From contig CBDAOI010000003.1 of the NCBI GenBank assembly GCA_965198005.1, positions 320,001 through 384,000 of the forward strand: a stretch of 64,000 nt of DNA, read 5' to 3'. The notes beneath the pieces were generated by a model. That model was not told the DNA's origin and made no database searches. It saw only the letters and a list, made by a program, of their open reading frames with translations. The position numbers were made by a program, and so were the translations under genes. The DNA is from Spirochaetia bacterium (GTDB taxonomy: Bacteria; Spirochaetota; Spirochaetia; SZUA-6; Bin103). The number at the start of each line of letters is the position of its first letter. Within the stretch, counting starts at the first letter, position 1. Positions 1 through 64,000 of this stretch are shown piece after piece.

Positions 1-102
1 AGAACGGCATCTTCACCTGCCACGTGACCGACCTGTTCGTGGGCGGCGCGAGCGGCGTCCGCCACCGGCAGCGCGGCACCGGCGCGCCGTAGGGCCGCCG
101 CC

Positions 103-1032
103 GTGCAGCAACCGCCCCGCGACCTGTCCCGCCAACCGGCCGCCGACGCCCCCCGCCACCCGCACCGCGTCGAGGCGTGGCTTGCGGCCGCGGAAGCGGC
201 GGCCGCGGCCGCCGCCGGCCGCGCGATCGTCCCCGGTACCGAGAAGCTCGTGGCGTGGAACGGCGGCGCGCCGCGGCGAACCGAACTCGCGCTGGTGTTC
301 ATCCACGGCTACACCGGCAGCCGGCAATCACTGGCACCGGTGCTGGAACAGGTGGCGGGACGGCTGGGCGCCAACCTGTTCTGCACGCGGCTGGCCGGCG
401 GCGGCCTGGACGCGGACGCCATCGGCCGCGTGACCCTGGCCGACTGGCAGCGTGACGTCGTAGAAGCGGGACTGATCGGCGCCGCCATCGGCCGGCGGGT
501 GGTGATGGTCGGCATGTCGACCGGCTGCCCGCTGGCCGCCTGGTGGGTGGCCGCGCATCCGGCGGCCGCCGCCCTGGTGTTCGTGTCGCCCAACTTCGGG
601 CCGTGCCGGCGCGGCGCCGGCATCCTGCTCACTCCGGTCGGCCCGCTGGCGGCGTGGCTGGCCTTCGGCCGCTACCGCGACCTGTCGGGCGAGGGTGAGC
701 TGCAGGATCGCTACTGGACCACCCGGCACCGGTCCCGCTCGCTGGTGCCGATGATGCAGTCGGTGCGGCTCGGACACCGGACCGCCCTGGAACGGATCGC
801 CTGCCCGAGCCTGGTGGTCTACACCGAACGCGACCGGCTGGTGTCGGTGCTCGAAATGAAACGGGCCTACGCGCGCCTCGGCAGCGCCCGCAAGCGGCTG
901 GTGAACCTGCCCGGGGCGGGCGGGCACGAGCTGGCCGGCACCATCCACGCGCCCGCGCAGGTCCCGGTCCTGAGCGCCGTGATCACGCGGTTCCTGCGCC
1001 GGGAAATCCGGATAACGCGACAATTTCCCTGA
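103..1032 (+). CDS. alpha/beta hydrolase (carboxylesterase-like)
   Basis: FIHGYTGS oxyanion motif, GMSTG nucleophile elbow, C-terminal D...GH. Confidence 0.8.
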   Translation: MQQPPRDLSRQPAADAPRHPHRVEAWLAAAEAAAAAAAGRAIVPGTEKLVAWNGGAPRRTELALVFIHGYTGSRQSLAPVLEQVAGRLGANLFCTRLAGGGLDADAIGRVTLADWQRDVVEAGLIGAAIGRRVVMVGMSTGCPLAAWWVAAHPAAAALVFVSPNFGPCRRGAGILLTPVGPLAAWLAFGRYRDLSGEGELQDRYWTTRHRSRSLVPMMQSVRLGHRTALERIACPSLVVYTERDRLVSVLEMKRAYARLGSARKRLVNLPGAGGHELAGTIHAPAQVPVLSAVITRFLRREIRITRQFP

Positions 1033-1107
1033 CAAAAGGGTACGATTGACCGGTGTCGGGGAGAGTGACTGCCCGAGCGATGGACGACGCGTACATAGAA
1101 CTCGTGA

Positions 1108-1320
1108 GGTCAAAACGGGGTTGGCGAAATCGGGTGGCATCACAGCGTCTGGACCCGGCGCGAGATCGTTCACTGCTCTGATGAAAAGATCCACGTGGAC
1201 ACGCAGTTCACCAGGTATCGGGAAGATGGATCGGTCATTGCGGCCCACGATTCCCTCTACGTCCTCACCTGCGAAAACAACAAATGGGGCGTCAAGATGC
1301 GGTCCAGCTATGCAAGATAG
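1108..1320 (+). pseudogene. C-terminal fragment of NTF2/SnoaL-like protein
   Basis: Frame reads GWHHSVWTRREIVHCSDEKIHVDTQFTRYREDGSV...WGVKMRSSYAR*; in-frame stop at 1105, no start. Confidence 0.55.
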
Positions 1321-1406
1321 AGACAATCGGGAATGTTGGGTGGCAGACCGTATCCGAGCGACGACCCGGGAGGTCGTCGAGCAGGCCCACGGCGGCGCGC
1401 TACCCC

Positions 1407-2651
1407 TCAGGGTTCGGGCAGGGTGGGGCCGCCCACCAGCAGCGCTTCGATTTCGGCCTCGGCCCGGCTCGGCCGCGCGTGCGCCACCAGGCGCAGCAGG
1501 CGCTGCAGCTCGGTGCGGTCCTCCAGCCGCGCCAGCGCGGGCACGGTCTGCTTCAGGTTTTGGAACCCGCGCTTGGCGTTGAGCCGCAGGCTGGGCGTGC
1601 GGCTGCTGCCGCGGATGCCGCTCTCCAGGCGCCGCAGATGGTGATAGCTGGCGTCCAGCGTGGCTGAGATCCCCTTGCCGGCCGCGCGGCGCGTGATTTC
1701 GTCCCGGATCAGGTCCTGCATCCGGTCGAGGTTGGTGCCGCCGCGATAGGTCACCCGCAACGGCACCGAGATCAGCGCTTCGCCCTCCACCGTGAAGCCG
1801 CTCAGCCACTCGGTGTAGAACCCGCTTTCCAGCACGATCGGGGTGGACCGCGGGATGAAGCGCAGGCGCTGCAGCTCGCTTAGGTGGGCGCGCTGGCGCG
1901 CGATCTCGCGCTGAAGCTGCAGGTCGCCGGGCGCCGCCGCCAACTGCTCCTCGAGCGGGGCCAGAAGCTCCTGTTCGATATAGCGGATCGCCTGTGACAG
2001 CGGCAGCTTGATCCGCTCGGCCACGATCAGTTCCTGCTCGGCATCGTGCTCCACGCCGTAGGGCGGGTCGGCCTGTCCCTCCCAGGCCGCGGTCGGCAGC
2101 AGGATGTTCACCAGCCGCCGCAGCGGGCGCGGCAGCCGCTCCGTATGGAACAGCGGCGCGTAGGTGTCGTCCCGCGCCGCGTACTTGCGCAGCGTCCGGG
2201 TGACGATCCGCGCCAGGGTACGGGTGGCGGTGGCCGGAATCGCCTCCGGCTCGAACAGCGCCCCACCGCCGCCCAGCACCAGTTGCTGGAACAACTCGCG
2301 CGCGCGCCGGTAGGCCGGGTCCTCCGCGATCAGCGCTCTCTGATCCTCCGAGACGCCGGCGGCCACCAGCTCGTCGAGCAGCGCCAGACCGGTGGTAGCC
2401 GCGTCCCGCGCCCGCTGATGCAGACGCGGCGCCGGTTCCCCGCTCGCGCGCAGCCCGGCCAGAATGGCCAGCGCCAACTCGAACCGGGTGCAGACCAGTC
2501 CCAGCAGGTCGTCGAGCTGCTTCAACCCGGCGTAGCGGCGGTCGTCGTGCGCCACGCGCACGGCCAGACGCGCCTCCTCCCCTTCGAGGCGCCGCACCGC
2601 CGCGCTCCACGAGCCTTCCGGCGGCAGGGGGACTGACCGTGACAGCCGCAC
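1407..2651 (-). CDS. hypothetical protein, helical/coiled-coil rich (start uncertain; ORF track extends to 2717)
   Basis: Long ORF with host-like codon usage, divergent from the glutaredoxin gene. Confidence 0.7.
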   Translation of the reverse strand: MRLSRSVPLPPEGSWSAAVRRLEGEEARLAVRVAHDDRRYAGLKQLDDLLGLVCTRFELALAILAGLRASGEPAPRLHQRARDAATTGLALLDELVAAGVSEDQRALIAEDPAYRRARELFQQLVLGGGGALFEPEAIPATATRTLARIVTRTLRKYAARDDTYAPLFHTERLPRPLRRLVNILLPTAAWEGQADPPYGVEHDAEQELIVAERIKLPLSQAIRYIEQELLAPLEEQLAAAPGDLQLQREIARQRAHLSELQRLRFIPRSTPIVLESGFYTEWLSGFTVEGEALISVPLRVTYRGGTNLDRMQDLIRDEITRRAAGKGISATLDASYHHLRRLESGIRGSSRTPSLRLNAKRGFQNLKQTVPALARLEDRTELQRLLRLVAHARPSRAEAEIEALLVGGPTLPEP

Positions 2652-2718
2652 CGGGGCAGCATGCCGCCGCCAATCGAAGGCGGTCAACCGGCCCCGGTTG
2701 GCGTATCTTGAAGCCACT

Positions 2719-2955
2719 ATGGCGGTTCGGATCTACTCCACTCCCACCTGCACCTTCTGTCACCAGCTCAAGGACTACCTGCGTGACCGGCAGGTGAAGT
2801 TCGTGGACTACGACGTATCGCGCGACCAGCGCAAGGCGGGCGAGATGCTGCACAAGTCGCGCCAGACCGGGGTGCCGGTGCTCGATTTCCACGGCACCAT
2901 CGTGGTCGGCTTCGACAAACCCAAGGTCGACCGGCTCATCGCCAAACACCGCTGA
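2719..2955 (+). CDS. glutaredoxin/NrdH-like redoxin
   Basis: IYSTPTCTFC, GVPV and VGFD motifs. Confidence 0.9.
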   Translation: MAVRIYSTPTCTFCHQLKDYLRDRQVKFVDYDVSRDQRKAGEMLHKSRQTGVPVLDFHGTIVVGFDKPKVDRLIAKHR

Positions 2956-4010
2956 GGCGCCGCTGGCTAGGGGTGGCGATGATCCGGCAATGTCCGCGAG
3001 GTTGTTGTCGTGGTCTCATTCGTGCAGACGCTGTCCAACAGCGCTGGGTCGTAGCGCAACGGTCACAGCGGCAAGGTGCTGGACGCATTCGAGCTTTTGA
3101 CGGCGACGTTCGCAGCATCTAGCACGGTTGACCTGCGCACGGACTGGTACGGGGAGAAGGGCGGATTTGGACGTGAGAAACGGCTCCATGAGGGCCGTCA
3201 GCAGGGGCATCGAAGGGGAGTAGGTCGATGATGTCGCCCGCCGGAGAAGCTCGATGCCCTGATCAATGCCCTGCTCGATACCCTGCCCGATGCCTTCCTT
3301 GAGGCCCTGCTCGCGATCCGTCTCCTGCGCTAATCAATTGAGAACTCTTGAGACTAGGTCGCGCCGCGCATCAGGAGGCCCGCCATAATTGGAAGGCTTA
3401 CACCGGAATCGCTGGTAACTTTGCCCGGAATGCCTGGTAGGGTTCGGCCGGAATGCCCAAGCCAGGGATCGAGGACGCCAGAACAGAGTTGGAGAACATT
3501 TCGACCAGGGCACGGCTGATGATCTTGAGGAGAAGGTAGCCCAAACGCTGAGCCCAACGGATCGACGCCGATTTCGATGCCTCGACGTACCTTTGCCATC
3601 ATCGGCGGGATCGGCGAAGTAGGTGGTGCCGGCCGCGCCCTCCCAGTCCGGCGATCGGCTTGGTGTTGGAGTACATGCGAAACAGCGCGTCGGACCTTGA
3701 AGACAACCTGCAAACCGGACACGGTCCAGGTGACACTGGTCTGTCTCGTCCGGAGAGACTGCGACACGCGAACAAGGGGCCTTCGCACACAGTTCAGCGC
3801 CCGCTAGCTCCTCTACGTCGCCGGCAACGCCGCCGGCGCCTCAGCCACCTGGTAGCTGTAGCGGTACGTTCGAAACCTGTCCAGGAGGGGGAGCTTCTTC
3901 CTTCTTTTTTGGGGCCCAAACCGCCACGCGCCCAGCCGCTGGGCTTGCGTAGCGACGGGTGGCGCGGTAGGGTAGCCGAATCCCGGAGTGGTGAATCGAG
4001 AGGTGACGCG

Positions 4011-4865
4011 ATGAGGTTAGAGGGCAAGGTGGCGCTGGTGAGCGCGGCCGGGCGAGGTATCGGTCGGGGCATCGTCCTGGCATTGGCACGCGAGGGGGCC
4101 GACATCGCGCTCAACTCGTTTAGCGAGGAGTCGACCGCGGCGGTGGCGGCGGAGGTCGAGGCCCTCGGCCGGCGGGTATTGGCAGTGTCTGGCGACATCA
4201 CCGCCCCGCAGCAGGTGACGGCGCTCGTCGACCGCGCGATCGAGACGCTGGGCGGCATCGACATCCTGGTGAACAACGTCGGCGGCGGCGCCCAGGACGC
4301 CGTGGACCCAGCGCACGGCCGGCTGGCCGAGGTGGCTGCGGCCTGGGACGGGACCTACCTGCTCACCCTACGTGCACCGGTGCTCATGTCCGAGGCGCTG
4401 GCCCCGCACTTCCAGGAGCGCAAGGCGGGTCGGATCGTCAACATCGGCTCCAACGCCGGCCGCTACACCGGCTCGCAGCGGTCGCTCGCCTACGTCTCCT
4501 CTCCACAGTACGCGGCCATGAAGACGGCAATCACCAGCTACTCCCAGACCTTGGCGCGGCGGCTCGGCCCACACGGGGTAACGGTCAACTGTGTGTGCCC
4601 GGGCATCGTACTGACGGACGCCTGGCGCGGGACCTCACGCCGGGTCGTGAAGCAGCTCGAGGAGTATCGGCACCTGACGCCGGAGGAATGGTTCGCGGGC
4701 ATCGCCGAGAGCAAGTACCCCGATTTTCTGGCGCCGGTTCCCCTCGGCGAGCTGCCAACCATCGAAGACGTGGCCCAAATGGTGCTGTTCTTCACCGTGC
4801 CGGAGTCGAGGCATCTGACCGCGCAGGTGGTCGCGGTTGACAGTGGTCAGGTGATGACCCGCTGA
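4011..4865 (+). CDS. SDR family oxidoreductase
   Basis: SAAGRGIG, NNVG, YAAMK, VNCVCPG; RBS gaggtg. Confidence 0.9.
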   Translation: MRLEGKVALVSAAGRGIGRGIVLALAREGADIALNSFSEESTAAVAAEVEALGRRVLAVSGDITAPQQVTALVDRAIETLGGIDILVNNVGGGAQDAVDPAHGRLAEVAAAWDGTYLLTLRAPVLMSEALAPHFQERKAGRIVNIGSNAGRYTGSQRSLAYVSSPQYAAMKTAITSYSQTLARRLGPHGVTVNCVCPGIVLTDAWRGTSRRVVKQLEEYRHLTPEEWFAGIAESKYPDFLAPVPLGELPTIEDVAQMVLFFTVPESRHLTAQVVAVDSGQVMTR

Positions 4866-5032
4866 CGGGAGAGGTGGCGAAACTGATTGATGTCACTTCG
4901 ACGGCTGAGCGCCAGCTGGTCGCAGACGACGCGGTCGTTGGCGGGATCGAAGCTGCTGCCGTGTGTGTGTCCGGCGCTCGTCCTCCCCTAGCTTCAGCTC
5001 AGTTTTCCCGCGGCTGGTTACTCAGAGTATCG

Positions 5033-5495
5033 TTACGCGTGCGATGCAGCTTCGACTCTGCCTGCCAGGGATTGGAAGAAGGCGCTGTCCCACAGCTCCA
5101 GATCGGCTTCGTCGCGGATGAACGGGCGTACGTCACTTCTTGCCTGATCGAAATCCACCTGTTGGAATCGGCGCCGCAGAAGCTGGCAGAGTTGAGCGGC
5201 GTCGAGTTCGCGGGCATGCTTCCAGTGGCCCGTCTGCGTCATGCGGGCCTGCAGATGGCGGACGTTGCAGGGGATCTGTCGTCCCAGATACCAGAGGAAG
5301 TCGTAGAAATCGCGGCCTTTCACGCGGCCCTTCCAGTCGCGGCAGAGAATGGCGTGCAGCTTGCCGGCAAACAGACACGGCAGATCGAACAAGCGCACGT
5401 GGAACGGAATCGGCGTAAGCAGCGGGAGCACTTCGTACTCGGCCAGGGGCGGCGGATCGGTGTCGAGCTCGATTCTGATCCGCACCTGCTGTAAG
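5033..5495 (-). pseudogene. AbiEii/AbiGii-type nucleotidyltransferase toxin, C-terminal half
   Basis: IRIELDTDPP...LFAGKLHAILCR...KGRDFYDFLWY; N-terminus missing. Confidence 0.75.
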
Positions 5496-5613
5496 TCCGG
5501 AAGGCGGGCGCGCAAATAGTCGGGCGTACCGATGTGGGTGAGGTTGATGCGCGTCCCCCCCTTGAACGGGATTGGTGCGAAGGCGGTTCGGTATTCTATC
5601 TGTCTGCGCGCGC

Positions 5614-5995
5614 TCACAATTGTGCATCCAGGCGAACTGGTCTGACTGGGTACTGTGAGGGGAGTGGTCGGTTCAGGAAGTGTCGATGGTGGGTACGAAC
5701 GGCGTATCGGTGGAAGACGCGGGCCAAGGCGTCGATGGCGCCGACCGCATTCTTGCGGGCGGTCGAGATGTAGGAGCGGATCCGGCAGAAGGCGTTGGCG
5801 CCTTCGTCGGTGCGGAACGTGCCGGAGATTTTCTGCTGCACCTTCATCATGCGAATGTCGCCTTCAGCCAGATTGTTGGTGAATGGGACATTGAGGTCGT
5901 ACATGAAAGCCAGGACTTCCTGGCGGTGCTGGTCGAGCCGTTCGAGCAGGTTTCTGGGCTTGGTCTTTTTTCTTCTCCCGCGCTTCTTGGTTGCG
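5614..5995 (-). mobile_element. IS66-family transposase C-terminal remnant
   Basis: NLLERL...[27 protein letters not shown]...RSYISTARK. Confidence 0.8.
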
Positions 5996-5999
5996 CCTG

Positions 6000-6195
6000 C
6001 AGGTCGAATGACCAGTATGCTCAGCCGCAGGATGGTCAGATTCTGCTGATACTGAAGGCCCCGATCCATTGTCACCAGGACATCGAAGCGTTCATGGGCA
6101 CGTTGCAGGAGATCGGCTTGAACCGTGGTGACTTGGTGCCCCACCAGTGCAGCGACGAGATCGCGCGGCAGGTTTTCGTCAAGCAGAACGCGCAC
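6000..6195 (-). pseudogene. DUF5615 PIN-like toxin, truncated and fused in frame to the IS66 remnant
   Basis: [10 protein letters not shown]...[17 protein letters not shown]; follows DUF433. Confidence 0.75.
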
Positions 6196-6406
6196 TGGCC
6201 AGGACGGAGCTTCGGGCAAGTTCCAGCGTGGCAAGTGCCTGGGTACGCGAAACCGACGGAAACTGGTCCAGGAACCGGTCGAGTGTTTCTCCGCCCTCCA
6301 GGTAATCGAACAACGCTTTCACCGGCACGCGTGTTCCGCGAAACACAGGTGTACCACCGGAGATTTCGGGATCACTGACGACGTCCAACGATCGATCAGC
6401 CTGCAT
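6179..6406 (-). CDS. DUF433 antitoxin (VapB45-like)
   Basis: [25 protein letters not shown]...FLDQFPSV. Confidence 0.85.
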
Positions 6407-6508
6407 GGGCACTATTGTAGCAGACGCCTCCGCGTCCCATGCAACCGGCATATTGCTTTGCTTTCAATTGCGCTGACGGCGTACTGCTCGGAGGGGAGAC
6501 CTACTTGG

Positions 6509-6964
6509 TCACAAACGCCGCTGCCCGACACAAAGGTAAATGGCGCCAGCGTAGAACTCCTGGTACAGGACCTCGTCCAGGTGCCGCCTGACTGACTTCC
6601 AGGGCGTTCGCTCGGCGTAGCCAGGGCCCACTCCAAAGGGCCGGAGGAGCCAGGCTCCGAAACGAACCATCCACTCCGGCAAACCTTCCGGTCGCTTCAT
6701 CTCCAAGATGGCCAGGCGTCCTCCGGGACGCAGAGCCTCCGCCGCCCGCCGGATCACACCGTCGTAATCATCGACCATCGTCATCGCGAAGGTGGACAGC
6801 ACGCCTCCGACGTTGCCCGGAAACTCGTAGTCGGCCACGTCGCACTGCACCAAATCGACGTTCGCCCATCCCGCGCTCTCCGCACGATGCCGGGCTTCGC
6901 GCAGCATGGCATCGGTAAGGTCGACGCCGACGATGCGCCCTGAGGCGGTGACACCGCGTTCCAA
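6509..6964 (-). pseudogene. class I SAM methyltransferase, N-terminally truncated
   Basis: IVGVDLTDAML, ALRPGGRLAI; motif I absent. Confidence 0.7.
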
Positions 6965-6974
6965 CCACGGAAAG

Positions 6975-7163
6975 TTTCTTCCCGTGCCAGATCCCGCAGC
7001 GCCAGCAGCGCCGAGGTCTTGCCGGTCTGCCGCGGCGCGTGCAGCACGAAGTACTTCTTGTCCCGGATCAAGCCGAGCACCGCGTCGAGATCGATCCGTT
7101 CCAGGGGCGGGATGTGGTAGTGGTCCGCGGCCACAACGGGCCCTCCGTGTTGAACTTGCGCAC
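6975..7163 (-). pseudogene. AAA-like ATPase N-terminal fragment, frameshifted
   Basis: RKFNTEG/PV..DHY...YFVLHAPRQTGKTS Walker A, then cut off. Confidence 0.75.
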
Positions 7164-7372
7164 GGTCACCTTCGTCGCAGAGTACGGCTCGGCTGTCATC
7201 CTCGAGCTGCATCTCGTCCTCGTGGGTCACGCGGCCGTTGTCGTCGACCAACCGCGACCGCCAGCCGTCGTGAGTTGGGGTGATGTTAGCGACTACACTC
7301 GCTGTCACAGCGCCGCGGAAGGTTCCCGTACGTCGACCTCGGTGCGGCCGCGAAAGTGGCGGGCATTCCAGG

Positions 7373-7648
7373 TTACGAACGTCGTATCTTCCGCCTTTTG
7401 GGCTGGCCCAGCGCCTCCTCCACCGTTGCAAAGGCGGGTTCGCTGTCGAGGAGGACCGACTCGATCTCCTCCCACGCTTCAGCGAACGGCCTGGCCGGCT
7501 GGCGCGGCTCATCGCGCGGCGCGAACGGAGCAAGGACCGCCACCGGCTTACCGCGCCTGGTAATGACGAACCGCTCCCCCGTACCGATCTCGGCAAGCAG
7601 CCGGGGCGTGTCCTGCCGCAACTCCTTGACCGTGGCAAATCTTACCAT
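7373..7648 (-). CDS. Phd/YefM antitoxin; downstream PIN toxin reduced to a short tail (FVTWNARHF)
   Basis: ATVKELRQDTPRLL...FVITRRGKPVAVL. Confidence 0.8.
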   Translation of the reverse strand: MVRFATVKELRQDTPRLLAEIGTGERFVITRRGKPVAVLAPFAPRDEPRQPARPFAEAWEEIESVLLDSEPAFATVEEALGQPKRRKIRRS

Positions 7649-7653
7649 AGGCA

Positions 7654-7672
7654 CCTTTAGAATACCTAAAGG
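7654..7672. promoter_or_regulatory. palindromic operator over the antitoxin promoter
   Basis: cctttag-aatac-ctaaagg overlapping TATTCT (-10 on minus strand). Confidence 0.55.
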
Positions 7673-7760
7673 GGGTCTTTTTATCCACCTGCGGTGTGCA
7701 GTAGTGGAGCAGGGCCGTCCTGGCCGCGAAGGGCGCCTGCGAACACGTCAACACGTGTAC

Positions 7761-8775
7761 TCAGGGCTGACCAACTCCGCGGCGGCGGGACTTGGCGCCC
7801 CCGTAGCGGCCGGCGGTGCCGCGCAAGCGCGGGTCGAGCAGGTCGCGGACCGCGTCGCCGAACATGTTGAGACAGTACACCGTCACCGTCAGGAACAGTC
7901 CGGGCCACAGTGCCAGCCGCGGCGCCAGCTCCATGTACCTCCGCCCCTCGCGGCTGAGCATGCCACCCCAGCTCGGCACGTTCACCGGCAGCCCGAAACC
8001 GAGAAAGCTCAAGCTGGCCTCGGCGATGATCACGCCGCCGACGTTGATGGTGAAGATCACGATCAGCGGCGCGGTGATGTTGGGCAGCACGTGGCGCACC
8101 AGGGTCCAGCGCCGGCGCGCGCCAACCGCCTCCGCCGCCTGGAAGTACATGTTCTCCTTGACGCCGAACACCGCGCCGCGCACCACCCGCGACGCCGGGA
8201 TGCCGCCGGTGACGCCGAGCACCACGATCACCGTGACGATGCTGCGATCGACGAACGACATGATGGTGAGCAGCAGCAGCAATCCCGGGAACGACATCCA
8301 GGCATCGACGAAGCGCTGGGTGTAGACGTCGACCCTGCCGCCGATTAAGCCGGTGGTGCCGCCAACCAGCAGCGCCACGATGGTTGTTCAGCACGGTCGC
8401 CGTCAGCCCCACCAGCAGCGACACCTGGGCGCCCTTGAGGATCCGCGCCAGCACGTCGCGGCCGGCGTGATCGGTGCCGAGCGGGTGCTCGGCCGAGGGC
8501 GCCTGCAAGCGGTCCTGCACGCGGCCGATGTCGTACACGTGCGGTGTCAGCCGCTCGGCAAAGATGGCGACGAAGATCAGCCCCAACAGGACGACGCCGG
8601 CCGCGGCTCCCAGCGGCTGCTGCCGCAGCAGTCGACGGAAGAAGTCGGCCACCGGTCGGCGCCGGCCGTTGCGCCGGCCGCCGCCCGCGTCACGCGCCGC
8701 CTCACCCACCGGAGCGCCGCCCGCGTCGACGGCGAGCGGCGCATTCGGTGCATTCCGCGCATTCGGCTCACTCAT
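7761..8775 (-). pseudogene. peptide ABC permease DppC/OppC, frameshifted near 8385
   Basis: HPLGTDHAGRD in one frame; EAA loop, HVLPN and EASLSFLG in another. Confidence 0.75.
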
Positions 8776-9712
8776 AGCGGATCCTCGGATCCAGGTAGGC
8801 GTACGCCACGTCGGTCGCGAGGTTGATCAGCACCACCACCGAGGCGAAGAACAGATTCACGCCGGACACCACCGGATAGTCGCGAAGGTTGAGCGCGCTC
8901 AGCATCAGGCGACCGAGCCCGGGCAGATTGAAGATGGTCTCGATGATGACCGAGCCACCGGCAATGATGGGCAGCTGCAGCCCGATCAGCGTGACGACCG
9001 GGATGAGGGCGTTCTTGACGGCGTGGCGCAGCACCACCTTCCGCTCCTCCAGGCCCTTGGCCCAGGCGGTCCTCACGTAGTCCTGGCGCAGGACCTCCGG
9101 CATCATGGTGCGGGTCATGCGCATGGTGCTGGCCGCCAGGTAGGTCCCCAGGATCAGGGCCGGAAAGACGAACATGGTGAGGTTGGCCAGCGGGTCGACG
9201 TCGAAGCGGACGTGTACTATCGGAGGCGTCCAACCCCACCAGATAGCCGGGTAGATGATAACCAGCAGCGCGAGCCAGAAGTTCGGGGTCGCCAGGCCGA
9301 TGATCGCCGCCGAGCGGCCGGCGTAGTCGGCCACCGTGTACTGCCGAATCGCCGAATAGATGCCTATCGGTACCGCGATGATCAGGCCGGTCAGGATTGC
9401 CAGCAGCCCCAGCTCGAGGGTCACGCCTATCCTGGTGGCCATCATCGCCTCCACCGTGTCGCCGCTCGAGCCGGCATACAGCGATCTGCCGAGGGTGCCA
9501 CGCACGACGATGTCCCCGATCCACCGCGAGTACTGCACGTAAACGGGGACGTCGAGCCCGAGCCGCTTCTTCGCGGCAGCGATGTCGATCGCGCCGCCGC
9601 CTTCGTAGCCCATCCGGGCGACCATCACCTCGATGATGTTGCCGGGAATGAAGCGCACCGAGAGAAACACGAGGATGGTGACGACGAACAGGGTCGGGAT
9701 GACCAGCAGCAT
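8768..9712 (-). CDS. peptide ABC permease DppB/OppB, 5' end probably lost
   Basis: LGLDVPVYVQY, TPNFWL, QDYVRTAWAKGL, RDYPVV, LDPRIRY. Confidence 0.8.
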   Translation of the reverse strand: MLLVIPTLFVVTILVFLSVRFIPGNIIEVMVARMGYEGGGAIDIAAAKKRLGLDVPVYVQYSRWIGDIVVRGTLGRSLYAGSSGDTVEAMMATRIGVTLELGLLAILTGLIIAVPIGIYSAIRQYTVADYAGRSAAIIGLATPNFWLALLVIIYPAIWWGWTPPIVHVRFDVDPLANLTMFVFPALILGTYLAASTMRMTRTMMPEVLRQDYVRTAWAKGLEERKVVLRHAVKNALIPVVTLIGLQLPIIAGGSVIIETIFNLPGLGRLMLSALNLRDYPVVSGVNLFFASVVVLINLATDVAYAYLDPRIRYE

Positions 9713-9739
9713 GGCGGCGATGGCGGTTCGTGCTCCCGG

Positions 9740-10110
9740 CAAATATCGGTCGAGCTGACATCGTCGGGAACGCACAGCACCACCGGTCCGGGTTTGCCGG
9801 TGGTGGCCACGCGCAGCGCCTGGCCGAAAATGGCGTCCAGTGACCTCGGATCGGTGACGCGCACCTGCCACTTGCTGACCGGCTTGAACATGTCCATTTG
9901 ATCCAGCGCCGTCACACACGCCCACGCGACCGGTAATGCGCGCGTAGGCATCGGCCGCGTAGCCGCCGCTGCGCCCATCGCGCATCAGCACGTGCGAAAT
10001 GCGACCGGGCAACCGGCGGATGCCCTCGTAGAGAGGCAGCGTCTGACCGCCTGGGACACCGAACACCCTGTCTATGCCGCTTGCCACGAGCAAGCGGGCC
10101 AATCTTTCGC
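9740..10110 (-). pseudogene. TPP-binding (acetolactate synthase-like) N-terminal fragment
   Basis: VFGVPGGQTL, ADAYARITGRVGVC, then ATTGKPGPVVLCVPDD in a shifted frame. Confidence 0.75.
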
Positions 10111-10660
10111 CACCCCGCAGACTGGGGTCCAGCAGGTCTCTCAGCGCGTCGCCGAACATGTTGGTGCCCCAGACAACGGTGAACAGGGACAGCCCGGGCC
10201 ACAGCGCCAGCGCCGGGACCCGCTCCATGTAGCGGCGTCCTTCTCAACTCAGCATCCCGCCCCAGCTCGCGACATCGGGGGGCAGCCCAAGACCGAGGAA
10301 GGTCAGCGACGCCTCCGCAATGATCACGTCGCCTATGGTCACGGTAAAGATGACGATCATCGGCGCCATGATGTTGGGCAGCACATGGCGCAGGATGGTC
10401 CTGCCGCCGCCTGCACGTACACGTTCTCCTTGATGCGGATCACCGCACTGCGCGCGATTCTCGAACCGCTGATGCCGCCGGCAATGCCCAGCACCAGGAT
10501 GATCTGCAGCCGGCCCTGGCCGACCAGCGACATCACCGTAATCAGAATGAGCAGCCCCGGGAAGGCCATCCAGGCATCGACAAACCGTTGCACGACCATG
10601 TCGAGCTTGCCGCCGAAGAACCCGGGCGTCGCGCCGATCAGCAGCGCCACCACCAGGTTG
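10110..10660 (-). pseudogene. second DppC-type permease fragment with several frameshifts
   Basis: QRFVDAWMAFPG, HVLPNIMAP, LWPGL spread over three frames. Confidence 0.75.
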
Positions 10661-10664
10661 ATGC

Positions 10665-10934
10665 TGGTTGCAGCTCGCCCAGTGTCGGGGTCGGGATACC
10701 GAGGCAGCCAATGTGGATGAACGGCAGGATGCGCACTGCCGCCCCGTCGATGGCGGTGCGGCGGAACTCGGCGAAGTTGACGCAGCCGCAGGTGCCCGCG
10801 TCGACCGCGGTGGTGACCCCGCCGCGCAGCGCGGCGCGAGGATCGACGCCGTACAGGCTGCCGTCGATGTTTGCCGCCGGATTGATGACGTGACCTCCCC
10901 GCAGCAGCAGGGTCGGCTCGCGCAGCGTTTTCAT
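10665..10934 (-). pseudogene. amidohydrolase/dihydroorotase-like N-terminal fragment with internal deletion
   Basis: LLLRGGHVINPA...GVTTAVDAGT; HxH region missing. Confidence 0.65.
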
Positions 10935-11068
10935 GTCCGGCGAGCGTGCCAGAGAAGGCGTCGCCCCGTCGCCCCGCAAGGCACGGGATACGCAGCCGGG
11001 GGGGTGCTTACGGGCCGCCCGGATTCCGGTTGTAGATGGCCACGCGGCGAGCTAACTTTAGCACCGAC

Positions 11069-12751
11069 GTGAGCAGCGCCGTTTCCCCCTCCGACTTCAT
11101 TCGCAAGGCGATTCGCCGGGACTTGGCCGCCGGCCGCTTCGACCGGGTCCAGACGCGCTGGCCGCCGGAGCCGAACGGCTACATCGGCCTCGGCCACGCC
11201 AAGGCGATCACCCTCAACTTCGACGTCGCCCGCGAGTTCGGCGGGTTCTGCAGCCTGCGCTTCGACGACACCAACCCGGAGCGCGAGAAGCTGGAGTACG
11301 TGCAGTCGATCAAGGAGGACATCCGCTGGCTCGGCTTCGACTGGGGCGAGCACGAGTACTACGCCTCCGACTACTACGAGCGGCTGTACGAGCTGGCCGA
11401 GCAACTGGTGGAACAGGGGGACGCCTACGTCGACAGCCTGTCGGCGGAACAGATCAGCGAGTACCGCGGGGTACCCACCCGTCCCGGCCGCGAGAGCCCG
11501 GACCGCAACCGGCCGCCGGCGGAGAGCCTGGACCTGCTGCGCCGCATGCGCGCGGGCGAGTTCGCCGACGGCGCCTACGTGCTGCGCGCCCGGATCGACA
11601 TGGCCTCACCCAACCTGAACCTGCGCGATCCGGTGATGTACCGCATCCGCCGCGCCCGCCACTACCGCACCGGCGACGCCTGGTGCATCTATCCGATGTA
11701 CGACTGGGCGCACGGCCAGAGCGACTCGATCGAAGGGGTCACCCACTCGCTGTGCTCACTGGAGTTCGAGAACAACCGCCCGCTGTACGACTGGTACCTG
11801 GACAAGCTGGGGATCTTCCGCTCGCGGCAGATCGAGTTCAACCACCTCAACGTGGCCTACGCCGTGCTGCACAAGCGCATCCTGCGCCGGCTGGTGGCCG
11901 ACGGCACGGTGCGCGGCTGGGACGACCCGCGCCTGCTGACGCTGCGCGGCCTGCGCCGGCGCGGCTTTACTCCAAGCGCCATCCGCGCGTTCGTGCGCAG
12001 CGTCGGCCTCACCAAGACCACGGTGCTGATCAGCTACGCGCAACTGGAGTACTACCTGCGCCAGGAGCTGAACCGGACCGTCACCCGGGTGATGGCGGTG
12101 CTGGACCCGTTGCGGGTGGTGGTCACCAACTACCCGGAGGGGCGGAGCGAGCAGGTGGAGGTCGAGAACAACCCCGAGGACGCGGGCGCCGGCACCCGGC
12201 TGCTGCCCTTCTCGCGCGAGCTGTTCATCGAACGCAACGACTTCATGGAGCAGGCGCCGCGCAAGTTCTTCCGCCTGTCACCGGGGCGCGAGGTGCGGCT
12301 CAAGGGCGCCTACTACATTACCTGCGACCAGGTGGTGAAGGATGACGCCGGACAGGTGACCGAGCTGCGCTGCAGCTACGATCCGGGTTCGCGCGGCGGC
12401 GGCACCGCGGACGGCCGGGTGGTGCGCGGCACCCTGCACTGGGTCTCGGCCGAGCACGCCGTGAACGTGGAGGTGCGGCTGTACGATCACCTGTTCACCA
12501 CCGAGCACATGAACGAGGTGGAGCACGAGCACCCGGACCGCCACCTCAACCCCGACTCGGAGGTGATCCTGCGCGGCTGTCAGGTGGAACCGGGGCTGGC
12601 ACAGGCCCGCCCGGAGCAGCTCTTCCAGTTTCTGCGCCACGGCTACTTCGTGGTCGACAACCGCGATTCCCGCCCCGGCGCGCCGGTGTTCAACCGCGCG
12701 GTCGGCCTGCGCGACACCTGGGCCAAGCTGCAACGCGCCGCCCGGCGCTGA
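11069..12751 (+). CDS. glnS: glutamine--tRNA ligase with atypical signature motifs
   Basis: PPEPNG, RFDDTNP, IYPMYD, THSLCSLEF, GWDDPRL, anticodon beta-barrel motifs. Confidence 0.93.
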   Translation: MSSAVSPSDFIRKAIRRDLAAGRFDRVQTRWPPEPNGYIGLGHAKAITLNFDVAREFGGFCSLRFDDTNPEREKLEYVQSIKEDIRWLGFDWGEHEYYASDYYERLYELAEQLVEQGDAYVDSLSAEQISEYRGVPTRPGRESPDRNRPPAESLDLLRRMRAGEFADGAYVLRARIDMASPNLNLRDPVMYRIRRARHYRTGDAWCIYPMYDWAHGQSDSIEGVTHSLCSLEFENNRPLYDWYLDKLGIFRSRQIEFNHLNVAYAVLHKRILRRLVADGTVRGWDDPRLLTLRGLRRRGFTPSAIRAFVRSVGLTKTTVLISYAQLEYYLRQELNRTVTRVMAVLDPLRVVVTNYPEGRSEQVEVENNPEDAGAGTRLLPFSRELFIERNDFMEQAPRKFFRLSPGREVRLKGAYYITCDQVVKDDAGQVTELRCSYDPGSRGGGTADGRVVRGTLHWVSAEHAVNVEVRLYDHLFTTEHMNEVEHEHPDRHLNPDSEVILRGCQVEPGLAQARPEQLFQFLRHGYFVVDNRDSRPGAPVFNRAVGLRDTWAKLQRAARR

Positions 12752-12967
12752 TTTTTCGGGCGTGTCCCAATGGATCGTCGAGATCGACGGCGACCGCGGC
12801 ATCACCGGGGTCGGCGAGGCGTGCACCGACATCGGCCAGTAGCAGCGCCAGCGACACTCTGGTGAGGATCTATTCGTTCTCTCGGCGGGCGATCGGGTCG
12901 AGGCAACTGGACTTCCGTTCCACGCTCGAGTACTCCTACTACTCCTACTGTCAAAAACGGTTCGCGG

Positions 12968-13873
12968 ATGACGCGCGAGACACTGCAACAGAGACTGGAT
13001 GAACTCAACGTCTGGAAGCGGGGTGATGAGCGCGCTCCCCACAAGCCCCTGCTGCTGCTGCTTGCCATGGGACGGGCGGTACGCGGAGAGGAGCGCCTCG
13101 TGTCCTTCCGCGAGATCGAAGCGCCGCTGACCGGTCTGCTGCGACACTTCGGCCCGCCGCGCCGTGCGTATCATCCGGAATTCCCGTTCCGGTATCTGGC
13201 CACCGACGGGCTCTGGGAAGTGCCCGGAGTCGCGTCCTGGAGCAAGAAGCACTTGCGCGATCGCGGCATCGAGGGCGGTCTCCCGGAGCCGCTGTATCGG
13301 TTGCTGGCAACGGACCCGGCCAGTGCCCGGCTCGCGGCCCGCAGGCTCCTGGATGCACATTTCCCCGTTTCCATGCACCAGCACATCTTGGAGGCCGTAG
13401 GGTTGTTGGGCACCGCCGAGCAGGAGGGGAGGGCGTCCCGGCGTCTCCGCGACCCGCGCTTCCGCGAGGCGGTTCTGACCGCTTACGAGCGCCGTTGTGC
13501 GGTCTGCGACTTCGATCTGCGCCTGAAGGATGACTTGCTGGGACTGGAAGCCGCGCACATCCAATGGCACTCCCACGGCGGCCCCGATCGCGTTACCAAC
13601 GGGCTGGCGCTGTGTACCTTTCATCATGGCGCTTTCGATCGCGGAGCAATCGGATTGGAGAGGGCCACGGAGGGGGCAGGCTACCGGCTCGTAGTGTCGC
13701 GAGAGGTTCACGGAACGAGCCCGGCGGTACGCTGGCTCCTGGACTATCACGACTGCCCGATACGTCTTCCTCAGGAGGGCCTCGGGGAACCCGCAGCTCA
13801 GTACGTTGCATGGCATACCAGGCAGGTATTCCGCGCCCCGCCTCGTGGCCGGGTTCACCCGCCCGCATGCTGA
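12968..13873 (+). CDS. SBD-HNH endonuclease (phosphorothioate-DNA-dependent restriction type)
   Basis: RAPHKPLLLL and PEFPFRYLATDGLWEV; CAVC, EAAHI, NGLALC..HH..FD. Confidence 0.8.
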   Translation: MTRETLQQRLDELNVWKRGDERAPHKPLLLLLAMGRAVRGEERLVSFREIEAPLTGLLRHFGPPRRAYHPEFPFRYLATDGLWEVPGVASWSKKHLRDRGIEGGLPEPLYRLLATDPASARLAARRLLDAHFPVSMHQHILEAVGLLGTAEQEGRASRRLRDPRFREAVLTAYERRCAVCDFDLRLKDDLLGLEAAHIQWHSHGGPDRVTNGLALCTFHHGAFDRGAIGLERATEGAGYRLVVSREVHGTSPAVRWLLDYHDCPIRLPQEGLGEPAAQYVAWHTRQVFRAPPRGRVHPPAC

Positions 13874-13984
13874 CTCGTCATCGTGTGCAACCGCACGGTG
13901 ACACGCGAGGATACCGAACACGGGAGGCGACGCACGCGGGGACAGGAACATACCAAGTTCTTGGCCCTGGAACTGCGGTTTGGT

Positions 13985-14554
13985 TCAGCCTGCCGGGGGC
14001 AGCGCCGCGCACCAGTCGGTAAGGGCGGCCGCGGTGCTGGGGAACGCCAACTCCGACCACGGAATGTCCGGGGCGGCAACCCAGCGCACCTCCTCGGCCT
14101 CGGGTCCCGGCCGCGCTTCGCCGGCCGCCAGCCGCGCGCGATAGACGATCAGCACCACGGGATTGCCGCGCGCGGAATAGACCCCCAGCAGCTCGCCCAG
14201 CGTGATCCGAACCCCGGCTTCCTCGAATGCCTCCCGCACCGCCGCCGCCGGCACCGGCTCGCCGCGGTCGACGTAGCCGCCGGGAAAGGTCCAGCGCCCG
14301 CGCGCCGGCTCGATGGCGCGGCGCAGCAGCAACACCCGCCGGTCACGCTCGACCACGGCGCCGGCGGCCACCTTGGGATCGGCATAGACCACGAACCCGC
14401 ACCGCGGGCACACCGGCAGGGTCTTCCCCTCCACCGCCCGGCGTACCAGCGGTGCCGCGCAGCGGCTGCAGAACGTGGCTGCGACCGCGTGGTGATGATC
14501 CTCGGGATGATGGTGCGGCTGGTGCGGGTTGCGCGGCGCGTGGTGCCGTGCCAC
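13985..14554 (-). CDS. NUDIX hydrolase with Zn-ribbon and His-rich N-terminus
   Basis: CSRC/CPRC; GGYVDRGE...AVREAFEEAG Nudix box. Confidence 0.9.
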   Translation of the reverse strand: MARHHAPRNPHQPHHHPEDHHHAVAATFCSRCAAPLVRRAVEGKTLPVCPRCGFVVYADPKVAAGAVVERDRRVLLLRRAIEPARGRWTFPGGYVDRGEPVPAAAVREAFEEAGVRITLGELLGVYSARGNPVVLIVYRARLAAGEARPGPEAEEVRWVAAPDIPWSELAFPSTAAALTDWCAALPPAG

Positions 14555-14633
14555 GAGTTCCGATTCTACCGGCTTGCTTCCCCACTGTCGCCCGGTGGGG
14601 TGGGGTTCCCCACGCGGGCGACAGTGAGATGGG

Positions 14634-15038
14634 CTACGACGCCCGCTTGGCGGCTGCGGGATCCTTGTCGGCGGCCGCGGCGTCTTCGCCGCTGCCGTTG
14701 GCGTCGGCCCGGCGCTGCGGCTGGAACTCCACGTGCTCGGCGACGATCATCACCTTCGAGCGGGCGTTGCCGTCGCCGTCCTGCCAGCGGTCCTGCTTCA
14801 GGCGGCCCACCACGCGCACGCCCCGCCCCTTCTTGAGGTAGTCGCTGCACACGGTCGCCAGCTTGCCCCAGGCCGTGGTTTCGATGAAGGAGACCTCCTC
14901 CTGGCGCTCCTCCTCCACCTTGTAGGAACGGTTCGACGCCACCACCAGGGTGCACACCGGCGTCCCCTTGGGGGTGAAGCGCAGGTCGGGGTCACGACAC
15001 AAGTTGCCTTCCAGCAACACGGAATTGAGATTGTTCAC
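14634..15038 (-). CDS. ssb: single-stranded DNA-binding protein
   Basis: NSVLLEGNLCRDP, KKGRGVRVVGRL OB-fold. Confidence 0.9.
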   Translation of the reverse strand: MNNLNSVLLEGNLCRDPDLRFTPKGTPVCTLVVASNRSYKVEEERQEEVSFIETTAWGKLATVCSDYLKKGRGVRVVGRLKQDRWQDGDGNARSKVMIVAEHVEFQPQRRADANGSGEDAAAADKDPAAAKRAS

Positions 15039-15176
15039 AATGCCCTCCAGACAGTGTTCTTGCGGCAGCCGCGCCGCGGGCGCTGCTCCGCTCTACCCCT
15101 ACTCAACCGCGGCCGTTCGCTGCCGCTTCAAAGCAGACGCCGGGCTGGCCGGCGCTGCCGCGCACACCGCCGAGCT

Positions 15177-15300
15177 ATGCCGCTGACCCGCATGCACGCC
15201 GAGCTGCTCAGCCCGATCGCCGCGAACCGCAGCCCGGAGAAGCACGTCGCGGGGGCGACCGTTCTGCACTGCGCCGATGATACGCACCGCGATCAAGCGC
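15177..15300 (+). pseudogene. N-terminal fragment of a nucleotidyltransferase-like protein
   Basis: MPLTRMHAELL...NRSPEKHVAGATVLH; resemblance only. Confidence 0.35.
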
Positions 15301-15490
15301 CGCTGGCGTGGGGGCGTGGGCGGGTAATCTTGTCCTGTCCGCTGGGCTATATTGGGTCGATGGATCATTCTGGCCCATTGCTGGGGCAGCGGGGCACGCC
15401 GTGCCAGGCCCACGCCGGAACTGATCCGGAGTCTATATTTGCCGGTACATAAAGGAATTGATACGGGTCGGCGGTGGCCGCCGTGCGGCT

Positions 15491-15506
15491 TGGCACGGTT
15501 CCTGCT
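15491..15506 (+). promoter_or_regulatory. sigma54 (-24/-12) promoter of hsp20
   Basis: TGGCACGGTTCCTGCT with GG-N10-GC spacing. Confidence 0.7.
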
Positions 15507-15547
15507 TTGAGGTTGGCAGAAACTATTTCCTATTCAGGAGGACTGAC

Positions 15548-15967
15548 ATGAGAAGCCTTGTTACCTATCAACCGTCGGCCGCGAGCATCGATCGCTGGTT
15601 CGATTCGCTGTTCGGCGAGTGGGCGCGGCCCAGCGTCGCGGTGTGCGCCCCCACGGTGGACATCCGCGAGGAGCAGGATGCCTATCGCCTGGAGGCGGAG
15701 TTGCCCGGACTGACCGAGAAGGACTTCGCGGTCGACGTCGAGCAGAACCTGCTCACCATCGCGTCTCGCAAGGAGACGGCCACCGAGGATGAGCGCGACG
15801 GGTACGTCATCCGCGAGCGCCGGCGCGGCGCGTTCAAGCGCTCGTTCGTGCTGCCCCGGCACGTCGACACCGACAACATCGGCGCGCAGTTCAAGCACGG
15901 CGTGCTGACCCTGGTCGTGCCCAAGGCCGCGCAGGCGCAACGCAAGGAGATCCCGGTCAAGGCGTAA
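15548..15967 (+). CDS. Hsp20/alpha-crystallin small heat shock protein
   Basis: VDIRE, AELPG, FKRSFVLP, AQFKHGVLTL; RBS aggagg. Confidence 0.95.
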   Translation: MRSLVTYQPSAASIDRWFDSLFGEWARPSVAVCAPTVDIREEQDAYRLEAELPGLTEKDFAVDVEQNLLTIASRKETATEDERDGYVIRERRRGAFKRSFVLPRHVDTDNIGAQFKHGVLTLVVPKAAQAQRKEIPVKA

Positions 15968-16000
15968 CCGCCGCCACCAGACCGACTCGAACCCCCAACC

Positions 16001-16028
16001 GGCCCCGCCAGCGCGCGGGGCCTTTTTT
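16001..16028 (+). terminator. intrinsic terminator
   Basis: ggccccgc-cagcgc-gcggggcc followed by T6. Confidence 0.85.
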
Positions 16029-16035
16029 GCGGCAG

Positions 16036-16057
16036 TCCAGGCGCTTCCCACGTGGCG
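16036..16057 (+). repeat. 22-bp direct repeat, left copy
   Basis: tccaggcgcttcccacgtggcg, identical to 17653-17674. Confidence 0.95.
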
Positions 16058-16072
16058 TGGCGGATCGCGTTT

Positions 16073-17437
16073 CTACTCCACGTCACAGTCAAATAGACTC
16101 ATGCTTTGGTCAAACGAGCCTCTGGCCAAGTGCTCACGAACCAGTTCTACCGACCACGGATCCTTGAGCGTCTTTCTTCTTACGTCCTCTGCGAGCTTCT
16201 CTACGGTCGCGAACTTTCCGCTGAGCGACGTGCCCTTCCTCTCGAAAAACTCGGATCTGCTGAGAACGACCGACACGTCGTTGGTGGGAGCCCGCCATTC
16301 GTAGACGATTGCAACATGCTTCGACGTGCTTCTTCCGTTGTCAAAATAGACCGCCCCGATAGGAACGAGGTCAGAGCCCCTGATCTGTAATCGAAGTTCC
16401 TCTTCGAGCTCCCGTATGGCGCAACGAATAATAGGGTCACCGTTTGCCGCATCTTCGCGTCGAACATGTCCGCCAGCCCAAAGGACGACCTTATTGTGCA
16501 GGGGATTATCACTCGTTCTTTCGCGACGACGAAGACGAAGCACCTCACCGCTGGCATTCCGCACGACCACTATCGGAATCGGTTGGATCCTCGAGGTGTC
16601 GGCCTCCACTTGATCTCGCGGCATGAAATCGGAGTCGCCATGGCGAAGCAACTGGCCAGCGCGATCACTGGAGATGAAGTTCCTATCCGCGAATGTACGA
16701 GTCACGAGACTCCTTGGATATGACAGTATTTCTTCATCGATGTGTTCCTCGATCAATCCAATAACGAGTTCCGCAACTACTTCTGCTGTCCTCTTGGGAT
16801 CGTCCTTTGTTTCTCCCTCGGAGGTATTGATTTCATATATCCGGAAGTCCTTGCTTAGCTGGGCGGCGCGTTGCCGGTTGATGTTCTGTATCTGCTGCAG
16901 GATATCGACGTTCATGATCGAGCCGCCCTTGCCAACCACAGGAAGCACACCCTGTTCACGCTTCATGGCATCGGATGGCGAGGCAATCATCACAAAAACA
17001 GCGGATATTCGTTTCCTCCAGTCATCAATCGAAAGAAATCTCTGAATGACCTCTCGGTCCTCTGTGCGGATTCGAGATATCCGTTCCATCATGGTCAACC
17101 AGCAAATGGAGTCGAATAACCCGCGGTCCAAGAACAGTATCTGGGGATCGTCCGATCGTGGCGGGTTTTGCGTCTTCTCCAAGATCTGGGCAAGAGTCGT
17201 GCACAACGTCCAGATGTTGAAATTGGAATGCTTCTTGTCGCGAATAGGACAGACGGACGCTCGTTCGACCATGACGTCAGTTCGAAACCCGCATCGCTTC
17301 AGAAACGCCTGTACCTGCGTGAGTGTGCTTGTCTTGCCCGCCTTGGGTACTCCCGCGAATTCGATCACCAAGGGTTTTCGCGCCTTCTCGGGGAATTGCA
17401 GAGCCGCTCGTTCGGCGCGTTCCTGGAGATTGGACAT
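16073..17437 (-). CDS. P-loop nucleotide kinase (dTMP kinase-like)-NUDIX fusion
   Basis: IEFAGVPKAGKTS, FLDRGLFD; GGHV...AIRELEEEL Nudix box; visibly less GC-rich than neighbours. Confidence 0.85.
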   Translation of the reverse strand: MSNLQERAERAALQFPEKARKPLVIEFAGVPKAGKTSTLTQVQAFLKRCGFRTDVMVERASVCPIRDKKHSNFNIWTLCTTLAQILEKTQNPPRSDDPQILFLDRGLFDSICWLTMMERISRIRTEDREVIQRFLSIDDWRKRISAVFVMIASPSDAMKREQGVLPVVGKGGSIMNVDILQQIQNINRQRAAQLSKDFRIYEINTSEGETKDDPKRTAEVVAELVIGLIEEHIDEEILSYPRSLVTRTFADRNFISSDRAGQLLRHGDSDFMPRDQVEADTSRIQPIPIVVVRNASGEVLRLRRRERTSDNPLHNKVVLWAGGHVRREDAANGDPIIRCAIRELEEELRLQIRGSDLVPIGAVYFDNGRSTSKHVAIVYEWRAPTNDVSVVLSRSEFFERKGTSLSGKFATVEKLAEDVRRKTLKDPWSVELVREHLARGSFDQSMSLFDCDVE

Positions 17438-17607
17438 CAGGCGGTGAGGTGCTTGCCCGGAATGCGGGTGCCCTCGTACTCGGCGTCGGGGTCGCGTTCG
17501 GCGATGGCGGGCGGGGCGTCGCCCTCCCGGTAGTCGGGCACCGGGTCGGGGCGGCCGCGCCGCAGCACTGGCGGGTCGCGCGGCGTCCGCGCAGTTTCCA
17601 GAGTCAT
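17437..17607 (-). CDS. 56-aa leader ORF translationally coupled (TGATG) to the kinase-NUDIX gene
   Basis: TATCCT 6 nt before ATG; stop overlaps the next ATG. Confidence 0.5.
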   Translation of the reverse strand: MTLETARTPRDPPVLRRGRPDPVPDYREGDAPPAIAERDPDAEYEGTRIPGKHLTA

Positions 17608-17652
17608 GCGCCGAGGATAGCACGAGTTCCGCCGCCGTCGACCATCCCCCCT

Positions 17653-17674
17653 TCCAGGCGCTTCCCACGTGGCG
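17653..17674 (+). repeat. 22-bp direct repeat, right copy
   Basis: identical to 16036-16057. Confidence 0.95.
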
Positions 17675-17700
17675 GCTGCCCGGTGCATGGTCAGTACGTC

Positions 17701-19011
17701 ATGCGGCGGGAAACGATACTCAACATGGAGGGGGCGCGCATCAAGTTCGGGTCGGGCGCGACCCGCGAGCTGGGGTTCGAGCTGCGGGCGCTCGGGGTGC
17801 GGCGCGCGCTGCTGGTAACCGATCCGGTGATGGCCGGGCTCGAGCCCGTGGCGGTGGCGCGGGAGTCGCTGCGCGCCGCCGGCATCGACGCGGTGGTGTA
17901 CGACCGGACCAGAGTGGAGCCGAGCGACGCCTCGTTCCAGGACGCGATTGCGACCGCGGTGGCGGGCCGGTTCGACGGCTTCGTCGCGGTCGGCGGCGGC
18001 TCCAGCATCGACACGGCCAAGGCGGCCAACCTGTACAGCACGCATCCGGCCGATTTCCTGGCGTACGTCAACCCGCCCATCGGCCGGGGCGAGCCGGTGC
18101 CCGGTGCGCTCAGGCCGCTGGTGGCCGTGCCCACCACCGCCGGCACCGGCAGCGAGACCACCGGGGTGGCGATTTTCGACTACCTCGAGCTGGGCGCCAA
18201 GACCGGCATCGCACACCGCGCCCTGCGGCCCGACCTGGGGATCGTCGATCCCGACAACACCCGCACCCTGCCGCCGGTGGCGATTGCCAGCACCGGTCTG
18301 GACGTGCTGTGTCATGCCATCGAGTCGTACACCGCGCTGCCCTTCACGGCGCGCGCGGCGCCGGGCGATCCCGCCCTGCGGCCCGCGTACCAGGGCGCCA
18401 ACCCGATCAGCGATCTCTGGGCGCGGCGGGCGATCGAGCTGGTGGCGCGCTTCCTGCAGCGCGCGCTGCGCGACCCGGACGACGCCGAGGCGCGCAGCGC
18501 GATGCTGCTGGCCGCCACCTGTGCCGGGTACGGCTTCGGCAACGCCGGCGTGCACCTGCCGCACGGCATGTCCTATCCCGTCTCCAGCATGGTCGCCGGC
18601 GGCGCCGGCGGCGGGGACGCGCACCCCGGCGGCTACTTCCCGGCGGGCTATCCGAACGACCACCCGATGGTCCCGCACGGCATGTCGGTGATCCTCAACG
18701 CCCCCGCGGTGTTCCGCTTTACCGGCTGCGCCGACCCGCGGCGGCACCTGGAAGCCGCCCGGCTGTTGGGCGCCGAGGTGAGCGCCGTGCCGGAGGTGGA
18801 CGCCGGCGCCGCGCTGGCCGACGCCATCATCGCGCTGATGCGCGCGGTGGGCATGCCGTCCGGACTGGAGGCGGTGGGCCTGGCGCGCACCCACGTCCCG
18901 GCGCTGGTCGCCGGCACCCTGCCGCAGCACCGCGTCACCAAGCTGGCGCCGCGGCCGGCCACGGAGGCGGACCTGGAGGCGCTGTTCGCTGACGCGCTCC
19001 GCTACTGGTAA
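17701..19011 (+). CDS. hydroxyacid-oxoacid transhydrogenase (Fe-ADH family)
   Basis: GGGSSIDTAK, PTTAGTGSE, RPAYQGANPISD, GVHLPHGMSYP. Confidence 0.9.
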   Translation: MRRETILNMEGARIKFGSGATRELGFELRALGVRRALLVTDPVMAGLEPVAVARESLRAAGIDAVVYDRTRVEPSDASFQDAIATAVAGRFDGFVAVGGGSSIDTAKAANLYSTHPADFLAYVNPPIGRGEPVPGALRPLVAVPTTAGTGSETTGVAIFDYLELGAKTGIAHRALRPDLGIVDPDNTRTLPPVAIASTGLDVLCHAIESYTALPFTARAAPGDPALRPAYQGANPISDLWARRAIELVARFLQRALRDPDDAEARSAMLLAATCAGYGFGNAGVHLPHGMSYPVSSMVAGGAGGGDAHPGGYFPAGYPNDHPMVPHGMSVILNAPAVFRFTGCADPRRHLEAARLLGAEVSAVPEVDAGAALADAIIALMRAVGMPSGLEAVGLARTHVPALVAGTLPQHRVTKLAPRPATEADLEALFADALRYW

Positions 19012-19068
19012 CCACCATAGCCACCACCTCCAGCTTGTCCCGCCGCCGCGCTCGGTGATCCGTTACCG

Positions 19069-20232
19069 TTACCGGGTTTCCGCCCGCGCCACCTCCGCCA
19101 GCAGCGCGTCGTAGTCTGCGCTCACGCTACGCCACGAGAACCGCTCCATCGCCGCCGCCAGGCCGGCCGGGGCCACGACCGGGGGCGCGGCCAGCAACGC
19201 GCGCAGTCGGGCGGCCAGCTCGCTCTCGTCCCGGTACAGGCAGGCGGCGTGATGGCGCGCCGGAATCACCTCCGGGTACGCCAAGCGGTGCGGCAGCAGC
19301 GGGAAGTTGCCGGCCGCTACCGCCTCCACCACGGCGATGCCGAAGTTCTCCTGGAGCGCGGTCGAGACCACCACTGCCCCCCGGCGCAGCCAATCCCAGT
19401 ACGCGGCCCGATCCGGCTCGTAGCCGTACCGAACCAGGCGCGAGCCGAGCCACTCCCGCGCCTCGATGAACTCCCGCGGCACCGCCTGGAAGTTCTCGCC
19501 CAGCAGCGCCACCCGAAACGGCACGCCCGCCGCAGCCACCCGCCGCAGCGCCGCGAACAACAGCTCCGGCTGCTTGTCGAACTCCCAGCGGTGGTTCCAG
19601 ATCACCAGGGGCGGGTCGGCCGGCGCCCCGGGTCGGGCGCCACCGGCCGGCGCCGGCGGCGGCAGCCGGCACCCCGGGTGGAGCACGCGCGCCTTGGCCG
19701 CCAGCGCAGCCGGCACCCAGCGCGGCACGTAGTCGGGCATCTGCCGCAGAAACCGGGGCAGCGCCGCGAAGAAGGAGGCGCGGTGGAACTCCGAGTTGAA
19801 CACGATCACGGTAGCGGCCAGCGCCGAGCTGACGTCGGTGAACCCGAACTGCAGGTCGACCTGCCCGCCCGGCGGCACCGGGTAGCTGAGCTGGTTCTCG
19901 TGCAGGTAGAGCACGATCGGCGGGCAGCGCACCCCCCACAGCGCCTTGAGGTCGGCGGCACTCATCAGGTCGGAGAGCAGCAGGATGTCATACCGCTCGG
20001 GGCGCGTGACGGTGTGCGCGAAGTGGAGGGCGGCGCCGCGCATGCGCCACTTCCAGAACCGCGCCGGCAGCGTGCGCAGCTCGAGCCGGTGGCGCGAGTG
20101 CGCCACCAGGCCGTCGGCGAACGCACGGTGCGAGCCGCCGTAGAACGGCTCCAGAAACAGCACCCGCAGTTGGTCGTCGTCCCGGCGGCCCGACCCGCAG
20201 CCCGAGCTGCGCGCGCGTTGCCCCACCGGCAA
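19069..20232 (-). CDS. DUF3524/GTDC1-like GT-B glycosyltransferase
   Basis: LEPFYGGSH, LPARFWKWRMRG, HENQL.YP, WNHRWEFDK, ENFGIAVVEA. Confidence 0.88.
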   Translation of the reverse strand: MPVGQRARSSGCGSGRRDDDQLRVLFLEPFYGGSHRAFADGLVAHSRHRLELRTLPARFWKWRMRGAALHFAHTVTRPERYDILLLSDLMSAADLKALWGVRCPPIVLYLHENQLSYPVPPGGQVDLQFGFTDVSSALAATVIVFNSEFHRASFFAALPRFLRQMPDYVPRWVPAALAAKARVLHPGCRLPPPAPAGGARPGAPADPPLVIWNHRWEFDKQPELLFAALRRVAAAGVPFRVALLGENFQAVPREFIEAREWLGSRLVRYGYEPDRAAYWDWLRRGAVVVSTALQENFGIAVVEAVAAGNFPLLPHRLAYPEVIPARHHAACLYRDESELAARLRALLAAPPVVAPAGLAAAMERFSWRSVSADYDALLAEVARAETR

Positions 20233-20332
20233 GAGCGCCGCCGAGCGCCCGACCGGCGGCAGTTGTGCGGCAGTCTCGCGGGGGAGGCTGCTCCCGGCCG
20301 GGAACGGCAGCCGAAGTGCCGGTCGTGCGGCG

Positions 20333-21724
20333 CTACGGGCGCACGCGCTTGCGGTCGCGCGGGAACAGGGCCGCCTGCTTGACGCTGGCCAGGCCGAGGA
20401 TGGTCTGCGTGAGCCGTTCCAGGCCGATCGCGAAGCCGCCGTGGGGAGGACAGCCGTAGCGGAACACCGACAGGTAGTCGGTCATCGACGCCGGGTCCAG
20501 GCCGAACCGCCGGATGCTCTCCACCAGCGCGACGTAGTCGTTGATCCGGCGGCTGCCGGAGGTAAGTTCCTGGCCGCGATACAGCAGGTCGAACGACATC
20601 GTCCGGTTGTCGTCCGCCGGATAGGTATAGAAAGGGCGCTTGCGCCGCGGATAAGCGTACACGAACACCGCGCCGATGCCGTGTTCGGCGGCCGCCCAGT
20701 CGCACAACAGGCGCTCCGCTTCCGGATTGATCTCGTACACCCGCGCGCGGCCGCTCCCGGCGGCGGCCACCGCCCGCGCCTCGTCGTAGCTCAGGCGCGG
20801 AATTGCCGCCACCTGCGCCGCGCTCGGCACCTGCGCGTCCCACTGCGCCAGGATGGCGGCCGCGTCCCGTTCCAGCCCGGTGAAGATGGTGGTCAGCAAC
20901 CGCTGCTCCAGGTCGATCAGATCATGCTCGCTGTCGATGTACGCCAGTTCCACGTCCAGCGACACGTACTCGTTGATGTGGCGCGGCGTGTCGTGCTTCT
21001 CGGCCCGATAGGCCATGCCGATCTCGAACACCCGCTCCAGGCCCGCCGCCACCAGCGCCTGCTTGTAGAGCTGCGGCGACTGCGCCAGGTACACGGTGCG
21101 GTCGAAGTACTCCACGGCGAACAGCCCGGTACCCCCTTCGGTGCCGCTGCCGATCAGCTTCGACGACTTGATCTCCGTGAACCCTTCCGCCCGCAGGTGC
21201 TCGGCGAACAGCCGCACGATCTCCGCCTGCAGGCGGAAGATGGCGAGCGTCTTGGGGTTGCGCAGGCTCACCATGCGGTGCTCCAGCAGGGCCTCGAGGC
21301 TGAGCTGCGCCGGGTCCTGGTTCACTGCCAGCGGCAGGTCGGGCGCCGCCGCCGAGATTACCCGGCACGCCTCTGCCTGGACCTCGAAGCCGCCCGGGGC
21401 CTTGCGGTTGGCCGCCACTCGGCCGCTGATTTCCACCACCGACTCCAGCGCGACCGGCCGCCCGGCGGCGTCCGCCGGCGCCGCGCCGAACACCGTCTGG
21501 CACAACCCGGAGCGGTCGCGCAGGATCAGAAAGCAGACCCGCCCCAGGTCGCGCAGCCGGTGCACCCAGCCGCGCAGCCGCACCGTGTCGCCGACGTGCG
21601 CCGCGAGGCCGGCGGCCAGCACGCGGCCGGCGCCGGGTGCGCGTGCGTCCGGCTGGGGTCCGGGTGCTGCCGGTGCGTTACCGTCGGCCGTGCGCCGTGT
21701 CCCGGACTGCCCGCGCCGGCTCAT
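20333..21724 (-). CDS. aspS: non-discriminating archaeal-type aspartate--tRNA(Asp/Asn) ligase
   Basis: GWVH and KAPGG (ND-type residues), YLAQSPQLYKQ, PPHGGFAIGLER. Confidence 0.92.
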   Translation of the reverse strand: MSRRGQSGTRRTADGNAPAAPGPQPDARAPGAGRVLAAGLAAHVGDTVRLRGWVHRLRDLGRVCFLILRDRSGLCQTVFGAAPADAAGRPVALESVVEISGRVAANRKAPGGFEVQAEACRVISAAAPDLPLAVNQDPAQLSLEALLEHRMVSLRNPKTLAIFRLQAEIVRLFAEHLRAEGFTEIKSSKLIGSGTEGGTGLFAVEYFDRTVYLAQSPQLYKQALVAAGLERVFEIGMAYRAEKHDTPRHINEYVSLDVELAYIDSEHDLIDLEQRLLTTIFTGLERDAAAILAQWDAQVPSAAQVAAIPRLSYDEARAVAAAGSGRARVYEINPEAERLLCDWAAAEHGIGAVFVYAYPRRKRPFYTYPADDNRTMSFDLLYRGQELTSGSRRINDYVALVESIRRFGLDPASMTDYLSVFRYGCPPHGGFAIGLERLTQTILGLASVKQAALFPRDRKRVRP

Positions 21725-23207
21725 CCGTCATCCCGCCGGGCCGCTGCCGGGTCATCGGCGCCCGCGGGCGCGGCGGCGTACAGCGCCTCGATCAGCGCGT
21801 GCACCTGGTCCGGCCGGGCGCGGCCGCCGGTGCGCCGCATCATCTGCCCGACCAGGAACCCCACCGGCTTGCGGTCACGCGCCGCGATCTGCTGCTGCAC
21901 CCGCGGGTTGTCCGCCAGCACCTGCTGCAGGATCGGCTGCAGCTCGGCGCCGGCGGTGATCTGGCTCAGGCCGTCCTCGGCCACCACCGCGCGCGGGTCG
22001 CGGCCGTCGCCGATCACCACCGCCAGCACCTGCTTGGCCAGCTTGCCGCTGACCGTGCCCTCGGCCAGCAGGCGCAGCAGCTCCACCAGCCGCCGCGGGG
22101 TGAGGTGGCTGGCCTCCAGCGTCTCCCGGCGCCGGTTGAGGTGCTTGCGCACGTCCGCGGCCAGCCAGCGCGCGGCCAGCGACGGGTCGGCCCCGGCGGC
22201 CACCGTCTGCTCGAAGAACGCGGCGGTGGCGGGCTCGTCGGTGAGGAAGGCCGCCTGCTCCAGGCTCAGGCCGTGCGCCTGCCGCAGCCGGTCGCGCCGG
22301 GCCAGCGGCAGCTCCACCAGCCGCTCCTCGACCGCCGCGAAGAAAGCGCGGTCGGGCCGGAACGGCGGCAGATCCGGTTCCGGAAAGTAGCGGTAGTCGT
22401 CCTCGCTCTCCTTGACCCGCATCGGCTCGGTGCAGTCGCGGTTCTCGTTCCACAGCCGGGTCTCCACAATCACCTCGCCGCCACGGGCGAGCAGCGCGGT
22501 CTGCCGTTCGATCTCGAAGTCGAGGGCGTTGCGGACGAACTTGAACGAGTTGAGATTCTTGATCTCCACCTTGCTGCCGAGGCCGAGGCCGCTGCGGTTC
22601 ACCGACACGTTGGCGTCGCAGCGCAACGACCCCTGCTCCATGTTGCCGTCGCACACCCCCAGGAACCGCACCATCCGGCGGAACTGCTCCAGGAACTGCT
22701 CGGCCGCCCGGCCGCCGGTCAGGTCCGGCTGGGTGACCACCTCGACCAGCGGGGTGCCGGTGCGGTTGTAGTCGAGCAGCGAGACGTCGCCCGCGTGGAT
22801 CATCTTGCCGGCGTCCTCTTCGAGGTGGACCTCGCGGATGCTCACGGTGTCGGCGACGCCGTCGATCTCCGCCCGGAAGCGGCCGGCGCTCCCGATCGGG
22901 GCCCCGTACTGCGAGATCTGATAGTTCTTGGGCAGATCCGGGTAGAAATAATTCTTGCGTTCGAACACCGTGCGGTCGCTCAGGGTGCACTCCAGCGCGC
23001 GCGCCAGCACGTACGCCTTGAGCACCGCCTCCTCGTTCAGCGCGGGCAAGATCCCGGGATACCCCAGGCACACCGGGCAGACATTCTCGTTGGGCCGGTC
23101 GCCGAACGCGTTGCGGCAGTCGCAGAACACCTTGGACGCGGTGATGAGCTGGACGTGAATCTCCAATCCGACGAACCCCCGGTATCCGTTTTCGTTCGTC
23201 TCTCGGC

Positions 23208-23217
<10 letters not shown>
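21721..23217 (-). CDS. gatB: Asp/Glu-tRNA amidotransferase subunit B
   Basis: GLEIHVQL, RKNYFYPDLPK, HLEEDAGK, YRYFPEPDL. Confidence 0.97.
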
Positions 23218-24701
<1,484 letters not shown>

Positions 24702-24855
24702 GAACTGCTCCTCGGCCGGGCGCGCCGCCGCAAGCGCGCAGGCACGACGGTGCGCGGCGCATTGGCAGCGCACCCGGGCAGCAGGTGGCGCGCGTCCGGC
24801 ATGGACTGCCGCACGGACAGTGCCCGGCGGGCGACATTGTCGGGTTTGGTGTACA

Positions 24856-25218
24856 CTAGAGAACGTTGGGGACGCTGAAGTGGTAGTCTTCGCGCTCGGG
24901 AGCGGCTGCCAGCAGCCGCGCGGAGTCGGCGCCGGACCAGCGCTCGGCCGCGGGCGTGACCCGGTCCGGCCGGAGCCGGTTGCGCGCCTGCAGGGCATGG
25001 GTCGTCGGCTCCACGCCGCCGACGTCCAGGGTCGCCATCACGTCGAAGTACCGGAGGATCTGCTGCACCCCGGCGCGCAGGCGCTCGCGTTCGGCGCCGG
25101 TCAGGCGCAACCGCGCCATCTCGGCGGTGGTCGCCAACTCCGCGTCGCTCAGGGCGATGCCCGCGGAATCTCCGCCGCCTCCGCTGCTCCCGCCGCCGGC
25201 CACAGTGTCCTGCTCCAT
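24856..25218 (-). CDS. gatC: amidotransferase subunit C
   Basis: MARLRL...ILRYF...VEPT...LRPD...VPNVL; position before gatA. Confidence 0.9.
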   Translation of the reverse strand: MEQDTVAGGGSSGGGGDSAGIALSDAELATTAEMARLRLTGAERERLRAGVQQILRYFDVMATLDVGGVEPTTHALQARNRLRPDRVTPAAERWSGADSARLLAAAPEREDYHFSVPNVL

Positions 25219-25339
25219 GGGAATCCCGGTAAGCATGGGTGCTTGTGCGGGGACGTGTCAAGCAATTATCGGGCCAAACGGGCCAGATTTGACCCTGCAG
25301 GGCGGTAGCCGTATAGTTTAAGTGAGTTGCGCCCGCAAC

Positions 25340-26791
25340 ATGAGTGATGTACTAGTCCAGCCGCAGGCGGTCACGCAGGATTTCCCGCGGGTCAGTTTCT
25401 ACGATGTGGATCTGGTCCATCTGTACGAACGATCCTGGAATTGGATCGCCGAGCAATGGCGGAGCGGAACCGATGTCAATGGGTTCGTCCCGCGCTACTT
25501 CTGCCATCCCGGCGCCGACCGGATCAACCAGTTCGAGACCTGTTTTGCCACCTTCTTTCTGGTATACGGAAACGGCACCTATCCGGTCGCGGCACAGTTG
25601 GACAACTTCTACGAGAGGCAGGAGGAAGACGGCGCCATCCGTGGCGAGTACCGGGTGGACGACGGCAGCCCGGTACGGTCCCGGGCCAACCCGACCGGAG
25701 TGGCGCCGCCGCTGTTCGCGTGGGCGGAATACAACCTGTACCACAAGCTGGGCGACAAGAAGCGGCTGCGGGACAAGCTCGACGTGCTTGAGCGCTACTT
25801 TCAGTGGCTGGAGACCACGCACCGCAGGGAGAACGGTCTCTACGCCGTACCCCTGGCAGCCACCGTGATGGGCAACAGTCCGCGCGACGGTTGCTGCTAC
25901 CCGGTGGACTTCAATGCGCAACAGACGATCAACGCGTGGTACATGTCCGCCATCGGCGACGTCCTGAACGACAAGGACATCGGCTTCAAGTACAAGCGTG
26001 CCTACTTCTCGCTCAAGACCCGCATCAGTCAGCTCATGTGGGATGAACGGACCGGCTTCTACTACGACCTCGACCGTCGGGGGCGGCGCCTCGACGTGCG
26101 GACGATCGCGGCGTTCTGGACCCTGCTGGCGCGGATCCCGAACGAAGAGAAGAGTGAACGCCTCATCGCCTGCCTCAGCGACCCGGGCGACTTCGGCGTG
26201 GAGCATCCATTCCCGACCCTCTCCGCCGGCCACGCCGGCTTCTCGACCGACGGCTCCGGCTACAAGGGATCGGTGGTCCCGCCGTTCAACTACATGGTGA
26301 TCAAGGGGCTGGAACGGTACCGGAAGTTCGAGTTGGCGCGCGAGTTCGCGCTCCGCCACCTGTACTACGTGCTTGACGGATTGCACCCCGAGGAGAACGC
26401 GTCCGGCTCCCTGTTCGAAGCCTACTCGCCCCAGCATGAGGGGCCCGCGCGCTGGTCGGGCAAACGCGGCTACCCGCGCCAGCTCCTGATGGCCTACAAC
26501 GCCCTGAGCACGGTGGCGTTGATGATCGAGAACGTGGTGGGGCTCTACATCTCGCTGCCGCGCAAGACGGTCGACTGGCGCATCCCCAAGATGGAGATCA
26601 TGGGGGTCGAGAACCTGCAGCTCAAGCGCAACCTGATTTCGATCCTCAGCGCCAAGAGCGGGCGCGGGTGGGAGATCCGGCTGGAGTCGGAGAAGCTGTA
26701 TTACCTCACCATCAACGTCCTGCCCGAACGGCGGCGCAAGACGCTGCCGATCCCGTCCGGCAAGTGCTCGATCCTCGTCGACAAGATCTGA
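25340..26791 (+). CDS. GH63/trehalase-like (alpha/alpha)6 glycosidase family protein
   Basis: PPLFAWAE, NSPR, MWDERTGFYYD, HPFPTLS, GLERY. Confidence 0.75.
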   Translation: MSDVLVQPQAVTQDFPRVSFYDVDLVHLYERSWNWIAEQWRSGTDVNGFVPRYFCHPGADRINQFETCFATFFLVYGNGTYPVAAQLDNFYERQEEDGAIRGEYRVDDGSPVRSRANPTGVAPPLFAWAEYNLYHKLGDKKRLRDKLDVLERYFQWLETTHRRENGLYAVPLAATVMGNSPRDGCCYPVDFNAQQTINAWYMSAIGDVLNDKDIGFKYKRAYFSLKTRISQLMWDERTGFYYDLDRRGRRLDVRTIAAFWTLLARIPNEEKSERLIACLSDPGDFGVEHPFPTLSAGHAGFSTDGSGYKGSVVPPFNYMVIKGLERYRKFELAREFALRHLYYVLDGLHPEENASGSLFEAYSPQHEGPARWSGKRGYPRQLLMAYNALSTVALMIENVVGLYISLPRKTVDWRIPKMEIMGVENLQLKRNLISILSAKSGRGWEIRLESEKLYYLTINVLPERRRKTLPIPSGKCSILVDKI

Positions 26792-26805
26792 TCGACACGA
26801 TCTGA

Positions 26806-27396
26806 TTACTCGATCCGCACGCGGCCGCGCAGAGCCCGACTGACGGTGAGGCGGTCGGAGTACTCGAGATCGCTGCCCACCGGCAGGCCGTGCGCGAGCT
26901 GGAACGCCGCCACCCCGAGCCCGCGCAGTTGCTTGGCCACCAACAGCGCCGTGGCCTCGCCCTCCACGGTGGGATTGGTAGCCACGATCACTTCGCGGAT
27001 CCCCTCCTCCCGCACGCGACCGAGCAGCGAGTCGATCTGCAGGTCGTCGGGACCGACCCCGTCGAGCGGCGAGAGCGCACCCATCAGCACGTGGTAGCGA
27101 CCGTTGAACTCGCCGGTCGCTTCGATCGTCTCCACGTCCTGCGGCTGCTCCACCACGCACACCCTGGTGTGGTCGCGCGCCGGGTCGCTGCAGATCGCGC
27201 ACCGCTCGGCCTCGGTATAGGCGCCGCAGGTCCGGCACGGTCGAATCCGTTCCCGTAGCGCCACCAGGTCCGCGGCCAGGGCGCGCACGTAGGCAGGGTC
27301 GGTGCGCAGCAGATGGTAGGCCAGCCGCGCCGCGCTCTTGCGGCCGAGGCCCGGCAGCTTGGCCAGCGCAACGATGAGCCGCTCCAGGCTGTTCAT
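26806..27396 (-). CDS. recR: recombination mediator RecR
   Basis: LPGLGRKSA, C4 Zn finger, TOPRIM NPTVEGEAT. Confidence 0.97.
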   Translation of the reverse strand: MNSLERLIVALAKLPGLGRKSAARLAYHLLRTDPAYVRALAADLVALRERIRPCRTCGAYTEAERCAICSDPARDHTRVCVVEQPQDVETIEATGEFNGRYHVLMGALSPLDGVGPDDLQIDSLLGRVREEGIREVIVATNPTVEGEATALLVAKQLRGLGVAAFQLAHGLPVGSDLEYSDRLTVSRALRGRVRIE

Positions 27397-27411
27397 GGGC
27401 GCGGGTCGGCG

Positions 27412-27735
27412 TCAGGCGCCGAACATGCCGGGGGGAAGAGGCAACCCGCCGGTGGCCGCGTTGAATTCACTGCGCAACCGCTCCTTGACCCTGGTGGTGG
27501 CGTCGGTGAACGCGGCGCGGATCAGATCCTCCAGCATCTCCCGCTCGTTCGGATCGACGGCGTCCGGGGCGACTCTCACCTCCAACACCTCGAGGTGGCC
27601 GTTGAGCACCACCTCCACCATGTCGCCGCCGGCACTGCCGGTGACCCGGACGGTGTGCAGCTTTTCCTGCATCTCGCCCATGTTGCGTTGCAGGCCCTGG
27701 ATCACCTTGAGGAACTCGATCGGGTTATTCGCCAT
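27412..27735 (-). CDS. ybaB: YbaB/EbfC nucleoid-associated protein
   Basis: GSAGGDMV, EMLEDLI; dnaX-ybaB-recR order. Confidence 0.93.
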   Translation of the reverse strand: MANNPIEFLKVIQGLQRNMGEMQEKLHTVRVTGSAGGDMVEVVLNGHLEVLEVRVAPDAVDPNEREMLEDLIRAAFTDATTRVKERLRSEFNAATGGLPLPPGMFGA

Positions 27736-29437
27736 GTGCGATCTCCTTGACCACTTCGCCCCGGAATACTTTGCGAACTCGTTCGACGTCGGAATCGGTA
27801 TCGGTGCTCGTCGGCGACCGCCCTCGATAGGCCACCTTGATCGACACCGGGCGGCCGAGCTCGGTGGCGGCCGCCTCCGCCACCACGCGCTGTTCGCTGG
27901 TCACGTGTCCGCCGGAATAGCCGTCGCGCGGCCCGAAGGCAATGGTGACGCGGTCGCCGGCCAGCTCGGCACCCAGCGCCCGCTCCAGCGCCGCGGCCAG
28001 GGAGAGCAGGTTGCGGCTGCGCACCTGAGCGACCAGCGCCCGCAACAGCGGATCCTCGGCGGCGTCCCGCGCATCCGCAACCGGCGCCGGCGGGTGCTGC
28101 CGCGGACTGGCGTCGGCCGGCGGTGCCTCGGGTGGCGGCGCGGCGGCCGCATCCCCTGCCGCGCGCTCCGAGGTGGCGGCGGGCCGGCTGACGCCGGCGT
28201 CCGCGCTGGCCCCGGATGGCCGGTGCGCGCCGGCCGGTTCCGGCGCCGGTTCCGGCGCCGGCGCCGCGCCCCGGTCCGATGCCACCCCGGGCGCACCCTG
28301 AAACTGCGCCTTGATGGCGGCCACTTCGGCCAGGATCTCGTCGGCGGTAACCATGCCGCCCAGGCGCGCCAGCCGGCTGAGCAGCAACTCGAGCTCGAAG
28401 CGCGGACTGACCGACGCCTTCAGATTGCGGTGCAGCTCCAGCAGCATCTCACCCGCCAGCTCTAGCTGGCTCACGCTCAGGCGCTCGCGCACGGCCGGGC
28501 TGAAGCTCGCCGGCGGGTAGCCGAGAATCCCCGCCCGATCCACGCCGTGCCGGAGCAGCAGCAGCGACCGCAGGTAGTCGGCCAGCGCTACCACGAACCG
28601 CTCGACCGACACGCCGCGTTCGATGATTCCGTCCGCGAGCGCGAGCATCCGGTCCGCGCGGTCCGTGCCGATCAACTCGCCCACGCGGTTGAGCTCGTCC
28701 AGACTGAGCGCACCGATCGTATCACGAATCGCATCCACGCTGATCCTGCCGTCGGTAAACGAGACGAGCTGGTCGAAGGTGGTGTAGGCGTCGCGCAGCG
28801 AACCTCCCGCTTCCTTGGCAATCCAGATCAGCGCCTCCTCCTCGGTCTCGACCGCGAGTTCCGCGGCCACGGCGGCGAGCCGGGCGTGGATCTCGTCGAC
28901 CGAGAACAGGCGGAAGGTGAACTGCTGGCAGCGGGAGCGGATGGTCGCCGGCACCTTGTGGATCTCGGTGGTGGCGAAGATGAACACCACGTACGGCGGG
29001 GGTTCCTCGATCGTCTTCAGCAACGCGTTGAACGCGCTGTTGGAGAGCATGTGGACCTCGTCGATGATGTAGATCTTGTAGCGCGCCGCCGCGGGGGGAA
29101 ACAGCACTTCATCCCGGATGGCGCGCACGTCGTCGACGCCGGTATGGGAAGCCCCGTCGATCTCGATCACGTCGAGCGCGGCCCCCGCAAGTATTTCCTT
29201 GCAAGGATTGCAATCGCCGCATGGGTTGCGGGTCGGGCCGGCGGCGCACTGGAGGGCGCGCGCAAGCACCCGGGCGGCCGAGGTCTTGCCGACCCCGCGC
29301 GGCCCGGAGAACAGAAAGGCGTGTGCGATCCGGTCGCGTTCGATGGCTCCGCTCAGGGTCGCCACCACGAACTCCTGGCCGACCATCTCGTCGAACGAGC
29401 GCGGTCGCTTGCGGGTTGCGGTCACTTCGTAGGCCAT
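27725..29437 (-). CDS. dnaX: DNA polymerase III gamma/tau
   Basis: GPRGVGKTS, IIDEVHML, SRCQ. Confidence 0.97.
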   Translation of the reverse strand: MAYEVTATRKRPRSFDEMVGQEFVVATLSGAIERDRIAHAFLFSGPRGVGKTSAARVLARALQCAAGPTRNPCGDCNPCKEILAGAALDVIEIDGASHTGVDDVRAIRDEVLFPPAAARYKIYIIDEVHMLSNSAFNALLKTIEEPPPYVVFIFATTEIHKVPATIRSRCQQFTFRLFSVDEIHARLAAVAAELAVETEEEALIWIAKEAGGSLRDAYTTFDQLVSFTDGRISVDAIRDTIGALSLDELNRVGELIGTDRADRMLALADGIIERGVSVERFVVALADYLRSLLLLRHGVDRAGILGYPPASFSPAVRERLSVSQLELAGEMLLELHRNLKASVSPRFELELLLSRLARLGGMVTADEILAEVAAIKAQFQGAPGVASDRGAAPAPEPAPEPAGAHRPSGASADAGVSRPAATSERAAGDAAAAPPPEAPPADASPRQHPPAPVADARDAAEDPLLRALVAQVRSRNLLSLAAALERALGAELAGDRVTIAFGPRDGYSGGHVTSEQRVVAEAAATELGRPVSIKVAYRGRSPTSTDTDSDVERVRKVFRGEVVKEIAHGE

Positions 29438-29448
29438 AAGCTAAAAAG

Positions 29449-29572
29449 CCCCCCCCTGGCCGCCCCCGATTGGCTACGGCTCCTGCGCGCACCGCTTACC
29501 GCTGCTACCTCCCGGTCCTGACGGAGTTGGGCGGGCGAGCATAGCGTAGATCAGAGACAGACCAGCGGGGGG
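29449..29572 (-). ncRNA. ffs: SRP RNA (small bacterial type)
   Basis: TCAGGACCGGGAGGTAGCAGC domain IV, terminal stem, upstream of dnaX; ends approximate. Confidence 0.85.
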
Positions 29573-29575
29573 TTG

Positions 29576-29663
29576 CGGAGAGAGTGGGATTCGAACCCAC
29601 GGTACCCGGTAAGAGCACACACGCTTTCCAAGCGTGCACCTTCGGCCGCTCGGTCATCTCTCC
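29576..29663 (-). tRNA. tRNA-Ser(GGA)
   Basis: cloverleaf, loop CTTGGAA, long variable arm. Confidence 0.92.
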
Positions 29664-29687
29664 CTGCCCACGCCGGGCTCTGGGCTG

Positions 29688-29777
29688 CGGAGAGAGTGGG
29701 ATTCGAACCCACGGAGCCAGCTTGCGCGGCTCAACGGATTTCGAGTCCGCCCGATTCGACCGCTCTCGCATCTCTCC
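29688..29777 (-). tRNA. tRNA-Ser(CGA)
   Basis: loop CTCGAAA, long variable arm. Confidence 0.92.
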
Positions 29778-29820
29778 GTACCCCGGCGGCTCGCGTCCAT
29801 CCGCGTCCGCCGGTGGCTTG

Positions 29821-29895
29821 CGTGCCCAAGAGGACTCGAACCTCCGACCTCTAGATCCGCAATCTAACGCTCTATCCAGACTGAGCTATGGGCAC
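29821..29895 (-). tRNA. tRNA-Arg(GCG)
   Basis: stem TTAGA/TCTAG, loop TTGCGGA. Confidence 0.9.
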
Positions 29896-29908
29896 AGGTG
29901 AACTGGTT

Positions 29909-29995
<87 letters not shown>

Positions 29996-30024
29996 CGGCT
30001 GCACGGCGGCCGGCGCCCGCGTCG

Positions 30025-30108
30025 CGGAGAGGGTGGGATTCGAACCCACGGAGCCAACGACTCAGCGGTTTTCAAGACCGCCTCCTTCGACCACTCGGAC
30101 ACCTCTCC
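30025..30108 (-). tRNA. tRNA-Ser(TGA)
   Basis: loop CTTGAAA. Confidence 0.92.
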
Positions 30109-30146
30109 AAGCTGTTGGCGCAACCGTGCCCAACGCCAGACAACAG

Positions 30147-30176
30147 AGAATAGTCAATCCCGCCGCGGGTTGTCAA
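30147..30176 (-). promoter_or_regulatory. sigma70 promoter of the tRNA-ffs-dnaX cluster
   Basis: TTGACA-N18-TATTCT. Confidence 0.7.
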
Positions 30177-30329
30177 ATGAACGCACGGCGACACGGCGAA
30201 TCATGCAGCGCATCACGTGTAGTTCATAGTGCCCGCCGCGCTGCCGTCGAGCCTCGGGGCGTGCGGCTTGCCCATTCGCGCGCAGGGGGGAGGGGCGTCC
30301 CCGGGGCACAAACAAACTTGTGATGCGCG

Positions 30330-31205
30330 CTACGTTTGTTGCGGCAACAGCAGCCGCTGCTCGATCCGTTCCAGGTCCTCGGCGCTGAAGAAGGCGATTT
30401 CTATCTTGCCCCGCTCCAGCCGGCCGCTCACCGTTACCTTGGTGCCGAAGGCATCTATCAGCCGTTGCTGCAAGTCACGCAGATGCGGCTCGGGGCCGGC
30501 CGCCGGTGGCGTGCCCCGGTCGGCGGCACCGGACCGGTCCCCGTTGTCGCGCAGCCGGGCGGCGTAGGCCTCGGCCTGGCGCACGGTGAGGTGTTGCAGC
30601 CGCGGGAAGAATTGTGCGCGCTGCTGCGGGTCGCGGATCGTCAGGAGCGCCCGCGCGTGGCCGGCGGTGATCGTGCCCTCGGTCAATGCGTTCCGGACCT
30701 CCAGCGGCAGCCCCAGGAGCCGCAGGCTGTTGGTCACCGTCGACCGGTGCTTCCCCACCCGCTGCGCCAACTCGTCCTGACTGATGCCGCTGATCTGCAG
30801 CAGCCGCCGATAGGCGTTCGCCTCCTCGATCGGCGTCAGGTCCTCGCGCTGGACGTTCTCTATCAGCGCCAGGGCCAGCCGCTCGTCATCGCTGGCGACG
30901 CGCACGATCACGGGGATTCGCCGGAGGCCGGCGCGCTGGGCCGCGCGGTAACGCCGTTCGCCGGCGATTATCCGGTAGCGGCCGCCGGCCGGCTCCACCA
31001 GGATCGGTTGCAGCACGCCATGCGAGGCGATCGACGTGGCCAGTTCTTCCAGCGCCTGGTCGCCGAACCGTACCCGCGGCTGGTCATTGCCGGGGTCGAT
31101 CTGATCGAGCGGAAGCTCCGTGGTGCCGCCTTCCGGATCCTGGTCGGGCCCGGATCCCATAAGAGCTGCCAATCCTCGACCGAGGCCGCGTCTCGCTTCA
31201 GACAT
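30330..31205 (-). CDS. parB: chromosome partitioning protein ParB
   Basis: GLGRGL, IIAGERRYRA, LIENVQREDL, HTH. Confidence 0.97.
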   Translation of the reverse strand: MSEARRGLGRGLAALMGSGPDQDPEGGTTELPLDQIDPGNDQPRVRFGDQALEELATSIASHGVLQPILVEPAGGRYRIIAGERRYRAAQRAGLRRIPVIVRVASDDERLALALIENVQREDLTPIEEANAYRRLLQISGISQDELAQRVGKHRSTVTNSLRLLGLPLEVRNALTEGTITAGHARALLTIRDPQQRAQFFPRLQHLTVRQAEAYAARLRDNGDRSGAADRGTPPAAGPEPHLRDLQQRLIDAFGTKVTVSGRLERGKIEIAFFSAEDLERIEQRLLLPQQT

Positions 31206-31959
31206 GCAGAGTCACCTCCCGGGCCAGCTCGTTGTAGCTGCGCGCCCCGATGCACTTGGGATCGTAGAGCTGGATCGGTTGCGAATAGGACGGCGCCTCC
31301 CCGAGGCGCACGTTGCGCGGAATGATCGTTCGAAACACCTTGTGGCGAAAGAATCCGGTCACCTCACGCACCACTTCCTGCGACAGCCGGGTGCGGGCAT
31401 CGAACATCGTGAACAGGATGCCTCCCACCGTGAGCCGCGGATTGAGCGTCGTCCGGACCCGTCCAATGGTCTTCAACAATTCACTCAGCCCTTCGAGCGC
31501 GAAGTACTCGCACTGCAGCGGGATGATCACGTGCGAAGCCGCCGCGAGCCCGTTCACCGTGAGGATGCCGAGCGACGGGGGGCAGTCGATGAACACGAAA
31601 TCGTACGCCGAGTCCAGTCTGTCCAGGGCGGCGCTGAGATAGAACTCTCTGCGCTCCTGGGTGACCAGCTCGACGGCGGCGCCGGCAAGGTCGATGCTCG
31701 ACGGAATGATCCGCAGCCCGGCCACGGCGGTGTCCTGCACCACGTCGGCGGGCTCGGCGTCGGAGACGATCAGTTCATAGATTCCGGGCCGATCGCCAGC
31801 GGCACCGAGACTGGTTGACGAGTTGGCCTGCGGGTCGAAATCCACCAGCAACACGCGCGAACCGATGGCGGCGAGTGCCGCGCCGAGATTCACCGCGGTG
31901 GTGGTCTTTCCCACCCCGCCCTTCTGATTGGCGAAGACGATCCGCCGAACTGTCCCCAT
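31198..31959 (-). CDS. parA: ParA/Soj ATPase
   Basis: NQKGGVGKTT, DFDPQAN, IDCPPSLG. Confidence 0.97.
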   Translation of the reverse strand: MGTVRRIVFANQKGGVGKTTTAVNLGAALAAIGSRVLLVDFDPQANSSTSLGAAGDRPGIYELIVSDAEPADVVQDTAVAGLRIIPSSIDLAGAAVELVTQERREFYLSAALDRLDSAYDFVFIDCPPSLGILTVNGLAAASHVIIPLQCEYFALEGLSELLKTIGRVRTTLNPRLTVGGILFTMFDARTRLSQEVVREVTGFFRHKVFRTIIPRNVRLGEAPSYSQPIQLYDPKCIGARSYNELAREVTLHV

Positions 31960-32099
31960 CCCTGCGTCTACCGTATCAGGAGAGGGGCGGCCGTGGCAAA
32001 TCCAGGGTCCGGACGAGGGCCGCCCGGGCCGCCCGGGGCACCCATCGGCTGGCGCCGAGCCGTTGCGCCTTGCTGCGGGTGATAAGAGGGTAGCTCCAG

Positions 32100-32541
32100 A
32101 TGAAACAGACAGCGAAGCAGGTGCGCGTGCGGCGCAACCCGTGCGGGATGCCCGTGGACGAGGACTTCGAGCTGGTCGAGGTGCCGCTGCCGGAGCCGGC
32201 AGCAGGCGAGCTGCTGGTTCGCACCATCTACGTCTCGCTGGACCCCTACATGCGCGGCGGCATGGGGCGGCCCGAGGCTATTGGCGCCACGCCAACTGGC
32301 GGCATGGTGAGCCAGGTGCTGGCCTCGCGCTCCCCCCTATTCGAAGAGGGGCAGTACGTCAGTCAGTACGTCGGCGGGTCGATCGGAGGGTATCTCCCCC
32401 GTAGCGGTGGCCGGTCTCGTGGTCGATGGCATCCGCGAGGAACGGTTCTACCTGCTCACCCATCCTGAGATCATACTGAGCCGCGTCCGCTTGCGGATGG
32501 AGGCGATCCTGGCAGGCGCCAACCCCCCGGTGATGGTCTGA
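32100..32541 (+). pseudogene. fused fragments: NADP-dependent oxidoreductase N-terminus plus SDR C-terminus
   Basis: DFELVEVPLPEP...YVSLDPYMRG; then VVDGIREERFYLLTHPE in another frame. Confidence 0.65.
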
Positions 32542-32599
32542 TGACGCCGTCGGGATCGCCACCTTCCCGGAACGCAGCGATCCGCGATAAGGTGGCGCT

Positions 32600-33715
32600 A
32601 TGAGAACTGAAGGACACCCGACCAGCGGGACTGCGATCTCACCCGCCGACGGTCCTGTCGCCGTCACCGGCGCGAGCGGGTATATCGGCTCCTGGATCGT
32701 CTACGATCTGATGGCGCAAGGCTACCGCGTCCACGCCTGCGTGCGGGACTTGAACAATCCTGCGAAGGTCGACCATCTGACCGCGCTCAACAACGATCGC
32801 GACCTGCGTGGCGAGGTCGAGCTGTTTCGCGGCGAGCTGTTCGAGCGCGGCAGCTACGACGCCGCGTTCGCAGGCTGCAGCGCGGTGCTCCACGCCGGCG
32901 CGACAGTCGGATACAACCGTGAAACGCCGCAGGAGGTGTACGACGGGTGCTTCACCGAGAACGACCACGTGCTCGCCGCGGCGCGAAAGTCCGACAGTCT
33001 CAAGCGCTTCGTCTTCACCAGCTCGTTCGCCGCAGTCAGCCATCCGCGACCAGCCGGGTACGTCTTCACCGAGAAGGACTGGTGTGGCGACAACCTCGAG
33101 GCCTACCGCGGGAGCTGGACCGAGGATCGCATTCCGGAAAACCGCGATCTCGCCTACGCCATGGCCAAGGCCAACACCGAGCGCATGATCTACCAGGCGG
33201 CCGAACAGGACGGCAGCTTCGACGCGATGGCCATCCTGCCGGTGCACGTGATCGGCCCGCTGATGAGCGCCAACCATGACCAGGGCTGGAGCTGGCAGAA
33301 CTGCATGAAGTTCATGATGGCGGGGCAGCCCTATAAGAAGACGTCCGGCGGCCGCATGCTGTGGAACATCGTCGACGTGCGCGACGCGGGCAAGGCCCAC
33401 CGCCTCGCGGCCGAGAGCACCACCGCAACGAATGGCTCGCGCTACATCCTGTCGGCCAGGGACCGCTCCGGGGAAGTCTTCACCTGGCAGCTGCAGCAGC
33501 GCCTCCACGAGCTCTTTCCCGGGGTGCAGGAGATCGGCGGCGAGGAGATGGAAGGCGATCGGCCCGCCAAGGACACCCACGATGCGCCGCGCTCGTATTG
33601 CCTGCTGGCGATGCAGGAGTTCGGCCTCGTGCCCCACGCCGCCGACGACACCATCCGCGCGACCATCGATTCATACTACGCGACCATCGCTCGGGCTGAT
33701 TCCCTCCTAGCGTGA
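32600..33715 (+). CDS. NAD-dependent epimerase/dehydratase (extended SDR)
   Basis: VTGASGYIG, TSSFAAV, YAMAK, VDVRD. Confidence 0.88.
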   Translation: MRTEGHPTSGTAISPADGPVAVTGASGYIGSWIVYDLMAQGYRVHACVRDLNNPAKVDHLTALNNDRDLRGEVELFRGELFERGSYDAAFAGCSAVLHAGATVGYNRETPQEVYDGCFTENDHVLAAARKSDSLKRFVFTSSFAAVSHPRPAGYVFTEKDWCGDNLEAYRGSWTEDRIPENRDLAYAMAKANTERMIYQAAEQDGSFDAMAILPVHVIGPLMSANHDQGWSWQNCMKFMMAGQPYKKTSGGRMLWNIVDVRDAGKAHRLAAESTTATNGSRYILSARDRSGEVFTWQLQQRLHELFPGVQEIGGEEMEGDRPAKDTHDAPRSYCLLAMQEFGLVPHAADDTIRATIDSYYATIARADSLLA

Positions 33716-33719
33716 GTTT

Positions 33720-34488
33720 CCTAGTTATCCCACGCGTGTGATGGCATGGGCCAGATAACTTGTTATGGTATAGTAAGTTACAGACCTACCAGTCGGACGG
33801 AACCCGGTATACACTGAGAGGGGTGCTGTCAGGGATGGGCGTGTTGGTATACGTCAAGTAGTCGGCACAGTTTGTCTTGCAGGGAGGAGCGTTCAGAGAG
33901 CACGTATTGGGCTCGGTAGCGTCCTCTGGTAGCCTTCTGTGGCGCGGCGTAGAGGTTGACCACTTCGGTCACGCCGCTGAGTTCCGCCAGTAGTTGCTCA
34001 ATGGTAAGTGGATGCCCGCCGTGGGCCGCCTTGCGTTGCAGCAGCGAACTCAGCAGCAGTGCCAGCACACAATAGAACACGTGTACGCGCAGCTTCTGAT
34101 CGGTCCAGTGAAAGGCCGGCGAGAAGCTCACCCAGTGGGGATTCTTCATCTGCTTGAACGCCCGCTCCACATGATGTTGTGCGCGGCTGGCTAAGATGAT
34201 GTCTTGGTCGCTCCACGAGTCGTTGTCGGTGCACAGGATGCGCTTGCCCAAGCGCCTGCGTTGCAAGCGCTGGTACGCTGCCCAATCGGTGCGAAATCGG
34301 AAACTGAGGGTTCCGTCGGATTCGCTGATCTGAATCTTGAGAATTTGCGCTACGTACTGACCCGAGGTGATCGTGTCGAAATGCTTCTGCAAGGATGCTC
34401 TGCTGTAGCCTTTGCCGTTTGCCCCCGGTTGCTGGCTGCGCGCCAGCTTCCTCCGCAACGCGCGCAGTGCAGCGCGCTTCTTGCGCAA
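33720..34488 (-). mobile_element. IS1634-family transposase C-terminal remnant with element end
   Basis: GKRILCTD...QHHVERAFKQMK...FHWTDQKLRVHVFYCVLALLL. Confidence 0.8.
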
Positions 34489-34588
34489 CGCTCGGCCGCA
34501 TGCGTCGTCGTCTTGACACTACGACCCCACTCTCATTCACCGAGAATCGCTGTCCGGACGACCACCGCCGACCGGTGTTTCACCGTCA

Positions 34589-34604
34589 TGTTTCCCGTGA
34601 AACA
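34589..34604. promoter_or_regulatory. parS site (one mismatch)
   Basis: TGTTTCCCGTGAAACA vs consensus TGTTTCACGTGAAACA. Confidence 0.8.
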
Positions 34605-34700
34605 TTATCGGCGGCCGGCGTCACGCGCTTGGCGACCGCAATCATACCGCAGAGACGGAGCGCAGTAGTCGGCATACTCGCCGTTGAGGCGGCACACCCC

Positions 34701-34717
34701 GGGGGGGGGGGGGGGGG
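34701..34717 (+). repeat. G17 homopolymer
   Basis: 17 consecutive G. Confidence 0.9.
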
Positions 34718-34834
34718 CACTTGTTGATTGCACGCGCATCCGCTTATATTCTTTCGGGGTGAGGAGACGACAAACCATGGCTCTGCCAAACAGGCCGCGC
34801 GATCCGCGTAGCGGCGGTTCGGCTACCGTATTAC

Positions 34835-35194
34835 TTGCTGAGCTACGCACTGGTCGTGGGCACGGTTACGGTGGCCGCCTCCATTGGCACAGTAACCGGG
34901 GGGTTTTGGGCTGCCGCAGTGGCTATTGCCGAACTGCTGGCCAAGGTAGCAACCGGAACCATTGGGGCTTTGATAGTAGTGGAGGGAGCGATAATGGGCT
35001 TGACCAAGGTATTGTTCGAGAAGGCACGACAACAAGCACGGGATGAAGGCCTTCGGCAGGGCGTCCGGCAGGGCATCCGGCAGGGCATCCGGCAGGGCGT
35101 CCAGCAGGGCGTCCAGCAGGAGCGGGACCGGCTGCGTAAAGCCGGAGTAGAGATACCGCCCGACAAAGACAACCGAGAAAAGCCAGCCCAATAA
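34835..35194 (+). CDS. small putative membrane protein with (R/Q)QG(V/I) repeats; start uncertain
   Basis: hydrophobic N-terminal half; 12-bp tandem repeats at 35054-35120. Confidence 0.55.
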   Translation: MLSYALVVGTVTVAASIGTVTGGFWAAAVAIAELLAKVATGTIGALIVVEGAIMGLTKVLFEKARQQARDEGLRQGVRQGIRQGIRQGVQQGVQQERDRLRKAGVEIPPDKDNREKPAQ

Positions 35195-35208
35195 CCACCG
35201 CCCATCAG

Positions 35209-35222
35209 GTTTCACGTGAAAC
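35209..35222. promoter_or_regulatory. parS site
   Basis: perfect palindrome GTTTCACGTGAAAC. Confidence 0.88.
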
Positions 35223-35237
35223 TAGCGGCGGCCGGCG

Positions 35238-37664
35238 TCACGCTTCCTTGGCGGCGCGTGCGATGCCGGCGACGCTGTCGTTCTCGGCCAACTTGACGAT
35301 CCGCACGCCGAGGCCGATGCGGCTGCGCACCCGCACCTCTTCGAGGTGCAGCTTCACCACCTGGCCGAGCGTGGTCACGCATACCAGATCGTCGTCCGGG
35401 TAGGTCGCGATCATGCTCACCACGGGGCCGGTCTTGGGCGTGTCGCGATAGCAGATCTGGCCGCCGGTGCCGCGGCGGTAGCGCCGCAACGCGTCGAACT
35501 CCATCCGCTTGCCGATGCCGCGCTCGCTCACGATCAGCAACTGGCGCTGCTGATCCGCGGTCGCCGCGCCCACCACGCGGTCCGAAGCTTGCAGCCGTAT
35601 CCCCCTCACCCCGCGCGTGGCGCGCCCCATGGCCCGCACCTCGGTCTCGGCAAAGCGCAGCGCCCGCCCGGAGCGCGCGATCACCACCACGTCGCGCCGG
35701 CCGTCGGTCAGCATCGCCGATACCAGATGATCGCCCGCGTCGAGGTTGATCGCCGCCACCCCGCGCCGCCGCGCATTGGAGAACTCCTTGGTGCGCACCT
35801 TCTTGGCCACGCCGGCGGCGGTGACCATGAGCAGGTGATCCTCGGTAGTGAACTTCTTGAGCGACACGATCGCGGTGACCTCTTCGTCGTCCGCCATCGC
35901 CAGCATCGAGCGGATATCCTGCCCCACGGACTGGCGCGTCCGCTCCGGCAGCTCGTACACCTTCAACCAGTACGCCTTGCCGGCACTGGTGATGAACAGC
36001 ACGTAGTCGTGGGTCGATCCGATGAAGATCTGGGTGATGAAGTCGGCGCCGCGCAGCCGCGTGCCCGCGCCTTTGCCGCCGCGCAGCTGCCGCCGATAGC
36101 TGTTGGCGGGAATGCGCTTGATGATGCCGCGGTTCGAGATCACCACGACCACGTCCTGCTGCTCGATCAGGTCCTCTTCATCGAAATCCTCGATCTCGGT
36201 GTCCACCACCTCGCTGCGCCGCTCGTCGCCGAAACGGCGCGCCACCTCCTGGGTCTCCTTCTTGACGACGTCGAGGATCTTCTGGTCGCTGGCCAGCAGC
36301 GCGCCCAGCTCCGCGATCTGGCGGCGCACCTGCTCCAGCTCCTCCATTACCCGCCGCGACTCGAGACTGGTGAGCCGCTGCAGGCGCATGTCCAGAATCG
36401 CCTGCGCCTGCTTCTGCGACAGCTCGAACCGCGCGCGCAGGCTGCTGCGGGCGAGCTCCACCGTGCGGCTGCCGCGGATGATGCGGACCACCTCGTCGAT
36501 GTTGTCCAGCGCGATCTTGAGCCCTTCGAGGATGTGCTCCCGCGCCTCCGCCTGCTTGAGGTCGTAGCGCGCGCGCCGGGTCACCACCCGTTTTCGATGC
36601 TGAACGAAGTGCCAGATCAGGTCGCGCAGGTTGAGCACCCGCGGCTGTCCGTCGACCAGCGCCAGGCTGTTGATGCTGAACGAGTCCTGCAGGGCGGTAA
36701 GCTGGAACAGCTTGTTCAGGACCACCCGCGGCTCGACCCCCCGGCGCAGCTCGATCACCACCCGCATACCCTTGCGATCCGACTCGTCGCGCAGATCGGC
36801 GATCCCCTCCAGCCGGCGCTCCCGGTACAGCTCGCCGATGCGGACGATCAGGTTCTTCTTGTTCACCTGATAGGGCAACTCCGTGACCACGATCGCCTCG
36901 CGCCCGCTGGGCAGCGTTTCCGCCGCGGTGCGCGCGCGCACCACCACCCGGCCCTTGCCGGTGGTGTACGCATCCTCCATGCCCTTGCGCCCGAAGATGA
37001 TGCCGCCGGTGGGGAAATCGGGGCCGGAGACGTGGCGCATCAGGTCGCGCGCGGTCAGCCGCGGATTGGCGATCAGCGCCAGAATCCCGCGCGTGACCTC
37101 ACACAGGTTGTGCGGCGCGATGTTGGTGGCCATCCCCACCGCGATGCCGGTGGACCCGTTGACAAGCAGGAACGGCAACGCCGCCGGCAGCACCGTCGGC
37201 TCGGTCATGGAATCGTCGTAGTTGGGTCCGAAGTCGACCGTATCCTTGCCGATGTCGCGCAGCATCGGCTCCGACACCGGGGCCAGGCGCGCTTCGGTGT
37301 ACCGCATCGCGGCCGGCGGGTCGCCGTCGACCGAGCCGAAGTTGCCCTGTCCGTCCACGATCGGATACCGCAGGGAGAACGGCTGCGCCATCCGCACCAG
37401 CGCCTCGTACAACGCCTGGTCGCCGTGCGGGTGGTACTTCCCGAGCACGTCGCCCACCAGCCGCGCCGTCTTCTTGTAGGGACGATCGGGCCGCAGCCCC
37501 ATGTCGTCCATCGCGTACAGCAGCCGCCGGTGGACCGGCTTGAGTCCGTCGCGTACGTCGGGCAGCGCGCGGCTGACGATCACCGACATCGCGTAGGTGA
37601 GATAGGAGTCGCGAACCTCGTCCTCGATCGCTACCGGGATGACCTCTCCGGTGAGCTGTGCCAA
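35238..37664 (-). CDS. gyrA: DNA gyrase subunit A
   Basis: YHPHGD, AAMRYTE, GyrA-box QLRGGKG. Confidence 0.96.
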
Positions 37665-37707
37665 TCAGGGGCCTCCTGCTTCCGCTTCCTGCGTCCCGCG
37701 TCCGCCG

Positions 37708-39678
<1,971 letters not shown>

Positions 39679-39760
39679 CTATCGAGAATTACCTGCTCTC
39701 GCCACGCGCCTCGATGATAGCGCGAACCGAGCCCGACGTAAACCGGCCGACCGGGTGGCG

Positions 39761-40435
39761 TCAGGAACGGTCTCCCACGTAGATCACGCGGATCTGCTTG
39801 TACGGACCATCCCCCTCGCTCTCGGTGTTCACCTCGGCCATTTCTCCGAGGGCCGCGTGCACCAGCCGGCGCTCGAACGGGTTGAGCGGCGCCAACAGCC
39901 GCGATCGGCCGGTGCGGCGCACCTCCCGCGCCGCGCGCGTCGCCATCCGCAGCAGGCTCTGTTCCCGCCGGTAGCGATAGTCCTCCGTGTCGAGCACCAC
40001 CCGCACCGGCGCGCTCTCCGGGTTGATGCGGCCGGCGTAGATGTTGGCCACCAGTTGCAGCGACTCCAGCGTGGCGCCGTGCTTGCCGATCACGATCGCC
40101 GGATCGTCGGCGATGATCTCCACGACCAGTTGCCCGTGCTCGCGCTGGTCGATCCGGACCTCCGCCGCCAGGCTCGCGCGCTCCAGCATGGAGGACACGA
40201 ACTCGAGCACGCGTTCCTCGAATTCGTTCTCGGGCTCGAGCGTGTCGACCTCGCCCTCGTCTTCGGCGAGATGGACCCGGATGCGTACCTTTCCGCCCTT
40301 GAGAAAACCCGGGCGTTGTTCCTCCACCACCTCGACGTCGATTTCGTCCTGTTCGAGCCCGAGGGCGGCGATCGCCTTGGCGATCGCCTCCTGCTCGGTG
40401 CGCCCCTCGTATTCCCGTTCCGCCATACGGTTCAT
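39761..40435 (-). CDS. jag: Jag/EloR RNA-binding protein
   Basis: KH motif IGKHG, R3H motif ERRLVH. Confidence 0.93.
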   Translation of the reverse strand: MNRMAEREYEGRTEQEAIAKAIAALGLEQDEIDVEVVEEQRPGFLKGGKVRIRVHLAEDEGEVDTLEPENEFEERVLEFVSSMLERASLAAEVRIDQREHGQLVVEIIADDPAIVIGKHGATLESLQLVANIYAGRINPESAPVRVVLDTEDYRYRREQSLLRMATRAAREVRRTGRSRLLAPLNPFERRLVHAALGEMAEVNTESEGDGPYKQIRVIYVGDRS

Positions 40436-42219
40436 CTCCTGGGTCTGCCACCCGGGTTGCGCCCGGACGCCGGTGCCGCGCCCCCACCTGGACCGGCCCG
40501 TCGTCGTTTGTCGTTGATATAGAGTTGCTGCACGATCTGCAGCACGTTCTGCATCGTCCAGTAAATCACCAGTCCCGACGGCATGCTGTACAGGATGAAG
40601 AAGAAGAAAATCGGCATGGCGTACATCATCATCTTCATGTGTCCCTGGACGGCGCTCGGATTCTGCGTGATCCGCGACTGGAGCAGCGTCGTGCCGAGCA
40701 TCACGAACGGAAGAATCCTCAGCTCGTCCCAGCCCAGCATCGGCACCGTGAACCCGAGCGGGAGAAAGCTCTCCGGCGCCGACAGGTCGCCGATCCAGGG
40801 GGCGATGAACGGCGCCCCGCGCAGGTCAAACGCATTGTTCAGTAAATCAAACAGGGCAAAGAAAATAGGCATCTGCAACAGAAGCGGCAGGCAGCCTCCG
40901 ATCGGGTTCACGCCCTCCTTCCGGTAGAGCGCCATCATCTCCTGGTTCAGCTTTTCCGGCTTGCCCTGGTAGCGTTTCTTGAGTTCCTCGATCTTGGGGC
41001 CCAGCAGCGACATCTTGCTGGTCGACTCCAGGCTCTTCTGGGTGAGGGGGAAGAACAGGATCTTGATCACCACGGTGAGCAGAATGATCGCCACCCCGTA
41101 GTTGGGCACCAGCCGGTAGAACAGATCGAGCATGAAGCGCAGGATGTTCGCCAGCCAGCCGATGATCGGATTGGAGCGGGCGGCTTCCTCGAACCGGTAG
41201 TTGCCGATCCCGAACGGGTCGCGGCTGGCGTCGTTGTAGCGATTGAGGATCTCTCGCTTCAACGGACCGGCGTAGAAGCGGAAGGTGTCGACGCTGGTGG
41301 AACCGGTGAGCAGCGGCCGGCTGAAGTAGAGCGCCGAGCGGCGGATCAGCTCGGGATCCCCGCGATTGTCGTAGGTGATCGTGTACAGGGTGGCGTCAGG
41401 CACGGCGATCACCGCGAAGTACTTGCCCGCGATCGCGGTCCAGGTGACGCGCTTGGCCTCCGCCAGGACCTGCTCGCGCCGCATGCGCTGGTTCGAGGCC
41501 TTGTTGTCCACGAAGTTGCGAAAGTTGCGAAACTCGTTGCGGCCGTCGAGCGATTCGTAGGCCGGTCCGATCTGGGGACCGATTCCCAGGGTGTAGGCGT
41601 AGCCGCCGAAGTCCAGCATGGGCACGCGGTTGCGGCTGTTCTCGATCTCGATCTTGAGCTCGAACAGATAGGAGTTGGGCGGAAACGTGTAGGTCTTGGC
41701 GAGCGTGAACGGCACGCCGTCCGGACCGATCAGCTCGCGCGAGAAGCGCCAACTGTAGCGGTCCACCTCCTGCAAGGTGAAGCTGTCGTCCACCGGGGCC
41801 GTCCGGAAATCGCCGAACGCCACGGTGAAGAAGTGGTCGCGCTCCGGGTGCAGCACGAGTTGCACCCGCTCGCCGCCCACGTCGCGATGCTGCTTCAGGC
41901 TCATCGAAGTGAGGTCGCCGCCGGCGGTGGAGAAAATCAGGCTGTACAGCTCGGTTTCCTTGGTGATCAGCCGGGCGCCCACCGCGCTGTCGGTGTCGGC
42001 CGCCGTTACCGTGCTCCGGGCCAGGGCGGACCCGCTTGGCGCCCCGCCCTGCTGCTGGATCTCGGCCGGCCCCGGTTCGCCCGCCACCGCCCCCCCAACC
42101 GGCCCCCCGGAGGCGCGGCCGTCCGACGCGTCGTCGGGGAACATGACGTTCTGCACCACGAGGCTGGCGACGATGATCACGACCGACAGGCCGACCGCGA
42201 GCATGGTTTTGCGATCCAT
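40432..42219 (-). CDS. yidC: membrane protein insertase YidC
   Basis: NYGVAIILLT, GGCLPLLLQMP, PSGLVIYW. Confidence 0.95.
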   Translation of the reverse strand: MDRKTMLAVGLSVVIIVASLVVQNVMFPDDASDGRASGGPVGGAVAGEPGPAEIQQQGGAPSGSALARSTVTAADTDSAVGARLITKETELYSLIFSTAGGDLTSMSLKQHRDVGGERVQLVLHPERDHFFTVAFGDFRTAPVDDSFTLQEVDRYSWRFSRELIGPDGVPFTLAKTYTFPPNSYLFELKIEIENSRNRVPMLDFGGYAYTLGIGPQIGPAYESLDGRNEFRNFRNFVDNKASNQRMRREQVLAEAKRVTWTAIAGKYFAVIAVPDATLYTITYDNRGDPELIRRSALYFSRPLLTGSTSVDTFRFYAGPLKREILNRYNDASRDPFGIGNYRFEEAARSNPIIGWLANILRFMLDLFYRLVPNYGVAIILLTVVIKILFFPLTQKSLESTSKMSLLGPKIEELKKRYQGKPEKLNQEMMALYRKEGVNPIGGCLPLLLQMPIFFALFDLLNNAFDLRGAPFIAPWIGDLSAPESFLPLGFTVPMLGWDELRILPFVMLGTTLLQSRITQNPSAVQGHMKMMMYAMPIFFFFILYSMPSGLVIYWTMQNVLQIVQQLYINDKRRRAGPGGGAAPASGRNPGGRPRR

Positions 42220-42237
42220 ATGGAGGCTAAGCGATCA

Positions 42238-42456
42238 TCAGGGGACCGGGTCGTAGCCGCCGCGCTGGAACGGGTGGCAGCGAAGCACGCGCCGCAGGCC
42301 CAGCGCCGCGCCCTTCAACGCCCCGTGCCGGCGCACGGCCTCGGCGGCGTACTGGGAGCAGGTCGGATAGTACCGGCAGCTTGGCGGAAACAGTGGCGAC
42401 AGCAGGAGCTGGTACCCGCGCACCACGACGATCACCACGCGCGCGGGCAGGCTCAC
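42238..42456 (-). CDS. yidD: membrane protein insertion efficiency factor
   Basis: [22 protein letters not shown]. Confidence 0.95.
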
Positions 42457-42484
42457 CCCGCCCTCCGCGCCGGCATGGCGGCCT

Positions 42485-42892
42485 TCAGCCACGGCGCAGC
42501 AACCCCGCGTCATGCAGCAGCCTGCCCAGCGCCGCGCCCGCGCCGACGACCCCAAGCTCGCGGCGCCGCACACCGACCTGGAGCAGCAGGTCGTAACCGG
42601 GCGCCACCCGTGGCTTGAGCAGGCGATACGCTTCGCGCACCAGCCGCCGCTGCCGGTTGCGCGCCACCGCGGACCGATAGCCGCGGCCTGGACACACCAC
42701 TACCCGGCTGAGGGCCGCCCCATTCGGGGCAAAGCACACCCGCAGACCGGCGCAACGCGGCGTACCGAAGGCGCGGTACAGGGCCCGTACCCGGCGCGGA
42801 TCGGTAACGCGCTCCGCTCTCGGGAGCCGGAATGCCTGGCGCGCGACGCACGCGGGGCCGGGCCACGGTACGCTAGTACGGCTTCTTTTCAT
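42485..42892 (-). CDS. rnpA: ribonuclease P protein; ATG overlaps the end of rpmH
   Basis: [13 protein letters not shown] motif. Confidence 0.85.
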
Positions 42893-43028
42893 CCGAAACG
42901 GTGAGCTTGCTACGGCCCTTGCGCCGCCGCCGCTTGAGAATGTTGCGGCCGGCACGGGTACGCATTCGTTCACGGAATCCGAATCTGCGCCGCCGTCGGG
43001 TGCGGCTTGGTTGAAAAGTACGTTTCAT
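42873..43028 (-). CDS. rpmH: 50S ribosomal protein L34 (absent from the ORF track)
   Basis: MKRTFQPS...[35 protein letters not shown]. Confidence 0.97.
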
Positions 43029-43098
43029 GTGGATCTCGGGACTTGAACGGCGTCAGGATGCTTCAGCGGTTGAATATACGGATTGGGACGCCGCAGCG

Positions 43099-43551
43099 TC
43101 AACGCCGTAGGCGAATCAGCCGGCCGTAAAGGCGGGTCAATACGTCCGCCAGGGCTGCATCGCCGCGCAGGTTGTCGGGCAAGGCCGGGGCCGGCGGCGG
43201 CCGCTCGGCGTGCGCGTCGACCGCCGCCGCGCGTTCCTCCGCCGGCTCGTCCCGCACCGCGCCCACCCCCGCGCCGACCACCACCTGCAGCCGCCGCACC
43301 CCAAGCACCGGGAAGCGCCGTTGTATGCGCCGCAGGATGGTGCGCTGGCGCATCCGTATGAGTTGCAGACTGGCCGGGTGGTCGACCTCCACCAACAGCC
43401 GGCCGTGGTCGATGTCGCGCAGCCGTGCGCGGCCGGCAAGGTCGGCACCGAGGAGCTCGTCCCAGGTCCGGTAGATGAGCGTCTGCGGAGCGCGCGGATC
43501 GACGCCCGCGCGCGTCAGCACCTCCTTCAGGAGGTCGCCGGCACGGTACAT
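43099..43551 (-). CDS. dciA: DUF721/DciA family protein
   Basis: W.ELLG..LA...LLVEVDHP; position after recF. Confidence 0.8.
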   Translation of the reverse strand: MYRAGDLLKEVLTRAGVDPRAPQTLIYRTWDELLGADLAGRARLRDIDHGRLLVEVDHPASLQLIRMRQRTILRRIQRRFPVLGVRRLQVVVGAGVGAVRDEPAEERAAAVDAHAERPPPAPALPDNLRGDAALADVLTRLYGRLIRLRR

Positions 43552-44624
43552 TCCGCGAACCTTCCCGCCGTCACGTCCAGCACCAGGGTCCTGTTCTTTC
43601 GGTACCGATCGTGCGGCTCGTCCGGTAGAAAGGTAAAGAACGCCTGTTCGTACGGCGGCAGGTGCTGCAGGAACCGCTCGCGCTTGCCCGCGTCCAGCTC
43701 CAGCAGCACGTCGTCGAGCAGCAACAGCGGCAGCCGACCGGTCATGCGGTGAAAGAACTCCGCCTGCGCGACGCGCAGCACCAGCGCAGCCAGCCGCTTC
43801 TGGCCGGTGGATCCGTGCGTCGTGAACCGTACCCCGTCGAGCTGGAGCATGAACTCGTCACGGTGCGGCCCGCTGGTGGTCGTACGCAACTGCACGTCGC
43901 GTTGGCGTCGCCGCCCGAGCAGTGCCTGCGCCTCCGCCACGGTCGTCGGGCACGGCCACGACGGCCGGTAGCTGATGGTGGCCGCGTCGATGCCGCCGAT
44001 ACGGGCGCACAGATCCGTAAACACCGGTGCGAACTGCGCGCAGCATGCCGCCCGCCGTTCGGTCAGTTCCAGCCCGATCGCGGCCAACTGCGGTTCGTAC
44101 ACCTCCACGTGACCGGTGTCGCCCGCGCGCAACAGCGCATTGCGGGCGCGCAGCGTCCGGCGATACCGGCGCAGCGGGTCGAGGTACCGGGTATCGAACA
44201 GCGACAGGGTCTGATCGAAGAACGTCCGGCGCCGCTCGGGATCCCCGTCGATGATGCGCAAGTCCTCGTGGGTAAAGGCTATGGCCGGTGCGAACGAGAT
44301 CAGGCTCGCGCGATCGCGCAACGGCTTCCCGTCCACCACGATCCGCTTGCCGACGCCCGGCTGCAGACTTACTCCGACCGCGCGCAGATCGCCGCCGGCT
44401 GCCATTCGGCCCCATACCGTCGCGCCGGCCGCGTTGCGCCGAATCAGGTCGCGGTCGTTGCGGGTGCGGAAGGACGCGCCGAAACACAAGACGTAGACCG
44501 CCTCCAGGAAGTTGGTCTTGCCCTGACCGTTGTTTCCGACCAGAAACACGTCCCGACCGTCGACCTCCACGCGCGCGTCGGCGACGTTCCGGAACTCCGC
44601 CAGCCGCAGGGATAGCAGGCCCAA
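43527..44624 (-). CDS. recF: DNA replication/repair protein RecF
   Basis: GNNGQGKTN, GPHRDE, GSTGQKR, LLLDDV. Confidence 0.96.
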   Translation of the reverse strand: MGLLSLRLAEFRNVADARVEVDGRDVFLVGNNGQGKTNFLEAVYVLCFGASFRTRNDRDLIRRNAAGATVWGRMAAGGDLRAVGVSLQPGVGKRIVVDGKPLRDRASLISFAPAIAFTHEDLRIIDGDPERRRTFFDQTLSLFDTRYLDPLRRYRRTLRARNALLRAGDTGHVEVYEPQLAAIGLELTERRAACCAQFAPVFTDLCARIGGIDAATISYRPSWPCPTTVAEAQALLGRRRQRDVQLRTTTSGPHRDEFMLQLDGVRFTTHGSTGQKRLAALVLRVAQAEFFHRMTGRLPLLLLDDVLLELDAGKRERFLQHLPPYEQAFFTFLPDEPHDRYRKNRTLVLDVTAGRFAECTVPATS

Positions 44625-44630
44625 CCGCGG

Positions 44631-45737
44631 TCAGCCCGCCTGCATCGGCATTACCACGTGGTGGTAGTCGCTCTCCGGGATCGGCTTGAGCGACAACGCC
44701 TTGCCCGGATCCGTGAACTCCAGCGTCACCTTGTCCGTGGCCATCTCGCGCAACGGATCGAGCAGATAGACGTAGTTGAACGCGAGCACCACCTCCGGCC
44801 CGCGGAACTCGCACGGGACATCCTCACGCGCCGCTCCGATATCCCCTTCACTCGAGCGAATGGTCAGGTTGTCGGCGGTCGTTTCCAGATGGATCCGCCG
44901 CGACTTCTGTTCCACCAATAGCGCCACCCGGCGCAACGCCTCCTCCAGGGCAGCCCGGTCAATTACGATCTGATGCTCCTGGTGATCGGGTATGACACGC
45001 TGATAATTGGGAAACTGGGCGTCGATGAGATTCGACGTCAAGTGCTGAGAATCGTACTCTACGTGAAAGTTCTTGTCCGTGACTCCAAGCTTCAATTCAC
45101 CCTCCCGGCTCACTAGACGGCGCACGACGCTCAATACCTTGGGTGGAACAATTACACCCTTGAAGTCGTCGACCTCCGGATCTATGATCTTTCCCGAGTA
45201 AGCGAGACGACGACCATCCGTGGCCACCATGATAAGTCGATCACCGTTTTTCTCGACGAACACCCCATTCATGAAGTACCTGGTCTCGTCATCCGACACG
45301 GCAAACAGCGTGTGCGAAATCATATCGATAAAACCTTGGCACGCAAATGAGAACATGGTGCTCGTCGGCGCATCTTGAAACTGGGGATACTTGTCCGAAG
45401 CAATACCTTTGAGTTGAAAGTTGATGCTCTTGAACACGGGATTGATGCGCAACACGATGTCATCAGTCTTTTGAAACTCGATCTCGCCTTCCGGTAGTGA
45501 ACGTAGAATGCCGTGAAACTTGTCACAGAACACCGTAATGCTGCCGGGTTCCTGCAGGTCCACGGGTATCGACGATTCATAGCTCACTTTCAAGTCTGTA
45601 GCGCGTATCGTCAATGCTCCATTGTTCGCTTCCAGCAGAACGTTGGACAACACGGATAAAGAGTTGCGAGCGGATATGATTTCGGATGCATTCGCGATCT
45701 CCCTGAGGATGGGCTCGCGCTCACAGGTGAACTTCAT
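44631..45737 (-). CDS. dnaN: DNA polymerase III beta clamp
   Basis: ATDGRRL, FPNYQRVIP, VVMPM. Confidence 0.97.
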   Translation of the reverse strand: MKFTCEREPILREIANASEIISARNSLSVLSNVLLEANNGALTIRATDLKVSYESSIPVDLQEPGSITVFCDKFHGILRSLPEGEIEFQKTDDIVLRINPVFKSINFQLKGIASDKYPQFQDAPTSTMFSFACQGFIDMISHTLFAVSDDETRYFMNGVFVEKNGDRLIMVATDGRRLAYSGKIIDPEVDDFKGVIVPPKVLSVVRRLVSREGELKLGVTDKNFHVEYDSQHLTSNLIDAQFPNYQRVIPDHQEHQIVIDRAALEEALRRVALLVEQKSRRIHLETTADNLTIRSSEGDIGAAREDVPCEFRGPEVVLAFNYVYLLDPLREMATDKVTLEFTDPGKALSLKPIPESDYHHVVMPMQAG

Positions 45738-45958
45738 CTCAAGACCTCATAATTCCATAAATCGGTAGTAATGGTACTAGGTTCTGTGGATTTGTGCAAA
45801 AGGTTCGTAAGTATCGTGGTCTCAATTAATTATCAAGCGGTACAAGAGGCGGTGTTCATACCCGGATTGTCCACAGCGCGAACGCGGTGCCGGGAATCGC
45901 GGGATCGTCCACCGTCTACCAACATGGAGTGCACAGCGAGAGTGCCAGTGGCTGCGGC
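45738..45958. other. oriC unwinding region: DnaA-trios plus DnaA boxes
   Basis: TAG-TAA-TGG-TAC-TAG-gttc-TGTGGATTT/TGTGCAAAA (45766-45801); TTGTCCACA at 45867-45875. Confidence 0.8.
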
Positions 45959-47380
45959 TCACGAGGTGCCGTTGTTGCGCAGCGAATTCATGATCTGCTG
46001 GAGCGCCGGCTCCAGGGTTGCGTCGGTTTTCATGCGTTCGCTTACGCGCTGTACCGCGTGCATTACGGTGCTGTGGTCGCGGCCACCGAACTCAAGTCCT
46101 ACTTCTGTCGTAGAATGCTCGGTCATCGTGCGTGTTACGAACATGGCGACTTGTCTTGGAAAGGCGATTGCCTTGGTCCTCTTCTTGCCTTTGAGTTCTG
46201 CGACGCTGAGCGAAAAATAGTCTGCGACACGCCGTTGTACTGCGTCGATACTGATGCTCAGATGCTCCGGTTTCGAAAAGAACTCCCTGAGTTGACGCTG
46301 GGCGACGTCGGGCGTAATCGACCGGTTCACCAATTTGGAGTATGCAAGCAGCTTGGTGAGTGCCTTTTCGAGATCACGGACGTTGGTTCTGATGTTGCGA
46401 CAAATCAGGGCTATAATGTCGTCGTCAATATTGATCTCGGACTCTTCGATCTTCTGTTTCATGATTGCGATGCGGGTTTCGTAAGTAGGCGGTTGCAGGT
46501 CTACGTTGAGGCCTCGTTCAAAACGATTGATCAAACGGTCGGGCAGCGATTTGAGATTGGAAACCTGGCGGTCGCTGGAAAACACCATCTGTTTGTTGGA
46601 GTCGTAGAGCGCATTGAAGGTGTGGAAGAGTTCTTGCTGAGTCTCGACTTTCCCCTCCAGGAATTGGATGTCATCGATCAGGAGGACATCGGCGGAACGA
46701 TAACGGTTCTTGAATCGGTGGCCGGTCTTCTCCTTGATCGACTGAATGAACTCATTGGTGAAGGTCTCGACCGTGACGTATACGACCTTCTGGTCGGGCA
46801 TGTCGTAGTGGACGGTGTTGCCGACCGCCTGGAGCAGATGGGTCTTGCCGAGGCCGACGCCGCCGTAGACCAGGCAGGGGTTGTAGGTGCGGCCGGGATT
46901 CTTGGCGATCGCGAGAGCGGCGTTGAGGGCGAAGGTGTTGCCTTCCCCCTCGACCATGCGCCGGAAGTTGTACTCGGGGTTGAGTTGCGCATGGCGGCGG
47001 CGCGGGCGGGTGGCGGCGGCTGCGGAAACCGGGCTCGCGGGCGGGGTGGCGGGCCGCCGTTGCGCCGCACCGCGCCGGCGGCCGGTCCGGGGCGGAAGCT
47101 CGACCGGCCCGGCGTGGGTGGGCACGTCGGGAACGGCGAAGGAGAGCTTCAGGTCTTGTCCGGAGAGTTCGAGCAGCACACGCTCGAGGGCGGGCTGGAA
47201 CCGCTGTGCCACCTGGTCCCGATAGAAGGATGAGGGAACCTGTAGTTGAATCGTGCTCTCGGCGGAGCCGCGGTACACCATGTTCTTGAACCAGGTCTCG
47301 TACTCCTGATCACTGATGGTCGACCGCACCTGGTCGTGGGCCGCGGTCCAGAACACTTCATAGTCCCAGCTTCCGGTCAT
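45959..47380 (-). CDS. dnaA: chromosomal replication initiator
   Basis: YGGVGLGKTHL, LLIDDIQF, GGRDHSTV. Confidence 0.98.
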   Translation of the reverse strand: MTGSWDYEVFWTAAHDQVRSTISDQEYETWFKNMVYRGSAESTIQLQVPSSFYRDQVAQRFQPALERVLLELSGQDLKLSFAVPDVPTHAGPVELPPRTGRRRGAAQRRPATPPASPVSAAAATRPRRRHAQLNPEYNFRRMVEGEGNTFALNAALAIAKNPGRTYNPCLVYGGVGLGKTHLLQAVGNTVHYDMPDQKVVYVTVETFTNEFIQSIKEKTGHRFKNRYRSADVLLIDDIQFLEGKVETQQELFHTFNALYDSNKQMVFSSDRQVSNLKSLPDRLINRFERGLNVDLQPPTYETRIAIMKQKIEESEINIDDDIIALICRNIRTNVRDLEKALTKLLAYSKLVNRSITPDVAQRQLREFFSKPEHLSISIDAVQRRVADYFSLSVAELKGKKRTKAIAFPRQVAMFVTRTMTEHSTTEVGLEFGGRDHSTVMHAVQRVSERMKTDATLEPALQQIMNSLRNNGTS

Positions 47381-47439
47381 GCGTTCTCCTCGTAGAATCC
47401 GGAAACCCCCTGCGAACCGTGCGTACGGGCCGCAGCCAT

Positions 47440-47700
47440 GCAAATACTCAACAGGTTGTCCACAACCAACGTTGCGAGCCACACGCAGAAAAGCTGCGAA
47501 CGACGATCACGTGGATGTCGTCGGCCAGATCCTGTGAGAAGCCCTGTCCAGGGACCGTAATACATTATCATGCAACAACTTACATATGAGTGACCGGGAT
47601 CCGGGAACAGCCTGAGCTGACGCCAAAAAGCGGTTTCTTGCACGTATAACGGCTCTACCCGCACGCCCGCGCAAAATTATCAACAACTTATCAACAAGCC
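47440..47700. promoter_or_regulatory. DnaA boxes upstream of dnaA
   Basis: TTGTCCACA at 47456; TTATCAACA at 47677 and 47688. Confidence 0.7.
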
Positions 47701-47809
47701 CCGTGGCAACCCGCTATCGTACCATTGGCGGACGCCGCACGCAAGGATGGTTCGGCAAAAAAATCGGCAAAAAACGAGGGGCGGGATTGCGGTAGGATGG
47801 GAGCGGCTT

Positions 47810-48988
47810 ATGGATACGAGCGTACGGTTGGGTGAGCGCAGGGTGGTATTGGTGGGGACTGCCCACGTGTCGGAAGAGAGCGTCAGGGAGGTTCGCGCCA
47901 CGATCGCGAGCCATGAACCGGACTGTGTGTGCGTGGAGCTGGACGCCAGCCGGTACGCCACCATCACTCAGGAACGACGCTGGATGGAGCTGGACATCCG
48001 CCGGGTGCTCAGGGAGCGCAAGGGGTTCCTGCTGTTGACCAACATTGTCCTGCATTCGTTTCAACGGCGGCTCGGGCTCGATCTCGGGGTCCAGCCGGGG
48101 GCGGAGATGGTCGCGGCCATCGACGCGGCGCGGGCCGCGGACGTCCGGTTCGTGCTCTGCGACCGGGACATCCAGGTCACGATGCGCCGGGCGTGGCGGC
48201 GATCGGGTCTGTGGGGCCGGTTCAAGCTGCTCGGGGCATTGCTGGCGGGTGCCTTCGTCAATGAGGAGCTGGAAGCGGGCCAGATAGAGGCGCTCAAGGA
48301 GCGGGGCATGCTGCAGAGCATGCTGGACGAGCTCGCCGACTATCTGCCGCGCGTCAAGGAAGTGTTGATCGACGAACGCGACACCTACCTCGCGGCGCGG
48401 ATCTACGGTGCCGGCGGCTCCCGCACGGTGGCCGTGGTCGGCGCCGGCCACGTGCCGGGGATCGAACGGGCGCTCGCCGCGTACCGGGAGCGGCCGCCGG
48501 ACGAGGACGAGCTGCGCGCACTGGATCACGTCCCGCCGCGCGGCTGGGTGAGCCGCGTGCTGCCCTGGAGCCTGCCGGCGCTGTTCGTCGGTCTGGTGGG
48601 CTACGGATTCCTGCGCGCCGGGGCCGAGCTGACGATTCAGAAGCTCACGCAATGGATCCTGGTGAACGGCTCCTTTGCCGCGCTCGGCTGTCTGGCCGCG
48701 TTGGCCCACCCGGTGACCATCCTGTCGGCGTTCGTGGCCGCACCGATCACCTCGATCAACCCCACCATCGGCGTGGGGTTGGTGGCCGGCCTGGTGCAGG
48801 CGTTCATGCGCAAGCCGCGGGTGGTGGACTTCGAGCACCTGGCGGAGGACATCACCCGCCTGCGCGGCATTCTGCGCAACCGGGTGACGCACGTGCTGGT
48901 GGTGTTCTTCCTGTCCAGCGTCGGCAGCGCGATCGGCACCTTTGTCGGGCTATCGTTCCTCACCAGTCTGCTGCGCGGCGGCGTCTGA
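47810..48988 (+). CDS. TraB/GumN (pheromone shutdown-like) family membrane protein
   Basis: GTAHVS, VCVELD, PGAEM, LIDERD, VVGAGH. Confidence 0.9.
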   Translation: MDTSVRLGERRVVLVGTAHVSEESVREVRATIASHEPDCVCVELDASRYATITQERRWMELDIRRVLRERKGFLLLTNIVLHSFQRRLGLDLGVQPGAEMVAAIDAARAADVRFVLCDRDIQVTMRRAWRRSGLWGRFKLLGALLAGAFVNEELEAGQIEALKERGMLQSMLDELADYLPRVKEVLIDERDTYLAARIYGAGGSRTVAVVGAGHVPGIERALAAYRERPPDEDELRALDHVPPRGWVSRVLPWSLPALFVGLVGYGFLRAGAELTIQKLTQWILVNGSFAALGCLAALAHPVTILSAFVAAPITSINPTIGVGLVAGLVQAFMRKPRVVDFEHLAEDITRLRGILRNRVTHVLVVFFLSSVGSAIGTFVGLSFLTSLLRGGV

Positions 48989-49561
48989 TTCGAGCAGCGC
49001 GCGGCAACGGCGCAACGCCCGCCCGCGATGAGAGAGCGCGTCCTTCTCGGCGGGGCTCAGCTCGGCCATGGTGCGTCCCTGCGCCGGGAGCAGGAACACG
49101 GGGTCGTACCCGAAGCCATTGGCGCCGCGCGGATGATCGCTGATTGCCCCGGCCACCGTCTCCTGGACCAGCAGCAGCCGCCGGTCGTCCAACACCAGCG
49201 CCACGCAGCACACGAAAGCGGCGGCGCGGTGTTCCTCGCCGGCAAGCAGCTCCAGCAGGTGCCGGGTGCGGCCGGCATCGTCCAGCCTGACGCCGGGAGG
49301 CCCGAAGCGCGCCGACCGGACCCCCGGCGCGCCGCCGAGAGCGTCTACCGCGAGCCCCGAGTCGTCGGCCAGCACCGGCCGGCCGAGCATCCGGTAGAGG
49401 TGCCGGGCTTTCCCCAGGGCGTTCTCGTGGAACGTGGGGCCGTTCTCCTCGAACGCAAACGTCAGCCCCAGGTCGGCGGGGGTGCGTACGGTGATGCCGT
49501 GCAGGATGCGCCGTACCTCGCCGGCCTTATGCGGATTGTTGCTGGCGAACACCAGTTCCAT
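48950..49561 (-). CDS. rdgB: non-canonical purine NTP pyrophosphatase
   Basis: ASNNPHK, ADDSGL, GFGYDPVF, SHRGRA. Confidence 0.95.
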   Translation of the reverse strand: MELVFASNNPHKAGEVRRILHGITVRTPADLGLTFAFEENGPTFHENALGKARHLYRMLGRPVLADDSGLAVDALGGAPGVRSARFGPPGVRLDDAGRTRHLLELLAGEEHRAAAFVCCVALVLDDRRLLLVQETVAGAISDHPRGANGFGYDPVFLLPAQGRTMAELSPAEKDALSHRGRALRRCRALLESDAAAQQTGEER

Positions 49562-50507
49562 GGAGTGGAGCGTACCGGGAGGAGATTTCCCGTTTCAACC
49601 AGAACAGCCCGGTATCCACGGTGCCCTTGGGTACGCCCAGTGCCGCACCGATCTCGCGGTTGCTCGGACCGAGGTGCACGCGCGCCAACTCCCGTCGGGC
49701 TGCGGAGACGGTCCGCCGCAGGCGGTCGGCCCGCGCCGTGGCCCGGGCGCGGCGTTCCGGATCCGATTCCGCGACGGCGTCGGCCTGCCAGAGCTGAAGC
49801 TGGGCGAAGGCGCTGTTGCGGCGCTCGCGCAGCACCGTGAAGCGACGCTGGACTGCGCTCCGGCCGCGGTGCAGCCGCGCCACCTGGGCGCGCAGCCATT
49901 GCTCGTCGCAGTCGGCGAGCTGGGCCGCGGCCGTCAACATGGCGTCGTCCATTTCATGCCCGGCCTTCAAGGCCGCGTACAGGACGCGGCGGTGGAGCGG
50001 CGCCGCCGGCAACCCCGGCCGGGGCCGGCGGCACGTCGCCGGTACGGCGTCCGCCGCCGCGGACGGTGGCTGGGGCAGCGCCGGCGCCGACTGCGCCCCC
50101 GGGTCCGTGTCGGTGGCCGGCTGTTGCGTGTGGGTTGCGGCCGGGTCCGTGTGGGCGGCCGCCAGGTCTGCCTGTGGATCCCAGACCTGGCTGCGCAGCC
50201 CGGTTTCCCAGGCCTGCTCGCGCTGGCGCCGGCGCGCCAGAAAGGTCCGCAACTGCCAGCTCAGCACCGAGTTGAGGTACCGTTCGAACGGCTTGCCCTG
50301 GTCGCGAAACCGCGCCAGCATCCGCTCCAGCTTGGCATGGCAGAACAAGTAGAACTCGCCTGCCGTATCCTCCTCCAGATACGGGTACTTGCGACGCGGG
50401 TAGGCGTACACGTACTTACCCAGATCCTCCAACAAATCGCGCTTGCCCGCGCCCGAGTCCTGATAGGCTCGCACCCGGGCGGTCCAGCCGGCCAGTTGCT
50501 CCTGCAT
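49527..50507 (-). CDS. divergent sigma70-like/HTH protein
   Basis: region-2-like F...GKPFERYL..VL; region-4-like SNREIGAALGVPKGTVDTGL. Confidence 0.6.
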   Translation of the reverse strand: MQEQLAGWTARVRAYQDSGAGKRDLLEDLGKYVYAYPRRKYPYLEEDTAGEFYLFCHAKLERMLARFRDQGKPFERYLNSVLSWQLRTFLARRRQREQAWETGLRSQVWDPQADLAAAHTDPAATHTQQPATDTDPGAQSAPALPQPPSAAADAVPATCRRPRPGLPAAPLHRRVLYAALKAGHEMDDAMLTAAAQLADCDEQWLRAQVARLHRGRSAVQRRFTVLRERRNSAFAQLQLWQADAVAESDPERRARATARADRLRRTVSAARRELARVHLGPSNREIGAALGVPKGTVDTGLFWLKREISSRYAPLHGTGVRQQQSA

Positions 50508-50534
50508 CGACGACCACCTCCTGGTCCGCCTTTC

Positions 50535-50550
50535 TGCAAGAGCCGTGCCA
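50535..50550 (-). promoter_or_regulatory. sigma54 promoter
   Basis: TGGCACGGCTCTTGCA, full consensus match. Confidence 0.8.
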
Positions 50551-50627
50551 GGCGCCCAGCCGCGGGGGCCGCCGCGGGCAGGCGCATGCCCCGCGGCTTT
50601 ACGTTGGTTTACACTTTGCGGGGTGGG

Positions 50628-51581
50628 CTATCCGAGGCGCCGCAGGATCTCGGCGCGAAGCTCGTCGATGCTGCCCGGCCAGGTGAATCCCGCCGCCTGC
50701 CGGTGACCGCCGCCACCGAGCGCGTGGGCCACGCTCCCGACATCCGCGGCGGCGCTGGAGCGCATGCTCACCGAACAGCCGCCGGCGGGCTCCTCACGCG
50801 CGAACACCAGCACCTCGCAGCCGGCCACGGTCAGCAGCAGATCGTAGAGTTCGTCGTAACCCGCCCGCTCCCGTTCGCTGCGCCACTGGCAGGTGAACAG
50901 CAGCCGTCCGCCGCGGTGCTGCTCGGTCCGGGCCAGCAGCGTGCCGAGCAGGCGCCGGTGGAGGAAGGTGCGCCCACCGCCTATGCGCTGGTAGACCGTC
51001 TGCGGGTCTGCGCCGGCGGCCACCAGCCGGCCGGCCGCGGCAAATACCGGTTGGCTGTGCGTATTGAGGTGGCGGAAGAACCCGGTGTCGGTGCACAGCC
51101 CGAACAGCAGCAGCTCGGCCAGCGCGGGGGTCAGTTCCGTCCCCGAGGCCTCGATGATGAGTTGCACCAGGTACACCGTGGCGGGCGCCGAGGGATCCAC
51201 CAGCCGGAGGTCGCCGAAGGCGACTCCAGCGGAGTGGTGGTCGATGACCAGCGTGCGCAGGCCGTCGATCTCCGGTTCGAGGGTGCCGGTGCGGTCCGGC
51301 GTCGAGCAGTCAACCACCACCACGAGCGGCTGGCGCGCGCGCATCTCCGGTTCGATGGTGGAGCGGAAGCGGGCGGCAAAGGCGCGGACCTCGGCGCGGT
51401 CGAAGGGGCCGGCCGAGTAGACGCCGACCCGCTTGCCGCAGCCGGCCAGAAACTCGGCCAGGGCAAGCTGGGCGGCGACGCAGTCGCCGTCCGGCCGTTC
51501 GTGCCCGACCACCGCCACGGAGTCCGCCGCCTGGAGAGTGGCAAGGATGGCGCCGAGAGCGGCCGGCGTGACGGCGTTCAT
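50628..51581 (-). CDS. DHH/DHHA1 phosphoesterase (NrnA-like)
   Basis: GHERPDGD, IDHH, TDTG, GGGGHRQAAG. Confidence 0.92.
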   Translation of the reverse strand: MNAVTPAALGAILATLQAADSVAVVGHERPDGDCVAAQLALAEFLAGCGKRVGVYSAGPFDRAEVRAFAARFRSTIEPEMRARQPLVVVVDCSTPDRTGTLEPEIDGLRTLVIDHHSAGVAFGDLRLVDPSAPATVYLVQLIIEASGTELTPALAELLLFGLCTDTGFFRHLNTHSQPVFAAAGRLVAAGADPQTVYQRIGGGRTFLHRRLLGTLLARTEQHRGGRLLFTCQWRSERERAGYDELYDLLLTVAGCEVLVFAREEPAGGCSVSMRSSAAADVGSVAHALGGGGHRQAAGFTWPGSIDELRAEILRRLG

Positions 51582-52783
51582 GCTTCCGGCGCAACGGCGA
51601 GGATCGCGGTCTGCGGCGCGCCGCCGGAAATCACCAGCTCGGTTCCGGCCACCAGAGCGTTGATCTCGCTGCGCATGCCATAGTCCGCGTGATAGACCCC
51701 CGGCTCGATCGAGAAGCAGGAGCCGTCCAGCAGCGGGCGCGTGTCCGGGAACTCCACCATATCGAGATTCACGCCGATGCCGTGCAGTTGCGTGTCGATG
51801 GCGTGACCGGTGCGATGGCGCACGGCGGACAACAGCCCGTGGCGCTGCAGAATGGCGCGCGCTCGTTGATCGACCTCCGCGCCGGTCACCGGCTCCCGCG
51901 CGTGCAGCCGCGAGCGGATAAGCGCCACCGCGCCGTCGCGCGCCGCGCACACGGCGGCGAAGGTCGCCTGCAGGGCCGCCGGCACCTCGGTGCCGGTGAA
52001 CGCCACCCATGAGATGTCGGCGTACACACCGTGCGCGCCCGGCTCCTTCGCCCACAGATCGAACTGCAGGACCTGATCCGGCGTTATCGGAGCGCCGGCG
52101 CCCTCCGGCTGATAGTGCGGGTCGCCGCTGTTGCGCGCCACGGCGACCAGCGGCGGCTCGTCGCTCACCAAGCCGCGCGCCTGCAGCCCGGCGGCCAGCC
52201 AGTCCCGCACCGCCCCCTCGGTGACGGAGCTGCCGGCGCGCACGCCCGCGGCCAGCCGCCGCCACGCCTCGTCCAGGGTTGCCCGGACCGCGGCCGCGGC
52301 GCGCAGGTGCGCGGCGCGGCGCGCGCCGTCGAGCACGCCCAGCACCCGCTGGATCAAGTCCGCGGCCGACGTGGTGGGCACCGCAAGCTGCTGCACCATC
52401 TCCACCGCCCCGTGATCCACCAGCGACAGCGCCGGAATGGTGGCGCTGTAATTGACCGCTACCGTCGTCAACCCGTGGCAGGCCGCCCGTACGCAGCTCA
52501 GCAGTTCGCTACGTGACCCGTAGGTGGCGCGGGCGCCGGGCACCTGGTCGAGGATGTTCGGCTCGATGGCGTGCACGATGCGCTGGACGCCGCCGTCGGC
52601 ACGCACCAGGCACAGCCAGGGACGGGTATTCAGCGCATCCGCGGCGACGCCCAGGATCGCGTCGGCGACGTGATCGCGGTGATACACGTTGTAGAGCAGC
52701 CAGGCGGGCACCTGCTCGGCGCGCAGCGCCTGCCGGGCGCGGTCCAGGCGGCCCGCCGTGGCGGGCGCGGTGGGGGCGCTCAT
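51578..52783 (-). CDS. M24 (Xaa-Pro) metallopeptidase
   Basis: DPHY, DLWAK, HRTGH, FSIEPGVY, RSE. Confidence 0.88.
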   Translation of the reverse strand: MSAPTAPATAGRLDRARQALRAEQVPAWLLYNVYHRDHVADAILGVAADALNTRPWLCLVRADGGVQRIVHAIEPNILDQVPGARATYGSRSELLSCVRAACHGLTTVAVNYSATIPALSLVDHGAVEMVQQLAVPTTSAADLIQRVLGVLDGARRAAHLRAAAAVRATLDEAWRRLAAGVRAGSSVTEGAVRDWLAAGLQARGLVSDEPPLVAVARNSGDPHYQPEGAGAPITPDQVLQFDLWAKEPGAHGVYADISWVAFTGTEVPAALQATFAAVCAARDGAVALIRSRLHAREPVTGAEVDQRARAILQRHGLLSAVRHRTGHAIDTQLHGIGVNLDMVEFPDTRPLLDGSCFSIEPGVYHADYGMRSEINALVAGTELVISGGAPQTAILAVAPEA

Positions 52784-53733
52784 GCGCGCACCGGCAGCGT
52801 CGCCAGCAGCACCGCCCGGGCGGTATGCTTGCGGTTCTCGGCCTGCTCCCACACCAGCGAGGCGTCACCCTCGAACACCTCGCCGGTCACCTCCTGCCCC
52901 CTCACCGCCGGAAGGTCGTGCATGAACACGCAGGCGGCGTTGCCGGTGCGGTCCAGCAGCGCGCGGTCGACCCGGTAGGGGGCAAGCAGCCGCAACCGTT
53001 CCTCGGCCTGCGCCTCTTCGCCCATGGAAACCCAGACGTCGGTGTACAGCGCGTCGGCCCCGGCTACCAGGTCCAGCTCGGTGCCGGCGTCGACGCTGCC
53101 GCCGGCGGCCTCGGCCAGCTTCTCACACCGTCCCAGAAGCGCCTCCTCCGGCATTAGTTCACGCGGTCCCACGGCGCGAAAGTTCATGCCCATCAGCGCG
53201 CAGCCGATCATCAGCGAGCTCGCGATGTTGTTGCGCGCGTCGCCGACGTACGCCAGGGTCAGCCCCGCCAGACGCCCGCAGTGCTCCTCGAGGGTCATCA
53301 GATCGGCCAGCACCTGCGTCGGGTGCCGGGTATCGGTAAGGCCGTTGTGCACCGGCACGCCGGCGTAGCGCGCCAGCGTGGCCACGGTCTCCTGCCGGTA
53401 GCCGCGGAACTGAATCGCGTGGAACATCCGCCCGAGCACGCGGGCGGTATCTTCCAGCGACTCCTTCCTGCCCAGATGGATCTCCTGCGCACCCAGGAAC
53501 ACCGGATGGCCCCCCTCTTCGCCGAACGCGGTCTCGAACGCGCATCGGGTGCGGGTCGAAGGTTTCTCGTAGAGCAGGGCCATGGACAGTCCGAGGAAGC
53601 GCTGGTGGACGCGGCCGGCGCGGTGCTCGCGCTTGGCTGCGTGTGCGAGGTCCAGCAGCAACCGGACGTCGGCCGCCGCAAAGTCGCTCAGCGTAAGCAG
53701 CGACCGGCCCAGCAGGTGGCTGTTGACTTTCAT
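52780..53733 (-). CDS. argF: ornithine carbamoyltransferase
   Basis: STRTR, HPTQ, DVWVSMG, HDLP. Confidence 0.9.
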   Translation of the reverse strand: MKVNSHLLGRSLLTLSDFAAADVRLLLDLAHAAKREHRAGRVHQRFLGLSMALLYEKPSTRTRCAFETAFGEEGGHPVFLGAQEIHLGRKESLEDTARVLGRMFHAIQFRGYRQETVATLARYAGVPVHNGLTDTRHPTQVLADLMTLEEHCGRLAGLTLAYVGDARNNIASSLMIGCALMGMNFRAVGPRELMPEEALLGRCEKLAEAAGGSVDAGTELDLVAGADALYTDVWVSMGEEAQAEERLRLLAPYRVDRALLDRTGNAACVFMHDLPAVRGQEVTGEVFEGDASLVWEQAENRKHTARAVLLATLPVRA

Positions 53734-53906
53734 TCCGACAATCCCGCCTCTCGCGTCTCGTGGAAAGAGAGGAACGTACCGGATGCGCCGGGAAGCTGCA
53801 AGCGAGTCGTTCCTTATTTCCTTATTGCACGTGCGACGGCTTCGTGCGTTTGCTCCGGTGGGGAAGGTTGACAGGAGCGCGACGATGCGGCATGTTTCAG
53901 CGTCGC

Positions 53907-53991
53907 GCTGCGGTGGTGGAATTGGTAGACACGCTAGCTTGAGGGGCTAGTGGGCGTTCAGCCCGTGAAGGTTCAAGTCCTTTTCGCAGCA
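53907..53991 (+). tRNA. tRNA-Leu(GAG)
   Basis: CTAGC-TTGAGGG-GCTAG anticodon arm, GTTCAAG T-loop; TTGACA upstream. Confidence 0.92.
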
Positions 53992-54014
53992 GCCAGTCGC
54001 GTGTTCATTGCGCG

Positions 54015-54977
54015 CTACGGCAGCAGCAGCAGCTTGCCGACGGTGGCGCGGCCGGCAAGGTCGCGGTGGGCGTCGGCCGCGGCCGCCAACGGGTATTCGC
54101 GGTGGATCAGGACGTCCAACGCGCCGGCGGCGATCCACCCGAACAGCTCGGTGCTGCGGGACACCAGCTCGGCGCGGTCGGAGATATGGTCCAGCAGGCC
54201 GGGACGGGTCAGATACAGCGAGCCGTGCCGCGCCAGCAGCCCCGGGCTGAAGTCGGTAATCGGCCCGCTGGACTGGCCGTAGCTCACCAGAAAGCCGCGC
54301 CGGCGCAGGGAGGCCAGCGAGCCCTGGAGGGTGGCCTGCCCTACCGCGTCGTACACCACGTGAACCCCCACGCCGCCGGTGCGGCGCCTCGTTTCTCCGG
54401 CGAAGTCGTCGTAGCCCAGCACGTGGTCGGCGCCCAGGGCGCGCACCAGATCCGCCTTGGCGGCGGAAGAGACGGTCGCGAACACCGTGGCGCCGCGCCG
54501 CTTCGCCATCTGTACCAGCAGCCGTCCCACGCCGCCGGCAGCAGCGTGGACCAGCACCGCGTGGTCCGCCCCCAGCGGCACGGTGCTGGTGGTCAGATAG
54601 TGGGCCGTGAGTCCCTGCAGGGTAGCCGCGGCCGCCACCCTGCCGGAGATCGCGTCCGGCAGCCCGACCGCGGCCGCGGCCGGCACGATCGCGTACTCGG
54701 CGTACGAGCCGCGGATCATCGCGTAGGCGACGCGCGTCCCCGGTGCGACGCCGGTCACCCCGTCACCGACGGCGTCCACCACCCCGGCCCCCTCCATGCC
54801 GGGGGTGAACGGCGGGTCGATGCGCATCGCGCCGGAGCGCTGGTGGAGGTCGATGAAATTGACGCCTGCCGCCTCCAGCTTGATGCGAATTTCTCCCGAG
54901 CCAGGCTCGGGAACGGGTAGATCGGTCGGTACCAGTGCCTCGGGTGGGCCGGGGTGCGAAACCTGAATGGCACGCAT
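54015..54977 (-). CDS. qor: NADPH:quinone oxidoreductase (zeta-crystallin family)
   Basis: GVNFID, HAAAGGVG, YGQSSG. Confidence 0.9.
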   Translation of the reverse strand: MRAIQVSHPGPPEALVPTDLPVPEPGSGEIRIKLEAAGVNFIDLHQRSGAMRIDPPFTPGMEGAGVVDAVGDGVTGVAPGTRVAYAMIRGSYAEYAIVPAAAAVGLPDAISGRVAAAATLQGLTAHYLTTSTVPLGADHAVLVHAAAGGVGRLLVQMAKRRGATVFATVSSAAKADLVRALGADHVLGYDDFAGETRRRTGGVGVHVVYDAVGQATLQGSLASLRRRGFLVSYGQSSGPITDFSPGLLARHGSLYLTRPGLLDHISDRAELVSRSTELFGWIAAGALDVLIHREYPLAAAADAHRDLAGRATVGKLLLLP

Positions 54978-54986
54978 GGTCTCCCC

Positions 54987-55982
54987 TTAATCCCAGTCCA
55001 GCGCACCCGCGGTCTGGTATTCGGTAACGCGGGTCTCGAAGAAGTTCTTTTCCTTGTTGAGGTCCATGGTCTGCCCCATCCACGGGAACGGGTTGGGGGT
55101 CTGGTACTGGCGCGGCAGCCCGATCCGCTCCAGGCGGCGGTCGGCGACGTACTCCACGTAGTTGGCGAACTGCCCGGCATTGATGCCCAGCAGCCCGTCG
55201 GGGCAGGCATCGCAGGCGTACGCCTGCTCGAATTCGACTCCGCGCCGCACCAGACGCACGGTCTCCGCCTGCAGCTCCGCGGTCCAGGCCGCCGGATACT
55301 CCTGCTTGATGGTGTTGATCAGGTCGCACCCGAACGCCAGGTGCAAGCTCTCGTCGCGCATGATGAACTCGAACTGCTCGCCGATGCCGATCATCTTGCC
55401 CTGCCGTTTGAGGGCCAGCATCATCGCGAACCCGGCGTAGAAGAAGATGCCCTCCATGATCACGTAGTAGCCGATCAGGTCGCGCAGGAAGCGCTGCACG
55501 TTGCCGGTGCCGGCGGTGGTGAAGCCGGGATCGAAGATCGAGCGGGTGAGGTCGATCACGAATCCGTCCTTGTCGCGGATGCTGGGGATGGTGTGATACA
55601 TCGTGTAGATCTCGTCCGGATCGAGACCGAGGGAGTCGCAGCAGTAGATGAAGGTGTCGGTGTGGATCGCTTCCTCGAACGCTTGGCGCAGCAGATACTG
55701 ACGGCACTCCGGGTTGGTCACGTGGCGGTAGACCGACAGCACGATGTTGTTCGCGGTCAGCGACTCGGCGGTGGAGAAGAACCCCAGGTTCCACAGAATC
55801 AGCCGGCGCTCGGTCGCGCTGAGCACGTCGGGCGACTTCCACTGCTCGACGTCCTTCTGCATCGAGACCTCTTCCGGCACCCAGTTGTTGGCGACGCCGT
55901 TCTTGTAGTACTCGCGCGCCCACCGATAGGTGAGCGGCAGGATCTTGTTGGGGTCGGTGGTGGGGGCGCTGATGATGGCCAT
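54987..55982 (-). CDS. nrdB: ribonucleotide reductase beta subunit, class Ic (R2c) signature
   Basis: FFSTAES, EAIHTDTF, EGIFFY, RDESLH, FFETRVTEY. Confidence 0.93.
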   Translation of the reverse strand: MAIISAPTTDPNKILPLTYRWAREYYKNGVANNWVPEEVSMQKDVEQWKSPDVLSATERRLILWNLGFFSTAESLTANNIVLSVYRHVTNPECRQYLLRQAFEEAIHTDTFIYCCDSLGLDPDEIYTMYHTIPSIRDKDGFVIDLTRSIFDPGFTTAGTGNVQRFLRDLIGYYVIMEGIFFYAGFAMMLALKRQGKMIGIGEQFEFIMRDESLHLAFGCDLINTIKQEYPAAWTAELQAETVRLVRRGVEFEQAYACDACPDGLLGINAGQFANYVEYVADRRLERIGLPRQYQTPNPFPWMGQTMDLNKEKNFFETRVTEYQTAGALDWD

Positions 55983-55985
55983 CGG

Positions 55986-58904
55986 TTACTGGCAGACCTC
56001 GCAGGACTCGTCGTCGGCGCAGCCGGGCCGGGCCGCGACCGGGGCCGCGACCGGGGCCGGCGCCGCGGTCGGGGACGGCGGATCGTGGGCGGCCGCGGTG
56101 CCGTTGCCGGCCACGGCTGCCGGCACGCCGGTGCCCGCGATCGCAGCGCCGGAGCCGGCAGCACCGGCGCCCGCCGGCCGGGCTGTGGCGGCGGCGGCGC
56201 GGCGCTGGGTAAAGCCGTAGGCCGCCCCCAGGGTGGCCTTCTCCACTTGCGACGCCGCCATGGTGCGCAGGTAGTAGGTGGTCTTCAGCCCGAGCTTCCA
56301 CGCGAACTGGTAGATGTCGCTCAGCAGGCGGCCCGAAGTGCCCTGCATGAACACGTTGAGCGACTGGCTCTGGTCGATCCACTTGCCGCGCGCGGCCGCC
56401 AGCCGGAGGTACCAGCGCGGGTCGATCTCGAACGCCACCTTGTACTTGTTGCGCAGGTGCTCGGGGAGCCGGCGCATCGGTTGCAGGCTGCCGTCGTGAT
56501 ACTTCAGCTCGTCGGCGAGCTCCCGGCTCCAGAGGCCGGCGGCCCGCAGGTCCGCCACCAGGTAGGGGTTGATGACGGTGAACTCGCCGCTGATGTTGCT
56601 CTTCACGTAGATGTTCTTGTAGGGCGGCTCGAAGCTCGGGAAGCAGCCGGCGATGTTGGAGATGGTCGCCGTGGGCGCGATCGCCATGGTGTTGGAGTTG
56701 CGCATGCCGTGGCGGGCGACGTGGGCGCGCACCGGCTCCCAGTCCAGCGCGCCGCCCTGCTCCACCTCCAGCGCCAGGCCGCGCTCCTGCTCCAGGAGCT
56801 GCAGCGTGTCGTGGGGGAGCAGGCCGCGCTCCCACTTGGAGCCGGCGTAGCTGCCGTAGGGGCCGCGCTCGGCCGCGAGCCCGGACGAGGCCAGAATCGC
56901 GTGGTAGGAGATCAGCTCCATGATGCGGTCGACCGTGGTGAGGGTGGCCGGATCCTCGAACGGCAGGTCGAGCTTGAACAGGGCGTCCTGCAGTCCCATG
57001 ATCCCCAGCCCCACCGGGCGGTGCCGCAGGTTCGAGGCTCTCGCTTCCTCCGTGGGATAGAAGTTGATGTCGATCACGTTGTCGAGCATGCGCATCGCCA
57101 CGCTGACGGTGTCGGCCAGCAGCTCGCGATCGATCCCGTCCGCGCTGACGTGCTTCTCCAGGTTGACCGAGCCCAGATTGCACACCGCGGTCTCGTCGGC
57201 CGAGGTGTTGAGGGTGATCTCGGTGCACAGGTTGGAGCTGTGCACCACGCCGGCGTGATCCTGCGGACTGCGGACGTTGCACGGGTCCTTGAAGGTGATC
57301 CACGGGTGCCCGGTCTCGAACAGCATGCCGAGCATCTTGCGCCACAGCTTGACCGCCGGCAGGGTGCGGTGGCGCTTGAGCCTGCCGGCCCGGGCCAGCT
57401 CCTCGTAGTGGCAGTAGCGCTGCTCGAAGCGGCGCCCGTACAGCTCGTGCAGATCGGGCGTCTCGTCGGGCGAGAACAGCGTCCAGTCCTCGTTGGCCAG
57501 CACCCGCTTCATGAACAGGTCCGGGATCCAGTTGGCGGTGTTCATGTCGTGGGTGCGGCGCCGCTCGTCGCCGGTGTTGCGGCGCAGGTCGAGGAAGTCC
57601 TCGAGGTCCAGGTGCCACGACTCGAGGTACGCGCAGGTGGCGCCGCGCCGCTTGCCGCTGCGGTTGATCGCCAGGGTGACGTCGCTGGCGATCTTGAGAA
57701 ACGGCACCACGCCCTGGCTCTCCACCCCGGTGCTGTGGATGGTGGCTCCGGTGGCGCGGATGTTGCTCCAGTCGTTGCCCAGGCCGCCGGACCACTTGGA
57801 GAGCTGGGCGTTGTCGCTGAACGCCTTGAAGATGCTGGTGAGGTCGTCGCCGATGGTGGTCAGGTAGCAGGAGCTGAGCTGCGGGCGGCTGGTGCCGGCG
57901 TGGAACAGGGTCGGCGTGGAGGGCACGAAGCGCAGGCTGGAGATCAGCTCGTAGAAGCGGATCGCCTGCTCGTCGCGCCGCTCCTCGGCCAGCGCCACGC
58001 CCATCGCCACCCGCATCCAGAACGCCTGCGGCGTCTCCACCACCGCTCCCGCGACGCGGGTGAAGTAGCGCTCGTGCAGCGTCTGGATGCCCATGTAGAG
58101 CAGCAGGTCGTCGCGTTCCGGGCGCAGCGCCGCGGCCAGCCGCTCCAGGTCGAAGGTCAGCAGCCGGCGATCGAAGGCGCCGGCGCCGACCCCGTGCTCC
58201 AGGCCGTCGCGGAACGCCAGCCGGTAGTCGGCGGCCAGCCGCTCCCGGTGCAGCGGGGCGCCGATCACCTCCTTGTAGATGCGTTGCAGGAACAGGCGGG
58301 CGGCGAGCTGGCTGTACGCCGGGTCGCGCTCGATGAACGAGGCACAGGCCAGCAGCAGCGCCTTCTCGATCTCGGTGGTGGAGATGCCGTCGTAGATGTT
58401 GCGGATCGTCTCGCGCGCCACCTCGTCCACGGCCACCGCCGCGGCCAGGCTGGGCCCGCCGGCGCCGCTGTCTCCCGCCGCGGCGCGGCGAATGCTGCGG
58501 GTGAGCTTGGCGATGTCGAACAGCACCTTGCGGCCGGCGCGCGTCTGCACGGTGAGCCGGCCGAGCAGAGACTCGCGCGCCACCCGCTCCTTGCGCTGCT
58601 CGCGCGCCATCTGGCGCTCCGCCCGATACAGGATGTACGCCTTGGCGATCTCGTACAGGCCGTTCTTGACCAGATGCTTCTCTACGATGTCCTGGATGTT
58701 CTCGACGTTGGGGTAGAGCTCGGTGAAGCGGGTATCGAGCTCGCCGATCACGTCCGTCACCACCGCGCCCAGGGTGCCGTTCTCCAGAGTGTCCCATTGG
58801 TCGCGCGGGGCGGCGGCGCGGATCGCCTTCGAGATCGCTACGCGAATGCGTTCGCGGTCGAAGTCGACCACCTCGCCGGTCCGCTTGATAACCATCAGGC
58901 TCAT
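55986..58904 (-). CDS. nrdA: ribonucleotide reductase alpha subunit with two ATP cones
   Basis: VIKRTG and VQTRAG cone starts, SNLCTEI, CNLGS, KTTYY, C-terminal CxxC. Confidence 0.96.
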   Translation of the reverse strand: MSLMVIKRTGEVVDFDRERIRVAISKAIRAAAPRDQWDTLENGTLGAVVTDVIGELDTRFTELYPNVENIQDIVEKHLVKNGLYEIAKAYILYRAERQMAREQRKERVARESLLGRLTVQTRAGRKVLFDIAKLTRSIRRAAAGDSGAGGPSLAAAVAVDEVARETIRNIYDGISTTEIEKALLLACASFIERDPAYSQLAARLFLQRIYKEVIGAPLHRERLAADYRLAFRDGLEHGVGAGAFDRRLLTFDLERLAAALRPERDDLLLYMGIQTLHERYFTRVAGAVVETPQAFWMRVAMGVALAEERRDEQAIRFYELISSLRFVPSTPTLFHAGTSRPQLSSCYLTTIGDDLTSIFKAFSDNAQLSKWSGGLGNDWSNIRATGATIHSTGVESQGVVPFLKIASDVTLAINRSGKRRGATCAYLESWHLDLEDFLDLRRNTGDERRRTHDMNTANWIPDLFMKRVLANEDWTLFSPDETPDLHELYGRRFEQRYCHYEELARAGRLKRHRTLPAVKLWRKMLGMLFETGHPWITFKDPCNVRSPQDHAGVVHSSNLCTEITLNTSADETAVCNLGSVNLEKHVSADGIDRELLADTVSVAMRMLDNVIDINFYPTEEARASNLRHRPVGLGIMGLQDALFKLDLPFEDPATLTTVDRIMELISYHAILASSGLAAERGPYGSYAGSKWERGLLPHDTLQLLEQERGLALEVEQGGALDWEPVRAHVARHGMRNSNTMAIAPTATISNIAGCFPSFEPPYKNIYVKSNISGEFTVINPYLVADLRAAGLWSRELADELKYHDGSLQPMRRLPEHLRNKYKVAFEIDPRWYLRLAAARGKWIDQSQSLNVFMQGTSGRLLSDIYQFAWKLGLKTTYYLRTMAASQVEKATLGAAYGFTQRRAAAATARPAGAGAAGSGAAIAGTGVPAAVAGNGTAAAHDPPSPTAAPAPVAAPVAARPGCADDESCEVCQ

Positions 58905-58926
58905 GTATGTCCCCTCCCGGTTGCGG

Positions 58927-59175
58927 TCATTCCTGCCGCGTGGCCTCGGGCCAGAGCTCGCGCTGGCCGGACGCCGGCACTTCTTTTTCCAATCGGGCGA
59001 TCACCGCCAGGTACTCGCCGTCGTCGTGCGCGCGCCGCACGTCCTGTTCAATCAGCTCGATCACGCGCCGGGTCATGGCGGTTCCCCGCAGGGCGCACAG
59101 CGCCCGGAACTGCTCACGCAGTCCCAACGGCACCTGTCTGACGTTGATAGCGCCGAACGAGCGACTGCCCGCCAT
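58927..59175 (-). CDS. small ribbon-helix-helix-like protein
   Basis: AINVRQVP-LREQFRALCALRG-MTRRVIELIEQ pattern; RBS gggag. Confidence 0.65.
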   Translation of the reverse strand: MAGSRSFGAINVRQVPLGLREQFRALCALRGTAMTRRVIELIEQDVRRAHDDGEYLAVIARLEKEVPASGQRELWPEATRQE

Positions 59176-59288
59176 GGTCAACTCCCTGCGAATCTCTGCC
59201 GTCGCGGCGGCGGTCGGGCGGAAGCCGAACGACCGTCACGGACCCGAACTTACCAGAGTATCACTAGTATCATGGGCAAGCAAGCGGG

Positions 59289-59720
59289 TCAAGCGGTCAT
59301 AGCGGTCATGGTTGCGGCGGCGCCGGGGAGGCGGGGTCGATCGCGCGCATGGTCCGTCGTACAGGCCTCGACCCCGGCGCAGGAGGCGGCGGCAAACAGC
59401 GCGCCGGCCGCTCCCAGCGTCCAGCGCGCGGCCGCGGGCCGGGCCGGCCACCGCGCCCTGACCCACGCCGCGCCGCGCACCGCAAGGTCCGACCCGATCA
59501 GCAGCCACCGCGGAATCACGACGAAAATGAAGCGATATTCCTTGTGCGCCGGCACGGAATGGGTCAACAGCACCAGGGCAATCAGTCCGAGGAGCAATGC
59601 GTAACGCCGCGGTGACCCCTGCGCCCCCGCCAGGCACACTACGCTCAACCCGCCGCCGGCGAGCATCAGCCACCAGGGGAGCTGCCATGCCGGCCCCGCG
59701 TCGAGGTGCGCCGCTCATCG
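59289..59720 (-). pseudogene. Alg9/PIG-B-like (GT22) mannosyltransferase remnant
   Basis: HSVPAHKEYRFI motif between hydrophobic segments; most of the gene missing. Confidence 0.6.
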
Positions 59721-59742
59721 TCCGCCGCCCCCGGTGGCGCCG

Positions 59743-60843
59743 TCAGCCGCGGCGGCCGTCCGTTGCGCGGCGATAGACGTAGCGGTTGGCGACCACGAAA
59801 TTGACCAGGCCGCCGAGCACGACGCCGAGCACGAGCGCCAGCAGGCGGTGGCGGGCGAACAGTGCGACGAAACTGGTCAACAGCGTGTAGGTCCCGACGT
59901 TGACTCCCAGCCCGAGCACGCTGCTGACGACGAACCTGGTCCATTGCCGCGCGCGCTGGTGTCGCGGTCGCTCGTCGAAGGTCAGGGCGCGATTGATCAG
60001 CCAGTTCCAGGTCACGGACGGCCAGAACGAGGTGAACCGGGCCAGCCGGTGCTCGAGGCCGAGGCCCTGCAGCCCGAGGTAGCACGCCAGGTCGATCACG
60101 AAGCCGCTTACTCCAACGAGGCCGAAGCTGATGAAGCGCGCGGCATCGCCGTACCGGTAGCGGTACAGGCGGTGGAGATGGTGCAGGTAGTTGAGCTGCT
60201 GGCGCAGGTTCATCTTGCTCTCGCCCCGGTCGCGGTCGGCAAAGCCGATCGGCACCTCCGTGACCCGCATCCGGCCGCGCACCATCAACTCCAGCCCGAT
60301 CTTGTAGCCGATGGGGCGCAGTTGCTCCAGGTCGGGCAGCCCCCGGCGGTCGGTTGCGAAGAACCCCGACATCGGATCGGAGCAGCGCACCAGCGGCAGC
60401 GCCAGCAGGGTTGCCACGCGGGAGTTCAGCCGGCGCCGGAGGCCCCAGCCGGCATCGACTTCACCGCCCGGCGCATATCTGCTGCCGACGGCGAAGTCGC
60501 ACTCGCCGTCCAGGGCCGCGAGCAGGGCGCCGATCCGTTCGGGGGGATGTGAAAGGTCCGCGTCCATCACCACCAGCCGGTCGAACCGCGCGCGGCGGAT
60601 GCCGTGCAGCACGGACAGCGACAGGTCGCGCGGCGGGTCGCGGCGCACCTCCACGTGCACCGGGGCCTGGCGCGCCAGCTCCGCGACCACCGTCTCGCTG
60701 CCGTCCTGCGAGTCGTCGTCGACGAAGATCAGCTCCCACTCGATTCCCGCGTTCGCCAGCGCCGCCTGCACGCGCCGCACGAGCGTGGGAATGTTCGCCG
60801 CCTCCCGAAACGTCGGCACCACGATCGACACACCCTGCCCCAT
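59743..60843 (-). CDS. GT2 polyprenol-phosphate glycosyltransferase (DPM synthase-like) fused to GtrA
   Basis: VDDDSQDG, MDADLSHPP, DPMSGFF, then GtrA-like TM bundle. Confidence 0.88.
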   Translation of the reverse strand: MGQGVSIVVPTFREAANIPTLVRRVQAALANAGIEWELIFVDDDSQDGSETVVAELARQAPVHVEVRRDPPRDLSLSVLHGIRRARFDRLVVMDADLSHPPERIGALLAALDGECDFAVGSRYAPGGEVDAGWGLRRRLNSRVATLLALPLVRCSDPMSGFFATDRRGLPDLEQLRPIGYKIGLELMVRGRMRVTEVPIGFADRDRGESKMNLRQQLNYLHHLHRLYRYRYGDAARFISFGLVGVSGFVIDLACYLGLQGLGLEHRLARFTSFWPSVTWNWLINRALTFDERPRHQRARQWTRFVVSSVLGLGVNVGTYTLLTSFVALFARHRLLALVLGVVLGGLVNFVVANRYVYRRATDGRRG

Positions 60844-60866
60844 GCCGCGACCACTATACTACGCCG

Positions 60867-61799
60867 CTATACTACGCCGCCGGCTCCGGCGATCCGCAGC
60901 ACCCCGGCGTACTCTTCGACGAGGCCGTCCGCGGTCAGCGCCTGCAGCACCGCGTGCAGCCGGTCGGCCGGGAACGGGCATTGCCGGCGCAGCGCGGCCG
61001 CGGGCACCGGCGGCTGCGCTGCCAGCGTCCGGATCACCCAGCCGCGCACCTGCCGGGCGGACCCGGCGAAGGGCGACTGGCGCGCATAGTGCGCGCTGCG
61101 CCGGTTGGGATTGGCGCCGCGGCCGAGGGCGGCGCCGTAGTCCATCAGGGCGTAGTACCACTGCCGCGGCCGCCGGCGGTCCAGGGTGCGGGAGATCAAC
61201 GGCAGCAGCAGGCCATCCGGCACCGCCTCCGCGGCCGGGAAGAAGTGGTGCAGGTAGACCCGCCGGATGTTGGTTTCGATGAACACCACGGGACGCTCGA
61301 AGGCGAACGCCAGCAGGGCCCCGGCGGTAGCTTGTCCCACCCCCGGGAGCTGCAGCAGCAGGTCGCGGTCGGCCGGGAGCGCGCCGGCGTGGCGGGCGCA
61401 CACGAGCTGCGCCGCGCGCTGCAGCGCCAGCGCGCGGCGGTTGTATCCCAGGCCGCTCCAAACCTGCAGCACGCCGTGCAGCGGGGCCCGGGCCAGCGCC
61501 GCCGAATCGGGAAACCGCGTGAGGAAGCGGGGGTAATGGCGGGCCACCCGCTCCACCTGGGTTTGTTGCAGCATCACCTCGGACACCAGGATGGCGTACG
61601 GGTCCCGCGTCAGGCGCCACGCGAGCGCCCGGTAGTGCTGCCGGAAGCGGTCGTACACGCGGCGCCGAAACCGGGCGACCGCGGCCGCGGTCAGGGCCGG
61701 CGGCAGCGGCCGTGCGGGTGCGGAGCGCTGAGCGCCGGGGCCGCCGCCGGCCTCGTGTTGGTATGCCGCGCCAGCCGCCGCTCGCACCTCAGCTACCAT
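60867..61799 (-). CDS. mutY: A/G-specific adenine glycosylase, short form lacking the FeS motif
   Basis: SEVMLQQTQV, WSGLGYNRRA, LPGVG, ETNIRR. Confidence 0.85.
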   Translation of the reverse strand: MVAEVRAAAGAAYQHEAGGGPGAQRSAPARPLPPALTAAAVARFRRRVYDRFRQHYRALAWRLTRDPYAILVSEVMLQQTQVERVARHYPRFLTRFPDSAALARAPLHGVLQVWSGLGYNRRALALQRAAQLVCARHAGALPADRDLLLQLPGVGQATAGALLAFAFERPVVFIETNIRRVYLHHFFPAAEAVPDGLLLPLISRTLDRRRPRQWYYALMDYGAALGRGANPNRRSAHYARQSPFAGSARQVRGWVIRTLAAQPPVPAAALRRQCPFPADRLHAVLQALTADGLVEEYAGVLRIAGAGGVV

Positions 61800-61979
61800 G
61801 GAATCTCGCCACTTCGATCATCGCCGGCGCCGGTCCCGCGGGACCAGCCTGCTCCATCGCCGCCACGAGTATACCGGTATACCGAGCGTTGGCCGGTCCA
61901 CTCCCGCCGGATATTCAGCAAACTCTGGAGGAGCTCGCCTCGTAACGGCCCCGACTTGACCGCGAGGACGCTCTGAGTA

Positions 61980-62279
61980 ATGCGTGCGCAGCGCCCCGAG
62001 ATCACCGCCCGCACGATCGAATCGTACCTCCACAACCTCTATCGTGCGCAGCCTGACTTCGTCTACAGCGTGTCCCGCGACTTCGCGCGATCGTGCCCCA
62101 CGCCGATCCTGGTCATGCCCGATGACGCACCATCGCACCCCTACCAGACATCCATGGACGTTGTCGCGCTGGCGCCACACGCCGAAGTTACTCCCTTCCC
62201 CTGGGCAGACCAACCCGAAACGCTAGCCCAGACCATCCAACAGGTGCGCGATTTCCTGCACGCCCACGAACCCACGTGA
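61980..62279 (+). pseudogene. alpha/beta hydrolase C-terminal fragment
   Basis: DFVYSVSRDF...PILVMPDD..HP; no N-terminal half. Confidence 0.55.
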
Positions 62280-62614
62280 GAGATTTGGGCATGTTCTTGG
62301 AGTCCCTGGGGGCCGTAACCGAGGTGCGCCCGCTCTACAATGGGCAAGGGCGCTCGCCCGCTGGACCAGACGAGCCCGGCTAGCCCCGCTCCCCCGACCG
62401 CGCCCGGCGGCCGGGCGCGAGGTGCTAAGCTGCGGTGGCGCTGCCGATAGGTGCGCCAGCGGCTAGCCGCGAGCATGCAGGTCCAACGCGCGGCGCGCAC
62501 GTCAGTTAGGGCCCCAAGACAAAGAGATGAAGGCTACGCGCGGGCCGGCTTCGCCATGGCGTTTCATGGCTCGCCTGTGGCATCGTGGCGCAACGAGGAT
62601 CCACACGCACCCAT

Positions 62615-63445
62615 ATGAGCAAGCACATGATAACCGTCGCGGTGACCGGCTCGGTGCCGACGCGCGACCAACATCCCGGCCTCCCCCACACCCCCGCGGA
62701 GATCGCCGACGCCACCTACGACTGCTACCGAGCAGGCGCCGCCATCGTCCATATCCATGTGCGCGATCCCGAGACGGGGGTCGCCACTTACCGACTCGAG
62801 CTGTTTCGGGAGTGCGTCGAGCGCATCCGCGAGAAATGCGACATCCTCATCAACCTGACGACCAGCGGCAACAACATCCCCCGTAAGAACGTGATCGAGG
62901 AACGGCTGGAGCCGGTCGAGCTCGGCACCGAGCTGTGCTCCCTCGACATCGGGTCGCTCAACCTGGGGTACCGCCCGGCGGTCTTTCAGAACCCATCCGA
63001 CTGGAGTCTGACCGCGGCGCAACGAATGCGGGAGCGAGGCGTAAAGCCGGAGATCGAGGTGTTCGACATGGGCCACGCCTGGCAGGCGCGTGCCATGATC
63101 GAGCAGGGGCTGTTCGACGATCCGCCCTATGTGCAGATCTGCATGGGAGTGAGGTGGGGCATCGAGGGGACGCCGGAGAACCTGCTGCTAATGCGCAAGC
63201 AGCTGCCCGCCGACATCCCCTGGTCGGTGCTGGGTGTGGGGCGCGCGCAGCTGCCGCTCATCACCATGGCGGTGATCCTCGGCGGACACGTGCGCGTGGG
63301 TTTCGAAGACAACCTCTACCTGCGCAAGGGGGTGCTGCTCGAGAGCAACGCGCAGATGGTGGAGGCTGCCGCCAACATCATTCAGCAGCAGCAGGGTGAG
63401 GTGGCCACCACCACCGACGCTCGCCAGATCCTTGGCATCAACTGA
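62615..63445 (+). CDS. beta-keto acid cleavage enzyme (DUF849/Kce family)
   Basis: ITVAVTG, HIHVRD, KPEIE, RVGFEDN. Confidence 0.93.
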   Translation: MSKHMITVAVTGSVPTRDQHPGLPHTPAEIADATYDCYRAGAAIVHIHVRDPETGVATYRLELFRECVERIREKCDILINLTTSGNNIPRKNVIEERLEPVELGTELCSLDIGSLNLGYRPAVFQNPSDWSLTAAQRMRERGVKPEIEVFDMGHAWQARAMIEQGLFDDPPYVQICMGVRWGIEGTPENLLLMRKQLPADIPWSVLGVGRAQLPLITMAVILGGHVRVGFEDNLYLRKGVLLESNAQMVEAAANIIQQQQGEVATTTDARQILGIN

Positions 63446-63466
63446 GCGGGCGCCATCGAGGTTCAG

Positions 63467-64000
63467 ACTAGGCTCCTCTACACCACCTCTATCCCTGGTC
63501 CGGCCATCCAGGCGCGGTGGCTGCGCCGCCTCCGCCCCCTCCCGGCCCGCCGGTAGCCCGTCGTAGCGCGCCATCATCTCCGCCGCCGTCGACAACGCCT
63601 GCGGCACCCTGCTGGTAAACAGCACCTCGTCCGGCAGCAGCGGCGGCGGCTGCTGCGGATAGCGCACATCGGGGGTGAACAGCCCGGCGCCGATGTCGGT
63701 CTGATTGACCAACGCCCCGGCGACCATGCCCAGCTCGACCTCGTTATCCCACGAATCGCGTCCGATCGCGCCCCACAGCGGCGTGCGCAGCAGCTCCAGG
63801 GCCGACCCGCCGGCCTGCTCCACCAGCTCCGGCTGCGGAAACACCTGATCGAGATCGATCTTGAAGGTGGCGCGAAGCTGGGGATCGACCACCACCTGCC
63901 AGATCGCGGCGATCGCCTTCAGGAAGTTGTAGTGGCGTGCGTAACGGCCATCGACGCCGAAGATCTGCAGCAGGGCGGCGGCATCCGGATTCTCGGCCAC
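63467..64000 (-). CDS. hypothetical protein, partial (runs off the window; C-terminus apparently degenerate)
   Basis: FGVDGRYARHYNFLKAI...FKIDLDQVFPQ reading frame. Confidence 0.5.

Follow-up and report, generated by a model that had tools for sequence, protein, structure and literature searches.

A glutaminyl-tRNA synthetase with an altered HIGH motif and a remodelled ATP site, conserved in one lineage of spirochaetes

The window analysed here, a 64,000-nucleotide stretch of spirochaete DNA with a G+C content of 67%, carries a glnS gene for glutaminyl-tRNA synthetase (GlnRS) in which the motifs of the ATP site are altered (Table 1). The reading frame contains no internal stops, and its GC3 of 0.94 is typical for genes of this window. 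Two in-frame starts are equally possible because residues 1–17 of the structural model are of low confidence; the second of them, a GTG that forms codon 12 of the 571-codon frame, is the start named in the original prediction made for this DNA. The neighbours of glnS specify an amidohydrolase fragment, a phosphorothioate-DNA restriction endonuclease, a Nudix hydrolase and SSB. On the opposite strand of the window, gatC, gatA and gatB (nt 21721–25236) are followed directly by a gene for an Asp-tRNA(Asn) ligase.

Table 1. Features of the window discussed in the text, with residues of the glnS product numbered by its 571-codon frame
Feature	Position (nt)	Strand	Remarks
glnS, glutaminyl-tRNA synthetase	11036..12751	+	571 aa; other in-frame GTG start 11069
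W42 (E. coli F31), Phe to Trp	11159..11161	+	strand into HIGH motif; clades A and B
I50-G51-L52-G53-H54, replacing L-H-I-G-H	11183..11197	+	first HIGH His to Gly, second His kept
N269-H270 (E. coli S259-R260)	11840..11845	+	His for Arg of F(A/S)RLN
A276 (E. coli T266), Thr to Ala	11861..11863	+	directly ahead of KMSKS-type loop
L278-H279-K280-R281, replacing M-S-K-R	11867..11878	+	His at Ser position; catalytic Lys kept
L301 (E. coli P291), Pro to Leu	11936..11938	+	WDDPR(M/L)P segment past the loop; clades A and B
gatC-gatA-gatB, then non-discriminating AspRS	20333..25236	-	tRNA-dependent amidation machinery; operon

Despite its deviation from the HIGH signature, the protein is an unambiguous member of the GlnRS family by score, domains and fold. 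NCBIfam profile searches gave 649.5 bits against TIGR00440 (glnS; cut-off 425.8) and 812.7 bits against NF011291 (cut-off 681), and Pfam matches to PF00749 (tRNA-synt_1c), PF03950 (1c_C) and PF20974 (1c_C2) correspond to the catalytic domain and two anticodon-binding beta-barrels. A YqeY tail is absent, the match to the 769-position fusion model spanning positions 11–562. The closest solved structures (HMMER) were GlnRS of P. aeruginosa (5bnz, E = 1.7e-199) and E. coli (E = 1.9e-185). Modelling had been proposed as a check, and a model of the protein built with AlphaFold (AF2; pLDDT 91.7, pTM 0.87) showed that the fold is kept: the model superimposes on chain 4jyz_A of the E. coli GlnRS-tRNA-ATP complex with a TM-score of 0.98 and an rmsd of 1.2 Å, and Foldseek returned identities of 53% to 5bnz_A and 50% to 4jyz_A. 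Length class, domain order and fold are the same as in the bacterial enzymes of E. coli (1gtr/4jyz), P. aeruginosa (5bnz), D. radiodurans (2hz7) and T. thermophilus (5zdk). The tRNA-Gln(UUG) of the genome has U1-A72, G2-C71, G3-C70 and G73.

The motifs GLGH (nt 11186–11197), EFNHLN (nt 11834–11851) and LHKR (nt 11867–11878), which the original prediction had read as altered forms of the ATP-binding motifs, were confirmed exactly in the DNA. E. coli numbers were taken from a HMMER alignment with chains of the E. coli enzyme, in which G51 corresponds to H40, L52 to I41, N269 to S259, H270 to R260, L278 to M268, H279 to S269, K280 to K270 and I282 to K272. At the first motif the codons GGC CTC GGC CAC specify G51, L52, G53 and H54, so that the signature H-[ILV]-G-H is replaced by G-L-G-H, in which the first His is missing but Gly and the second His remain. 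The KMSKS-type loop reads V-L-H-K-R rather than V-M-S-K-R and has the loop Lys; its H279 is encoded by CAC, at a position occupied by Gly (GGC) in the sister genus and by Ser (AGC) in canonical sequences. In class I synthetases, the phosphates of ATP are flanked by both signature loops. Which of the changed residues touch ATP, and the roles of His40, Arg260 and Ser269, are assumed here from the structural literature. Ten residues of E. coli GlnRS are reported to contact ATP (PMC1865053).

The glutamine pocket and the reading frame are intact, as had been predicted; the motifs YPMYD and CSLEF are present, and the pocket residues do not vary in an alignment of 60 sequences. Invariant in that alignment were G53, H54, K280 and R281, together with R41, E45, D77, Y222, H226, C240 and Q265 (E. 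coli R30, E34, D66, Y211, H215, C229 and Q255, respectively), among which we take R30, D66, Y211, C229 and Q255 to be residues of the glutamine pocket. When set beside the other bacterial GlnRS, the enzyme thus matches them exactly in the glutamine pocket, the second His of HIGH and the Lys of the loop, but the first HIGH His, Arg260 and loop Ser269 of those proteins are Gly, His and His here, and their F31, T266 and P291 are Trp, Ala and Leu.

The variant is rare. In a comparator set of 80 GlnRS genes drawn from many other phyla, with close relatives left out, the first His was present in all 80, the Arg in 78 and the loop Ser in 79. A larger set of 230 distinct sequences combined relatives, these 80 and 120 database hits, and all 186 of its members outside the variant clades described below have the first HIGH His, so the possibility that this is merely a common variant, which had been raised beforehand, is not borne out. 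The combination IG(I/L)GH, FNHLN and (V/I)LHKR is carried by 23 distinct sequences, which come from independent assemblies. It was found in this genome and in nine of ten genomes of the same genus, the exception (G002) reading PNIGH/FNHLY/TFGKR. GLGH itself, with Leu, is seen in this genome alone; the remaining 22 sequences have GIGH. A scan of metagenomes for FPPEPNG[YF]xGxGHAK, a pattern that sees only Gly with these exact flanks, returned no stretches, while PPEPxG[YF]xGxGH returned 21, one of them a GlnRS (clade A, 89% identical) and the other 20 from unrelated high-GC frames. No independent GlnRS lineage with the His-to-Gly change was detected by either scan, within a collection that is not exhaustive and with patterns that see Gly between exact flanks. 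The collection is incomplete in that it failed to yield a JGI-sourced sequence of clade B (P0013) that ought to match the second pattern. A narrow literature search on variants of the first histidine of HIGH found no report of this GlnRS variant. The enzyme itself is a known housekeeping one; its active-site variant is genuine, rare and conserved.

Details of its origin come from a tree of the 230 sequences (FastTree), in which all 44 with Asn-His at sites 259–260 (E. coli numbering, used for all sites below) form one clade with the arrangement ((A,B),C). The nodes of A+B and of C have support values of 0.998 and 1.0, respectively, whereas the node uniting A+B+C is weak, at only 0.449. Clade A (n = 23) includes this genome and holds the sequences with the full variant combination. 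Clade B (n = 6) reads P(N/H/G)IGH, FNHLY and TF(G/S)KR, and clade C, which is the sister genus (n = 15), LH(I/V)GH, YNHLY and MTGKR. The next outgroups have IHIGH, YN(N/K)LN and LLSKR (n = 8) or LHIGH, FAPLN and VMSKR (n = 7). Across the 230 sequences, site 260 is Arg in 167, His in 44, Pro in 10, Asn in 7 and Lys in 2; the His is found throughout clades A, B and C, and the Pro, Asn or Lys in 19 near-outgroup sequences. Since the outgroups already lack Arg260, its loss (63 of 230 sequences) predates the swap and belongs to a wider spirochaete-associated clade. FNHL, which the original prediction had listed with the other two motifs, is accordingly the trace of an earlier change.

Three further substitutions, F31W, T266A and P291L, are common to clades A and B. 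Site 31 is Phe in 166 of the 167 Arg260-bearing GlnRS and Trp in every sequence of clade A (23/23) and clade B (6/6). At site 266, Thr is found in 97% of the 186 others, and Ala in 87% of clade A, 6/6 of clade B and 0/186 of the others; at site 291 the others have Pro in 98% of cases and Leu in none (0/186), while Leu occupies the site in 96% of clade A and in all six members of clade B. The first HIGH residue is Gly, Asn or His within A+B, and His in 15/15 sequences of clade C. Clade B combines Asn, Gly or His at this position with Gly or Ser in the loop, and four of its six sequences have His at neither site. There is also a canonical sequence (P0114) with LHIGH together with LLHKR, that is, with the loop His but without loss of the HIGH His.

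The pairing of HIGH His loss with a gain of His in the KMSKS-type loop, as put forward in the original prediction, holds without exception, LHKR being present in 23/23 sequences with IG(I/L)GH. At the codon level, the HIGH and loop positions are CAC (His) and GGC (Gly) in clade C and GGC (Gly) and CAC (His) in all ten clade A genes. Compared with the sister genus, His and Gly have thus reciprocally traded places, a change that takes two substitutions per site. It happened once in evolution, in a clade that is monophyletic. The co-variation of GLGH with LHK, which had been proposed as a check, is thus complete in its occurrence but confined to one event in one clade, with no independent lineage found in the metagenome scans, and is therefore beyond statistical test.

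The genome is 90% complete in four contigs and has one glnS and one gltX. A second, canonical glnS, the presence of which had been suggested as worth checking, was found neither in this genome (TIGR00440) nor in 40 relatives (protein query), the weak second matches being GluRS. Each of four single-contig genomes of the genus gave one GlnRS match, and a genome with 8% contamination (G003) has two GlnRS copies, 92.5% identical and both variant. A stop-free GlnRS was present in 23/23 other genomes of the family that were searched. Of the alignment positions conserved at 90% or more in the 186 others, which number 219, clade A retains 208; the 11 that differ are 42 (F>W), 50 (L>I), 51 (H>G), 114, 125, 168, 276 (T>A), 279 (S>H), 300, 301 (P>L) and 407, in the numbering of Table 1. 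The dN/dS ratio (Nei-Gojobori) had a median of 0.18 in clade A (range 0.12–0.24; 45 pairs, 10 genes) and 0.21 in the sister genus, which has a canonical HIGH (range 0.10–0.29; 66 pairs, 12 genes), both values being inflated by strong GC3 bias. The variant glnS is under purifying selection, without relaxation compared with the sister genus.

The reading we favour, with a probability of roughly 70%, is that this is a working housekeeping GlnRS that would perform two-step class I glutaminylation with an ATP/pyrophosphate site rebuilt stepwise in one high-GC spirochaete lineage. The enzyme is probably catalytically competent. By the order of changes on the tree, Arg260 was lost in the wider clade, after which, in the family, the site became Asn259-His260 and loop Ser269 changed to Gly. 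F31W, T266A and P291L then arose in the common ancestor of A and B, where the first HIGH position became free to vary (Gly, Asn or His), and in clade A Gly40 was fixed together with His269. The earlier changes in the lineage would have made the first HIGH His dispensable, and His279 (site 269), perhaps with His270 (site 260), may take over part of the transition-state phosphate binding of that residue.

That His279 replaces part of the lost phosphate contact, and so compensates for it, is plausible but unproven. We infer compensation, rather than observe it, because the phylogeny provides a single event, because four of the six clade B sequences have His at neither site and because P0114 carries both histidines. 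As those four sequences manage without His at either site, a relocated imidazole is not obligatory, and His279 may be incidental. Of the compensatory swap that had been predicted, the reciprocal exchange of codons stands, while its compensatory nature is weakened by the one event and by clade B. It is rather doubtful that a transition-state imidazole moved from HIGH to the KMSKS loop, prepared by the loss of Arg260 and by F31W, T266A and P291L. If this were true, the HIGH and KMSKS motifs would be functionally interchangeable in nature, and the swap may alter sensitivity to adenylate-mimic inhibitors.

Alternatively, though this is unlikely, GlnRS could be redundant, with a non-discriminating GluRS and GatCAB making Gln-tRNA-Gln and the ATP site having drifted to a weakened or moonlighting state (e.g., tRNA binding or regulation). 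GatCAB is present in the genome, GatB being identified by TIGR00133 (515.9 bits) and GatA (Amidase) and GatC by Pfam matches. Its retention can, however, be explained without Gln-tRNA synthesis, since its operon partner is a non-discriminating AspRS (NF003483, aspartate--tRNA(Asn) ligase, 493.9 bits; cut-off 353) and since, in this 90%-complete genome, no AsnA was found and no AsnB above the cut-off. An AsnRS and an AspRS of the bacterial type are encoded as well. Thermus and Deinococcus are alike in that GlnRS coexists with GatCAB, a non-discriminating AspRS and AsnRS, and there GatCAB serves asparagine formation beside a functional GlnRS and a discriminating GluRS (PMC3927822). The same source considers some of the bacterial GlnRS that coexist with GatCAB to be possibly non-functional, which would favour redundancy, and cautions that the GluRS discrimination marker shows phylum-specific behaviour (PMC3927822).

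The marker in question is the Arg that aligns with T. thermophilus Arg358; it occurs in the GluRS of this genome and in 19/19 relatives aligned, including 6/6 same-order genomes without GlnRS. As it does not separate GlnRS-lacking from GlnRS-bearing genomes, it was rejected as uninformative for a discriminating GluRS in this order. GlnRS itself is patchy in the order, being intact in 10 of 17 genomes, fragmented in one and missing from six, and the indirect route to Gln-tRNA must work in this order given those 7 of 17. Together, the patchiness and the uninformative marker make a back-up by GluRS and GatCAB possible. A precedent for weakened activation is the His45-to-Gly mutant of TyrRS, for which Leatherbarrow, Fersht and Winter (1985) reportedly found activation to be cut about 200-fold, with much of the transition-state stabilisation lost. 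Drift of this kind is at odds with a dN/dS that is not above that of the canonical-HIGH sister genus, with change at just 11 of 219 conserved positions and no variation in the second His, the loop Lys or the glutamine pocket, and with the keeping of glnS in all 23 other family genomes searched.

Less probable still is an adaptation to resistance, as the original prediction had suggested, in which the remodelled HIGH and KMSKS loops would lower affinity for a natural aminoacyl-adenylate mimic in the manner of type 2 IleRS and mupirocin. The changes are indeed concentrated on ATP-site loops. In mupirocin-resistant type 2 IleRS the first and third HIGH positions are reportedly exchanged, whereas here the third position is still Gly (Gly53, invariant in 60/60) and no His has moved there. 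We know of no natural inhibitor of GlnRS. A class I precedent does exist in type 2 IleRS with an altered HIGH motif, which a published account links to mupirocin hyper-resistance (PMC10485003). Against this, there is no pair of sensitive and resistant enzymes, glnS being the sole copy and both copies in G003 being variant, and the unrelated genes adjoining glnS include none for biosynthesis or transport that would hint at an inhibitor. Resistance is thus unsupported, and no link of this variant to a new function, the other outcome that had been considered, is evident either; this is not a new kind of system. A decaying pseudogene or a sequencing artefact, to which the absence of a key catalytic His might point, has virtually no likelihood and is already refuted by the intact frame, the GC3, the 23 distinct sequences, the retained conserved positions and the purifying selection.

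The enzyme can be compared with several class I systems. Type 2 IleRS is likewise a natural class I enzyme that has another residue for the first His of HIGH and a His elsewhere in the active site; it differs in that its His moves within HIGH and that it is a second, resistance-conferring copy, while in this GlnRS the new His lies in the KMSKS-type loop of the only copy and there is no inhibitor context. According to Sekine et al. (2001), forms of ArgRS that are without the KMSKS lysine are said to use a lysine beside HIGH. In these, as here, a catalytic side chain would be handed between the class I signature loops, but in the opposite direction (from KMSKS to the HIGH region), with Lys instead of His and in another family. 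TyrRS His45Gly has the same substitution at the same motif position as G51, but is an engineered mutant, whereas the GlnRS change is natural, genus-wide and accompanied by other active-site changes.

A whole genus thus has Gly for the first HIGH His in its sole GlnRS, under normal purifying selection, and its sister clades preserve intermediates that have either a normal HIGH or Asn, Gly or His at the first position. Together they make up a natural series in which to study how stabilisation of the transition state is divided between the HIGH and KMSKS loops, and the series may show how an essential active site can be remodelled while its function is retained. The variant also offers a comparison with the altered HIGH of mupirocin-resistant IleRS2.

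Two minor observations concern the amidation genes and GluRS. A possible link of a QTMAN-like glycosyltransferase to the operon of GatCAB and non-discriminating AspRS was rejected, as a long distance separates the genes in G001, G007 and G010, the three single-contig genomes of the genus in which the position of the QTMAN-like gene was compared. The GluRS of this genome has the Borrelia burgdorferi enzyme as its best match among solved structures.

The window carries a full gatCAB set followed by the gene for a non-discriminating AspRS (ND-AspRS). The same genome also encodes AsnRS and a bacterial-type AspRS; in its 90% complete assembly no AsnA was found, and no AsnB above the cut-off. Together these make up a tRNA-dependent asparagine route resembling that of Thermus and Deinococcus, here in a high-GC genome labelled as a spirochaete. 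The ND-AspRS gene is followed, after 100 bp, by one for a glycosyltransferase whose N-terminal domain is that of tRNA-queuosine alpha-mannosyltransferase (PF12038). This adjacency looks incidental, since the two genes are widely separated in the three single-contig genomes of the same genus that were compared (G001, G007 and G010). A second PF12038 glycosyltransferase copy, its match split in two pieces, is present on contig C4 of the genome.

Across the order the distribution of GlnRS is patchy. Two same-order genomes gave matches broken into pieces in differing frames, and a homology search found no GlnRS in six others; the gene is either undergoing loss or badly assembled in parts of the order. 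Arg358 of Thermus thermophilus GluRS is a literature mark of the discriminating enzyme. Among the GluRS genes of 20 relatives (L137–L156), the equivalent position is Arg in all 19 that aligned, including those of six genomes without GlnRS, and the marker therefore fails in this order.

Third codon positions of glnS are 94% GC, yet tRNA-Gln(UUG) was the sole tRNA-Gln found in the genome, and tRNA-Gln(CUG) was not detected. With assembly completeness at 90% and a total of just 50 tRNAs identified, tRNA-Gln(CUG) may simply be unassembled.

Features of the window and of related sequences
Feature	Location	Strand	Model, score
Fragmentary-looking open frames upstream of glnS	window 7761–10979	-	
SBD-HNH type phosphorothioated-DNA-binding restriction endonuclease	window 12968–13873	+	NF045808, 307.2 bits
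Glycosyltransferase, queuosine mannosyltransferase N-terminal domain	window 19069–20232	-	PF12038, 199.6 bits
gatC-gatA-gatB, then ND-AspRS	window 20333–25236	-	
tRNA-Ser x4 (GGA, CGA, GCU, UGA) and tRNA-Arg(GCG) x1, tight cluster	window 29575–30108	-	
tRNA-Gln(UUG), own genome	G000:C3:1103163–1103235		
Broken GlnRS match, same-order genome	G034:C13:108573–110209		
Broken GlnRS match, same-order genome	G026:C188:1353–2617		

Pseudogenes or frameshifts may account for the fragmentary-looking frames upstream of glnS: a 112-aa frame matches an amidohydrolase model only at positions 79–129 of 383, and a 485-aa frame combines an ABC permease domain with the N-terminal domain of a TPP enzyme. Directly 3' of glnS is the SBD-HNH restriction endonuclease gene. 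Elsewhere in the window, dnaX, recR and parAB adjoin the tRNA-Ser/tRNA-Arg cluster.

Follow-up and report, generated by a model that had tools for sequence, protein, structure and literature searches.

The window, a stretch of 64,000 nucleotides from the genome of a Spirochaetia bacterium, carries between hsp20 and a gene of the iron-containing alcohol dehydrogenase (Fe-ADH) family a gene of opposite orientation that encodes a kinase-like domain and a Nudix domain in a single chain. This kinase-Nudix gene is preceded by a short open reading frame, hereafter mini-PhyH, and the two are enclosed by a pair of direct repeats (Table 1). The gene downstream of the insert had been named a transhydrogenase in the preliminary description; this name is unconfirmed because the Fe-ADH family member has no equivalog match in NCBIfam at the cut-off.

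Table 1. Features of the hsp20/Fe-ADH locus (positions in the window)
Feature	Position	Strand	Remarks
Native left flank: hsp20, encoding a small heat-shock protein	15548..15967	+	Pfam HSP20 E 8.2e-23; GC3 0.90
hsp20 intrinsic terminator, 8-bp GC stem and T-run	16001..16032 (hairpin 16001-16022)	+	Relatives have a homologous hairpin in their empty sites
Left 22-bp direct repeat	16036..16057	+	Duplicated native intergenic sequence
Whole insert, 1595 bp	16058..17652	-	Same-genus genomes lack it between hsp20 and Fe-ADH
Low-GC gene for the kinase-Nudix fusion (P0001, 454 aa)	16073..17437	-	ORF and domain evidence
C-terminal TM1382-type Nudix module, residues 235-441	16115..16735	-	Pfam, 3e57 profile, fold, invariant motif
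N-terminal thymidylate-kinase-like P-loop domain, residues 21-233	16739..17377	-	Fold, invariant motifs
Mini-PhyH ORF, 56 aa	17437..17607	-	PhyH dioxygenase gene reduced to its first 8 and last 48 codons; GC3 0.88, native-like
PhyH upstream region carried in the insert, ~45 bp	17608..17652	-	Homology to PhyH loci up to about 17650
Right 22-bp direct repeat	17653..17674	+	Fe-ADH start lies 26 bp downstream
Native right flank: gene of the iron-containing alcohol dehydrogenase family	17701..19011	+	Pfam Fe-ADH E 4.7e-43

A low-GC insertion that duplicated its target

The two copies of the repeat, TCCAGGCGCTTCCCACGTGGCG, are identical (0 mismatches), their identity ends exactly at the 22-mer boundaries on both sides, and the stop codon of the kinase-Nudix gene lies 15 bp from the left copy, as previously described. 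No third match was present in the window at up to 3 mismatches, and two or more matches were obtained in 0 of 100 dinucleotide shuffles. A scan of the genome assembly (4,894,403 bp in 4 contigs, 90% complete) returned these two copies alone at up to 3 mismatches, and none for a control pattern; the repeat is therefore perfect, as given in the preliminary description, and not a dispersed one. The core palindrome attributed to it, CCACGTGG, is present here but is specific to this genome, the relatives having CCACGCGG instead. The exact 22-mer had 0 matches in JGI metagenome contigs and in GTDB species genomes, two collections from which the genome's own or closely related records are possibly omitted.

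The composition of the kinase-Nudix gene is foreign, as had been suspected: its GC content is ∼0.50–0.57 compared to 0.68–0.78 outside, and its GC3 is 0.62 compared to 0.90–0.94 for hsp20, SSB and Fe-ADH. As also reported, there is no integrase or transposase among the genes of the insert. It has no terminal inverted repeats, and a 14-nt perfect inverted repeat located inside did not exceed chance expectation in a crude control. With no mobility function of its own, the cassette does not qualify as an autonomous element. The surrounding window is a core-gene region with no tRNA near the insert, and the nearest transposase fragment (IS66) is ∼10 kb away. Two classical elements were considered and rejected: an insertion sequence or transposon, on the grounds of the missing transposase and terminal inverted repeats and of the size of the duplication (22 bp here, 57–411 bp elsewhere), and an integron gene cassette, as Rfam gave no match at E 0.1 or better between 10000 and 24000 and no integrase was found among the genes called between 3660 and 30229. 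To our knowledge, a duplication of 22 bp is longer than those made by known transposases, and we know of no specific repair pathway for which it is a documented signature.

The hsp20 and Fe-ADH genes are 46–351 bp apart in 7 of 10 same-genus genomes (G001 and G003–G008), and none of the ten has the kinase-Nudix gene at this site. Five of the seven were aligned. G001, G005, G006 and G007 each have one clear homologue of the 22-mer downstream of the terminator and ahead of the ADH start, and the fifth, G004, has a longer and diverged spacer. As the spacer of the relatives holds a single homologue of the repeat, these data demonstrate a real insertion that duplicated native sequence. Same-genus genomes therefore provide the empty-site alleles that the preliminary description proposed to look for, and its prediction that excision would rejoin the hsp20 terminator to the ADH upstream region holds, since removal of the insert restores the junction found in these relatives.

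The genome being a MAG-like assembly of 4 contigs and its composition changing abruptly at the insert, the insert might be an assembly artefact, i.e., a chimeric join. We regard this as extremely improbable. Logan contigs from 4 of 4 runs (two studies, one of which is possibly the source sample) bridge the left or the right junction of the filled form. The left junction is covered at even depth by contigs extending from 15700 to 17411/17481, from 15980 to 17484 and from 15700 to 16610, and the right junction, also at even depth, by contigs extending from 17455/17480 to 17748/18000 and from 17601 to 17711. Because contigs from these runs bridge its junctions, the filled form is not a chimeric assembly; moreover, the same gene family is inserted in like manner across many independent assemblies. 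No joint, circle or empty-site form was present in the contigs of the 4 runs covered out of 6, such contigs being blind to rare forms, and an exact scan of metagenome contigs for a conspecific empty site (38 nt of left flank plus the repeat) gave 0 matches.

A kinase-like domain, a Nudix module and a captured leader

The preliminary description proposed that a kinase and a pyrophosphatase are combined in one chain, and this is supported at the level of folds and motifs. In the predicted model of the protein (pLDDT 83.6, with residues 60–70 below 50), the N-terminal domain superimposes on Staphylococcus aureus thymidylate kinase (TMK; 4eaq_B) with a VIA Z score of 17.4 and an rmsd of 2.6 Å over 175 aligned residues, and its Foldseek matches are TMK, dCK and AbmG (E about 1e-6). 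It has in common with TMK, dCK, dNK and AbmG the fold (Z 16–17.4), a Walker A motif and an acidic-Arg pair after strand 3 (D104-R105); however, identity to TMK/dNK kinases is 10–17% only, and here the kinase is fused to a Nudix domain. The Walker A sequence G29-V-P-K-A-G34-K35-T36 conforms to G-x4-G-K-[ST], and residues G29, K32, G34, K35 and T38 are invariant in 48 sequences, as are E58-R59-A60-S61 and D104-R105-G106. The TMK motif after strand 3 is D-R-[YHF] and its dNK counterpart is E-R-S; the third position of the triplet at residue 104 is a Gly, unlike D-R-(Y/H/F). Distant family members match the Pfam models Thymidylate_kin, AAA_28 and KTI12 weakly, the first two close to the cut-off, and an Atlas lead pointed to a NadR/AAA_28 cluster at 0.89. 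The N-terminal domain is thus kinase-like by its modelled fold; we do not claim membership of the TMK/dNK family because no kinase model of Pfam or NCBIfam matches P0001 at E 0.01/0.1 or better.

The C-terminal half is recognized by Pfam NUDIX (27.9 bits, cut-off 21.1) and by a profile of PDB 3e57 (E 1.7e-12), the structure of TM1382 from Thermotoga maritima. Its predicted model has an alpha/beta/alpha Nudix fold that aligns to 3e57 over 176 of 180 residues (VIA Z 18.9, rmsd 2.8 Å; Foldseek E 1.5e-9, TM 0.76 on the target). The Nudix box G322-x5-E328 ... R342-E343-x2-E346-E347 is invariant in the 48 sequences, which places the domain in the superfamily, and departs from the standard box by a spacer of 13 rather than 7 residues and by the absence of the final G. 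TM1382 has the same variant box, in which a long spacer separates G-x5-E from RE-x2-EE, but is a stand-alone putative Nudix hydrolase of 211 aa, whereas the module is fused to a kinase here. We take TM1382 to group with Bacillus subtilis YmaB. A preliminary dNTP pyrophosphohydrolase activity has been reported for YmaB (PMC5960316).

Comparison of homologues gave dN values of 0.13–0.24 with saturated dS, and dN/dS was 0.045–0.095 where computable. This substitution pattern indicates that the kinase-Nudix gene is functional and kept by purifying selection. The most likely target of the protein is the (deoxy)nucleotide pool: the TMK/dNK-like domain would phosphorylate a nucleoside or nucleoside monophosphate, and the TM1382-type domain would hydrolyse a nucleoside di- or triphosphate derivative.

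Mini-PhyH has lost 205 codons in frame, and its TGA overlaps the ATG of the kinase-Nudix gene. The segment 17441–17583 is 82–84% identical to the PhyH 3' ends of five relatives, and 17576–17650 matches the start and upstream region of their PhyH genes. At the protein level, 32 of the 48 tail residues are identical to PhyH, and the N-terminal MTLETART aligns with MILEVARQT at the PhyH start. No intact PhyH orthologue was found in G000. G005 has a complete PhyH gene and, behind it, a kinase-Nudix gene whose product is 79% identical to P0001. Mini-PhyH is therefore a gene remnant of native GC content brought in from an earlier location. An extended -10-like box, TGCTATCCT (17614–17622, minus strand), is found 6 nt before the mini-PhyH ATG and is kept before PhyH in five relatives; a simple sigma-70 scan found no promoter at the insert. 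The promoter and leader ORF previously described are thus both present, the TGCTATCCT region being a putative promoter, but the ORF is a decayed PhyH gene and not a dedicated leader. The upstream region, start and stop codons of mini-PhyH may form an expression module translationally coupled to the kinase-Nudix gene, whose expression would be either coupled or leaderless. A toxin-antitoxin pair suspected downstream of PhyH in G001 was discarded, as it had no Pfam support.

Homologues and their insertion sites

The whole protein had 850 matches at E 0.001 or better among 7,999 candidates scored. The kinase domain alone matched the representatives of 800 clusters at 50% identity, and among the 150 representatives listed many are ∼440–470 aa long, the length of the fusion. 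Homologues are 65–80% identical across phyla and form low-GC insertions adjoining housekeeping genes, the gene being persistently low in GC in high-GC hosts. Within the genus, judged by match length, a full copy is present in 4 of 11 genomes and the Nudix half in 2, and G000 carries a further scar. No relatives of the protein were found in phage records, plasmid records or IMG/VR contigs.

Direct repeats flank the gene, or the small island that contains it, at 9 of 21 loci (about five independent sites); the other 12 have no flanking repeat. The repeats measure 22 bp (100% identity), 226 bp (100%) together with 64 bp (95%), 411 bp (97%), 150 bp (89%), 69 bp (88%) and 57–77 bp (75–87%). The window and most other loci have the ORF alone in common and the ends are not conserved, although a subgroup of seven loci shares ∼165 bp upstream. 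At L034, the far repeat copy is a shortened version of the end of the target gene. At L038, AbiV and kinase-Nudix cassettes are arranged in tandem, with copies of the same 3'-end sequence between them. The repeats of L035 and L038 contain an invariant 32-bp core in five copies; this core resembles an att site more than a random duplication, an observation that runs against the explanation preferred below. Insertions were also found inside operons, between nuoG and nuoH (L045) and after gcvP (L041). No integrase was identified in the loci called, and seven related loci and one leader region matched no known RNA family in Rfam.

In genus g2, the slot at the recJ 3' end is occupied by the kinase-Nudix gene in four genomes and by a Phd/YefM-ParE pair in two. 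The decayed second repeat of this slot flanks the non-kinase cargo too; this repeat is a feature of the slot and may have been there before the kinase-Nudix gene arrived, which weakens the general rule that insertion of the gene makes the duplication. The 4.1-kb low-GC island in the recJ slot of G012 had no recJ-end repeat and no recombinase among the ORFs called.

Arrival of the fragment and possible roles

The insert is probably best explained by the one-off capture of a non-autonomous cassette encoding a nucleotide-pool enzyme. A 1.6-kb fragment would have entered the hsp20/Fe-ADH spacer, the 22-bp repeats being the resulting target-site duplication. The event would not be site-specific, and may have been illegitimate or repair-associated, through either the filling-in of a staggered break or a template switch. 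The fragment may have originated, in this lineage or a close relative, from a locus in which a horizontally acquired kinase-Nudix gene lay directly downstream of PhyH, as in G005, and PhyH would have lost its 205 internal codons before or after the move. More generally, the family would spread between phyla, landing beside host genes or at their 3' ends, in slots that elsewhere hold toxin-antitoxin or Abi cargo; 22–411 bp of target would often be duplicated in the process. The preliminary description left the choice between a trans-mobilised and a recombination-captured cassette; the latter fits better because the 22-mer belongs to the native target and has no other occurrence, because the insert carries a PhyH remnant from another locus, because the cassette ends differ between loci and because terminal inverted repeats are missing.

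A non-autonomous, site-specific CIME/IMEX-type element would also leave perfect direct repeats, with the 22-mer as att core and a recombinase acting in trans, either a host Xer-like enzyme or a helper integrase. The L038 tandem array, in which three repeat copies have the invariant 32-bp core, points in the same direction, as do the alternative cargo of the repeat-bounded recJ 3'-end slot and the duplicated gene 3' ends, which are typical of integrase-borne islands. Known integrase-less, att-flanked islands likewise hold cargo between direct repeats of host-gene 3' ends, some in tandem arrays, with no recombinase inside. However, cis-mobilizable elements and those formed by tandem accretion (ssrA islands) have in common one defined att core on which a known integrase family acts, whereas targets, repeat lengths and ends vary here and the repeat of the window is intergenic; Xer-dependent dif/pdif modules are a further comparator. 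A site-specific element of this kind is unlikely: the 22-mer is native to the target and absent elsewhere in the genome and in the two collections scanned, a piece of the PhyH locus reaches right up to the repeat, the cassette ends are not conserved, and repeats of 22 to 411 bp at unrelated targets exceed the specificity of one recombinase. Neither the loci called nor the 4.1-kb G012 island yielded an integrase, and, a weak point, no joint was seen in assembled contigs. Campbell-type integration, in which a circle with the gene and a target fragment is integrated by a single host RecA crossover that duplicates the shared segment, would account for the variable repeat lengths, for the long near-identical repeats (226 bp at 100%, 411 bp at 97%), for the far copy at L034 as a shortened target-gene end, and for the window insert as a circular permutation of PhyH remnant plus gene. 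It is nevertheless quite unlikely here, as the circle would have to carry the hsp20/ADH 22-mer while its other homology is to PhyH. A motif like the 22-mer is present in none of the PhyH loci examined (it was missing from four of the five in relatives, the match in the fifth being unrelated), and a homology of 22 bp barely reaches, or falls short of, the length that RecA exchange usually requires.

The high conservation of the kinase-Nudix gene despite a foreign composition, its gain and loss within the genus, its single insertions beside core genes and the slots it shares with ParE toxin-antitoxin and AbiV cargo are those of an accessory or selfish gene and not of a core metabolic one. A close parallel is DcdV of the Vibrio cholerae island VSP-1. 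As described in a preprint, DcdV likewise combines in one chain a P-loop kinase-like domain at the N-terminus with a nucleotide-modifying domain at the C-terminus, lies on mobile DNA behind a short co-transcribed upstream element, requires both domains to corrupt dNTP pools, and lowers phage titres when expressed (bioRxiv 10.1101/2021.03.31.437871). The C-terminal domain of DcdV is a deoxycytidylate deaminase, whereas that of P0001 is a Nudix hydrolase, and the upstream element is the DifV RNA in one case and a gene remnant varying between loci in the other. By this analogy an anti-phage role is plausible, and sharing of slots with ParE toxin-antitoxin and AbiV cargo is a suggestive hint, though only that, of a role in conflict, which would be either defence or addiction. 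PADLOC placed a defence-type gene directly adjacent at only 2 of 16 other loci and within ∼4 kb at 2 more, and the contexts of the insertions are mostly housekeeping. No PADLOC model, dCTP-deaminase systems included, matched the protein at E 0.1 or better, and PADLOC, NCBIfam and Pfam assigned no kinase or defence family to the protein or the leader.

These contexts, some of them within operons, also suit a horizontally transferred enzyme of ordinary nucleotide salvage or house-cleaning with no part in phage conflict or addiction, as do the metabolic enzyme folds of both domains, the strong purifying selection, and the lack of matches in PADLOC and in phage, plasmid and viral collections. This alternative is a real possibility, albeit a somewhat doubtful one, since the distribution of the gene is patchy and fast-changing within one genus, its GC content stays low in high-GC hosts, its slots are common to ParE toxin-antitoxin and AbiV cargo, and its architecture parallels DcdV. 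The fusion of a Nudix or P-loop kinase domain to a second domain of nucleotide metabolism has a precedent in the bifunctional NAD enzymes NadM-Nudix and NadR (PMC9503650). NadM-Nudix (2qjo) appeared in the Foldseek list via its Nudix part, with a poor alignment (rmsd 21.8 Å), and NadM and NadR have a HIGH-motif adenylyltransferase domain, which the kinase-Nudix protein lacks. Phrase searches of the literature for the fusion gave NadM/NadR text only and no paper on the fusion itself.

A more speculative proposal, which we consider unlikely as a whole, combines recombinase-less stowaway cargo with a DcdV-like effector. Repair-mediated copying-in at host gene ends would produce the 22–411-bp duplications, captured gene remnants would serve as promoters, and the single-chain effector would corrupt or futilely cycle the (deoxy)nucleotide pool, leading to abortive infection or post-segregational addiction. 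If true, this would account for the interchange of the gene with toxin-antitoxin and Abi cargo at shared slots. Should the protein manipulate nucleotide pools in phage conflict, the nucleotide-depletion defences would gain a member based on a pyrophosphatase. The recurrent duplications of variable length in the absence of a recombinase make the family a tractable case for the entry of single genes outside classical mobile elements. The TMK-like kinase/Nudix fusion is a large family carried in databases under generic names only, such as 'NUDIX domain-containing protein' and 'hypothetical protein'.

The insert and its native target site

The 22-mer TCCAGGCGCTTCCCACGTGGCG is present at 16036–16057 and 17653–17674 with zero mismatches between the copies, and flanking identity stops sharply on both sides. 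Two matches arose in none of 100 dinucleotide-shuffled versions of the window. The genome-wide search suggested in the preliminary description, performed with up to 3 mismatches on G000, the genome to which the window belongs (4.89 Mb in 4 contigs, 90% complete), returned no match beyond these two copies; the 22-mer is therefore not a dispersed repeat. The foreign composition proposed for the enclosed kinase-Nudix gene was confirmed, as was the distance of its stop codon from the left repeat: GC is 0.48–0.57 in the ORF versus 0.68–0.78 in the surroundings, and GC3 is 0.62 versus 0.90–0.94 in hsp20, SSB and Fe-ADH. An assembly chimera was rejected for the repeat-bounded block because contigs from all 4 public runs compared, of 6 listed, extend evenly in depth across the left and right junctions of the filled form (the runs belong to 2 studies, one of which may be the source of G000).

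Empty sites, which it had been proposed to seek in sister genomes, were found when 40 relatives were searched with the 3.3-kb region around the insert. In none of the ten same-genus genomes do hsp20 and Fe-ADH flank the kinase-Nudix gene, and in seven (G001, G003, G004, G005, G006, G007 and G008) the hsp20 and ADH matches are just 46–351 bp apart. Five of these were aligned: G001, G005, G006 and G007 present the order hsp20 terminator, single 22-mer homologue (TCCATGCGCTTCCCACGCGGCG in G006) and ADH start, and the G004 spacer is longer and diverged. As relatives have a single homologue, the repeat duplicates the recipient's own spacer sequence, 26 bp before ADH begins. The alignment shows that the block was truly inserted and that the 22-mer is sequence native to the target. 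The core palindrome reported in the 22-mer does exist in G000, as a single-base peculiarity of that genome.

No recombinase and no terminal inverted repeats were found in the insert, and no tRNA or Rfam family near it. Judged by its sequence, and as stated earlier for integrases and transposases, it contains nothing able to move it. The surrounding 26 kb consist of core genes (Glu/Gln-tRNA synthetase, SSB, hsp20, Asp-tRNA synthetase, GatB, an amidase family gene, RecR, YbaB and DnaX); ~10 kb from the insert there are just a degraded IS66 fragment, an AbiEii fragment and DUF433. Beside that patch, an ABC permease (BPD_transp_1) is split into several ORFs, one of these having a further match to a TPP-enzyme N-terminal domain. 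The HNH_2 gene has a GC3 of 0.75 versus ~0.9 in its neighbours, and for this reason may be another small insertion.

Coordinates and flanking repeats of the features in the window and in the extracted loci (L numbers)
Feature	Location	Strand	Repeat	Target or context	Remarks
Insert	window 16058–17652		22 bp, 100%	hsp20/Fe-ADH spacer	1595 bp between repeat copies
Kinase-Nudix ORF, 454 aa	window 16073–17437	minus			stop codon 15 bp from left repeat
Mini-PhyH ORF, 56 aa	window 17437–17607	minus			TGA overlaps ATG of kinase-Nudix ORF
Perfect 14-nt inverted repeat	window 16538–16551 / 17441–17454				kinase-Nudix codons ~294–300 and mini-PhyH last codons, respectively
Degraded mobile/defence patch	window 5033–6451 and 7761–10653				AbiEii fragment, IS66 transposase C-terminal fragment, DUF433 gene
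HNH_2 protein gene	window 12968–13873			2.2 kb upstream of cassette	PADLOC HNH and type IV methyl-directed restriction models
Second kinase-Nudix scar, 73 bp	G000 contig C4 ~1511200–1511290; L029 5214–5284				last ~27 codons
Kinase-Nudix locus	L034		226 bp, 100%, plus 64 bp, 95%	peptidase S15 gene end
Kinase-Nudix locus	L042		411 bp, 97%	OppC-like permease gene end
Kinase-Nudix locus	L038		150 bp, 89%	end of 235-aa gene adjoining HpaB
Kinase-Nudix locus	L035		69 bp, 88%	end of 235-aa gene adjoining HpaB
Kinase-Nudix loci	L024, L026, L027, L028		57–77 bp, 75–87%	recJ end
Phd/YefM-ParE toxin-antitoxin pair	L053 2609–3264 (G022); L056 2251–~2860 (G017)			recJ slot
Low-GC island, 4.1 kb	L025 2000–6150 (G012)			recJ end	MqsA-like antitoxin-type gene, 625-aa ParA/CbiA-like protein, kinase-Nudix
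Kinase-Nudix gene	L045 5986–7349			between nuoG and nuoH, NADH dehydrogenase operon, Verrucomicrobiota MAG	same orientation, spacers ~15 bp or less

A dioxygenase-gene remnant upstream of the kinase-Nudix gene

The right part of the insert is high in GC and is not cassette-specific. Positions 17441–17583 are 82–84% identical to the 3' end of a ~290-aa gene of G001, G003, G005, G009 and G010, assigned by Pfam to the PhyH dioxygenase family, and homology to the region upstream of PhyH extends to ~17650, as far as the right repeat. The last 48 residues of the mini-PhyH ORF align with the C-terminal 48 of the PhyH protein (32/48 identical) and the first eight with its start (MTLETART versus MILEVARQT); compared with the G009 gene, 615 bp (205 codons) are absent, in frame. 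G005 has a full-length PhyH gene and, 28 bp beyond it in the same orientation, a kinase-Nudix gene whose product is 79% identical to that of the window. No intact PhyH orthologue was found in G000, the best matches being a 46% paralogue and the remnant itself, and no 22-mer-like motif in the PhyH loci of relatives. Taken together, these comparisons identify the insert as a fragment of a PhyH/kinase-Nudix locus relocated to the hsp20/ADH spacer.

The preliminary description had proposed a promoter and a leader ORF: the 56-aa ORF is present, but as a carried-along PhyH remnant, and a simple sigma-70 scan gave no promoter upstream of it. The box TGCTATCCT is located six bases ahead of its ATG, inside the PhyH-upstream homology, and its conserved counterpart, TGCTATC(C/G)T or TGCCTATCAT, stands before PhyH in five relatives; it is read as a putative extended -10 box for a leaderless or near-leaderless transcript. 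With the deletion in frame, translation can still run from the PhyH start codon to the TGA overlapping the kinase-Nudix ATG, which agrees with selection for expression of the cargo. The 14-nt inverted repeat within the insert is treated as a chance occurrence; 20% of crude Markov simulations reached 14 nt, a figure inflated by palindromes.

Recurrent insertion of the kinase-Nudix gene

A protein search retrieved 850 matches at E ≤0.001 among 7,999 candidates scored, the best 120 being 62–80% identical and nearly all 450–466 aa long; the few names among the listed matches include 'NUDIX domain-containing protein' (Nitrospira) and 'hypothetical protein' (Chromatiales). Sixteen loci from species genomes come from records titled Nitrospinota, Verrucomicrobiota, Planctomycetota, Pseudomonadales, Spirochaetia or 'bacterium'. 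In the profiled loci the gene never exceeds its 3-kb flanks in GC, and in most its GC is clearly lower. By match length, full copies are present in 4/11 genomes of the window's genus (the Nudix half alone in 2/11) and in 5/13 of the sister genus (fragments in 2/13). The second scar in G000, 78% identical in nucleotides to window 16089–16159 and just downstream of the end of an SDR-like gene, points to an earlier insertion that was subsequently lost.

Left and right flanks were compared in 21 loci (window, L015, L024–L028, L032–L042, L044–L046), L043 and L047 being too short. Direct repeats bracket the gene or its small island in nine; no bracketing repeat was found in the other 12. The far copy in L034 (7437–7728) is a miniature of the 3' part of the peptidase gene with an in-frame 504-bp (168-codon) internal deletion, which parallels that of the window's PhyH remnant. 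Elsewhere the gene is wedged into operons or between core genes with almost no spacer, as in L045, after gcvP (L041), or between holA and a tadA-like deaminase gene (L046). Cassette ends are not conserved: outside the seven loci L034–L040, the ORF alone is common. These seven share ~165 bp upstream and a short downstream stretch; the upstream part, absent from the window's copy, contains a promoter-like TTGCTT-N17-TATAAA site and a ~110-nt 5' leader (e.g., L035 5835–6000) without Rfam match. The RNAalifold consensus is weak in energy (-3.3 kcal/mol) and has the start of the leader paired to the region of the start codon, 3 pairs showing compensatory changes. The leader may control translation of the cassette.

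For the window, the repeats are best explained by a 22-bp duplication of native sequence made at the moment of insertion, because PhyH sequence runs right up to the repeat, no such motif occurs at the PhyH loci and defined cassette ends are lacking; a staggered break would have been filled in, or a template switch would have resumed 22 bp upstream. A site-specific recombinase acting in trans and a Campbell-type single crossover are possible alternatives, which fit some other loci better, namely L035 and L038 with their conserved core and L034 and L042 with their long, nearly identical repeats.

Toxin-antitoxin and Abi genes occur in kinase-Nudix slots too. L038 has three copies of one 3'-end sequence, with an invariant 32-bp core, which set an AbiV cassette apart from that of kinase-Nudix. 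The recJ 3'-end slot of the sister genus has the recJ end at one boundary and a decayed second copy at the other. The two genomes in which this slot lacks the kinase gene and could be followed over its full length (G022 and G017) both have these boundaries and carry a toxin-antitoxin pair; kinase-Nudix and a Zn-ribbon ORF occupy it in four other species. At least at recJ, the repeat therefore belongs to the slot, and it may be older than the present cargo. In the L025 island, where neither flanking repeat nor integrase was found, kinase-Nudix is convergent with recJ and the ParA/CbiA-like protein is the PADLOC candidate PDC-M28B. Defence neighbours are otherwise rare: a PADLOC scan of 16 other loci placed a defence-type gene directly beside kinase-Nudix in two (AbiV in L038, the PDC-M28B-like candidate in L025) and within ~4 kb in two more (DndC-like in L037; capP-like in L033, also with Pfam PIN and Mut7-C domains nearby).

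The comparative pattern is of more interest than the single locus. As read from these genomes, it is that of an uncharacterised, cross-phylum and strongly conserved kinase-Nudix cargo gene, repeatedly inserted without a recombinase and with variable target duplications; the nearest known kinds are nucleotide-pool effectors and integrase-less cassettes.

Domains and possible function of the kinase-Nudix protein

The claim of a kinase and a Nudix domain in one chain is supported by fold superpositions and by invariant motifs of both. In the AlphaFold model (pLDDT 83.6, pTM 0.78; poor at residues 60–70 and the last ten), residues 21–233 superpose on thymidylate kinase 4eaq_B (Z 17.4, rmsd 2.6 Å, 175 residues) and on AbmG and deoxycytidine kinase (Z ~16), and residues 235–441 on TM1382 (Z 18.9, rmsd 2.8 Å, 176/180 residues), also matched by sequence profile (E 1.7e-12). 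Among 48 aligned family members (mean column identity 71%), Walker A residues G29, K32, G34, K35 and T38, E58-R59-A60-S61, D104-R105-G106 and Nudix residues G322, E328, R342, E343, E346 and E347 are invariant. The kinase domain alone retrieved 800 cluster representatives at E ≤0.001; many of the best 150 listed are 440–470 aa long, which makes the fusion the usual form of the family. Distant members weakly match Pfam AAA_28, Thymidylate_kin and KTI12, and the Atlas lead was a NadR/AAA_28 cluster (0.89). Synonymous sites are saturated between copies (dN 0.13–0.24), and dN/dS is 0.045–0.095 where computable. Low dN/dS and invariant motifs argue that the gene is functional and that both halves are probably catalytic, as a nucleoside/NMP kinase and a nucleoside-polyphosphate pyrophosphohydrolase. 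These activities could converge, each giving a monophosphate, or could oppose each other in an ATP-burning cycle.

Phrase searches of the searchable literature, main texts only, returned no description of a kinase-Nudix fusion and only text on NadM/NadR. According to a preprint (bioRxiv 10.1101/2021.03.31.437871), DcdV joins a P-loop kinase to a deoxycytidylate deaminase; it corrupts dNTP pools, reduces phage titres and is restrained by an RNA co-transcribed upstream of it. DcdV is the closest characterised analogue in architecture and lifestyle; however, the kinase-Nudix protein has a different C-terminal domain, has no PADLOC match and belongs to a family outside the DcdV group. By this analogy we prefer, tentatively and at clearly less than even chances, the view that the protein corrupts a nucleotide pool for defence or addiction; simple nucleotide house-cleaning has about the same probability.
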